Part shown: positions 1-64,000 of the stretch, in pieces
Position numbering within the stretch: position 1 is the first letter of the stretch
Layout of the letters: every line of letters starts with the position of its first letter
Position numbers and translations under genes: made by a program
DNA from: Octopus vulgaris
Taxonomy: Eukaryota
Reading direction: 5' to 3'
Assembly: GCA_951406725.2 (NCBI GenBank)
Contig: OX597837.1
Coordinates: forward strand, 43,524,001 to 43,588,000
DNA length: 64,000 bases
The notes under the pieces: model-generated
Seen by the model: only the letters and a program-made list of their open reading frames with translations
What the model was told of the DNA's origin: nothing
The model's database searches: none

Positions 1-86
<86 letters not shown>

Positions 87-239
87 ATATTTATATATGT
101 ATCGATGTATCAATCTATCTGTGTATATAAACACATAATAAATAACAGTGAACCCTCGAGAAATGAAGTACGATGATATCTTTTTAGGTAAGTGTTAGAA
201 CATTCATTAATTTCTCAAGTCCATAACAACGTACGATAT

Positions 240-392
240 GATAATATCATAATAATAATAACAATAACAATAATAACAATAATAATAATAACAATAATAA
301 TAATAATAATAATAATGATAATAATGATGGTTATAATAATAATAATAATTATAATAATAATAGCAATAATAATATTAATGATAATAATAATA

Positions 393-439
<47 letters not shown>

Positions 440-545
440 AATAATAGCAATAACAATAATAATAATGATGATGATAATAATAATAATAATAATAATAATA
501 ATAGCAATAATAATAATAATAATAATAAGAGTAATGATGATAATG

Positions 546-590
<45 letters not shown>

Positions 591-677
591 GCAATATTAA
601 TAATAATAATAATAAGAGTAATGATGATAATGATAATAATAATAATAATGATAATAATGATAATAATGATAAAAATA

Positions 678-717
<40 letters not shown>

Positions 718-884
718 GAGTAATGATGATAATGATAATAATAATAATGATAATAATGATAATAATGATAATAATAATAATAATAATAATAGCAATATTA
801 ATAATAATAATAATAATAATAAGAGTAATGATGATAATGATAATAATAATAATAATGATAATAATGATAATAATGATAAAAATA

Positions 885-960
<76 letters not shown>

Positions 961-965
961 GAGTA
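240..965. repeat. (TAA)n/(TGA) compound trinucleotide microsatellite with higher-order repeats
   Basis: Long ATA/ATG array; the block AGAGTAATGATGATAATGAT recurs at ~528, 615, 717 and 822. Confidence 0.95.
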
Positions 966-1164
966 ATAGTGTTCTTTCATTCCTTCCATTTTCTTTGGTT
1001 TGGTTATTTCAGTTTTTTTATTATTAATTTTTATTTTTACAGTTTTATTTGTCGATGACTTACTGGAAGATGTGAGGAATCAATCAAAAGTTTGTTTACT
1101 TGAAATAAATATATATTTTTTGTTATTTTTGTATTTCTTTTCTTTTCTTTTATCTTTATTTACC

Positions 1165-1244
<80 letters not shown>

Positions 1245-1466
1245 GTATGTGTGTATATGTGTTATTTTTTTGTAAGCCAATGTTTTCGTTTAATTGCGAG
1301 ATAGACACACAATAGAAGCAAATTGCATTTAATAACTTTCGACGAAAACGCAGCGAAAATATTTTTCCGTCGTCACATTTTCGCGAATATTGAAAGAATG
1401 CGCGAAGAGAAATATGTACATATAAACATATACATACACACACACACACACCCTACCCACACACAA

Positions 1467-1505
<39 letters not shown>

Positions 1506-1635
1506 CATATAGATACATACATATATACATATACATATATATATACGTTTATATATATATATATGTGTGTGTATATATATATGTATGTGTGTGTGTATGT
1601 ATGCATGTATGCATGTATGTATGTATGCATTTATT

Positions 1636-1676
<41 letters not shown>

Positions 1677-2274
1677 TGTGTATATCTGAAAATACATACA
1701 TACACATATTTATATATATGTATATGTATATATATATATACATATGTGTATACAAGTATATATTTTCACTTCGTTAGATGTAGTTTATCAACTAAAACGG
1801 TTTCACTCATCACCAAGCGATGGTATAATGTTTCTAATCATTGTCCATCTGCTTTTATTTTTGTTCTTATGTTGTTTTCGTCAAATTTATTCTTGTTATT
1901 GTTGTTGTTTCAATTCGTATCTGCTGTTGTTGTTATTGTCAATGTTGCTTTCTTTGCTTTTGTATTTGCTTTTTGTTGCTATTTTCTTGTTGTTATTTTT
2001 GCGTTTATTGATGTCGTTTTGTTGTTGTTGTAAGCTGTTAAAGAACAATCCCATCAGCGGCCGATGTTATTCGCTACTACTACCCACTTACGGCCGAGTA
2101 AATGGTGGCGATTAAACCAACCCTTTGCAAGTGAGAAATTTATATGTGCCTTCAGCAAAACCCACGAGAGTTGTATGAGATCCTTGAGAGTCAACTGCCC
2201 TCATATCTCGGCGAGGGGATGTGTCCAATCAGTATTACCAAAACTATTGAAATATTTATGCTGTGACACCATCA

Positions 2275-2583
2275 CTTTTACTCTTTTACTCTTTTACTTG
2301 TCTCAGTCATTTGACTGTGGCCATGCTGGAGCACCGCTTTTAATCGAGCAAATCGACCCCAGGACTTATTCTTTGAAACCCTAGTACTTATTCTATCGGT
2401 TTCTTTTGCCGAACCGCTAAGTTACGGGGACGTAAACACACCAGCACCGGTTGTCAAGCGATGTTGGGGGACAAACACAGACACACAAACACACACATAT
2501 ATATATACACAGACACACACACACGCACACATATGTATATATATACGACGAGCTTCTTTCAGTTTCCGTCTACCAAACCCACT
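2275..2583 (-). mobile_element. SINE family A copy, 5'-truncated
   Basis: Matches the 3' two-thirds of the full copies (e.g. 57707-58105), including the (AAAAGAGT)n tail. Confidence 0.9.
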
Positions 2584-2689
2584 AACGTCTGTGTCCACAT
2601 TTAGTTGTATATATAAGCACAAATATACTGAGGTTCTCTACAGCTGTTGCAGATATATTTTCTATTGATGAACAAGTCAATTACATCAT

Positions 2690-3010
2690 GCAAAAATGAC
2701 CGTGCCCTCGTCCTTATCGTTGGTGGCTCCGTGCCAGCTACTCTGCATTTTCCAAGGTGACTTCGAGTCTCTGGAGATGTTCCTTAATTATGTCCAGCCA
2801 TCTGGCACAGGGCCTAACATGGGGCCACTTCCAGCGGCCACAGCTGCCGCGACGAACGAGACTAAGGCCTTGGTGAGATGATCTGGTGAGGGGTGGAGGA
2901 CATGTTTAGACCACGCATGCGGGGGATGGCTATGAGGCGGGAGGCTGAAGGCTGCTGCAGGCGAGAAAGCAGCTCTTCTCACGGAAGGGGAAGATCCGCA
3001 TTAGTGCGAT
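2690..3010 (-). mobile_element. Degenerate RTE-clade LINE ORF C-terminus
   Basis: GC-rich island; with frameshifts the minus strand reads QQPSASRLIAIPRMR/W..HVL...WKWPHVRPCARWLDIIKEHLQRLEVTLENAE*LARSHQR*, resembling the RTE motif RLRWFGHV..WKRPRGRP..RWLD...DR..W. Confidence 0.7.
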
Positions 3011-3600
3011 TGCCAAACGAAATACAGTGTTCCTACAAGCAACTAATACCTACATAGATATTAACATTCTGGGTGTAGCATTATGCTATTATTATGGCTT
3101 GAAATATAACAGTCGTAACCGAATTTCTGCAAGCATTATACAATGGTGACAGTCTATCGTTATTTAGCCTTATTACTTCATTATGCGTGTACGTGTATTT
3201 GTAAGTATACACGTATATGTCTACACATTTATGTATGTATGAACGCACGCATATATGTAACAATGTATGTATCTATAATGTATATATATATGCATGCACG
3301 TAGGTATATATGAATGCATCTGTATGCATGTATATGTTTGTATGCTTATTTATATGCATGCCTACATATACTTACGTAGCTATATATGAATATGAATCTA
3401 TCTGTATATGTTTGTATGTCTATTTATATGAGTGTAGGTATGTACGAAAATTTGTAGGTATATGTGTCTCTGTATGAATGTATGTATATGCACATATACA
3501 TATAAGTGCATGTATGTATTTATGCATTTATGTATATGTATATATATATATATATTTTTTTCCCTCTGTCTTCCGTTCTCGGGATCTTTCCTTCTCCTAT

Positions 3601-3635
3601 GCTTCCGACGAAGAGCTCCGCTCGAAACGTTAAAC
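3601..3635 (+). ncRNA. Variant minimal hammerhead-like motif in a Penelope-type repeat module (~3556-3738)
   Basis: GCTT-CCGACGA-A-GAGC-TCC-GCTC-GAAA-CG-TT-AAAC; related to 27035 and 62374; core has U4>C. Confidence 0.5.
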
Positions 3636-3835
3636 CCTCCTTCTTCCCTTCTTTCCTGAGCGTCCAATAATACTTTATTTGTTCCACGTCCTCACGTTGC
3701 TGTGTTTTTTTTTGTGTTTTCTTGTTTGGATTAACTATGTATATATATATGTATATATGTATATGCATGTATATCTAAACACACGCATACAGACATATAT
3801 GTATATAGATATACATATATATATATATGTATATG

Positions 3836-3867
<32 letters not shown>

Positions 3868-4224
3868 TGTATGTATGTATGTATGTATGTATGTATGTAT
3901 GTATGTATCTATGTATGTATCCCATATGACAAGCAAAGTGATATAAAACGAACATTAAACAAGAGAATCAACAATTCTGGAATCAAATTACACCATAATT
4001 ATAATTAATTACATCTGTCTTCGTTTTCTTAATTCGATTCCTTATTTGCTCAAACGATTTTCCAGCCAATCAAATACTTTGAATCAGTTTTCGCGTTCAA
4101 AAAGGTCCTTTTTTTTTCAGTTCAGCTCAATTAGTTTTAATCAACGAAGAAATCCGGTTGCCTATTTCCTACTTAATTCCGCGCTGCCGCCATGACTGTA
4201 GCGGCTGCCGATGATGCAGTGACT

Positions 4225-4229
4225 GCCGC

Positions 4230-4269
<40 letters not shown>

Positions 4270-4276
4270 ACTTCTG

Positions 4277-4359
<83 letters not shown>

Positions 4360-4450
4360 TCTACTACTACTACTACTACTACAACAACTACTACTACTAC
4401 TACTACTACTACTGCTGCTGGTGTTGCTTCTACTACTAATACTACTACTG

Positions 4451-4486
<36 letters not shown>

Positions 4487-4590
4487 TTACTACAATAATA
4501 ATAATATTCTACTACTACTACTACTACTACTACTAATAATAATAATAATAATAATAATACTATAATAATAAAATTTTTGATAATAATAAT
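4225..4590. repeat. Compound (GCT)n/(ACT)n/(TAA)n microsatellite
   Basis: Direct reading; explains the poly-A/T/Y ORF 4192..4536. Confidence 0.95.
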
Positions 4591-4659
4591 AGCAACAACA
4601 AAGTCCGTCGTATAATGTATATATATATATGTGTGTGTATTTGTAGGTGTATGGATGTG

Positions 4660-4684
<25 letters not shown>

Positions 4685-4695
<11 letters not shown>

Positions 4696-4821
4696 TAGAG
4701 GGAAACCACTATGTGGAAACCCTTATGCTAGAAATAGATCCGCTATGGTCTTACCGACCATAGTGGATCTATTTCTAGCATAAGGGTTTCCACATAGTGG
4801 TTTCCCTCTAATATGTATATA
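4685..4821. repeat. Near-perfect palindrome (66-bp arms, 5-nt loop) inside a (TA)n-flanked module
   Basis: 4685-4750 is the reverse complement of 4756-4821 with one mismatch (4742 G vs 4764 T). Confidence 0.95.
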
Positions 4822-5527
4822 ATACATTTTACTGAACCTTCAGTTTTTTTATATGCAAGACCACTGGTTTGAAATCGATGTTAATTAAATTAATATCTAA
4901 TCTCTCACCCTCATTTTAAATATATATATATATATATATATATAAGTGTGCGTGCGTGTGTGTATATACTGGGAACAAGATGATATACGAGATAATACAA
5001 GATGATAGATTCAGAGTCTGATGCCTTTGTCCGTGCCCTTTACTTCTCTCGTCCTATTAGCTATGTTCTGTACTTCCCTGATCCAACGCTAGTAATAACA
5101 GCTCACAAAGCACGTTTTCCTCTCATTATTTCAGTTTTATGTTCGTGTCAGAACAGCAAGAAATGTCCTATTTAGTAGGTTTTCCTACCAAATAGAATTA
5201 TGTAAAAGCAATGGGACAGCGACAACTATATTTCATTAATTGGTAACACGCAGTGAAAATTAACTTTGTTTCCTGCCACTATTTGTAATGTTCTCTGCTT
5301 GAGTCGCAATGTTTGCTGCTGAGCAATCACATGAAACCCAGCCAAGTGAGTAGCGACTATTTTCGTAAACTAATAACCAAGATAATAAATACAACTACAG
5401 AATGTAAAAGCTAAACAACGAAGAGAAACTGAATTATGTGGAATATAATATGTAATCTCAGGTAGCTTGTATTGATATTCCTATTGATTAAAATACGTAT
5501 GACCAAGAACCCAGATCACTAAATGTA

Positions 5528-6092
5528 TTGGGTTGTCCGGAAATTTCGAGCCGATTTTTAAAGGAAAGAAAAAGGTCAATAAATACTTGCCATTACAGTT
5601 TTAATCAACCAAATATGAACCATTTTGTTGCACAATGCGTCTCCATCGTTCCTTTAATTTGAAAATACCCTATTCCCAGAATTGAGGTGGTTTCATGGCA
5701 AAGAATTCATCAAGGTATCTTTTTACGTCATCCAAGGAATTGAAAGTTTTACCATTAAGACTATTCTGCAGAGACCTGAATAAGTAGAAATCCGAAGAAG
5801 CAATATCTGGTGAATATGGAGGGTGGGGTAACACATCCCAGTCGAGCTGCAGCAATTTTTGTCTGGTCCCCAAAGCATCAAGTGCGAAAATGAACTTTCT
5901 TAGCTTCCGCTTTAAAGGGTTACATAATAAACACAGGTTAAAGGAACATAAACCTTCTTCCACGAAAAGATAGCTTAAACTGTGCTCTAAATGGAGGTGT
6001 AGTCAAATCCTATTTCATGGACTCAACCATATTCTAAAATAAGTCGAAAGGTAAGCTACTATGAATTGGCACAAACTTTCCGGACAACCCAA
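5528..6092 (-). mobile_element. Internally deleted mariner (MITE-like), both TIRs, TA target duplication
   Basis: TA|TTGGGTTGTCCGGAAA ... TTTCCGGACAACCCAA|TA; ORF 5670..5963 contains [32 protein letters not shown] (mariner YSPD(L/I)AP-like motif). Confidence 0.95.
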
Positions 6093-6228
6093 TAATTATT
6101 TAACTAGGAAGTCCATCAAATCGAATCAAAAAAGCATTTCAGCCGTGAGAATCCCATTGTATATTTTAAATTTTTGGACGAGCATAATATACCTATAATC
6201 ACATAATTTGCCTTTAATTAAAAAACGG

Positions 6229-6290
6229 TAAGCTGCAATTAACGATAAGCTGCAATTAACGATAAGTTGCGATAAGCGTTAAGCTGCAAC
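6229..6290. repeat. Short 17-bp tandem repeat (TAAGCTGCAATTAACGA)x2 plus partial copies
   Basis: Direct reading. Confidence 0.8.
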
Positions 6291-6646
6291 AAAGACGGCA
6301 AGCTGGCAGAATTCTCACCCCCCTCTGACGAAATGCTTAGAGGCATTTCTTCCGGCTTTTAAAATTCTCAAAACAGCCAAGCATTGCCTCTACACAAAAT
6401 AACTCATGCTCACACGTTCGATTCTTGGTGCTCATTTGTTTCCGTTATGTAAATATATTCATGAAGTCGGGTCCAACTTGGTGCGCAGAGAATTTCGGCT
6501 TCGATCAGAATAGTTTTTGGAGAAGTTCTGAAAAGTCACCTTCAACATATGCTATGGAGGAAACTTTAAATAGCGCATGACAATTAATCAATAATTACAG
6601 AAATTATTGCGTCATAACGTAAGATTGATTATATTGAACTACGAAT

Positions 6647-7024
6647 GGAAGCACTCCGTCGGTTACGACGACGAGGGTTCCGGTTGATCCGAATCAACGG
6701 AACAGCCTGCTCGTGAAATTAACGTGTAAGTGGCTGAGCACTCCACAGACACGTGTAACCTTAACGTAGTTCTCGGGGAGATTCAGCGTGACACAGAGAG
6801 TGACAAGGCCGGCCCTTTGAAATACAGGTACAACAGAAACAGGAAGTAAGAGTGAGAGAAAGTTGTGGTGAAAGAGTACAGCAGGGTTTACCACCATCCC
6901 CTGCCGGAGCCTCGTGGAGCTTTTAGGTGTTTTCACTCAATAAACACTCACAACGACCGGTCTGGGAATCGAAACCGCGATCCTACGACCGCTAGTCTGC
7001 TGCCCTAACCACTGGGCCATTGCG
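6647..7024 (-). mobile_element. Full-length tRNA-derived SINE (family C) with 11-bp TSD
   Basis: Minus-strand head CGCAATGGCCCAGTGGTTAGGGC (A box) ... GGTTTCGATTCCC (B box); GAACTACGAAT duplicated at 6636-6646 and 7025-7035; 3' stem-loop GTTGAT-TCGG-ATCAAC. Confidence 0.9.
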
Positions 7025-7244
7025 GAACTACGAATAGTAAGCTGTAGAAGTAAAATGATTTCCACGCTCTATTTTTTAATATTTGTCATAATAGATAGTC
7101 TATTGATATTCGTGAAATTTTAGATATTTATCCAGCAGAACAATCTACAATTTCCAATTATGTCTGATTTGCAATATCTGTGAGTGTGCTTAATAATGTA
7201 AGAAATAGGGTTACAACAACGAACTTACCATATCATATATCTAC

Positions 7245-7587
<343 letters not shown>

Positions 7588-7615
7588 AGAGTATATATGT
7601 ATATCTATATGTATG

Positions 7616-7684
<69 letters not shown>

Positions 7685-7748
7685 GTATATATATATGTAT
7701 ATATATACATATATATGTATATACATATATATATATATATACACATAC

Positions 7749-7835
<87 letters not shown>

Positions 7836-8224
7836 TGTCTGTATGTATATATGGCTGGGCGTGAATGTCTACTTATTTAGAGGTTCATCTTTATCTAATA
7901 AAAACAAAACTGCAGCGAGCGAAATGCTATCGAAGATCCGTCTCACACGGTCTCACATCAAATCAAATTCACCTAATTCATTGTCACAAAGCAGCGAAGA
8001 TAATTTTATATTGTGACGGTTTATCTCGTTTTGAGGATTAAGTTATGTTACATTAGATAGATTAGTGGCTTATCTGCTGGGAGACGCGTCAATCAATTTC
8101 TTCGTCGCCATATTGGTTTTTCCTAGCTAAGCACATGTGACATATGAACATTTATGCATGCATATATGTAGGTAAGACGAAGTGTATGCAAACTATGAGT
8201 GTGTAAGTATGTACGTATCTATGT

Positions 8225-8262
<38 letters not shown>

Positions 8263-9220
8263 GTATATATATATAATATATTGATATATATATATATGTG
8301 TGTGTGTGTATATATAGACGTATATAGATAGATACATATGTAGATAAAATTATGCATACACATCTCTATATATGCGTACACATATTAAATATATGTTTAT
8401 ATATCATATATGTGTATAGCTAGCTAGCTAGACATTCAGCAGTTTATATACATACATACATATATATATATAGCATACATCTTTCTGTCTACATCTATCT
8501 ATCTATCCATGTATTTATATACGTGTGTGTATAGGTGTGTGTCTGTGTATCTACGAATAAAAGTACAACAGAACTTACTGCTTTCGACGATGCATCTTCG
8601 ACAGTTCTCTCTACTGAGCTTTCATCTTATTCTGTTAAGCATCGAAATAGATGAGTATTTGTATGTGTACTCGCAATCCTATCATAAGGTAAGACCTCCG
8701 AGACTTGTTGTCTTACATATTTTCAGGTTTGAATCACAGGCAAGCTTCCGTTCGGCAGACTTCAACACAATTTCCATGAAGCTAATATTCCGATAAGAAA
8801 GAACTGGTCGGCCATAATCTATAGCAGATGATATTCTTTTAATCTGACATAAGCTGAGCAACGTAGCAATGAGAAAACGAACTTCTTATATTATCGCATA
8901 TTCTACAGAAATGCATATATACAAAATGGCGGTGTTCCATCCCCATCGGAACCAACAATCTTCGAAACCACCAGAAGAGGAAAGGAAGAAATCAAAATTA
9001 CCAGGCAATTACCTCCATCGACTCTTCTATGCAAGAATTAGTGGACTTTGTCATGAATGCCATCAACATAAAGGAAGCATTCAGCAAATAAAAAAGATAT
9101 TTCTCCGATAAAATATAAAGCTTGCGACGGTGCTTATGCACACATACACACAGTCCGTCATACACACACACGCACGCACACATACACACACACACATGTA
9201 TATTTATGTGTGTGTGTGCG

Positions 9221-9255
<35 letters not shown>

Positions 9256-9347
9256 TTGTGTGTGTGTGGATGTATGTATGTATATTCTATCTCGCTATTT
9301 CTTTATCTATCTATCTGTTTATCTATATGTGTATGTATGTGTCTGTG

Positions 9348-9412
<65 letters not shown>

Positions 9413-9966
9413 TATATGTATAGATATATACACGCACAAACGCATACATGTATAAAGACACCAGCAAATGTATATTTACACAATAATATAAATACTATAT
9501 ATATGCATATACGGGTACAGGACGTCACCAACAGTAAACAACATGAAATACGAAAACAACTGAGTTAAATACGCAAATAACGAGAAGCAAAAAATGGGAA
9601 ACAAGACAAGTAATAAAAAGAAAACAAAGAACGACCCTTCATCAGTTGTCGGCTGTCTATCTACTCCCCATTTCGAGCCAGTATATGTGTGTGTACTCTG
9701 CATACCATTTTAGACTCTGGTTTTTCTGTTAAAATAATGATTTTTAATAATGTTAATGTAATATATTATTTTAAAACATTGATTTCTATTTATTCATTCG
9801 TGCTAATGTGTTTGCTGTTATTATTTATTAGTATATATGATTCTCGGTTGAATTATTGGTGAAACACAAATAGGAAAAGAAAATTCGATTGCATTCATTT
9901 TATGAATTAAAAATAAAACTGAAACCTCAAAAAATCGACCGACCATCTCGAAATATATATATATAT

Positions 9967-10050
9967 ACATAATAAATAACATTAGGGTAATAAGAAGTAT
10001 ATAAATTATTATTACCTGTGGCCTTATTACCCTAATGTTATTTATTATGT
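9967..10050. repeat. Perfect inverted repeat (28-bp arms, 28-nt spacer) at the start of a hammerhead-bearing module
   Basis: ACATAATAAATAACATTAGGGTAATAAG (9967-9994) vs its reverse complement at 10023-10050. Confidence 0.9.
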
Positions 10051-10205
10051 TTAAATACTTGTTGATAAATTTGTTCGAAAGTTTACCGGCATTCCCTCTG
10101 TCGCCGGATATAATCTGCATCTGCGAAGTGGTTTGAAAAGTTAGGATATACAGACAGCTAGTTTACATGTCGATCGAGTAGTGTGTATATTTGAATTCTA
10201 AAGGC

Positions 10206-10277
10206 TTCCTACTGATGAAAACTAGCCTTAGTAAATATTTTTTTTACTGGAATTAGTTAGAAACCATGGTCTAGGAA
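10206..10277 (+). ncRNA. Type I hammerhead ribozyme motif, minimal stem III (Penelope/retrozyme type)
   Basis: Stem I TTCCTA/TAGGAA; core CTGATGA (10212-18) and GAAA (10260-63); extended stem II (AACTAG/TTAGTT, TTAGTAAA/TTTACTGG) with an A.A mismatch at 10.1-11.1; stem III C-CATG-G with palindromic loop; GTC cleavage triplet (cut after 10271). Confidence 0.8.
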
Positions 10278-10413
10278 CTAAATGAGATAGTAAACGTTTT
10301 TAATTTTCCTTCCTTTCGAGAATTTGTCCCTAATTAATGGTTTGCGTATTCTATTGCTCTTTCTAGCACAAGGCTTTCCTATTTCGAAGCCTCTTGATGT
10401 GTTTTATTGTACA

Positions 10414-10463
<50 letters not shown>

Positions 10464-10466
<3 letters not shown>

Positions 10467-10760
10467 GTATAAAGAAAGGAAAAATTGTAGGTGTAGACGA
10501 TCTTTAATTCATAATCGAGGTTGGTACATAACCAGTACACATTCTACATAATTTATGATTTAGTATTCTACGCTGAAGAGAAAAGAAGTTTGGGTAACGT
10601 AGAATTATTTAATATTTAATTCTCATGCTTTCCTAAAAACTTGATTTCGAAACGTGCGTCCGTAGATAACTTAAAATTGTATGATAGATTGCCGTCAATT
10701 CATTCTCTCTTACTAATTGCTGTGTTTTTTATAGCTGCTATTTCTAAATATTTATTGCTT

Positions 10761-10815
<55 letters not shown>

Positions 10816-10874
10816 TAAGAAAGGATAAAATTGTAGGTGTAGACGATCTTTAATTCATAATCCAGGTTGGTACA
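10464..10874 (+). repeat. ~65-bp direct repeat (10464-10528 and 10810-10874) bracketing the second hammerhead
   Basis: AAATTGTAGGTGTAGACGATCTTTAATTCATAATC..GGTTGGTACA in both copies, each following a (TA)n run. Confidence 0.9.
10567..10666 (+). ncRNA. Type I hammerhead ribozyme motif with canonical core
   Basis: Stem I TCTACG/CGTAGA; CTGAAGA (10573-79); stem II GAAA/TTTC plus AAGTTT/AAACTT (G10.1-C11.1); GAAA 10649-52; stem III C-GTGC-G; GTC triplet (cut after 10660). Confidence 0.85.
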
Positions 10875-11867
10875 GATCCAATATGAATTCTACAAATTGT
10901 TTCAGAGTCTAATAGCAGACATGTATATACATACATACATACATATATATACATATATACACACAAATACACGAATGCTTCATAGATATACATATAGCAA
11001 TATTATCTTCGAACAATTTTTATTTATTAAAGAATATATATACATACACACGTACGCTCACACACACACACACGCGCGCGCACGCCCCAAAATGCATACA
11101 TATATCCATCCAGTGATACATACATACAGACATGAAAACAAACAAACTTACATATAATTCGCTAGCGCTGAAACTTCGGTCATGCAAACCAGTAAGTTAT
11201 AACAACATAATGCATTTATTTGACTATTGGTACACTGAGAAAAAAAAAGGGGTGGGGAATAGCAAAGGAACAGCAGAGAAAAACTACGAGAAGTTTAATC
11301 GTTAAAGATGATCAGTCACATTAGGTGTTGATTGGTGCAGGTTTCAAAATTACGTCTATGCGTGTTGCTCAAAACGGTGCAAATGGAATTTAACCAGCAG
11401 AACATTATCGATGTAAATGTAAATGTGAAAAATAGAGTCGAGCTAAATTGTGAAATGCCACCTTTTTTTCTGCGAAAAATTTTGCTTAAAAATTTTTTAG
11501 GAATGATGCATGCAGTTCTCTACTAAATATTTGTTGTGGTTGCATACATTTGTAAATATATATTCGTATCTCCTCCTCCCCCTCCTCTTCCTTTTTTCGT
11601 CTTTTTTTCTTCTTCTTCTCCTCCTCCTCCTCCTTCTTCTTCTTTTCCTTATTCTTCTATTTCTTCTTCTTCTTTCCATTCGTGTAGTTGTTGTAGTTGT
11701 TGCTTTCTTTTGAATCATTATCTTTATCTCCTTTTTGATCATGTAGTAGTAGTAGTAGTAGTAGTAACAGCAGCAGCAACAGCAGCAATATTAGTTGTAA
11801 TAGCAGCAGCAGTAGTATTTGTTGTTATTGTAGTTGTTCCACATTAAATAATCATATAAAATAACAG

Positions 11868-12070
11868 TTTCAAATTTGATCACAGCGCCCAGTAACTTCG
11901 TCGGGTTGTGATAAGTCGATTACTTCGGCCCCAATATTTAAATTGGTACTTACGAAAAGACGAACGAGAAAGTGGACCTCGGTGGAATTTGAACTCAGAA
12001 CGTAAGGACGGACGGAATAGCGCTAAGCAGTTTGCTCCGTGCGTTACCGATTCTGCCAGCTTGCTGTCTT
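11868..12070 (-). mobile_element. SINE family B, diverged copy
   Basis: GACCTCGGTGGAATTTGAACTCAGAACG ... GATTCTGCCAGCTTGCTGTCTT matches the family B head. Confidence 0.8.
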
Positions 12071-12575
12071 AGCTTTTCTCTAGAGAAATTTTATCCATCA
12101 TAAAACCCATTGAAGGCCTTCCCAGAATTGAGACAATCTTATAAATTGTAAGACTTAGCAAAACCAATGTATCTTATCCGTTGTTCCCCTAATTCTACTT
12201 TAGCATCTCAACTTTTTCCCCACGTATGATACTACAAACGTAATGTTATATAAAACCCAATTTGATGCTCAATATTAAAAACTTTATAGAAATATACGCC
12301 TAGCAACCTTGCGGAAACTTTACAGAAAAATAGTTTTCGATAAAATGAAAGAAAAAGCAACATATTAAATAATGATGAAAATATTTCCAACCCGAAACCA
12401 TTTCCTCATAAAATTCCATAAAGTCCCACAGAATTGCCACCGCCAGGCAATTTCGGTAAGGTAGGAATTACAGAACTTAATAAAAAGAAAATATTCTACT
12501 TTAAAATAATCGATTCAGATTCTAGTGTACTCTGCCTTTATGAAGAAATCTATTCATCTATCTATCTATCTATCC

Positions 12576-12651
<76 letters not shown>

Positions 12652-12688
12652 GTCTGTTTGTCTGTCTATCTATTTATCAGAAAGTCTG

Positions 12689-12769
<81 letters not shown>

Positions 12770-12938
12770 GATTTCTTCTGCACATGTACACACATACACG
12801 CAAAAATAGCCCGTTGAAACTCCAAAGATGGAACTTTGACTCTAGGTTTGAAACCGGTTCTTTCTCTATTAACAAGAAATGTTGAAATAAAAGTGAATGA
12901 CATACACACATGCACACACACAGGCACACAAGCAAAAC

Positions 12939-12998
<60 letters not shown>

Positions 12999-13199
12999 AT
13001 TTGTTTTAAACATATTATGCTCGTGCCGTGAGTTGATACCCCGGGAAGTGAATTTCCATTAATAAATTATATTTTCAACAAAAAGCCTTATCACTAGGAG
13101 ACAATATTGATTGCTTCGAAATAAAAACCATAAACGCGACTTCTTATATTCAATAATTTTTTTTTATCTAGTTTGGGAAACAAGAGTCACTTAATTACT

Positions 13200-13257
<58 letters not shown>

Positions 13258-13260
<3 letters not shown>

Positions 13261-13346
13261 ACTCACACAGACACACACAAACACACAAGTTGAGACACAT
13301 ACACCCGCACACTATTATATATATATATATGCACATGCATACATAC

Positions 13347-13394
<48 letters not shown>

Positions 13395-13503
13395 ACACAC
13401 ACACACACAAACACACACTGACTCACACAGACACACACAAGCACACAAGTTGAGACACATACACCCGCACACAATTATTATATATATATGCACATGCATA
13501 CAC
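13258..13503. repeat. ~160-bp-period tandem duplication inside (CA)n
   Basis: CTGACTCACACAGAC...CAAGTTGAGACACATACACCCGCACAC at ~13258 and ~13418. Confidence 0.85.
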
Positions 13504-14028
13504 TCACACACATTTATATATAATGTAAAAATATTTACAGAAATATACATACACTTAGAGACATAAACACCTGCGCGCATACACACACACAGACACACAC
13601 ATACATACGCATACACACACATACACACGCATACACACACACACATAACTTTAATGCATGCGGTCTCATAAATATGTTTATAGATGTAAATTTTAAATTA
13701 AGGTTAATAGTTTAAAGCAATTTTAAGAATAACAACGGAACCTTTACTCATGGCTGAGTATGTGTGAGCGCGTGTGTGTGAACGTGTGTGTATATGTGTG
13801 TGTGTGTGAACGTGTGAGTGTCTGTGTGTGTATCCTACTAAAAGTTATGTCAAATTGTAAAGATCGTGCTGACTGGGACTATCTAATGTAGAGTTAAGAA
13901 TTCATAGCCATATATGTGTGTGTGTGTGTGTGTGTGTGTTCTATGTGTGTGTGTGTGTGTTCTGTGTGTGTGTGTGTGTGTTCTATGTGTGTGTGTGTGT
14001 ACATATAGGTTTATTTGTCTGTGTCTGT

Positions 14029-14346
14029 ATTCTTTTACTCTTTTACTTGTTTCAGTCATTTGACTGTGGCCATGCTGGAGCACCGCCTTTAGTCGAGCAA
14101 ATCGATCCCCAGGACCTATTCTTTGTAAGCCTAGTACTTATTCGATCGTTGTCTTTTGCCGAATCGCTAAGTTACGGGGAACGTAAATACACCAGCATCG
14201 GTTGCCAAACGATGTTGGGGGGACAAACACAGACACATACATACATATATAAATATATACATATATACGACAGGCTTCTTTCAGTTTCCGTCTACCATAT
14301 CCACTCACAAGGTTTTGATCGGCCCGAGGCTATAGTAGAATACACT
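14029..14346 (-). mobile_element. SINE family A copy lacking the tRNA head
   Basis: Body and tail match the other A copies; abuts a SINE B. Confidence 0.9.
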
Positions 14347-14347
14347 A

Positions 14348-14579
14348 TATTTCTTTACTGCCCACAAGGGGCTAAACAGAGGGAGGACAAACAAGGGCAG
14401 ACAAACGAATTAAGTCGATTATATCGACGCCAGTGCGTAACTGGTACTTTTTTATCGACTCAGAAAGGATGAAAGGCAAAGTCGATCTCGGCGGAATTTG
14501 AATTCAGAACGTAACGGCAGACGAAATACCGCTAAGCATTTCGCCCAGTGCGCTAACGTGTCTGCCAGCTCGCCGCCTT
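14348..14579 (-). mobile_element. SINE family B, full length
   Basis: Minus strand AAGGCGGCGAGCTGGCAGA ... GAATTCAAATTCCGCCGAG ... TTTGCCTTTCATCCTTTC (Meta-domain-like). Confidence 0.9.
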
Positions 14580-14581
14580 CA

Positions 14582-15860
14582 ACGAAGATATGAATATCGT
14601 TGGGCGCAAGATCCGAAACGTATGGTTGGCAGAGGAACCCTGGCCACCTCAGTTTTCTCATTGACTGATTTGTTTGTAAATATCGTGCGGTCAGACCTAG
14701 AATTATGAATGGGAATTGTTTTCACAGTCATATTCGGGTTCGTCCTCTTAGAGGATTCTCTAAGCATTTTCCCCCTAGTTTCTCTGTGTAACATTCACGG
14801 CTCAAGTTCAACCACGTTTCTGAAAATTTGGGAGAATGACACGCCTTACTTGTCAACTCAAGATACAAACACCATGAATTTCTGTGCCAATGATTGAGAT
14901 CCTTAGGGGGCGGAAAAGAAGCTTGACACTTTTCCATGTTGTTAACCTTCGTTTCTAGATAATAAATATATACTCGCGTTCCGCACCCTATCATAGATCA
15001 ACCACGGAAAAAGAAACGCTTCCAGTAGATCAGTGCAGACGTTCACTGATATTTCCTTCAAATCGGATTTATTTTTCTAGCCTGGTACTTATTCTATTGG
15101 TGTCTTGTGCGAAACTGCTTAGTTACGGGAATGTCAACACACCAACACCGGTTGCCAAGTGGTAGTGGGGGATAAACACAGACACAAAGACAAAATGACA
15201 CGCAGACACAAAGACAAGCACCATGTTGTGAACTTTCGTTTCTAGATAATAAATATATAGTCGCGTTCCGCACCCTATCATAGATCAACCAGGGAAAAAG
15301 AAAGAGCAATCGTTCCCTCATTCGCTTGAAACGCATCCAGTAGATCAATACAGACGTTCACCGATCTCTCCTTCAAATCGGATGTCAATTCCTGAGCTTC
15401 CCAAGACCCAGTCTTCCACTATATTTGGCAATGCATCGTAACTCCATTCCAATTGTACAACACCATCATGGAATGTATCTCATTTGTTTGTTCGGATCAA
15501 TTTATTCACTCGCTTGCAATGTTTGTCGGTGTTCCCAGTTGAGGATCGCACACTGCGTTTCGCTTTTTGCTTTCTTTTCGTCAATACTGGTGATATATTT
15601 TTCTTTAAGCTTCTTCATCCTTCTCAGCTCATTGCTCATCTCAGTGGCATCGTCTCCATAAACAAAACCTTCTGCAGACATCAAATAACCTGCAAGAACT
15701 CAGTGACGACAGATTACTTCAGTTGGAATCATTATTTACAAGTGATCGAAATGGAAGCAACAACAGAAATATGACACAACCAATTTGAACGACCCATATC
15801 CGATAACACAAAAGTTATGTTCCGCTGTTCATTACTTGAAATAGAACTCACTGTGTATGT
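14582..15860 (-). mobile_element. Highly degenerate mariner transposase relic
   Basis: Minus-strand fragments in the expected order: VYGDDA..SNELRRMKKLKEKYITSID; IGCGTRLYIYYLETKVHNME (cf. IVTGDETWxxxYDPETK..SMEW); KLRWPGFLCQPYVSDLAPNDIHIF (cf. YSPDLAPSD). Confidence 0.7.
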
Positions 15861-15904
15861 ATATATGTAAGCATGCATGCATGTATGTATATATAATAAA
15901 TGTT

Positions 15905-15975
<71 letters not shown>

Positions 15976-16205
15976 TTGCATGCATCTATGTATGTCCGTA
16001 TGCATTTATATAAGTATGCACACATGTAGTATGTATATATGTATATGTATATGTAGGTATGTATATATGCATGTATGTATATATATATGTTTGTGTGTGT
16101 ATGCATGTATGCAAGTAGGTATATATGCAAGTATTTATGTCTATATGTATGGATATTTACCTGTATGTGTATTATGTGAATGTGTGTGTGTTTGTGTCTG
16201 TGTGT

Positions 16206-16243
<38 letters not shown>

Positions 16244-16379
16244 GAAAGAGACGTGGGGTTATTCTCATTTAAATTTTATTCCATGACTACGTATATATGT
16301 GTGTTTCTATCTGTATACTGTACACACATATATACAATAAAAATGTGATAAATACGTCCTTTCCTTGTAAATGGTATTG

Positions 16380-17850
16380 TATACACACCAAGTAATCTAG
16401 CAGTGGTCTGCCATCAAATTTGCTTGCCAGATTCCTTGATATCGATCTTTCAAAGATTTAATATCCTGCTGAAATCTCTCTCCATTTTCGTCATTAGCAG
16501 CGCCAAAATTTCAGGAGTGAAATCCATTTGTAACGGTGACGAATTTAACGTAATAAACACTCGCCAAATGCCTATATCTGTGAACTTCTCAATCAGTTTC
16601 TCAACTTCATTTCGACAAGGAGACCCGCGAATACTTAAGGAGTTAACACATCCTTATAAAGATACACCAAATTTTACTCCAAGGTGTTGTGAATGCGTCA
16701 TCAAAATATTATATTTATCTTCGAATATTTCCCGGATTTCAGGTCCTTTATTTTAAAAAATTCGCTCTTTCATTTTGGCAGCACATAATTCTGAAAATAT
16801 TTCTGGAAGAAAATATTTCTGGAAGAAAATGAAATCATCTTTTACGATGGCCTTAACAAATACCTTCATTAAACGAACCGTATTGTGAAGAAGTGGTTAA
16901 AATATTTTATTCGAATCAGCTACAGGAATTGATTGAATGCTGCATCTTGTAGAGATATATGAAGGCCTGCTTAGTCATTCTCTTCCTTTATAATGATTTG
17001 TAAAAGACGAGTGCCCCACATATAAAGGAACCTGCTTGGTGAATTTCTCTTCTATGCCTGTTAACATAGCAATTATTTCAAGATGCGCACAAGGGTTCCA
17101 CTGGTGATCAGCGTATTGAACTGAATTCAAAAGGACATTCATTTTAACAAAAGTTTCATGTAAATGCACCGAATTAGCTGTTGGAGTTGACAGAAACTAA
17201 AATGCTTATTATACAATAAAAATGGCTTTTTAAAATTCGTATTGATGCATCTTTAAAAAGTTGTCATTCACGTAAAACTTGTCGTTTCAGTAAAACTTGC
17301 AAAATGCCTGTTCATGTCAAGAATCAAACCGAGAGGACGATTCTCTCTGAAATAAAATGTTAAATCATAATTTTGCTTTCTATAATAATTCACCGTTATA
17401 TTCTCTTCATGCAAGTATCTTTCTGTCAAATGAGAGAAGAGCTCTGCTTTGAGATCGCTCAAACTTCATTGGGTGAAAAGAATCTTACCTATATTTCTTC
17501 TGATTTATATGCATTGGTTCCTGCATTGGTTGCATTTGCTTTAATATCTAATTCCTTTAGAATACAGTTTACCTATTTAAGGAAGTTATGAAGGGTGTAC
17601 AGGATTTTATCAATAGTGCGAGGGGGCTTAGTTGAGGCAAATGAACTTTGTACCTGCAGTTTGAATAAAAACCTGGAATACTAACAATATTCAAAATGGC
17701 AGTCTATTATGTGTTCCTTCTGCTCCATTTATATTAATAACATTACAAAAGGGACAAAGGGGCTTTGAATCTCTTTAGGTTGGAACATCGCTTGCAAAAA
17801 AAAAAAACGGAAGAAAAACGTTCTGAGTGATTTTTACATTCCCTCCACTT
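16380..17850 (-). mobile_element. Chapaev-type (CMC superfamily) transposase relic
   Basis: Collinear degenerate motifs on the minus strand: RECKNHSERF; EQKEHIIDCHF..IVSIPGF; KAELFSHL..NYYRK; HETFVKMNVLLNSVQYADHQWN; PLLHNTVRLMKVFVKA; PENFGAANDENGERFQQDI..RYQG..MADHC. Confidence 0.8.
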
Positions 17851-17913
17851 GCAATATATGTCGAAGTGCATTGAATAACTACCTAGAGGAGGCATCTTCC
17901 TGAGGTTAAAATA

Positions 17914-18295
17914 TTGGGTTGTCCGGGAGGTTCGTGCCGATTTTTAAAGGAAAGAAAAAGGTTAGTAAATACTAGCCATTACATTTTTAATCAACCAAAT
18001 ATGAACATTTTGTTGCACAATGCATCTCCATCTTTCCTTTAACTTGAAAATACTCTCTTCCCAGAATTGAGGTAGTATCGTGGCAAAGAATTCATCAAGG
18101 TATCTTTTTACGTCAAACAAAGGAATTGAAATTTTTACCATTAAGACTATTCTGCAGAGACCTGAATAAGTGGAAATCCGAAGGATCAATATCTGGTGAA
18201 TATGGAGGGTGGGGTAACACATCCCAGCCGATCTGCAGCAATTTTTGCCTGGTTCCCAAAGCATCATGTGCCGAAAATGAACTTTCTTATCTTCC
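17914..18295 (-). mobile_element. Second, one-ended copy of the 5528-6092 mariner MITE
   Basis: TA|TTGGGTTGTCCGG TIR and body collinear with 5528-~5910, with the same internal junction. Confidence 0.9.
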
Positions 18296-18321
18296 CTTTT
18301 GTCACCTCCATTACTCTTGCC

Positions 18322-18400
<79 letters not shown>

Positions 18401-18937
18401 ATACAGTTTCATGCTACTTTATTTTATTAAACACTGTAAGTATTACATCAGTTTTAAAATGTCGAGCAATCTTCAGCCACATATAGAATTTTTTTTAATT
18501 AAACGGACAATTCACATTTTTATACTTATTTCATTTGCCAACATTACAAAGAGGGTAGATATATAGACAGGGAGTGTAATTTCATCATTAAGAATATGGG
18601 GGTAGTATGTTCTTCTCCATCTGCAGATTTTTTTATCACTTATGCATATATATATATATATATTTATATATGTCTGTATGTATGTATATACATTAGTGTG
18701 TGTAATTTGGTGTGCATACGGAAGTGGGGTATTGTGTATTTGTAAACAACAATTGCAAATTAGAACACAATGTATTGGAGGCCTAATCTTCAAACAAAAG
18801 TACTTTTACCATTGTTTGAAATAAACATTTTACGATTATTGTTTACGCTGCAATACACCAATAACACATTGATTATATAAAAGATAAAATAAAACGTTCG
18901 TTTACACTGTATATATATATATATATATATACGTACG

Positions 18938-18972
<35 letters not shown>

Positions 18973-19049
18973 ATATATATATGTGTGTGTGTATATATAT
19001 GTGTGTGTGTGTGTGTATGAGTATATATATGTGTGCGTGTGTGTATTTA

Positions 19050-19090
<41 letters not shown>

Positions 19091-19105
19091 ATATGTGTAT
19101 ATATA

Positions 19106-19150
<45 letters not shown>

Positions 19151-19584
19151 ATATATGTGTGTGTATATATATGTGTGTATATATGTGTGTGTGTGTATAG
19201 AAACCTGTGTATATGCGTGTGTGTGTGTGCGTGCATGTCTACACACGCACGAATTGATTTCCTCTCCGGTATCTTCGTTTCTTTCTGTGTACATACATGC
19301 ATACACGCATGCATACACGTAATCACTCAGAGATATACACAGATACATGCCCACAATCACACGCACGCACGCACACACACAGACACACATACGCACACAC
19401 ACCCACAACTCATACACACGCATATATTCCTACATGTTAGCATTGGATCCAATGTATTCCACTCTCGAATACTATTTAAAGGGCCGTTAACATGTAGCAC
19501 AAATTACGTTAATACTTTTATGATACACACACACGTATTTGAATATGGCTAGGTACAGACGTCTATTCTATATTATATACGGGC

Positions 19585-19905
19585 ATGAATGCATGCATGC
19601 ATGTATGTATGTATGTATGTATGTATGTATGTATGTATGTGTGTATGTATGTATGTATGTATGTATTTATGTATATATGTATGTATGTATGTATTTATGT
19701 ATGTATGTATGTATGTATGTATGTATGTATGTATGAATGTATGTATATATGTATGTATGTATGTATGTATTTATGTATGTATGTATGTATGTATGTATGT
19801 ATGTATGTATGTATGTATGTATGTATGTATGTATGTATGTGTGTGTATGTATGAATGTATGTATGTATGTATGTATGTATGTATGTATGTATGTATGTAT
19901 TTATG

Positions 19906-19939
<34 letters not shown>

Positions 19940-19981
19940 TTTATGTATGTATGTATGTATGTATGTATGTATGTATGTATG

Positions 19982-20012
<31 letters not shown>

Positions 20013-20352
20013 TTATGTATGTATGTATGTATGTATGTATGTATGTATGTGTGTGTGTATGTATGTATGTATGTATGAATGTATGTATGTATGTATATAT
20101 GCATGTATGTATGTATGTAGTGTGTATGTATGTGTGTGTGTATGTATGTGTGTGTGTATTTATGTATGTATGTATGTATGTATGTATGTATGTATGAATG
20201 TATGTATGTATGTATGTATGTATGTATGTATGTATGTATTTATGTATGTATGTATGTATGTATGAATGAATGTATGTATGTATATATGCATGTATGTATG
20301 TATGTAGTGTGTATGTATGTGTGTGTGTATGTATGTATGTATGTATGTATGT
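19585..20352. repeat. (TATG)n array with internal higher-order duplication
   Basis: The block ATATATGCATGTATGTATGTATGTAGTGTG occurs at ~20095 and ~20282. Confidence 0.95.
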
Positions 20353-21704
20353 CATTCTTCAGTTTTATTTCAGGATTTCTTGCCAATAGGGAAAGAACCT
20401 AGATCCAAGGTTCCTTCATTGGAATTTCAGCATCATCAAAAAGAACAGGGTATTTTTTTATGTATGTATGTATACGCGCAGATTTGTATTTTTGTTTTAT
20501 GTATATATTCTCATGCATATACTTGTATATCTAGACAGTACATATACATATAGTTGACGGGAGAGGTAGAGAGGAAAAACAGAATATTTAATGCAAGGGA
20601 GCAGGGGAGATGTGATATAGCTGAAAGAAGTAAAAGGAGAAAGGTGGGGAGAAAGTGAATAAAAGAGAGAATGAGAGAGAAAGATAGAGAGAGAGAGAAA
20701 TTGTATTTACTGAAGGGACCAGCGAAAAGTGTTAGTTCTTTTACGTTTTGTTTTTAATTTTCATATCACCCATCACTTAACGCAAGCGCTTTAGTGAAGC
20801 AACTATCGTCTGCTTAGACAAAGCTTATAAGATATGGCCAACATCAGACGATACAAAACTAACAAGACAAAGAATGATAAGCTTCTTTTCAAATAACCTT
20901 ATTAAGATTCGTTAAAAATTTGCCAACGTAATGAAGCTGAATGATGTTATAGAAAATGTTTTTTTGATTCTGGTCCATACTTAGTACAGTTTACTTCTTA
21001 ACGTAAACTGAAAGATAACAGACGACTCACGAAGGAGAAGTTGTAAGAATATATAATCTTTCAGATGTTTCTTGGGATTGTACCTTAAATATGGACTTTT
21101 ACATCATTTCAAGGTTCTAAGTGTTCAGAAAATTATAACATTTCACCATACAATTTTGTAAATGGGCGTGGAATTTCCACGGGAAACTACTAGGAAAATA
21201 TAAAGCTTTATATGTAGGTCATCCAAAATTCCATTGGTTTTACAATATGTAAATGTATGTACACACTCACATATACCCACACACAGGCTTTGACAAATGA
21301 GCTAATATATACACATAAACATCAGTAAGCAATACAAATGACTCTTTGAAGAGTTTCTCTAAGACAAATCTTTAGAGTTAATACTGTTACATGTTTTAGA
21401 TGTTAGACCTTTCAGCAAAATGTTAAACCTTTCAACGCATAAAGCGTATATATCCACTGAAAATTTTCTTACGGTTAATGAAGCAAAATATGGAAATCGG
21501 TATTGCCCTTAAGTCTTTGAGAAAATGTCTTTGTACAAAAGACAATTTTTGAGATGTTTTCACTAATTCTATCAAATCTCTCTTAACAGAGCAAGAGTCA
21601 AATACTTTTGTTCCTGGATATGAAAACCATACCTACAGGAGATACTGAAAAAAGTATTGCAGAAACAGAAAAATACCAATTCTGTTGTTTTAGAAGATAA
21701 CTCT

Positions 21705-21910
21705 TACACAAGACCAGCAATTTTGAAAGGATAAGGAAATCAATTGCATCAAGCGCAGTTCTGAACAGGTATTCATTTTATCGACCTCGAAGGGAGAAAA
21801 GAAAAATGAGTTGACCTCAGTGGAATTTGATCTCAGAACGTAAAGTCAGAAGAAATGCCGCTAAGTATTTGATTCGGAATGTCTACGATTCTGTTAGCAA
21901 GTGCGCCCTT
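21705..21910 (-). mobile_element. SINE family B, diverged copy
   Basis: GACCTCAGTGGAATTTGATCTCAGAACGTAAAG ... CCGCTAAG. Confidence 0.75.
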
Positions 21911-22030
21911 TTTTTTTTTTTTGTTATTCTCTCTGCCGGATAATTAACATAATTATGGAAATACCCATGGAATTTAATCACGCAGTCAGTGTTAATCAAA
22001 ATTTCGTAGTCATTTTCCTCTACTTAGCTC

Positions 22031-22101
22031 TTTTAGGCGGTGACCCAGCCTGGCCGCAGTCCTGTAACTGAAACAAGGGAAAAAAAGATAAAAGAAATAA
22101 A
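22031..22101 (+). mobile_element. SINE A-type 3' tail fragment
   Basis: GGCGGTGACCCAGCCTGGCCGCAGTCCTGTAACTGAAACAAG plus A-rich tail, tail-to-tail with the next copy. Confidence 0.7.
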
Positions 22102-22124
22102 ACAGAACATTCTCATTCTCATTT

Positions 22125-22521
22125 CTCATTTACTCATTTACTTGTTTCAGTCATTTTACTGCGGCCATGCTGGAGCACCGCCTTTAGTCGAGCAACTCGA
22201 CCCCGGGACTTATTTTTTTGTAAGCCCAGTACTTATTCTATCGGTCTCTTATGCCGAACCGCTAAGTTACGGGGACGTAAACACACCAGCATCGGTTGTC
22301 AAGCAATGCTAGGGGAACAAACACAGACACACAAACACACACATATATATATATACATATATACGACAGGCTTCTTTCAGTTTCCGTCTACCAAATCCAC
22401 TCACAAGGCATTGGTCGGCCCGGGGCTATAGTAGAAGACACTTGCCCAAGATGCCACGCAGTGGGACTGAACCCGGAACCATGTGGTTGGTTAGCAAGCT
22501 ACTTACCACACAGCCACTCCT
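22125..22521 (-). mobile_element. SINE family A, full length
   Basis: Minus-strand head AGGAGTGGCTGTGTGGTAAG (A box) ... GGGTTCAGTCCC (B box), internal (TA)/(TG) tract, tail. Confidence 0.93.
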
Positions 22522-22904
22522 TTTTTCTGATACCAAATTTTAAAAGAAATTTTTGTGGAGAATGTTGCTCTTATATCGTTTTAATGAATAACCAAAGATT
22601 TTCTAATCACAAGCTGTGAAATACGTTTAATTTAAATTATATCAATATAAGTTGTAACAGAGCTAAATTGGTGTCAATCTTGAAACATATGGCAGTCTCA
22701 AGGTGTTAAGGTTCATTGTACTTTGAGTGACATGTTTTCATTAGCGTGAACAAAATAATTAGTTATATAGAATTACTATCTCATTAATCTAGATGCTAAA
22801 TCGTTAAACTAAGACATTATCTCTTGCCTGACTCTCTCTCTCTCTCTCCTCCCTCTCTCTGGGAATAATTTCCATTGTTTAATATAACAATGAATAATTC
22901 TTAG

Positions 22905-23097
22905 CACCTTTTACTCTTTACTTGTCTCGGTCTTTGGACTCCAGCCATGCTGGAGCAACAAGCTGAAGGGTTCAGTCGTACAAGCCGACAGTACTATTAT
23001 TTTTAGGCTTGATACCTATTCTAGCGAACTGATTTACCTTGCTGAACCGCTTAGTTGTGGGGACGTAAACAAACCTACATTGCTGGTCAAGCAGTGT
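22905..23097 (-). mobile_element. SINE family A, old 3' half
   Basis: GCCATGCTGGAGCA ... GAACCGCTTAGTTGTGGGGACGTAAAC. Confidence 0.7.
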
Positions 23098-23523
23098 ACT
23101 CTTTCTCCTCTCTACTCACTCACAACCCACTTATGTCTATCTTGATATCTATCTTTCTCACTGTATATACACCCACCTAATACATTGCTTCAACATGAAC
23201 GCATCATTCAAAATACTGTCTGGATTTCCTTGGGATTATACCTAAGGGCCTAATCCTTCACAGCAGTACGGACCAACCTCCATACACTCTGGAAAGAGAT
23301 GAACTGTGGACTTTTATTTTCCTGTCTGCATTCTTCAGTCTACTTCTCTTGATTCGTCTATTTTATTCCTTATAAACTGCGAATTTCCCTGTCTGAAACT
23401 TTCATACACACTGGCCATATCTCTGATTACGGAATACCCAGTGTACAGACATGCTAGCCTATCACTTGGGATATCCCAGAAACAGATGTAACACTTCAAA
23501 TTTACTTTGCCCTAAATTATTAT

Positions 23524-24035
23524 ACTTGGAAAAATGCGAGCATGGAAAGTAATATTCTTTAGATTATAAACATGGAAAAGTACAGGACAAGTTATTACAC
23601 CTGTAAAAGTATAAGACAAACTATTACTTCAAGAAAAGAATAAGAAACTTATTACTTAAAATATTGCAGCAAAGAATGCCAGTTCTTCTAATTTATCACT
23701 CTTTACAGTTCTCACCTTTTAAATTTGTTGTATAAAAGATTTTCAGTTAATTTATAAGTTAGTCTAATTAATCACCTTTTTTCTGTATTTAAGATAGTAA
23801 ATTAGCCAAATTCTACTTAAATAAATATAGTGTTCTTTGTAAACTATAATAAAATATTTTTAATATTCAAATGTTAATTTTAGCTGCAATATTTTAAGTA
23901 AAAAATTTTCTTATTCTATATTTTACTTGAAGTAATAGATTGTCCTATAATTTTACAGGTGTAATAACTTGTCCTGTGCTTTTCTAGGTCTATAATCTTA
24001 AAAATATTACTTTTCATGCTCGTATTTTTCGATGT
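23524..24035. mobile_element. MITE-like element with ~145-bp imperfect terminal inverted repeats
   Basis: 23524-23671 (GAAAAATGCGAGCATG..CAGGACAAGTTATTACACCTGTAAAA..TTACTTAAAATATTGCAGC) is reverse-complementary to ~23883-24035. Confidence 0.85.
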
Positions 24036-24631
24036 CATCCATGGTTTTCCCAGGCATTGCTGTTATAAGATAATTAATAATGTGTCAATAATTTAAGATT
24101 CTACCTTGAACATATATGCAAAATATGCATGCATATCATCGGCAGAAGTCAGAGTGTAACTCAAAAGCTGAGAGTTTCGTGTATTGGCACTTATCAAACA
24201 CGAATTTGTCCATTGTCAGTCTGTAACTTGTGACGAAATAACTTCTAAAATACAAAATTTTGTCGAAAACGTTAAGAGTAGACCCTGTTGTATGTGACAC
24301 ATTATACCAGTATCGGAATTTTCAAAGAGTTTAGTTTAAAAAAATAATTAAATAATCTGTACGTCAAATTGAATAAAATATCATCAACTCTCCCTAAATT
24401 CTCCCTAAAAATAAACAAAAATGTTAATATTCAGTATGTTGGCGACAGGAATTTCTATCAAAGAGACTTGGTTAAACAAAGTTATACATCATCACCCTCT
24501 TTCTCTCATATACCGATACTTTCCTTCTCGTTTATTATTACTCCCACTGCCACCATCAATACTACTACATTTTATAAAACATCAACAATGCTCCCTAAAT
24601 ATATTTGCCTCTCTTTCTCTCCATTTCCTTT

Positions 24632-24674
<43 letters not shown>

Positions 24675-24817
24675 GTCTTCGCCACCACCTTCACTGTCTC
24701 TATGCCCACTATTACTCTCACCCCATCATGAAGAATAGCGGGAGTGACATTGACTAGTAAGTGAGGGGTTCTAAGTGTGACACACTGATACACAGAAATT
24801 AGTTTTCGCATTTATTA

Positions 24818-24856
<39 letters not shown>

Positions 24857-24945
24857 TCTACATATAAACGTGTGTTTATACATAAATACATCATATAAAA
24901 TCACACACACACCACCAACACTGGCGCATACATACCCTCACATAG

Positions 24946-25021
<76 letters not shown>

Positions 25022-25590
25022 TCATGTAGAGAATAGTGGTATAAACATCAAAGAATAAATCTACGGTAATTAAGAGCCCAATTAATAAGAGGTCATTAAA
25101 CTCCGACAGTTTAATTTTTATTTTAAAGTAAATCCGGGTGGGAACAAATCGCATGTGTCTACATAATCGGCCAATACTAATTTATGATCAGCATATTTCT
25201 CAATTTTACTGTCTCTCTCTCTCTCTCTCTTCCTTCCTTTCTCTCTCTCTTCCTTCTTCTCTCACTCCTATCTTTGTGTGTGCGCTTGTATATACATACA
25301 TGCATACATGCATAAATGCATACATACATATATACATACATGCATACATACATACATACATAAATATATACATAAATACATACATACATACATGCATACA
25401 TACATACATACATAAATACATACATAAATACATACATACATACATACATAAATACATACATACATACATACATACATACATACATACACACATAAGTGTG
25501 TTTGAGTCTAGCTTCAAATCTAACATCTCAACTACTTCATATGACATCATATTAACTACATATCTATAATAATTTCTTGGGAATAGTGCC

Positions 25591-25642
<52 letters not shown>

Positions 25643-25663
25643 GCACGCATGCACACACAATTA

Positions 25664-26920
25664 CAAGGTGCGGTGAACAAATTGTCGCCTATATCATAAA
25701 AAATTGAAAAGAACATTACATATCATTTTAACAGATTTACCAAAATTACCTACAAAATATCTTGAAATATCAATGAGTAAATACATTCAATAAAATCACC
25801 ATCAGCTTCTACCACGGCCTGCAGACGACATCGGAAACTTCTGCAAATCTTCTGAACGCTCTCATTGTTTAAGTTGGCCAATGCCTTCACTTCATCTTTG
25901 GTGTTACAAGAAGTTTTGTTGGTCGCTCGCTCAACTGCGCCCCACATTTAATTATGAAGGGGGTTGCAGTCTTGGGAGATAGGTAGCCAGATGGGTGATG
26001 TGGTCGCAGAAATTGTCTGACAGCCATGACTGGGTTTTCCTGCTTGTGTGGCATGGGGTAGCATCCTGTTGCCAGAGATAGAGTCTTCCTGCAGCCACCC
26101 TCTTCGCCGAGAGCAGCACTACCTTACCCAAGTACTTGATATAGGCTTCCGTGTTGTATGTGAGGCTGTGTGGGAAAATGAATGGAGGCATAACGTCGCC
26201 ATCACTAGTGATCATTCCAGATACAATGATGTTGACTCGATATTTGATTTTTATCAATCTCGGTACATGTTTTGGGGACACTGCAAGCCAACGGTTTCTC
26301 TTTGTGTTCACCATCTGAGAAGAACCAACGCATGGTCGGTTGGAGAGGATGCTTGAGTTTGTTGAAAACCTTCGTAGCGCGGTCTTTCGTCTGGTCCTTG
26401 ATGGTTTTGGATAAAAATTGGCCCTCTCTCATCTTGTATGAGGAATAGGAATCTCGAATGTCTCCATGCACTACTTGCTTGATAAGAAGTTTAGACACTC
26501 CCATCTCCTTGGTGGTGGACCTGATTGACTTGGAAGGATCGTTGTCAATCATGCCCTGTATTTCACCAACAAATTCAGCTGTTCTTTTCTTATCAGACCA
26601 ATCAGAGTGAGTCTTCTGAGCTATCCTACTTTCATAATTACTATTATACTCACCGACCTCTTTCCGAATTCTCTGCAAAGTCCTCCAATTGACACCCAAA
26701 CACTCTGAAATGTTCGTAATAGAGATTCCGGTGAGAATGCCAAGCAACACAGAATGTAGATTCCAAATTTCTGGCGGAGCGAATTGATGTTGGCTTTCTC
26801 TCAGACGGTGCCCAACTGAACCTGCTATACTGTGTAGTCGATAAAATAAAAATAAAAAGACAAAGTGCATGCGCGAAAATAAAACTATAGAATAACGAAA
26901 ATTTCACCCATCGTACCCTG
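25664..26920 (-). mobile_element. Near full-length Tc1/mariner-superfamily element, DD37D/maT-like, frameshifted
   Basis: TA|CAAGGTGCGGTG ... CATCGTACCCTG|TA imperfect TIRs; ORFs 26205..26870 (DPSKSIR..WFFSD), 25952..26314 (WQQDATPCHTSRKTQ), then SPDCNPL and 25750..25947 (WGAVE..CRSFRCRLQAVVEADGDFIE). Confidence 0.9.
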
Positions 26921-27034
26921 TATATATATAAACTCATATACACATGCATATATATATATATATATGTTGATTCGTTAGCTACTGCACGCATTTTTTTCTC
27001 TCCTTCTTTCTGTGTTTTATTTTCTCTCTGTGTA

Positions 27035-27072
27035 TCTTTCTGTTGAAGAGCGTAGGCTCGAAACGTTAAAGA
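27035..27072 (+). ncRNA. Variant minimal hammerhead-like motif in a (TA)n-flanked module (~26965-27172)
   Basis: TCTTT-CTGTTGA-A-GAGC-GTAG-GCTC-GAAA-CG-TT-AAAGA: stems I and II pair fully, palindromic AACGTT replaces stem III, core A6>U. Confidence 0.6.
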
Positions 27073-27169
27073 CTTGTTTTATTTATATTTCCTGAGCGCC
27101 ATACTAATACAATTGTTCGTTTGTCTTCCACCTGCCTTCGTCTTTTGTCTATTTTCATAAAGCTTCCCG

Positions 27170-27222
<53 letters not shown>

Positions 27223-27229
<7 letters not shown>

Positions 27230-27357
27230 GAAGGAGCTTCTACAGGACTAGAACTGTTTCATTCAAGAGAAATCTTCAGGAAGCTTCCTGAAGATTTCTC
27301 TTGAATTTCTCTTGAATGAAACAGTTCTAGTCCTGTAGAAGCTCCTTCTATATAATA
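27223..27357. repeat. Loop-less palindrome centred on AAGCTT, ~60-bp arms, 11-bp duplication in the right arm
   Basis: TATATAGAAGGAGCTTCTACAGGACTAGAACTGTTTCATTCAAGAGAAATCTTCAGGAAG|CTTCCTGAAG...CTCCTTCTATATA. Confidence 0.95.
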
Positions 27358-27426
27358 AATTAATTTTACTCTGCTATGTATTGAGTACCTTATTTACTGT
27401 GGTTAACCCCGAATCAACCCGGGACC

Positions 27427-27492
<66 letters not shown>

Positions 27493-28153
27493 TATATACA
27501 TACATATATATATATATATATATAACTAAACATTGGCGCAAAGTACTGTTTAGATTTGAGATGAGTTTAAGTTAGTTGAAATATGTTTGTCACATATTTC
27601 AACAGCTAAAAGTGCACTGCGGTTGTCGTGGAGTAAAATTCTCTCTTATGGTAAAAGGGTGTGAAAAAACCAGTTCGTTCAGTTAGGAACGCCATCTGTT
27701 AGGAATCTCAGACATCGATGTTTCGAGGGGTGTTTTGTACTCTTGTAAATGAGACGTACCAAACAGAGGCAACTCTCCATGAACCAATTAATGCTTGTAG
27801 CTTTATATATATTTCAGTCATCACGTTGACTGATTTACACTATAAGATCGTCCGATCGAGATAAATAACGAAGCACTGGTGCAAAGCAGTGTTTAGGTAT
27901 GAGGATAATTTTGGTTAGTTGAAATATTTATATCGATCAGGCGATCTACTGGCGCAAATCTGTCAACGTGTTAACTGAATTATATATAAGGCAACAAGCT
28001 TTATTAAATTTGTTCAGAGTTGTCTCTCTTAGACACATCTCATTGACAAGTGTCAAAGAACTCGAAACATCGATGAAATTCTTTCTAACTGCAGTGTATT
28101 TGCCTTTAGCAGTTGAAGTATGTGACAAACGTATTTCAACTAACCTAAATTGT

Positions 28154-28229
<76 letters not shown>

Positions 28230-28864
28230 GAGATCAACACAGAAACACACACTCGTACCACATACACACACACACACACATAAGTGTATGCGTATGCATG
28301 TATGTCTTGCTCAGTACAGCTGAAAAATGAACTTCAAACAAAATATTTACGCACGATCGCATTGAACAAAGCTTGCTGTAACAGATGTTAATGCAATGAG
28401 GTTAACTGTATAAAAACTTAATCCTTTCCAAGTACATTCTTACATACATACATAATTATTTATATATGTATCTATACAAACACACACATATATATAGATA
28501 GATACACATATATATAAGTAACTATATATATATATATATGTACATATATACATATGTGTCTTTGCATATATACATACACATATATACATATATATGCATA
28601 TATATATATATATATATATATACCTTCCTATATATTTACGTTTGTATGCATATATGTTTATATGAATGAATATTTCTTCAACACAAAAGGCGCTTCTCTG
28701 CACGCACTGCTCTCATGGAGGTGAATTGCGATGCCTCGTCAGCCGGAAGAAGGCAGGAATTTGGATGTATATCGTATATATAACAGTCATATACATGCTA
28801 CCTTTTCCCTCTGCTTCTCTGAGTGTATACACACTTAGATTTACACACACAAACGCACACACAA

Positions 28865-28917
<53 letters not shown>

Positions 28918-29127
28918 CGCACGTGCACACATACGCTCACATACTTATGTACGTACGTATGTGTGATTGTGAGCATATATATATATATGCACATACACAC
29001 ACATATATATGCATATTGAAGTGGATGGGTTTTCTCGCATTCCTCCAAAGTTAAGTAATATACGTTCGTATATATATGTGTATGCATATATATATATATA
29101 TATATATATACATACATATCTATCTAC

Positions 29128-29199
<72 letters not shown>

Positions 29200-29214
29200 A
29201 TATCTATCTATCTA

Positions 29215-29266
<52 letters not shown>

Positions 29267-29467
29267 TAGATATGCATATACAAACATATATCTAAATATA
29301 TATACACATGTACATACACACTCGCATACACATATATACATACATACATATATATATATACATGTATATATATGCATATATATATACATGCATATATATA
29401 TACATACATATACATACACATATATATACATATAGATATATATATATGTATATATCCATATATATAT

Positions 29468-29501
<34 letters not shown>

Positions 29502-29905
29502 GCAGGCCGACGTAGGAAAGAGAGAAAGGTATTCCGAAGCAGAGGAAATAAAGACAAGCAACTGTATAGAGTATTGCAAGAAATAAATACGAAAGGAAAT
29601 ATATTAGGAATTTACAGGTAGAATTGATGCCAAAATGATTCCTCTGGGTACACAATCATCTCTCAATAATCCACCATAATCCACTTTGATACATTATTTC
29701 GCAACTATGGAACACTTGTCTTGCAAAACCGCCATGAGCGTCATCACTGCGTATTGATGATAAATGATACTGTTTTAGTAATGGCAGGATAGTCTGTGTA
29801 TGTGGGTGCATTTGTCTGTGTGGCTGTGTATGTGTGAGTGTGTAGTAATTGTGTATACGTACACACATATGCATGCGTACGTACAAACGTACATATGTAT
29901 ATATC

Positions 29906-29962
<57 letters not shown>

Positions 29963-29977
29963 GTGAAGTTATGCTTT

Positions 29978-30027
<50 letters not shown>

Positions 30028-30203
30028 TATATGCGTATGTGTGTATATGTACACATATCACTTTTTATATACATACATATTTGCATGCGTATATGTACAT
30101 ATATATATATGTGCGTGCATATTAGATATATTTTCTCATCTTTGTCAATACACACATATATGTATGTACGTATGTATGTATATATATATATATATATATA
30201 TGC

Positions 30204-30245
<42 letters not shown>

Positions 30246-30373
30246 TAATGATATACATATATATATATTCATATAGATATGCAGATGTATATATAAATAC
30301 ATACATATATATAAATATGTATATATGTATAAATACTCACACACACATGCAGACACACACGCGCATGCACGTG

Positions 30374-30404
<31 letters not shown>

Positions 30405-30752
30405 GCACACATACGAACTAGCAATTTGCTTTCATGTAAGCGAAGTTAACCTTTATGTCTATACACACCATTTAATGATACCACCACAGAATCGCACCAC
30501 CGCAAACAACAACTACCACCACCACTACCGCCAATGCTACCATCACTACCACCACCACCACCACACCACTCTCTGCCCAAAACAAAATAAATAAATAAAA
30601 GAGATAAATAAACAAATAAATAAATAAGTAATCGACTGAAGAAGAGAATGGAAAGGAAATCGATTTTCCATACAACACTTCACTATTTATATGTGAACAG
30701 TTGATTCGAGATGTGAGCGAAGCCGAAAATCCTTACAGTGGCCTCTTCTTTC

Positions 30753-30754
<2 letters not shown>

Positions 30755-30850
<96 letters not shown>

Positions 30851-30915
30851 TATTATCATTATTATTATCATTATTATTATTATCATTATTATTATTATCA
30901 TTATTATTATCATTA

Positions 30916-30961
<46 letters not shown>

Positions 30962-30989
30962 GTTGTTGTTATTATTATTTTTATTATTA

Positions 30990-31023
<34 letters not shown>

Positions 31024-31080
31024 CATTATTATTATTATTATTATCATTATTATTATTATTATTATTATTATCATCATAAT

Positions 31081-31115
<35 letters not shown>

Positions 31116-31179
31116 TTATTATTATTTTTATTATTATTATTATTACTACTATTACTACTACTATTATTATTATTATTAC

Positions 31180-31212
<33 letters not shown>

Positions 31213-31340
31213 CATTATTATTATTATTATCATCATCATCATCATCATCATCATCATTATTATTATTATCATTATTATCATTATTATCATTATTATCATT
31301 ATTACTATTATTATTATTATTTTTATTATTATTATTATTG
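30755..31340. repeat. (TTA)n/(TCA)n/(CTA)n compound microsatellite
   Basis: Direct reading. Confidence 0.95.
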
Positions 31341-33305
31341 CTGTTGTTGTTGCTGTTGTTGTTGATGGAAAGAGAGGAGGTGATTGTTAAGCTGTCCATA
31401 GTCTAAATACACGACTTCTCTGTTTGTGGTTTCATAAGCATTGGATTGAGAAGCATTACACCTTACTAATGAACTTAGATGGATGTTGAAGTGTGTACCC
31501 ACCCCACCCCACCCGCACCCCTACAAAATATGAAAGATCTCCAGCGATGCAATAAAATGCATCTGTATTGAATGGAACGCATGCGCGCACACACACACAC
31601 CCTCTTCACGTATGTTTTGCATGTTTGTATGTATGTGTCTGTGTATATGTATGTGTGTGTGTATATATGTATGCTTGTATGTATACATATGTAAATATAT
31701 ATATATATATATACATACATATATATGTGTGTGTGTGTGTTTTGTGTGTACATCTGTCTGTGTGTGTTTGTGTGCGTATATATACGTCTGTGAGTGTATA
31801 CATATGCATAAATATATTATATATGTAAATATGTATATATATATATTCATATATATGTATATATCTATATGTATATATATGTATATGTATATAGATATGC
31901 ATGTATATATATATGTATATATATATGTGTATTTATATATATATGTGTGTGTATATATGTGTATATATGTATATATATGCATATATATATGATATGTAAA
32001 TATGTGTGTGTGTGTACATATTTACATATATATGTATTTACATATATATGTATTACATATATATGTATTATGTGTATTTCTATGCATGTATCCATGTGTG
32101 TTTGAACGAATGAGGCTACATGTTTCTTGCTTTCATGTGTAAATGTACTAAGAGTTATATAACATGCTTATTCGGCATTTATCATCTTATGGATATTGAA
32201 AATGTCGCTGGAAGCCGTAGCTTTCATTTGTTGTTGCATCACGTGAATACTCTGAGGAGATCAAAAACTAAATAAATATATAAATAAACAAATAATATCG
32301 GACCCCTCCAAATTGTTACTCGTTTCTAATTTCATAATAGCTTCTTCAAGCATCAAATATTTAATATACGTTTCAACACAATTCTCTTTTGGAAAAAATG
32401 TGTAATGTTTATAGAATTAATGTTGCGACTTTTGCAAGCAAGTTCCATTGTTCGTACATATTTACCAGGAGCTATCGTCAATAATGCGAATATGGGTATT
32501 GTTTAGGGAATAAATTTGTGAAGAAGATACAATAATATCATTAATATTAAAGGGACACGAGAGCTATTGGGGGATTTCTATTGAAGAATCCATCGGCTCT
32601 CTGCTATTCGTGGAAATATAACCTCTATATTTTAATGCTCAGAGGTCCGAATTATCTTTCTGTTGAAGCATGCTTCTTGCCATTGCTATCGTGAAATCAT
32701 GTTCAAATATGATAATGGATATCATAGCAACTTCCCAGCGGAGATCTCGAATGCTTTTTCTTCAGAAACAATCATTAATTCACCTGTACAATGCTTTGTT
32801 ATTCTATATTTACCTTTGACGGTATATTTTCCTAAATTAAACTTTACACAATAGAACCCTGTGTCACAATATAATACTTAAACACTACATCCATCGCACA
32901 CAGCATTTACCTTTATAGGAGAAAACTTTTCTTATCGCCGAATTCAATTCACTATCAGTTAAATTTTGTTCAGCCAAAGCTGAATCCATTTCGACGCTTC
33001 TTCATTATATAGCGTGAGGTCAACAGAATGTGCTTACTCCAACTAAGCACACGATAGTTTGGTGACTCTAGGTCACAGTGCTACGATGTCACAACAGAAC
33101 ATAGTGTTGTTTGGGAAGTTGTATCACCATTCGAGTATCACTAATGCTTTGCCACTTTCGTTCCTCAGTCCTTTGAGGTAATTTTATTTTGTTCAGTTTT
33201 CCTCTACACCAACTGATAAATGCGAACTTGCCAGGTCTTGCTCATTGATTTTGGGTATGATCGACTCTTGTTGCCCATTTTTCCCCACAAGTTTGTTTTT
33301 ACCTA

Positions 33306-33675
33306 TCATCATCATTGTTCGACCGTGGTCGAGACAATGGAGTTTACCATGCTACGCCAGACTTCACGGTCCATCATGGCATTACGGAGGTCCTGTTGCT
33401 GGATGCCTGTATCCCTGGAGATTACATCATGGTAGGAGAGTGTGCGCCCTCTGGTATTGCGAGCAGATGGCTTCCAGAGGAGAAGAGTAGAAATTACCTC
33501 GTTTTCAGTTCTACAGCAATGTCCAGCAAACTGGACTCTTCTACCTTTCACAAGAAATGATACAGGTGGTAATTTCCCATATATTTGTACTTTGGTTGGA
33601 TGACGCTTCCACGAGTGATTTTGAGCTCTCATAAGCAGGCGAGTGTAGGTTCCATCCAACCGCCTCTCAAGCTTC
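33306..33675 (-). mobile_element. 5'-truncated RTE-like LINE with (TGA)n tail and TSD
   Basis: Open frame LERRLDGTYTRLL..SWKRHPT...RRVQFAGHC...AMMDREVWR..EQ* running into TGATGATGA; TTTTTACCTA at 33296-33305 and 33682-33691. Confidence 0.9.
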
Positions 33676-34045
33676 TTTTTTTTTTTACCTAACTTGTCCT
33701 TTCCAGCCATAAAGGACACTTTTATTTGAATTTTGTTGACATTGAACTGGTATTTGATCCAACATAAGATGCCGTACTTTATATATTTGCAGGGCGTTTT
33801 CGTACTAGCTACTTATTCTCTAATGGCTGCTGTGGTCATTTCTCTCGGGAATAAAGCCTCTTAATGCGTGTTGCTCTCAAACTTCCTATGATCATATATC
33901 AGCAAAAATCTCAATCTACAAAGATCTCACTCGAGCTTCTTAGCGCGGGTAGGTCTTTCCTATAATGAGCTACCCTATACAGCTGCGTGCAGAATGTATG
34001 ATACCAGTTGCATAGTCATAATTAGGGTATTCAAGCATCTGTATA

Positions 34046-34940
34046 CGAGGGGGTACCCAAGAGAAACTTGAATTTTGCAATATTATTTTATTCACTTAGT
34101 TTTAGATGTTTCAAAGTATTCTCTATTTGAAGCAACGCATCGGTCCAGACGCGTTTTCCACAGTTCGAAGCAGTGTTGGAACTTTTGCGAAATGATACAT
34201 TTTAACGCCTCCGTCGCTTTTTTCTTCACCTCTTCCACATCTGCAAATTCCGTAGCACCAGGTTTCGTCACCAGTGATGACCTTCGGATCATCTTCCAAG
34301 ATCCGAATCAACTTCCAACTGTTCCTTCAGTTCACGACATCCATTCAGTCGTGATTGCTTTTGATCTTCCGTGAGCAAGCGAAGCATACATTTTGCTGCA
34401 TTTCTTTTCATTTGCAATTCTTCATTGAAAATTCATTGGTAGGAGTTCCAGGACACACCAGACATATCAACAAGTTCATCAATTGTTCAGTGATGGTCCT
34501 TCAAGATCAGTTCATGAAATTTCATAATGTTTTCATTCGTTCGGGAGATCGCCGGTTGTCCTGAACGATGTTGACCTACAAGTGACAAGTGACCATTCCT
34601 AAAGCGTGGTACCAGTCGTGAACTTGTGTTGTGCTCATGGCAGCATCCTTGTTAGCTGTTAGAAGCATGACAACTGTTTCGGCTGCCGTTTTCCTCAGCA
34701 GAAATGGAATTTCACGAAACCACGCCGTTCCTTTGTTTCAACCATCACAAAAATCGATGAACAGGGGAGAAGTACTGCAAAGCAAAGAGGCACCACGTGA
34801 TAGTATGACTAGACCGGACAACGCCGGTCGGCAGACTGATGCCTGAGGGTCACGTCAAGTGGACTCTAGTGGCGGAATCCTGAACTATAACAGCCTCGTC
34901 CCACAGAAAACGTTTCCGTTTACTTTTGGGCACCTCTTCG
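34046..34940 (-). mobile_element. Internally deleted mariner (irritans-like termini)
   Basis: TA|CGAGGGGGTACCCAA ... TTGGGCACCTCTTCG|TA; N-terminal KTAAETVVML..RSGQP, then VITGDETWCYG joined directly to C-terminal FADVEEVK..FQHCFELWKTRLDRCVASNREYFE. Confidence 0.9.
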
Positions 34941-35334
34941 TATTTCGTCATGGCATATAAATCTGCATCTGCACGCTTGAAAAATATATTGAGTTGTCAG
35001 GAGAAGTCATTTGGTTTTCTTTCTGCTGGGTCCTCCACCTTTATGCAAATTTTTTAAAAATTACCCAAAAGTTGCAGCGGATGAATGGAGAAACAAAAAG
35101 ATCATAAACACTACAATAAATATTGTTAGAAATTATTAAAATGACAGGAAAGGAAAAACAAAAACGAACGAATTTATCTGGCAAAACTATATTTGTATTT
35201 CTCTTAATTTCCATCGTGTTGATGTGCACCTTGTTATCCATACAAGAAGCCTACACTTACCTTTTATTAAGGATACATTCTGCTTTTGTGTCCAGCTTAT
35301 TCACCTTAAGGAATGTTTTGTCAATGAAGCTCAG

Positions 35335-35544
35335 AAGCTGACAACACACAAGCTCTGGTCTTCTCGTAGGCCTTTGCACTGGTAAGAACTCGTTCTTCTG
35401 GGATGTCATATGCTCGAAGGATCTTCACGATTTTCTTACGAGGAATGCTGTCAAACGCTTTTCTGAAGTTCAGGAAAATTATAATGGTAGGCAGCTGTCT
35501 TGATTTAACTCATTCTATGATACACCTCAGGGCCAAGACCTGAC
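35335..35544 (-). mobile_element. RTE-like LINE reverse transcriptase fragment (inverted 5' segment)
   Basis: QVLALRCIIE*VKSRQLPTIIIFLNFRKAFDSIPRKKIVKILRAYDIPEE..YEKTRACVL (cf. FxDFxKAFDS). Confidence 0.85.
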
Positions 35545-35554
35545 AAACAAATGC

Positions 35555-35787
35555 CTGTCGAAAGTGAGTGAGAAGATCAGGCAAAGACGGCTGCGACTAT
35601 CAGGTCCCTGCGAGCGCCAATCTGGGCTGGAACCATCCGAATTAGTCCTGAGGAATCTACTTCCTGGTGATATAAGAAGAGGAAAACATTGTCACACTTA
35701 CATCGACAACTTGATTGCAGACATTGGCCTGAAATGTATCCAGGACCTCGAGGCAGTGATGTTGGACCTAAAAGTATGGAGGGCGTA
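35555..35787 (+). mobile_element. RTE-like LINE ORF C-terminus (probably resumes after the SINE at ~36178)
   Basis: ORF 35564..35788 SEKIRQRRLRLSGPC...RRG...TYIDNLIADIGL...AVMLDLKVWR, same motif order as the 33.3-kb LINE. Confidence 0.8.
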
Positions 35788-36170
35788 GGAGTGGCTGGTT
35801 TACCAACCACATGGTTCCGGATTCAGTCCCACTGCGTGGCATCTTGGGCAAGTGTCTTCTACTATAGCCTCGGGCCGACCAAAGCCTTGTGAGTGGATTT
35901 GGTAGGCGGAAACTGAAAGAAGCCTGTCGTATATATATATGTGTGTGTGTATGTTTCTGTGTCTGTGTTTGTCCCCCTAGCATTGCTTGACAACCGATGC
36001 TGGTGTGTTTATGTCCCCGTCACTTAGCGGTTCGGCAAAAGAGATCGATAGAATAAGTACTGGGCTTACAAAGAATAAGTCCCGGGGTCGATTTGTTCGA
36101 CTGAAAGCGGTGCTCCAGTATGGCCGCAGTCAAATGACTGAAACAAGTAAAAGAGTAAAGTGTAAGAGTA
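35782..36170 (+). mobile_element. SINE family A, near full length, with 8-bp flanking duplication
   Basis: AGGGCGTA at 35780-35787 (overlapping the SINE 5' end) and 36170-36177. Confidence 0.92.
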
Positions 36171-36804
36171 GGGCGTACTTTTTCTTATTGCGGCCCAGGT
36201 TGGAACCCGGCCATAAGAAGATCTCACAAGTTACCCAGAAGTCAAGACCGATATTTGCTCTGTCGTGGTACAAAGAAAATAGCATTTTATTTTATTTCAT
36301 TTTATTTCTTAAATTGTCCATCAAACAAACGTTTTTTTATATATATACCTTGGAAGATCATCCTTAAGTAACCTTGGTGAGAAGCAAGCACAAAAGAGTT
36401 GCAAGCTTACCATTATTAGCGTTATCCTGTCCATTGTATTTGCGATGATTCAAATGGATAAAGCGATCGACACGTGCAATCTAATGATTTTTTTTTTCTT
36501 TTCTGAAACAAAATACTTTGATTTTTAAAAGATTCCTTTGATGTAAAGAATAAGAAAAGATATTTCTTTAACCAAGACCGAAGATCAGTAAGAATTCTTG
36601 GAGGATATTTTGTCGTAAATGCTACAAGAAATCGTTTAAAAAAAAAAGTAAGATTTCCTATTCTCTTGACAGATTTATTTGTATGGAACAGAGGAAATGT
36701 AAACCAAAGACACAACAACAACAACAACAACAACAACGACAACAACGACAACAACAGCAACAACAACAGCAATAGCAAAATGAAAGCAATCAACTCAGAC
36801 ATAT

Positions 36805-37212
36805 TATTTTGCTTGTTTCAGTCATTTGACTGCGGCTATGCTGGAGCACCACCTTTAGTCGAACAAATGACCTACAGGACGTATTCTTTATAAGCCCTAT
36901 ACTTATTCTATCGGTATCTTTTTCTCGAATCACTAAGAGACCGGGACGTAAACACACCAACATCAGTTGTTAAGCGATTGTGGAGGGACACAAATACAAA
37001 CACAAATAACAAATACATAATACATATATATATATATATACACACACACAGACATATATACATATATATACAACAGGCTTCTTTCAGTTTCCGTCTACCA
37101 AATCCACTCAATAGGCTTTGTCGGCACGAGGCTATAGTAGAAGACACTTGTCCAAGATGCCATGCAGTAGGACTGGACCCAGAATCTTCTTACCACACAG
37201 CCACTCTTGCGC
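36805..37212 (-). mobile_element. SINE family A, full length
   Basis: Collinear with the other A copies. Confidence 0.9.
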
Positions 37213-37213
37213 T

Positions 37214-37311
<98 letters not shown>

Positions 37312-37335
37312 AGAGAGAGAGAGAGAGAGAAAGAG

Positions 37336-37400
<65 letters not shown>

Positions 37401-37879
37401 CATACATAGATACATAAATACATAGATAGATAGATATGTATGTGTGTATATATATCTGTATATCTGTGTGTCTTTCTGTGTGTATTTGTACACGCACACA
37501 CATATATACATATATATGGTGGCTGTGAAAAATACCCATGTTTAAGTATTTATCTAGGAGAAATGCAAAGAATAAAAAAAACTTTTTCCACTGCAAATGT
37601 CCCAACCCATTTTCTTTAGCATACACTCTGTAATCAATCCCCATAGATATGTAGGTAGTTATGAAGTTTACTTTGCCAGCGGATGCTTTCGAGTTCACTC
37701 CCACTGCGCGGATCTTTGGAACCATTATATACCAGAATATATTATAAACATATTATGCCGCAAAATCTTTTCTATTCCATAGCCCAAAAAATCATGCAGT
37801 TGGATTGAACTCGAAAGCTCATAATTGCCAAACAAAATTCTAAACTCCTGGGCCAAACCAGGTACCTTTATCTTAATCA

Positions 37880-38280
37880 TTCTTTACTCTCTTTACTCTT
37901 TTACTTGTTTCGGTCATTTGTCTGTGGCCATGCTGGAGCACCGCCTTTAGTCGAGCAAATCGACCCCAGGACTTATTTTTTGTAAGCCTAGTGCTTATTC
38001 TATCGGACTCTTTTTCCGAACCGCTAAGTGACGGCGACGTAAACACACCAGCATCGTTTGTCAAGCGAAGTTGAGGAAACAAACACAGACACACAAACAT
38101 ACACACACACATATATACGACGGGATTCTCTCTGTTCCCATTTGCCAAATCCACTCACAAGGCTTTGGTCGGCCCGTGGCTATAGTAGAAGACACTTGCC
38201 CAAGGTGCCACGCAGTGGGACTGAACCCGGAACCATGCAGTTCGTAAGCAAGCTACTTACCACACAGCAATTCCTAAGCC
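37880..38280 (-). mobile_element. SINE family A, full length
   Basis: Collinear with the other A copies. Confidence 0.92.
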
Positions 38281-38703
38281 TATTTCAGATTCATACATAA
38301 CCGTTAATATCAGAGGAAGTGGATAGATGTTCCAGATGGATGTAATCGAGGAATAATAATAACCACATCCAGACCACTTGAAAGAAATATTTTTGTTTTA
38401 ATGCTAAGGGAAGTAACTCTAAATGACTCATAGAGATAACGTTGACGTTTCACCGCTACCATGACAACCAACCAGATCGAATTATAACCAGATGGAAACT
38501 CCAGGCGGTTTATATGTACAGGTTTCTGATATTCAATTGGCTAAAATGTGTCAGCAGAAGAGCACCCGAGAGTCATGACCTGGATGCGACGCGGCCCCAT
38601 CCTGACACTGTGTATATGTGTGTGTATATGTGTGTATGTGTATATGTGTGTGTATATGTATATATGTATATATATATATATATATATGAGTGTGTGTGCG
38701 GAG

Positions 38704-38763
<60 letters not shown>

Positions 38764-39128
38764 TATATACAAATGTGGGTGTGTATGTGCGTATCTATTT
38801 GACATGCTTGTGTGAGCAAATCGTTATGCCTCTGAGTGTATGACCGTGTGATACATGAGGTATTACGTAATGAAATATGTTTTCAAGCAATATAAATAAA
38901 AACTTCTTTGTGAATACATTTAAATATGCAAATTTTCATAGAGGTACAAAGACACTCCCACACACATTGACACACCCACTTATAAACTCATACACTTTCA
39001 CATATATATATATATATATACTCATTGCTAATGAAAATATATTATCTGTGTGTAGACAAACTCTTAAATATAAAGAATATCCGTAAAATAGTGTTGCGCA
39101 GAAAATAGGATAAAAATTTAAAACTAAC

Positions 39129-39176
<48 letters not shown>

Positions 39177-39244
39177 GTATAAACACACATATATGTATGA
39201 ATACATATATATACTCATAATATTGCGCTACTCGCTGTGTGCAT

Positions 39245-39545
39245 AGGTGCAGGAGGGGCTTTGTGGTAAGTAGCTTGCTAACCAACCACATGGCTCCGGG
39301 TTCAGTTCCACTGTGTGGCACCTTGGGCTAGTGTCTTCTATTATAGCCTCGGACCGACACAAAGCCTAGTCAGTGGATTTGGAAACTGAACGAAGCCCGT
39401 CGTATTTATATATATATGTTTGCCTGTCTGTGTTTCTCCCCTCAACATCGCTTGACAATCGAAGCTCGTGTGTTTACGCGCTTGTAACTTAGCAGTTCGG
39501 CAAAACCGACGGATAAAATAAGTACTATGCTTACAAAGAATATGT
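39245..39545 (+). mobile_element. SINE family A, 3'-truncated
   Basis: GGTGCAGGAGGGGCTTTGTGGTAAGTAGC ... CTTACAAAGAAT. Confidence 0.88.
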
Positions 39546-39694
39546 GGGTGTTTGTGTATGTGTGTGTGTAGCTATATAGATAAGTTTAAAGATGGATCTA
39601 TACATACATGCTTACATATGCAAATTGTATATACATAATGTAAATATATATATATAAGTATATATATATGTTTATTTACATATGTATATATGTT

Positions 39695-39746
<52 letters not shown>

Positions 39747-40150
39747 TGTCTATATATATATATATATATCTATATATATATATATATATATATATATAGA
39801 TATATATCTATAAGGCTACACACAGACACCCATACACACACAAATATACATATATGTATATGCAAGCATATATGTATATATTATATATGGAAATTTGCTT
39901 GTAAAATATATTCATAAAGATTTGTGTGTGTGTGTGTATGTATGTCTGTATATAGCTGGATAGATATGTATATAGGTAAATCCATATCTACATCATATAT
40001 ACATATGTATGTATGTATATATCTATTAAATCCATATATACATCATATATACATATGTATGTATGTATGTATCTATTTCTTTATATATAAATGTATATGT
40101 ATATTTATCAATCTATCCATCTATTTATATGGTTCCATACACACACAGAA

Positions 40151-40202
<52 letters not shown>

Positions 40203-40557
40203 ATGTATGCGGATGCATGTATATATTATACATGGAAATTTGCATGGAAAATATATTCTTAAAGAAATTTTATACTTACAGTGACAAAAGAAATATTCAT
40301 TGATCTAAGAAGAATGTACGGGCGACAGGTTATACTCGCTTAAAGTTATTCATACAAAGACGTACCCGAACATGCATACACATAGTTCTATCTACGGATA
40401 TATATATATATATGTGTGTGTGTGTGTCGGGAGGTGTTTGTGTGTGTATGTGTGTTCGTTTGTGAGTGAGTGTATAAATACTACACTACACATACGATAA
40501 GCTGTATGTATGCATGTTTGTATGTATATACGCAAATATTTGCACACTAAAAATTAA

Positions 40558-40770
40558 TTCTTCTTCTTCTTCTTTTTCTCCTTCTTCTCGTCCTCCTTCT
40601 TCTTTTTCTTCTTCTCCTTCTTCTCCTTCTTCTCCTTCTTCTTCTTCTTCTTCTCCTTCTTCTTCTACTTCTTCACTTTCTTCATTTCCTCCTCCTCTCC
40701 CTATTCTTCTTCTTCTTCTTCTTCTTCTTCTTCTTCTTCTTCTTCTTCTTCTTCTTCTTCTTCTTCTTCT
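40558..40770. repeat. (CTT)/(CCT)n polypyrimidine microsatellite
   Basis: Direct reading; source of the poly-R/E ORF. Confidence 0.95.
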
Positions 40771-41291
40771 CATGTTCTCATTACTACATTACAACATCAG
40801 CAGATTATGCAAGGAGATATCCAACCACATTCACACCAACACACACAAGCATATATGTATGTATATATGCATGTTTTCATGTGTGTGCGTTTGTGTGTGT
40901 GTGTGTGTATGTGTGAATGAATGTGGGTGTCTTTGTCCAAAGTCATATCTAATTAACTATATGCATACGGAAAGTAAGCAACACACACACACACACACAC
41001 TGACGTATGTATATATACATATATACACACATATGCGTGTGTGTCTGTGCAAATATATATATGTGTACATATATATATGTATATATATATATAAATGTAT
41101 ATATACATATATATATATATATCTACATACATATATTCATATACATATATATTTATACATACATATATATGCACACACATGTATATATCTATATGTACAT
41201 ACATAAGTACACACATATACACATACATACATACATATACATATACATACATACATACATACATACATACATACATACATACATACATACA

Positions 41292-41337
<46 letters not shown>

Positions 41338-41529
41338 ATATAATGTCATTTCCTGTATGTATATTTGAATTGAATTAATCTCATTTACATTGAAAGTTAT
41401 TTCTAACGTACAGAATTGCGCGCGGAGACGCATTGTTGGACACACTCACAGCTACTCCCACGCATTCAGACAGAAATACGTTGATGAATGGATGAATAAA
41501 TTGCTAGAGAGAGAGACATTGATGAATGG

Positions 41530-41567
41530 AGAGATAGATAGGCAGAGAGAGAGACAGAGAGACAGAG

Positions 41568-41642
<75 letters not shown>

Positions 41643-41932
41643 CAAATAGACAGACCGATAGATAGATAGACAAATAGACAGACCGATAGATAGATAGATT
41701 GATAGATAGATAGATAGATTGATAGATAGATTGATGGATGGATAGATAGATGGATGGATAGATAGATAGATAGATAGACAGATATGTACGTATTGTTATA
41801 GACAATCAGACAGTCAGTCAGGTAGATAGATGTATAGATAGATATATATATGTGCGTATAGTTGTAGACACAGAGAGAGACAAACAGCTAGGTAGGTAGG
41901 TAGGTAGGTAGGTAGGTAGGTAGGTAGGTAGG

Positions 41933-41980
<48 letters not shown>

Positions 41981-42085
41981 CAGATAGATAGACAGATGGA
42001 CATATAGATAGAGAGACAGATAGATAGACAGATAGACAAATAGGGAGATAGATAGATAGATAGACAGATATATATAGAGAGAGAG

Positions 42086-42116
<31 letters not shown>

Positions 42117-42137
42117 TAGATAGATAGACAGACAAAC

Positions 42138-42235
<98 letters not shown>
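41530..42235. repeat. (GATA)n/(GACA)n/(GGTA)n compound tetranucleotide array
   Basis: Direct reading. Confidence 0.95.
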
Positions 42236-42836
42236 GCAGAGCGAAAGACGAGAGAATAGAGATATTTCCACTACCTAATTTTGCTATGGTGACAATTCCA
42301 GCAACATCTACAGAAACAATAGAATACAACAGATCACAATAGAACAGCAAAACCACATATATTAACAATACCCTCACAATATAAATGTCGTACAATACAT
42401 TACGACATACCAATATACGAGTTTTAGAAAATGGTGAAATATATTTGCCGATATATATATACCACTAATAGGTTATTGTTAATAAAAGGTATCAACCTCA
42501 AACATTAATTTCCTATCGGAGATAGAATTGCTGTAAAGTCTCTCAACCAATATTGAATCAGTCGAAGCGATTTTCATTAGAAATGGTGTCAATATTGTCA
42601 TCTTATTTTCACTATTATTTTATTTCATTTCATTTGTTTGTTTTTTTGTATTTGGTATTGTTTGTCATTATAACCGTATCAATATCGTATGCGTTTTCGG
42701 TAATCGTTAATCATGTTTGAAAAACCGAAAGGGAATGAAACTGGTCTCGTTTCGTTTCGTTTTCGGTTTCGTTTCGTTTCGTTTTGTCTTGTTTTATTTC
42801 GTCTCTGTGTTGGTCTGAAAATATTCTTTTTTTCTT

Positions 42837-43332
42837 AAGGAGGCGAGCTGGCAGAATCGTTAGCACGCCGGGCGAAATGCTTTGCGGTATTTCGTCCGCC
42901 GCTGCGTTCTGAGTTCAAATTCCGCCGAGGTCGACTTTGCCTTTCATCCTTTCGGGGTCGATAAATTAAGTACCAGTTACGCACTGGGGTCGATGTAATC
43001 GACTTAATACCTATGTCTGTCCTTGTTTGTCCCCTCTGTGTTTAGCCCCTTGTGGGTAATAAAGAAATAGGTATTTCGTCTGCCGTTACGTTCTGAGTTC
43101 ATATTATGCCGAGGTCAACTTTGCCTTTCATCATTTCGGGGTCGATAAATTAAGTACCAGTTACGCACTGGGGTTGATATAATCGACTCAATCCGTTTGT
43201 CTGTCCTTGTTTGTCCTCTCTGTGTTTAGCCACTTGTGGGTAGTAAAGAAAGGTATTTCGTCTGCCGCTACGTTCTGAGTTCATATTATGCCGAGGTCAA
43301 CTTTGCCTTTCATCCTTTCGGGGTCGATTAAA
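42837..43332 (+). mobile_element. SINE family B head-to-tail multimer (one full unit and two 5'-truncated units)
   Basis: Unit 1 starts AAGGAGGCGAGCTGGCAGAATCGTTAG; units 2 and 3 restart at GGTATTTCGTCTGCCG (~43070, ~43252); each has GCCTTTCATCCTTTCGGGGTCGATAAATTAAGTACCAG-like sequence. Confidence 0.92.
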
Positions 43333-43339
43333 TAACCGA

Positions 43340-43588
43340 TGGGGGTGGGGAGACAAACATAGACACACAGACATATACACACACATACATATATATATAT
43401 TTATATATATACACATACATATGCATATATACATATATACATCGGGGTTCTTTCAGTTTCCGTCAACCAAATACACTCACAAGCCTTTGGTCGGACCGAG
43501 GCTATAGTAGAATACACTTGTCCAGGGTACCATGCAGTGGGACTGAACCCGGAACCATGTGATTGGTAAGCTATCTACTTACCACACG
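43340..43588 (-). mobile_element. SINE family A, 5' half
   Basis: TTTCAGTTTCCGTC ... GGGACTGAACCCGGAACCATGTG. Confidence 0.85.
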
Positions 43589-43680
43589 TATATAAATATA
43601 TATATATATATATTTGAATCAAACTATTCTGATCCATATGCATTTATATACATATATACTTATATATACATACATATATA

Positions 43681-43770
<90 letters not shown>

Positions 43771-44300
43771 ACATACACGAAATCCTCTATAGTAAATTAA
43801 GATTGTTCCCCTTCGGGACCTTAAGGTCGTACGAGCACCATCTTCCTCTAGACACTTTTTGCCAAGGCAATAAATACGCAATAAATTATATAATTTCACA
43901 GGATAAGCAACCACATATAAAATGGATTCTTTGCTGAAAGTATGATATGAATATATTAATTGTGCCAAAGTTACGCACCTGTTAACAGTTTTGAGACGCA
44001 ACATGTGAATAAAATGTTTTCATTTCATTCAATTTGAAAGGATAGAGACACATTAACGAAAGTATGCGGACAAATTGAAAGGACAGAGACACATTAACTA
44101 ACGACTAAAGTATGTGGATAAACAAAGTGTGTGGACAGTTGCAACGATGAATGGTTCAGTTGTTTATTGCAAACAAGTATGAACATATTAAGTCATAGAG
44201 GAAGTTGATGAAAATCATATGGAAGCTGTTTTCTATATTGCTGATATGGCAATCCACAGAAGAATTAGTGTGACATAGTGCGTAACAAGATAGTGTGCCT

Positions 44301-44554
44301 CATCATCATCATCATCATCGTTTAACGTCTGCTTTCCATGCTAGCATGGGTTGGACAATTTGACTGAGGACTGGTGAACTAGATGGTTGCACCAGGCTCC
44401 AATCTTGATCTGGCAGAGTTTCTACAGCTGGATGCCCTTCCTAACGCCAACCACTCCTAGAGTGTAGTGGGTGCTTTTACGTGCCACCGGCACGAGGGCC
44501 AATCAGGCAGTACTGGCAACGGCCACGCTCAAATGGTGCTTTTTACGTGCCATC

Positions 44555-44557
<3 letters not shown>
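44301..44557 (-). mobile_element. SINE-like element (family D) with RTE-type (ATG)n tail, 5'-truncated
   Basis: Minus strand GTTGGCGTTAGGAAGGGCATCCAGCTGTAGAAA ... CCAACCCATGCTAGCATGGAAAGCAGACGTTAAACGATGATGATG; internal repeat GTGCTTTTACGTGCCA x2. Confidence 0.7.
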
Positions 44558-44629
<72 letters not shown>

Positions 44630-44697
44630 ACGGATGGATGGATGGATAAATTTAGACATCAAAATATATAATATATACATATATATGTATATATACA

Positions 44698-44742
<45 letters not shown>

Positions 44743-44905
44743 TCATAAATACACACATACACACAGTGTAAAGTAATGAAGCAGTGCTTAAATTTCATGT
44801 TTTCAGTGGTGGGTATACGTTAAGTTGATACATAGATACGTATTTCAGTTTAATTGTATATCAACTGCGGGCACCTGGGTTTTATATATATATGCAGAGA
44901 GAGAG

Positions 44906-44964
<59 letters not shown>

Positions 44965-45273
44965 GAGAGTAAGCAAGACAGATATATAGATAGATGGATG
45001 GATAGGTACAATACATACATGCATGCATACATACTTATATATCTTGTAGCGAGAGTACATTCCTGCAATTTGCTCTTGAAGCACATCTGCTTATTTCATT
45101 TTTACAATCCAATGTAGTCTCAGATGCTGCTGTGCGTTAGAGCAAAATACATATTAAAGCTGAAAATTATGGAAATATGATTTGCAGAGATATTGTATGA
45201 CAAAACTTCTCAGTCTGAGGAATTTGTAATATATATATATATATACATTTATTACGTTTATATGTATATTTAC

Positions 45274-45332
<59 letters not shown>

Positions 45333-45572
45333 CAAAAATAACCAACAATAATGTAATAACATATTGAATGCACACTCCTGAAAATATCCATAATCCAGCG
45401 ATGTGAAACCAGATATACCAGGGAGAAGAATCGCAGTGGGATTGCTCTCCCTAAGCGATACTTAATGCTTCTTACTACAACTTGATATGCTTCACCAAAA
45501 CCAAGAATATACTTCACAGATCTTATGCTACCCGAATCCATAAGTTAATCCAATACACTCATCGCATTACAC

Positions 45573-45603
<31 letters not shown>

Positions 45604-45720
45604 CTTAAGTATATCTTTCTATTTTATTTATATATTCATCTTTCTATGAGTATATATATATATATATATACATATATATATGTATATATATATGCACATA
45701 CATATATATATATACATATA

Positions 45721-45841
<121 letters not shown>

Positions 45842-46279
45842 ATGTATATATATACACATAGACACATTTTTCTTTCTCATCTATTTTTATGTCCAATCAT
45901 TTACATATATTCATCTTGAAAAAAAAAATAACTCCTCTCAGCAAATTTCATAGAAAATTATTTAGTAAATTATATCTTGCTTGTATTCTTTTTTTCTTTT
46001 ACTAATTTTATAAATATTTAATTCTATAAATGTCAATAAAACTATATTAAAGGAAGCAGCTCTACAATAATCTATTCCCCATTGCTCGTCTGGAAGAGAA
46101 GCTATTGCTGTAAAAATGGAACTATCTATTATTATCATTGATCGAATTATAAATTTGTAGCCGAAGCCCCATGAGTCTCGTATCGTTTTACAGAATGTAA
46201 ATTTTGACATAGTCAGTTGTTTATAAAATAATACAATATAGTCATTGTAATACATACACATATATATATATATATACAA

Positions 46280-46399
<120 letters not shown>

Positions 46400-46539
46400 A
46401 TTGTAGAGAGGGTTGGGGAGAGATTTTATATATTTAAATAATGTAATGTATAAAACATTCAGTGATAGACATTCAATGTGTAAAAATGTAATGGACTCAC
46501 TTTTTATCTTCGCTTTCTCTGTAACTCTCTCAATCTCTG

Positions 46540-46613
<74 letters not shown>

Positions 46614-47031
46614 TGTGTATGTGTGTGTGTTTGTGTGTGTACGTGTGTATGCATATATATCTATATATGTATTTATATATAAATACATACATATATATAT
46701 ACATGCACACACATATGTAGATATATATATATATATGCATATATATATACATATATATATATATTTGTATTTATCTGTATTTATTTATTTTCCTATGTGT
46801 ATAAATATTTTTAAGGATTTATATATATATATATGTATATATATGTGTGTGTGTATGTTTATACACATAGGCAAATAAATACAAATTTATATAGTTTATA
46901 ATTATGATAGTCTGCTGCTGCTGCTGTTATTCGAAATGGAGAAATACTATGTTTAATCAAAACTCATTGGAAAAGTTTCAGGAAATTTACATTAACAAAA
47001 ATAAATAAATAAATTTTTTAAAAATAATAAC

Positions 47032-47090
<59 letters not shown>

Positions 47091-47594
47091 TAACAATAAT
47101 GATAATAATTTATATAGCCTAAAATATCCATTAAAAAAACTGAAAGAGAAAAAACCCAGCTATAAGCAGAAATGTCGAATATGATTGGTTACTGAAGGAG
47201 GAAATTGCCTTATCCCCTGGGAAGGTGGGTCAATCATTTCGATTTGACCTCATTTCATACAATATTTATAATTATCTTCTTAATTTAATTTCTGATATGA
47301 AACAAAAGCCAAAATCACCAAATGTACTTTGATATAACAAGTTGTGTACGCATTGATAAACAAGTATAAACACAGCACTGTTTATACTTCCTTCACTAAA
47401 ACAAAAACAGTAACAACAACAAAAACAACATCAACAACAATAACAACCACAATAACAGTAATGATACCAACAATGAAATAAATATTGATGTAGTATTTTT
47501 TTGTTATTTGCATTCTGTTTTGTTTTTGTTTTAGATGTAATATTATTACATACAAAGACATTTTTGCATTACTAATTCCATATTGATTATTATT

Positions 47595-47776
47595 GTTAGC
47601 ACGCCGTAATAAAATACTTAGCAGTAGTGTTTCTGACTTTACGTTCCGAGTTCAAATTCCGACGAGGTCTACTTTGCTTTTCATTTTTTCGGGGTCGATG
47701 AAATGAGAGCAAGTCAAGCAATGCAGTCGATTTAATCGACTAGTTCCCAACCCTAAAATTTCAGGTCTTTTGCCTA

Positions 47777-47778
<2 letters not shown>
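47595..47778 (+). mobile_element. SINE family B copy running into a (TTA)n tail
   Basis: GTTAGCACGCCG ... GAGTTCAAATTCCGACGAGGTC ... CGGGGTCGAT; (TTA)n 47780-47967. Confidence 0.8.
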
Positions 47779-47857
<79 letters not shown>

Positions 47858-47900
47858 TATTATTATTATTATTATTATTATATTATTATTATTATTATAA

Positions 47901-47967
<67 letters not shown>

Positions 47968-48254
47968 GCCTTTGCACAGCTTCTAGCGCTGGAGATGTAC
48001 TACAGTGTCAGCTGTTCATTGCCAGTGAACTAAGGTAACACCTCTTATTTTTCGAGCACCTTCCGGAGTATTCGAGCAGTTCCAACCAGTGCGGGTTTTT
48101 GCAAGTGCTCAACCCTTATTGCTGCACCTATTTGTTTCACGTACTCCTCGAGATTTTTGCTCACTGTTCCCAGAGCTCCGACAATTATTGGTACTACTGC
48201 TACCTTTTTCATCGACCACAACTGCTTAACTTCCCAAGCTAACCTGTCATATCT
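47968..48254 (-). mobile_element. 3' end of an R4/Dong-like (RLE-endonuclease) non-LTR retrotransposon
   Basis: 69-aa open frame 48254-48045 RYDRLAWEVKQLWSMKKVAVVPIIVGALGTVSKNL...LQKPALVGTARILRKVLEK*, short 3' UTR, then (AAT)n; not in the supplied ORF track. Confidence 0.85.
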
Positions 48255-48610
48255 CTCATCACAACCATATGTGCGCGACGTAGTGATCTCATATCAAGAT
48301 AAACAGCGCATGACCTTGCAGGTGGCGTCCACTTAGAATTTTTCTTCATGTTGAGTAGCCCATCCTGCTCAAAAGGTCGCCAAAAATGGTTGTTTAAGGA
48401 TGTTGAACAATACACCCATGTTTCTAGAAGTGAAATATTCAAAACCCAAAGAAATCATATCAACATTTGGGTATGATGCTCTCCCTTACTACTTCCGCTT
48501 GTAATCAGAGATGCACATATCGTCAGCCACTAGGGGACATGCTGAACTGGTTAAGGCCAAACAACTAATAAGCAAATCTGTGGCACTGTGCAGAATAGTT
48601 GTTGTTTAAA

Positions 48611-48672
<62 letters not shown>

Positions 48673-49109
48673 CATTATTATTAAATGAGCCAAAAATTAT
48701 CTTGATTAACATTACACTTGTAATGAAGAGAAAATGGCCATTGGTTTTGATGATTATCGTACATATCCATGCCAAAATCTCATCTTTGTATAAGTCGTAC
48801 CTCATACTTTGTATAGAAAAGTTGTTAGTCGCACACTTGATTTATTTTTTAATCGAAGTTATGTACAAAATGTGCGTCTTATACTCGAGTATATGCAATA
48901 ATTCTTATTAAGATAGGCAAAGAAAGAAACTACCTTCAAATTGATTCCAAATCTATGAAGTCATATTCTGGGTGGAGGGTATGCATCTTGAGGTGTATGT
49001 GTTCTTTGGCATATGCGTGACTATTGGAGTGAGTTATTGATTGTAGGACTCCTGTAACCAAAGGTGTTAAATAAAACAACTGAGAATTTCAAGAATTAAT
49101 GAATAAACA

Positions 49110-49360
49110 CAAGCGGCCGAATTGGGTTCCTTCGAAGGATATCCAGAGTAATGTTACCCGACAGGGTGCGTAATTTGGAGATAAGGGTTAGGGTTGATCC
49201 ACTGCTTCTCCACATTGAGAAGCCATAGCTCCGGTGCCACGGGCATATGTTTAGAATGTCGTAGAAAAGACTGGCAAGACATATTCTTCAAACCATGTCA
49301 ACCAGCAGGAGGACTAGGGAGTAGGTAACAAAAGAGATGGTCAGATAATATCCAGAGTCT
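49110..49360 (+). mobile_element. Degenerate RTE-clade LINE C-terminal fragment
   Basis: FLRRISRVMLPDRVRNLEIR..VDPLLLHIEKP*LRCHGHMFRM...RWSDNI (cf. FLRR..DRVR..EPLLL.IE..QLRW.GH..RM). Confidence 0.75.
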
Positions 49361-49362
49361 CA

Positions 49363-50142
49363 AGTGTGTAACTGGTACTTAATTTATCGACCCCGAAATG
49401 ATGAAAGGCAAAGTCGACCTCGGCGGAATTTCAACTCAGAACGTAGTGGCAGACGAAATCCCTATTTCTTTACTACTCACAAGGGGCTAAACACAGAGGG
49501 GACAAACAAGGACAGACAAACGGATTAAGTCGATTATATCGACATCAGTGCATAACTGGTACTTATTTAATCGACACCGAAAGGATGAAAGGCAAAGTCG
49601 ACCTCGGCGGAATTTGAACTCAGAACGTAACGGCAGACGAAATACGGCTAAATATTTCGCCTGTCATCTCACTGCCTTAGCAAACTAAAGCATATGTGTT
49701 TCAGAATTTGGCACAAAGTCAGCAAGTTTGAGGTTGGAGACTATTGATTACATCGACCCCAGTATTCAGTTGGTACTTATTCTACCGACCTCGAGAGGAT
49801 GAAAGGCAAAGTCCACCTGGGCAGAATTTGAGCTTAAAATGAAAAGCCAGACGAAATGCCGCTAAGCATTTTGCCCGGCGTGCTGACGATTTGAGCAGTA
49901 TACCGCCTTAACAAATTAAGACAAATTGTTTCAAATTTGGGAACAAAGCCAGCAATTTCGGAAGCAGGGGACAGTCAATTACATCGACCCCACTATTGAA
50001 CTGGCACTTATTTTATCGACCGCGAAATGTACTAAAAGCAAAAATCGACCCGGTGGAATTTGAACTTACAACGTAAAGACGGACAGAATTCCGCTAACAA
50101 ATTTTCACCCGTCGCACTGAGAATTCTGCCTGCTCACCGCTT
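49363..50142 (-). mobile_element. Array of four SINE B units
   Basis: Units ~49363-49460, 49462-49678, 49698-49909 and 49927-50142, all on the minus strand. Confidence 0.88.
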
Positions 50143-50554
50143 AAACAGACTAAAATATATTAATTCAACATAAGTGTTCTTACGAAGTAATACACCGACA
50201 CAGCTATAGCTAATAGTACAGTTCAATAATTTGGCACAACCTTCTATATTGTTACAAGATATTAATAACCTGGAAAAATTATGCATAGCAATTATACTAA
50301 TACTCACGAAGAGTTGAAAGTATACTTTAAACCTTGTAACTCATACATAGTTAATGGATTTTACATAGTCTGGTAGCTTTGAATTTATGGAGAGTAGGAA
50401 GGAAGATTGTCATTAATTAGACTCAACATTCCATTTGCTTTATATATCTCTAGAGTTTGGTTTATGTATTTGTTTAATTATTTATTTTAGATTGCAATTG
50501 GCGAAGTATAACGTCGATGGCTACATGTTTGTAAATGGCCGGTCATTGTTTTAC

Positions 50555-50970
50555 TGTAGGAGTGGCTGTGTGATATGTAGCTTGCTTACGAACCGCACAT
50601 GGTTCCGGGCTCAGTCCCACTGCGTGGCACCTTGGGTAAGTGTATCTACTATTGCCTCGGTCCGACCAAAGCCTTGTGAGTGGATTTGGTTGAGGGAAAC
50701 TGGAAGAAGACCGTCGTATATATGTGAATATATATATGTATGCGTATGTATTTGTTTGTGTGTCTGTTTGTCCCCCCCCCCCAACATCGCTTGACAACCG
50801 ATGCTGGTGTTTTTACGTTCTCGTAACTTAGCGGATCGACAAAATAGACCGATAGAATAAGTACTAGGCTTACAAAGAATAAGCTCTGGCGTCGATTTGA
50901 TCGACTATAAAAGAGGTGCTCCAGCATGGCCACAGTCAAATGACTGAAACAAATGAAAGTGGGTAAAGAG
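50555..50970 (+). mobile_element. SINE family A, full length
   Basis: GTAGGAGTGGCTGTGTG ... CAGTCAAATGACTGAAAC. Confidence 0.92.
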
Positions 50971-50984
50971 AAAGGTGTACTAAC

Positions 50985-51875
50985 AATTTTTTTCTACTCT
51001 AGGAACAAGGTCCGAAATTTGTGGGGAGGGGCCTAATCGATTAGATCGACCCCAGTACACAACTAGTACTTAAATTATCGACACCGAAAGTATGAAAGGT
51101 AAAGTCGACCTCGGCGGAATTTGAACTCAGAACGTAAGACAGACGAAATACCGCTAAGCATTTCGCCTGGCCTGCTAACGTTTCTGCCAGCTCACCGCCT
51201 TTTATTTGCTACAGATTTGGGCAAAAAAAAACAATATTTTAATAAAGGGATTGAGTTATTCGATTACATCGTCTCCAATACTCAACAATAATTATTTCAT
51301 CATCCCCCGAAAGAATAAAAGGCAAAGTCTACCGTGGCGAAATTTGAACTCAGGACCTAAAGGCAGAGGTAATGCTGCTAAACAATTTTAAGGAAAGGAG
51401 TAAGTCGATTACACCAACTTCAGTATTCAACTGGTGGTTATTCTGTCGACCCTGAGAGGACAAAAGGTAAAGTCGACAAAGGAAGAACTTGTACTCACCT
51501 GGTAAATACAGACGTAATGCTGCTAAGCACTTAGTAAGGCGTGCTAACGACTCTGCCAATTCGCTGCCTTATTTATTTTATTTTATTTTATTTTATTTTA
51601 TTTATTTTATCTAGTTTCAGCGCACGAGCTGTGGCCATGCTGGGGCACCGCCATTTGCAACACATTTTAGCACAAAGCCAGTCAATTTTAAGTTAGGGTC
51701 TGCGTTATTCCCTTACAGCAACCCCAGTGCTCAACTATAATAATTTTATCAACCCCCTAAACAATAAAAGACTAAGTCGTCTAAGGCGGAATTTGAACTC
51801 AGATCCTAAAGAACCGGAAGAAATAGCGCTAAGCATATTAATCTACATGCTGGCAATTTTGCTAGCTAACTGCCT
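50985..51875 (-). mobile_element. Array of four further SINE B units of differing divergence
   Basis: Units ~50985-51201, 51205-51390, 51395-51570 and 51660-51875 share GGAATTTGAACTCAG / GCTAAGCA blocks. Confidence 0.8.
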
Positions 51876-52315
51876 ACAGTACAGAACAAATAACACCAAA
51901 GAAGCAGCGATGCGCATTTGTGTTTATGATGTTTGCTTTAGAGACCCATAGGTATGCGCAAATATAATTACATAAGAGTCAAGTTAGAATCAATTAGCTT
52001 AGAGTCAATTACTGCATGTTTTTCATTGATAGAAACAAGAATGATTCTTTAATTCGATGGGGAATAAAGAGTCCCGAGAGGGGCCAGCATCTGTTCGAGT
52101 GTGTTTATGATATTCGCTTCAGAATCACGTAGCCAAGCGCTAATGTAATTTCAGTAAAGTCAGTTATGCTGATCTCAGTTCATAATTTTATACATATCGA
52201 CTAATCTTGAGGAAGATATCTTAGTTTAATTTGCGTTATGCCACTTTGGGGAGTGAATACAAAACGTGACACCGATCTGCGGTGTGTAGACATTAATACA
52301 TACCTGCATACACAC

Positions 52316-52364
<49 letters not shown>

Positions 52365-52365
<1 letters not shown>

Positions 52366-52760
52366 CCGTGGGTGTGTGGCATAAGTAGCTTGCTTACCAG
52401 CCACATGGTTCCGGGTTCAGTCCTACTGGGCGGCACCTTGGGCAAGTGCCTTCCACTATAGCCTCGGGCCGACCAAAGCCTTGTGAGTGGATTTGGTAGA
52501 CGGAAACTGAAAGTAGCCAGTCGTATATATCTACATATATGTATATATGTATGCGTGTGTATATGTTTCTGTGTCTCTGTTTGTCCCCCCAACATCGCTT
52601 GATAACCGATGCCGGTATCCTCGTAAATTAGCGGTTCGGCAAAAGAGACCGATAGAATAAGTACTAGGCTTACAAAGAATAAGTTCTGGGGTCGATCTGC
52701 TAGACAAAAGGCGGTGCTCCAGCATGGCAGCAGTTAAATGACTGAAGCAAGTAAAAGAGT
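52365..52760 (+). mobile_element. SINE family A, near full length
   Basis: AAGTAGCTTGCTTACCAGCCACATGGTTCCGGGTTCAGTCC ... GACTGAAGCAAGTAAAAGAG. Confidence 0.9.
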
Positions 52761-52909
52761 ATTTCGTTTGAATTCAAATTCCACCAAGGTCCACTTTGCC
52801 TTTCGTCCTTTCGGGGTCAATAAATTAAGTACCAGTTGCATACTAAGGCCGATCTAATCGACTGGCCCCCTCCCACCAAATTTCAGGCCGTGTGTCTATA
52901 TTAAAAAGG

Positions 52910-52962
<53 letters not shown>

Positions 52963-53177
52963 TATTTTAGCACACCGGGCGAAATGCTTAGCGGTATTTC
53001 GTGTGTCGTTACGTTTTGAGTTCAAATTCCGCCGAGGTCGACTTTGCCTTTCATCCTTTCAGGGTCGATAAATAAAGTACCAGTTTCGACTGGGGTCGAC
53101 GTAATCAACTTAATCCCTTTGTCTGTCCCTGTTTGTCCCCTCTATGTTTAGCCCCTTGTGGGCAATAAAGAAATATA
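52760..53177 (+). mobile_element. Two SINE B copies (52760-52909, 52968-53177) with different tails, each followed by (TTA)n
   Basis: Both contain TTTGCCTTTC.TCCTTTC.GGGTC; the tails differ. Confidence 0.88.
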
Positions 53178-53765
<588 letters not shown>

Positions 53766-54289
53766 TTATTGTTGTTAAAATTATTATGCCCTCCTCTAAA
53801 ATTGCTGGCTTTGTGCCAAAATTTGAAATCATTATGTGTTGTTGTTGTTGTTTCTACTGCTCCTCATTTTTCACTTGCTGATGTTGCTTCTCCTGCTGGT
53901 GGTGCCGATGGCGGTGTCGTTGATGCTGTCAGTGTTTCAGTTTTCAAAAGAAATATTTTCAGTAAACGAAGGCAAATGGTGGAACCAAGTGAAAAAAAAA
54001 AACAGAAGAAATAGTGATTGATATTTGATTATATAAGTATGTGTGTGTATGTGTGTGTGCGTGTGCGTGTGATTGCACGTGCATGTGGCGTTTTTGAATG
54101 CATATGTGTGTACCATGTCTACCTGTGTGTCATATCCATATGTATTTATATCCATATGTATATATGTGCGTATATACATATATATATATATATATCACAT
54201 ATGTATATATTTTTATTTACATATATATGTCATATACATATGCATGTATAAGTACTTAACTTCTTATACATCTGTGTATATATATAGTA

Positions 54290-54338
54290 CATATATATAG
54301 TACATATACATATATACCTCTCGCTCTCTCTCTCTCTC

Positions 54339-54384
<46 letters not shown>

Positions 54385-54431
54385 GAGAGAGAGAGAGCGA
54401 GAGGTATATATGTATATGTACTATATATATG
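54290..54431. repeat. Palindrome centred on a (TA)n run
   Basis: CATATATATAGTACATATACATATATACCTCTCGCTCTC...TATG is mirrored on the other side of the (TA)n; the arms differ by one CT unit. Confidence 0.9.
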
Positions 54432-55050
54432 CTCTTATTAAAATACATACACTTATAAATCCATATATGAACCTATACACACATTTATACACATTTTTAG
54501 ATTTAAATATAAATATATATTTCTATGTATATATATATGTATATATATATATATATATATGTCTGTATGTATGTATTTATGTTTACCCAGATAGATTAGC
54601 ACATGCATAACTACAAGTATTCACACATACATACGCATACACATACTCATGAAAAAGACTAATAAAATTGCATCTGTGAAAATGAATTAAGACAGAAAAT
54701 CTAATTTGCATATTTAATTTAATATTTAATTTGCTGTATTATTTGAAATAAAAATGAAAATTTTTAAATAGTTTTGAATGCAAAATGAAGACACATGATC
54801 AACATACGCCAAAAAAAATATACGTATAGGCATAGCTGGTGCACGTAAATGTATGTATAAAATCATTCACACAGACGTGTATACATACTTATAGATACGT
54901 ATACATATATTTATATATAGAAATATATATCCATACATATTTTCATATATATATAGTCATCCATATATATATATGTATACATGTACGTCTACTTATACAT
55001 ATACAATACATATACATAGTCTTTTATACATACATACATACATACATACA

Positions 55051-55111
<61 letters not shown>

Positions 55112-55721
55112 ATGCATACATACATAATAGATACAAATATGCACATTTTCTCATACATAATTCAAATTTGAACATATTAGATGCATATGCAGGTGTGTGC
55201 ATGTATGTGTATATGTATACATACATGTGTATGTTTGTAGAAATACATATGCACACACACACACACATATATATACATATACATATATATGTATACATAT
55301 ATATATACACATATATATACACATATATATATATACACGTATATATACACACATATATATATACATATATATATATGAATATATTATGTCATATATATGC
55401 ACATATACATAGATATAAACACAGATACATATACACACATATGTACATATATATAGATACACACACGTTTAGATTCCTCTTTGAGTCAGCATGTATTTAT
55501 TCACACATAGATGTCCAATGAGAAAGTGAGAAATATTAACTAATTGCAGAATCAGAAAAAAAAATGCCATGATGTAGCAGATCGTGAAATAGTTGAAGAA
55601 AATTCGCAAAAATATCAAAAAACACAACAAAATATATGACTTCATGTTTCATTTCCTTTATTTTTGTATATATTTTATATATTTTGTTTCTTCATGTGAT
55701 TATGCAGAATTTGTAATCCGA

Positions 55722-55921
55722 TTTACTCTTTTTACTCTTTTTACTCTTTTACTTGTTTCAGTCATTTGACTGCGGCCTTGCTGGAGCACCGCCTTTAGTC
55801 GAATCAAATCGACCCCAGGACTTATTCTTTGTAAGCCTAGTACTTATTCTATCGATCTCGTTTGCCCAAGCGCTAAGTTACGGGGACGTAAACACACCAT
55901 CATCGGTTGTTAAGCGATGCT

Positions 55922-56007
<86 letters not shown>

Positions 56008-56045
56008 GACGGGTTCCTTTCAGTTTCCGTCGACCAAATCCACTT
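55722..56045 (-). mobile_element. SINE family A, 5'-truncated, expanded internal microsatellite
   Basis: Tail (TTTTACTC)n, body, ~80-bp internal (CA)n(TA)n. Confidence 0.9.
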
Positions 56046-56648
56046 ATTCCTCTAAAATCTTCATAAGCAATTATTTCTGATGAACATTTGACAAAGCAAT
56101 ACACGCTTTCTCCTATCAAATACTCTTTACAAATTCTTTTTGCATATATGCTTCTGAACAATTATGACTTCTGATGAACTTATTTTATCACCTATTTTGA
56201 ACGCTTTTATGTAACCTGTTTAAACACGAAAAGCCTTTCTCAACATTTTCTTATCATTGTCAAAGACTCAATCACTGTATTTTAACGTATCTATGTTAAC
56301 TAGTTTTTAACACCATAAGCTACATAAAGTCTTACACTTTAGGTCTGAATATCTTTTTTTGATAAAAGTGAAACCGGCCAAGTCGATAAACATCTTTAAA
56401 AGACCTCTACATTTTCAGACCCTCGTGTGGTAATTAGCTTGCTTACTAAACACATAGTTCCGAGGTTCAATGTCAACATCCATTGAGAAGGTTGCATAAG
56501 CAAAGAAAATGTCTGGAAGACGCAGAAAATGTAGAATGAATGAGTGGGAATTGAACCGGTGAGTGTGTTAGATATTAAGGCAGAGTGAGTCTCCCCTGAC
56601 ACAAAAATATGTATATGTACACACACACATAATACACGCTCACCCCCC

Positions 56649-56682
<34 letters not shown>

Positions 56683-56982
56683 CATACATGCATATATATA
56701 TATAAATACAAACTGGGACAAGTACGCATAACATTTAGAAGACGATGCAAAAAACACGGACGGGACATTGGGAGCCTTCAATCCTCAGTCAAGAACCGCA
56801 TCATCCTCGCAAATTCGGCTGATTAATCTTGAGATTGCTCCAATCTGGCTAGCCCCAAGGAAAAACTAAGCTAAGCGCATTAGATTCCTTGGAAAAATAG
56901 CTTCGAATTTATACGAAACAAGGACTGAAAAGCGGACGATGTTACACGAATATGAATACAAAAATAATACGTAAAAACAATG

Positions 56983-57346
<364 letters not shown>

Positions 57347-57347
57347 G

Positions 57348-57389
<42 letters not shown>

Positions 57390-57706
57390 ATATATATGGA
57401 AAATGTGTTCATTTTTCATTTGTTCTGGAAATAGCATAAAAAATAGTAAAATAAAAGAATGTCCCGGCAAGATATTGACGAGAAAATAATTTTAAATGAT
57501 CAACAATCGATCATTTTGAGCCGAAATACATACATCATATGAAATCTTGGCGAATGAGAAGTTCAGTGATCGTCATCTTTAGACTGTGTAAGAGAAGACT
57601 GAATAGTAAGGTGATCTGTATAGGAAACAATTCGTTTGTGGTTGTGCTTAATATTTGCTATGCAATGAACGGCTGTATAATAGGAATTTAGTTTACTTTG
57701 AGATAC

Positions 57707-58105
57707 AGGAGCAGGAGTGGCTGTGTGGTAAGTAGCTGCTGGCCAACCACATGGTTTCAGGTTCAGTCCCACTGTGTGGCACCTTAGGCAAGTGTCTTCT
57801 ACTATAGCCTCGGGCGTACCGAAGCCTTTTGAGTGGATTTGGTAGACGGAAACTGAAAGAAGGCCGTCGTATACATATATGTATGTGTGTGTATATATTT
57901 GCGTGTGTGTGTTTGTCCCCCTATCATCGCTTGACAACTGATGCTGGTCTGTTTACGTCCCCGTAATCTAGCGGTTTGGCATAAGAGACTGATAGAATAA
58001 GTACTAGGCTTACAAAGAATAAGCCCCGGGTCGATTTGCTCGACTATAAAGGCGGTGCTCCAGTATAGCCGCAGTCAAATAACTGAAACAAGTAAAAGAA
58101 TAAAT
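57707..58105 (+). mobile_element. SINE family A, full length
   Basis: GGAGCAGGAGTGGCTGTGTGGTAAGTAGC ... CTGAAACAAGTAAAAGAAT. Confidence 0.92.
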
Positions 58106-58600
58106 GACAGAAAGAATATATTCTAAGAAAAATAAGATCTAAACTCTAACTGCAGACATCAGAAAAAGTTTCTCTTAAAAATCAAGGAAGCCAAAGATTA
58201 TGTAGTTGTTCTTCAGTGCGATTTGAATGAAATTTGGTTATTATTTCAGGCACGTCAGCCGTTTGACCAGATGTAATCTCATTAATCTGACAGAGGATAA
58301 GTTGGCAGTTGCCGCAGGATACAATAATCAAGAATATCCACAACAACGAGGTAAAAAACAACAAAATCAATACTACTGGTAACAAAATTACACGAACGCA
58401 AGGAGAGAATTTCTACGTGGTGACTTGACTTGCCAGAAGAAACAGCCAAATGTCACTCAAGCCTGTTTAAACGGTCTTAACAATACGTTTTACACTATAG
58501 ATAATTTTGATATATTTATCCAGCAAAATTATATATGATCGTAGTTACATATAATTACGAGAGCTCTCAATCATGACCGGAGGGAGATTAAATATTTATC

Positions 58601-58809
58601 ATATACATAATTATAACAAGGGATCGGCTTTACGCCTCACTACGCACTGCAAGTAGACGCTAAAGCCCCTATTACCACCTTAAAATCTCCGAGAATAGCA
58701 CTTTGTTGTAGGCGAGCAATACAGTGTTATTCTCGGAGATTTCAATGTGGTAATAGGGGCTTTGGCGTCTATTTCAACAGTGCTGATTCGTTATTATAAT
58801 TATGTATAT
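58601..58809. mobile_element. ~210-bp fold-back (hairpin MITE-like) element
   Basis: Outer IR ATATACATAATTATAA; inner ~55-bp stem TAGACGCTAAAGCCCCTATTACCAC..AAATCTCCGAGAATAGCACT vs its reverse complement at ~58723-58783. Confidence 0.8.
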
Positions 58810-58910
58810 AATTATAAAATATTTTGTAAAAATTAATTATGAGGTTGGTTTTTATTTCCGCAACTGACCACCTAGTAAAATTATTATTGATTTTACCCTT
58901 TTATTATAAT

Positions 58911-58947
<37 letters not shown>

Positions 58948-58988
58948 ATAGACATATACATATGCATATAGATATACATATATATATG

Positions 58989-59070
<82 letters not shown>

Positions 59071-60005
59071 CACACATAGAGATATACATATACATTCACA
59101 TACATACATGCATGCATACATATTTGAGCAGACATGAGAGTTTATATTGTTGGTTATTTCAAAATTCCTCTTCCATATTGCTAGAATGTATAATTTAACT
59201 TTATATCGGTTATATTGATTACATTTCTATTTCTAATATCAGACGTACTTGACCATAATGTGCATGTATGTATATGTGCGTGTATATGAGAGAGTGACAG
59301 ACCGACAGAGACAGAGTTTGTGTAAGTGTGTGTGTTTCTGTGAGTGTGTGCGTGAGTACATTAGTGTGCGTCTATCTACGTACATGTATATATGTATGTG
59401 TGCGCCTAATTACGTATTCTAACATGTTTCAATAATGAGGCATTTTGCTGCCAATTAATTTGAACATGCTTATTGCCATGTCTGAAAATCTGTTCACAAC
59501 ACTTCAATGATATCTAGATATGTGTGTGCCTCTATATATGTATGAATGTATGACTGCGTGTTTATATATACACACACATACGCCCCCCCCACACACACAC
59601 ATATAACTGTATAATAAGATATAATAATATTTTCTTCTTCGAATAGAAGCGTCAATTTTTAAATACAAACGAATGATCGCAAAATGTAGGGCTGACTCCT
59701 ACCAGAATCAAACCCACAAATCAACGCTAACACGGTTCCTTGCACATCCTATTGGGCCAAACGCTTACTAATCAATTTCAGACAAATTTAGTTAATATAT
59801 ACTTAAACTGTCAAACGCTACATATACTATTTGGTAACAAAACTGAAAGGTTTTGTAAGTTAATATGAGTCTTGCATGGTAGCTTTCTCTCTGTAACTTA
59901 CAAAGCCTTTCGGGTTAGTTTACAAATATTAAATGTTTTACACACACACACGTACGCACGCACACACACACATAATACATGAATACATATATACATACAC
60001 TCACA

Positions 60006-60061
<56 letters not shown>

Positions 60062-60170
60062 ATGAATAATTAGAAAATGAAGAAAACCATAGATTAAAAA
60101 TTCAACTGGATCATATATGTGGTTTATTATTTAATACAAAACATGACATAACATTTATGTGGCATAAAAC

Positions 60171-60283
60171 CTCTTACGGCCGTTTCCGCTTCCGATGTCA
60201 GTCAGCCTACGAAAGAATTGCGGAAATAATGATCTTCATCTTCATAGGACATTCGAACCAGAACATGGTGCTTCATCAGAGTG
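60171..60283 (-). ncRNA. Degenerate type I hammerhead motif with long stem II insert
   Basis: Minus strand CACT-CTGATGA-AGC-[~85 nt]-GCG-GAAA-C-GGCC-G-TA-AGAG; palindromic stem III loop, GTA triplet; one mismatch in stem I and one at 10.1-11.1. Confidence 0.6.
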
Positions 60284-60570
60284 AATACACAAGCGTCCTA
60301 AAAACAAAGAAAATGAAGACGAAATAGGAAAGAAAACATGGCCTAGAACAGAAGCCTGGAGGCCTAATAAATTAAAATCTTCCAACCTTCCATCATAGGG
60401 TTTCGAAGTCAGTAGGCAAAAGAATGATCTAGAAATGGTTCGGGAAGAAAATATTTCGGGTTGTCTCCATAAAGGGGGAACCGAGATATTTTAAAAGTTG
60501 TGAAAAGGAGTTAGCAAAAAATAATACAAGAATATTACTGACATGACTAGAAAGAGTAGGGCCTATATAA

Positions 60571-60942
60571 TCTCTCTCTATATAAACGGCAAAATGTCTG
60601 ACTGTGTGTGTGTGTGTATCCTATACAAATCGACAATTTTTTAGTTAGAGGGCTTGCACTTTCTATGATCATTCAAAACTGTCCGAGGGTGGTCGTGCAC
60701 ATCTTTACATTTCCCCAGTCACCCCTCAAAACCATTAAAAAATCAATAGAAGTCACTTTTTTATGAATTTTCTATCCAAAATCCAATCAAAATGCCTGGA
60801 ACTTGATACTCCAATTGAATGCCAGCTAGCTGTACGTGATTGGTCGGAGATTTGGACAGTACTCGTGTGTATGTGCGCACGCACGCAGCTGTATATGCAT
60901 GCACTAGCACTATGACCCAGCGTTGCCGAGTCATAATGCTAG
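60571..60942 (+). mobile_element. Non-autonomous Helitron
   Basis: A|TCTCTCTCTATATAA 5' end; subterminal hairpin TATGAC..GTCATA; CTAG|T 3' end; no TSD. Confidence 0.8.
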
Positions 60943-61562
60943 TACGATAACAAATTTCTACTCGATAGAAATGAAAGTTAAAATCCACACTTGAACCACA
61001 CAAAAATTCACACTGAAAATAGCAGGTTTAACAGTATACGAGCAAGCTGATCAAAAACATCTCGCACATACCTATATAGCATAAAGCTATATATTCAAAG
61101 GTACAGGTATATATGTGGACCGGTTTCTGATTTGATACAAAAATCTTCTCTTCTTCAGCTCATCTTAACCCTTTGAAATGCCTTCTCAATCCGCCAGTTT
61201 GAAATCTGCTGGCGTCCAGAATTACTTAGCGCCAATATGTGGACAGCCTCAGTGTGAAAATTACTAATCAACAGTAAAGATATTCAGAAATGAATATTTA
61301 CATAGATATTAATATTGCTATTATTATCAAGAGCAATATAAATAGTTGACGATAACAACAATATTAATATGGGTGGTTGCATGCCTAAATCAGGATTATA
61401 TAGACTTAAAATTACATTTATCAAAGGACGCATTAAAGTGTCTAACCGCTAGAAATAAGAGTTAAAGCCCTCATTTGTACCGCCAAAAATAATTCCACTG
61501 AAAATAACAGATTCAACACTATACGAGCAAGCTGATTTAAAAATCTCTCACATATTTATATA

Positions 61563-61928
61563 GGCGTAGGAGTGGCTGTGTGGTAAGTAGCTTGCTTACG
61601 AACCACATGGTTCCGGTTTCAGTCCCACTGCGTGGCACCTTGGGCGAATGCCTTCTGCTATAGCCTCGGGCCGACCAAAGCCTTGTGAGTGGATTTGGTA
61701 GACGGAAACTGAAAGAAGCCCGTCGTATATATGTATGTATGTATGTATGTGTGTGCATATATTTGTGTGTCTGTGTTTGTCCCCCCAACGTCGCTTGACA
61801 ACCGCTGTTGGTGTGTTTACGTCCCCGTAACTTAGCGGTTCGGCAAAGTGACCGATAGAATAAAGTCGGTGCTCCAGCATGGCTACAGTCAAATGACTGA
61901 AACAAGTAAATGAGTAAAAATGAATGAG
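61563..61928 (+). mobile_element. SINE family A with internal deletion, inserted in a duplicated segment
   Basis: GGCGTAGGAGTGGCTGTGTGG head; lacks the ~50 bp normally between GATAGAATAA and CGGTGCTCC. Confidence 0.93.
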
Positions 61929-62373
61929 TATAGCATAAAGACATATAAATTTAATGGTACCGATGTATATGTGGACCGGTTTCTGATTTGATACGAAAAT
62001 CATACATTCTTTAGCACGGTGGTCCAAATGTTACACAGTTACTGTGTCCTTATGATTAATGCATATGAGGTGGTTGTCTACTCCTTATGCAGAGTTCGAC
62101 TACCTCCTGTAGCTTCACCTTAGAACCATCATGTTATCTGATGCGGCTTTTTAAACCAGATAATGTTTTGAAATGACACCCACAGAGATTGCACATCCGA
62201 TTTAGACCATCAAGAGCTGCAGATAAGCTCTGATCTTTTTTTAATATATATATTTTACATATATTTTTTCTAATATATATATGAGGAGAGTTTACGAAAA
62301 AAAACAAAAGACGAAGACAGGTGGTGTACAAAACAAACAGATGTATTAGTATAACGCGCAGGAATAGAAAAAG

Positions 62374-62411
62374 TCTTTTACGTTTCGAGCCTATGCTCTT
62401 CTATAGAAAGA
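62374..62411 (-). ncRNA. Variant minimal hammerhead-like motif, same family as 27035 (module ~62280-62475)
   Basis: Minus strand TCTTT-CTATAGA-A-GAGC-ATAG-GCTC-GAAA-CG-TA-AAAGA; flanks align with 26975-27170; core degenerate. Confidence 0.5.
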
Positions 62412-62472
62412 TATACAGAAAAAACAAGGAGAGAAATAAATGCGTGTAGTGACTACCGATCTATCATGGCGA

Positions 62473-62515
<43 letters not shown>

Positions 62516-63205
62516 CATATATGTATGAATATAAATATATATGTGTACGCATAAACATATATATATATATATATATACACATATATCAACACACACACAT
62601 AAATACACGCATACATACATACACTCACAAGCACGTGGATATATATATATTTGTCCGTCTCTGTGTATATATATATACTTTGCTTATATAAATATATATG
62701 TATGCATGTATATGCGTGTGTGCATGTATGTCTGTATGCATGTGTGTGTATGGCAGCATGTCATCACATATATATCTGCGCATGCAATTGTGCTGCTTAC
62801 ATACACATACACACACAGTCAAACACATTCATATATGTGTGTTTGTGTGCACGTGTGAGAGGGTGTAAGTGTGTGTATGTATATATGTGTGTGTACTTAT
62901 ACGTGTGTGTATATCTTTATATCCACATTTATGCATTGGCGTCTTTTACAGAAAGTGTGATATGGAGATCAACAACAAAAAAAAAAAAAAAAGAGAAAGA
63001 AAACTAACTTTAAGCGCTCTTGTGAGCTGTTGCTATACTTTGTTTCCAATGAGAGAATTGGTGATTTGGGACGATATAAGAGGCTTATATATGCCTTTCT
63101 TTAACAGATTTCAAATTTATGAAAATTTTGTATTTTTCTACATTAGATGCGACCCATTTTCCAGAAGTATTTAAATATTTATAAACACATACACACACAC
63201 ATGCT

Positions 63206-63265
<60 letters not shown>

Positions 63266-63382
63266 GATTATGTATACCTGTATAAGTATATTTATATACT
63301 CACACACATATGGATATATGTTCATTCTCTCTTCTTGTTTCTTCTTCCCGCTACATACATACATACATGCATACATACATCC

Positions 63383-63516
<134 letters not shown>

Positions 63517-63615
63517 TACACGGTATACACACACATACATATATATATGTATATATATATATATATATTGCCTACACGGTTCATGCTATATCGATACCAT
63601 AATGTTATTCGCTAG

Positions 63616-63655
<40 letters not shown>

Positions 63656-64000
63656 GATGTATATACGTATATACGTGCATACATAAATATATATGTATGT
63701 ATATAGTAATGTATATCCACGTATGTATATGCACAAACACGTGTGTTTATAAGTTAAGATGGCGGTAGAAAAATGTAAGAGAAAAATATATTTTAAACGC
63801 TTTGCTTCTGATCTTCGCGCGAATATGCCCAGTGGAAGGCTTAGTGAATGCGTATATGACTATATATACATACATGTATAAACTAGTATATCACATAAAT
63901 GGATGCGTAGAGAGATAATAGAGATGTAGTACTTGACTTTCCACTTTATTTTCATCCATTTTAAGAATTTATTTTCATATACCACCCCTTCTACACACGC

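Follow-up and report, generated by a model that had tools for sequence, protein, structure and literature searches.

Animal non-LTR retrozymes are non-coding repeats of low GC content in which each unit carries a type-I hammerhead ribozyme, and they occur as tandem copies alongside Penelope-like elements (PLEs) (Cervera and de la Pena 2020, PMC7229834; Li, Clavereau and Pollet 2026). Their units measure 170-400 nt in one account (PMC7229834) and 51-972 nt in another (bioRxiv 10.64898/2026.07.22.740005). According to the retrozyme model, RNAs cut by the ribozyme are ligated by the host into circles, which are then copied into tandem cDNA (PMC7229834). An origin of retrozymes from PLEs has been argued in a study whose cited text includes no molluscs in its sampling (bioRxiv 10.64898/2026.07.22.740005). 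PLEs typically insert with an inverted truncated arm, often with a tail at one end, and show a bias for TA targets (PMC8557442). Priming has been found to take place internally at two sites, with both DNA strands cut and extended, and uncut read-through RNA was the main in vitro substrate for a Poseidon element (PMC11167929). The terminal repeats (pLTRs) of PLEs may contain hammerheads with a short stem III and a palindromic loop that work as dimers (Cervera and de la Pena 2014, PMC4209133), among them a minimal U3-A8 variant known from schistosome PLEs (PMC4209133).

We examined a 64,000-nt stretch of the Octopus vulgaris genome (contig OX597837.1, positions 43,524,001 to 43,588,000; hereafter, the window), in which a preliminary description had reported two adjacent hammerheads as a candidate self-cleaving RNA system. 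With a probability of roughly 85%, the locus is a (TA)n microsatellite that received separate insertions of three non-coding hammerhead repeat families, A, B and C, which are likely retrozymes pasted in by Penelope-type (Neptune-like) RT/GIY-YIG enzymes. Since the two same-strand hammerheads belong to separate insertions of different families into one (TA)n tract, they are likely chance neighbors. The three families are likely to be animal non-LTR retrozymes, a known kind of element, and not parts of a two-ribozyme device.

A type-I descriptor applied to both strands of the 64 kb returned exactly two matches, compared with a mean of 0.04 in 50 local mononucleotide shuffles. Both lie on the plus strand, as originally described: HH1, in family A, at 10206..10277 and HH2, in family B, at 10567..10666. 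HH1 consists of stem I UUCCUA/UAGGAA, the CUGAUGA box, a 41-nt stem II region and GAAA-C-CAUG-G-UC, with a palindromic stem III loop (ACCAUGGU) and a predicted cut after 10271. HH2 combines stem I UCUACG/CGUAGA with CUGAAGA, a 69-nt stem II region and GAAA-C-GUGC-G-UC, and its predicted cut falls after 10660; the reported cut positions, 389 nt apart, were confirmed. Both have the type-I order of the CUGANGA/GAAA/NUH core with pairable stems I-III. The base of stem II is a canonical G10.1-C11.1 in HH2 and an A.A mismatch (10.1:11.1) in HH1, the latter common to most family A copies; the corresponding mismatch in axolotl HHR_Amex2 is U.U (PMC7229834). The loop GUGC of HH2 is replaced by GUAC in sister subfamilies.

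No Rfam family reached its gathering score in the window, and the hammerhead model RF00163 recognized HH2 below its cut-off of 34 (21.2 bits, E 0.047) and gave no hammerhead match for HH1. The stem II of both motifs is much longer than the 45-position RF00163 model accommodates. Matches to miRNA-type Rfam families at the E-value threshold were dismissed, as they fell on TA repeats and on the family A palindrome. Neither motif folded better than its shuffled counterparts (z of -0.35 for HH1 and -1.52 for HH2), and the active hammerhead fold was predicted to lie 3.7 (HH1) and 2.1 kcal/mol (HH2) above the minimum free energy. An alignment of five complete rows, comprising B and an 81%-identical sister family, contained one compensatory change in stem I (U-A to C-G; 1 of 31 pairs), along with the GUGC to GUAC change in loop III. 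Other families have the same hammerhead fold with unrelated stems.

The two hammerheads had been assigned to separate families, and this holds. The repeat unit of A (taken from locus L026) is 477 nt long, and that of B 596 nt. Self-BLAST (palindrome at 9960-10057) and arm mapping resolved the A insertion into a short inverted arm at 9967..10022 (minus strand) and a main arm at 10023..10416 (plus strand), the latter running from A146 through the end of the unit to A70. The 3' end of the short arm, which recurs in many A copies, is at the downstream site of A (about A173-181) and touches (TA)n at 9955-9966; that of the main arm is at the upstream site and is again followed by (TA)n. Because the two sites are used once each, the downstream one by the minus arm and the upstream one by the plus arm, the window A copy is a complete two-armed insertion by itself. 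A repeat scan placed a (TA)24 tract at 10416..10463, between the A insertion and a composite of C and B, and a (TA)27 tract at 10763..10817.

The composite, at 10464-10762, consists of a family C fragment, C1 (10464..10544, minus strand), and a family B arm (10548..10762, plus strand), joined tail to tail with TA outside both and none between them. C1 has its 3' end inside (TA)n and its 5' end at, or up to 9 nt upstream of, the predicted C cut site; the placement of the C1/B junction is ambiguous up to 10553. Positions B1-167 of the B arm are near-identical to those of young copies, after which come four internal deletions and a 3' end at the upstream site of B (about B307-311), followed by (TA)n. 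A second C fragment, C2 (10818..10914, minus strand), is 88% identical to C1 and keeps the 3' half of the hammerhead alone (GAAA, stem III, GUA), without CUGANGA. Both modules, at 10464-10544 and 10818-10914, correspond to the 3' portion of a third type-I hammerhead family and lie on the minus strand. The two-family reading stands for A and B on the plus strand, while two antisense C fragments had been overlooked, and the (TA)n run described as the divider between HH1 and HH2 is present but shares that space with one of them.

No RT or GIY-YIG open reading frame was found at the locus. A Pfam scan of 62 of the 142 candidate frames in the window yielded nothing above the cut-off and one weak EBP match within a TATC repeat. 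Elsewhere in the window, short frames at about 33800-33300 and 26200-26900 (both minus strand) resemble what we take to be LINE and Tc1/mariner debris, and a 184-nt unit from a common interspersed repeat is present in 2.4 tandem copies at 42886-43333.

The three families differ in age. Complete C hammerheads were found at loci L067, L072, L073, L077, L080, L081 and L087. Family C appears old: no two sampled copies exceed 92.5% identity, and of 213 candidate copies, the closest to C1 among the 40 that were scored matches it at 93%; a 26-mer of the C1 variant is unique in the genome at one mismatch. Copies of the HH1 region are dispersed, with 90-97% identity (40 scored of 377 candidates), and an HH1 20-mer has 37 exact genomic copies. 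The mean identity of sampled A copies is 90.9%, and the window copy is 93.75% identical to the closest of them; A appears to be an older repeat family than B. As in B, two sites account for most A arm ends, which fall at about A70 or A170-181 and usually adjoin (TA)n. The longest A arms reach about 1.5 units, and no two full same-strand A units were found in 30 loci of about 3 kb (out of at least 377 candidates).

Family B is, judged from its copies, very young and near-identical. Its HH2 22-mer has 436 exact genomic copies, as opposed to none for the same 22-mer read backwards; the top B copies are 98-99% identical, and a query of C plus B returned 1,355 first-look candidates. The unit occurs in tandem and tail-to-tail arrays within (TA)n. 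We mapped 101 arms at 68 loci, drawn from the top sequence matches and the first 100 of the 436 22-mer places (locus L204 was left out as a duplicate and one copy in L203 was counted; L187 and L188 remain segmental duplicates). Ninety of these arms are followed by TA. Their 3' ends fall at B300-322 in 60 arms, at B400-430 in 33 and elsewhere in 8. Half of the arms (50/101) exceed one unit and 9 exceed two; the longest measures 2,566 nt, and pure arrays reach 4.3 units. The predicted cut site is crossed by 90 of the 101 arms, a count that is inflated because loci were picked for holding the ribozyme 22-mer. Among 33 tail-to-tail pairs, the two arms used one site each in 25, the upstream site twice in 2, the downstream site twice in none and other ends in 6, a pairing that departs from independence (p 2.8e-5). 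The 5' ends are scattered, with 3 of 101 lying within 1 nt of the predicted cut site (p 0.015; a post hoc, weak signal); similarly weak post hoc cases are A at L024 and C at L084 and L085.

The window B copy is identical to that at locus L061 over about 150 nt before its four deletions begin, and the first deletion junction is unique in the genome. A mobile subfamily of deleted B, or of C plus B, was rejected on the basis of single genomic matches. Internal jumps were also seen in other B copies, at L059 (about 2277-2320), L038, L161, L166, L195 and L201; the patchwork 3' end at L059 resembles that of the window copy and suggests template skipping soon after priming. At L035:111-271, three B scraps of 27-37 nt in alternating orientation, with (TA)n between them, flank a B array.

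The arrangement of C1 and B raises the question of whether a single insertion event copied both, each from an RNA of its own primed at a different end of the cut DNA; in its fuller version, a hammerhead-cut linear C RNA was copied at one end and a B RNA at the other. The tail-to-tail order with (TA)n outside and none between, the position of the C1 end, no more than 9 nt from the cut predicted for C, and the repeated template skipping in the B arm would all suit such an event. If true, it would mean that Penelope-type inverted arms can come from two templates on a dimeric enzyme and that the ribozymes cut in vivo. The ages of the parts point the other way, as B is near-identical to young copies while C1, with its unique 26-mer, has no scored relative closer than 93% in a family whose sampled copies are at most 92.5% alike. 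In addition, both arms end at the upstream site, a combination found in 2 of the 33 B pairs. At 69 other loci, B was never joined to an arm of A or C, and contact of a B 5' end with non-TA DNA is not peculiar to this junction (e.g., L051, L057, L164, L170 and L200). We consider a joint origin quite improbable, in the general form and in the version with a ribozyme-cut C RNA alike, and prefer separate insertions.

The preliminary description had further suggested that a read-through transcript could release a circularizing RNA of about 390 nt. The piece between the predicted cuts is made up of A sequence, (TA)24, antisense C and deleted B, parts of different age, and the proposed system is not supported by this dissection. 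Two intact cores do lie on one strand at a distance of 389 nt, and hammerheads with a 2-bp stem III can cut partly as monomers (22% for axolotl HHR_Amex2; PMC7229834), so that the two might still act together to excise an RNA with its own role. Yet the B deletion junction and the C variant each occur once in the genome, with no sign of spread. Pairing of the loops was predicted at -12.6 and -10.2 kcal/mol for the homodimers, as opposed to -4.3 for the A/B heterodimer, which matters because a matching partner is believed to be required when stem III is so short (PMC4209133). Comparable same-strand pairs of mixed families, about 500 nt apart, are also found at L014 and L194. A cooperating pair with a product of its own is therefore the least probable of the readings considered here. 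Some 389-nt RNA could form if the plus strand of the locus were transcribed, but nothing suggests a role for it; the piece is likely a chance by-product.

Neighboring hammerheads are common around these families. In a relaxed scan, which includes some weak motifs and from which one B variant, one A variant and one doubtful A match were dropped, a hammerhead-like motif of another family was present at 11 of 69 B, 3 of 29 A and 3 of 23 C loci. Loci L160, L181, L014, L194, L165 and L085 hold at least four more long type-I hammerhead families, no farther than about 1.5 kb from a copy of A, B or C; the core of one of them reads CCGAUGA. Separately, and likewise overlooked before, window positions 9505-9690 (minus strand) hold a 5'-truncated copy of an abundant repeat family in which GAAA precedes CUGAUGA; this copy is without the cleavage block. 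Fuller copies (L099, L043, L076, L079, L102, L126 and L139) have the block order cleavage, GAAA, CUGANGA, with stems I and III that differ between subfamilies and pair by eye. The same block order characterizes type-SGC permuted hammerheads, none of which were reported from genomes of known organisms in the cited text of PMC10085705.

Intact Penelope-type frames, of 775 and 781 codons, are numerous in the genome. Pfam domains RVT_1 and GIY-YIG were identified in the 775-codon protein. As read from the sequences, the linker before the nuclease is cysteine-rich and matches the description of Neptune/Nematis in PMC8557442; "Neptune-like" denotes this resemblance. The Penelope copies that we inspected end in (TA)n. 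In 64 endonuclease (EN)-bearing Penelope loci, out of thousands of candidates, the 3' regions had no homology to A, B or C, setting aside independent insertions close by, and the upstream part of B, used as a query for a parent, matched B copies alone (40 scored of 1,671). A Penelope fragment 500 nt downstream of a B dimer (L048/L061) was rejected as the parent, being a separate insertion with its own ends; TA-rich repeats divide it from B. With no sequence shared with the 64 loci, the case for a partner acting in trans is built on the target and the insertion geometry instead of homology. The earlier label of Penelope-derived retrozymes is upheld for the retrozyme-like repeats, the Penelope-type insertion structure and the (TA)n target, while descent in sequence is not borne out at these 64 loci. 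The linked Penelope RT/GIY-YIG frame that it led one to look for was found neither at the locus nor, as a remnant, at the mapped B 5' junctions.

Among the sampled autonomous elements, the 3' regions at L127-L152 (e.g., L129:2761, L133:2352 and L139:2460) belong to Neptune-like Penelope families with a minimal U3-A8 hammerhead (core UUGAUAA...GAAACAUGU). In a young Penelope copy at L118, a 557-codon frame with no Pfam match (275-1945) overlaps and precedes the intact 775-codon RT and GIY-YIG frame (1858-4182); a hammerhead scan of this copy found none.

A and B could also be detached pLTRs of unsampled autonomous Penelope families, copied from uncut read-through RNA with the hammerhead playing a minor part. 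Their insertions have the geometry known from PLEs (PMC8557442), the reaction in vitro used mainly unprocessed RNA (PMC11167929), A arms longer than 1.5 units are rare, and the search for a parent took in 64 PLE loci. Against this, pure B arrays extend to 4.3 units, no mapped 5' junction of B holds an ORF remnant, and the sampled autonomous elements carry the quite different minimal U3-A8 motifs, or none by our scans. The few 5' ends at predicted cut sites (3 of 101 in B and the single A and two C cases) weigh slightly in the same direction, post hoc and weak as they are. A pLTR origin of this kind is unlikely, though somewhat less so than the other alternatives, and we favor retrozymes mobilized in trans.

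As in retrozymes, A and B are dispersed, multi-copy, non-coding units of low GC content (33% and 35%, respectively) with a type-I hammerhead. As in Penelope-dependent elements, they form partial tandem and inverted arms with a tail at one end and a microsatellite target. An autonomous Penelope would bear an RT and GIY-YIG frame, whereas the longest open frames in the circular units of A and B span 53 and 57 codons. The two fixed 3' sites of B, together with the half of its arms that exceed one unit, are likely the footprint of a Penelope "tail" on circular or multimeric RNA. Arms of up to 4.3 units could fit a circle and could equally fit uncut multimers or read-through transcripts.

A plausible course of events, in which cleavage, ligation and the enzyme are all inferred, is as follows. 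Tandem copies would be transcribed, and their hammerheads would cut, best as homodimers in cis, to give unit-length RNA that is probably ligated into a circle. A borrowed Penelope enzyme would cut (TA)n and start reverse transcription within the RNA at either of two fixed sites, a different one for each DNA end. Synthesis would run past the ribozyme site, producing more than one unit, and two truncated cDNAs would join back to back. At the locus described here, the C scraps likely came first, followed by A and then B, the youngest; four skips may have occurred in the copying of B shortly after priming, and the 5' end of B would have joined the C1 scrap already in place.

The matches in public sequencing runs are contigs, and no run holding them is listed as RNA. 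A joint that "goes back 596" in contigs of four runs guessed to be RNA, which cover the B unit, was rejected as evidence for circles because tandem DNA gives the same joint. Against the window A copy, four runs gave mostly pieces of 85-95% identity and one of the four gave none, an outcome that speaks neither for nor against expression.

With animal non-LTR retrozymes, these families share the hammerhead-bearing non-coding unit, the tandem copies (in B) and the co-existing PLEs. They differ in that the units are 477 and 596 nt long, beyond the smaller of the published size ranges though within the larger, and that stem II is long (41-69 nt). Neither strict targeting of (TA)n nor arms joined tail to tail nor two fixed 3' sites are described for retrozymes in the cited text of PMC7229834 and bioRxiv 10.64898/2026.07.22.740005. 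Known repeats were matched by 24 of 57 Xenopus retrozyme families, as opposed to no pLTR parent here (64 loci). With EN+ Neptune-type PLEs (Craig et al. 2021, PMC8557442; Frangieh et al. 2024, PMC11167929), they share partial tandems, an inverted 5'-truncated arm, a tail at one end, a microsatellite bias and internal priming at two sites, but A and B have no ORF. Here, about 100-110 nt separate the two sites, as opposed to 30-40 nt in EN+ PLEs (PMC8557442, PMC11167929), and the near-strict rule of one site per arm in B contrasts with the lack of a strand difference in the in vitro data on Poseidon (PMC11167929). The hammerheads resemble those of PLE pLTR dimers (PMC4209133) in their short stem III, palindromic loop and predicted homodimers; HH1 and HH2 are, however, canonical C3-G8 motifs with a 2-bp stem III, whereas the minimal U3-A8 variant of that study sits in the autonomous elements of this genome.

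A search of openly accessible papers turned up no account of retrozymes in cephalopods and none of a rule of one site per arm, and the words "retrozyme" and "hammerhead" occur 0 times in the main text of an octopus repeat annotation (PMC13282606). The locus itself is ordinary repeat clutter, and the useful product of its analysis is family B. Its footprint combines two fixed priming sites, one per arm, with copying past the ribozyme site, in a genome that also holds intact candidate enzymes. Together, the footprint and the candidate enzymes make the proposed, as yet unproven mobilization of animal retrozymes by Penelope testable in vitro.
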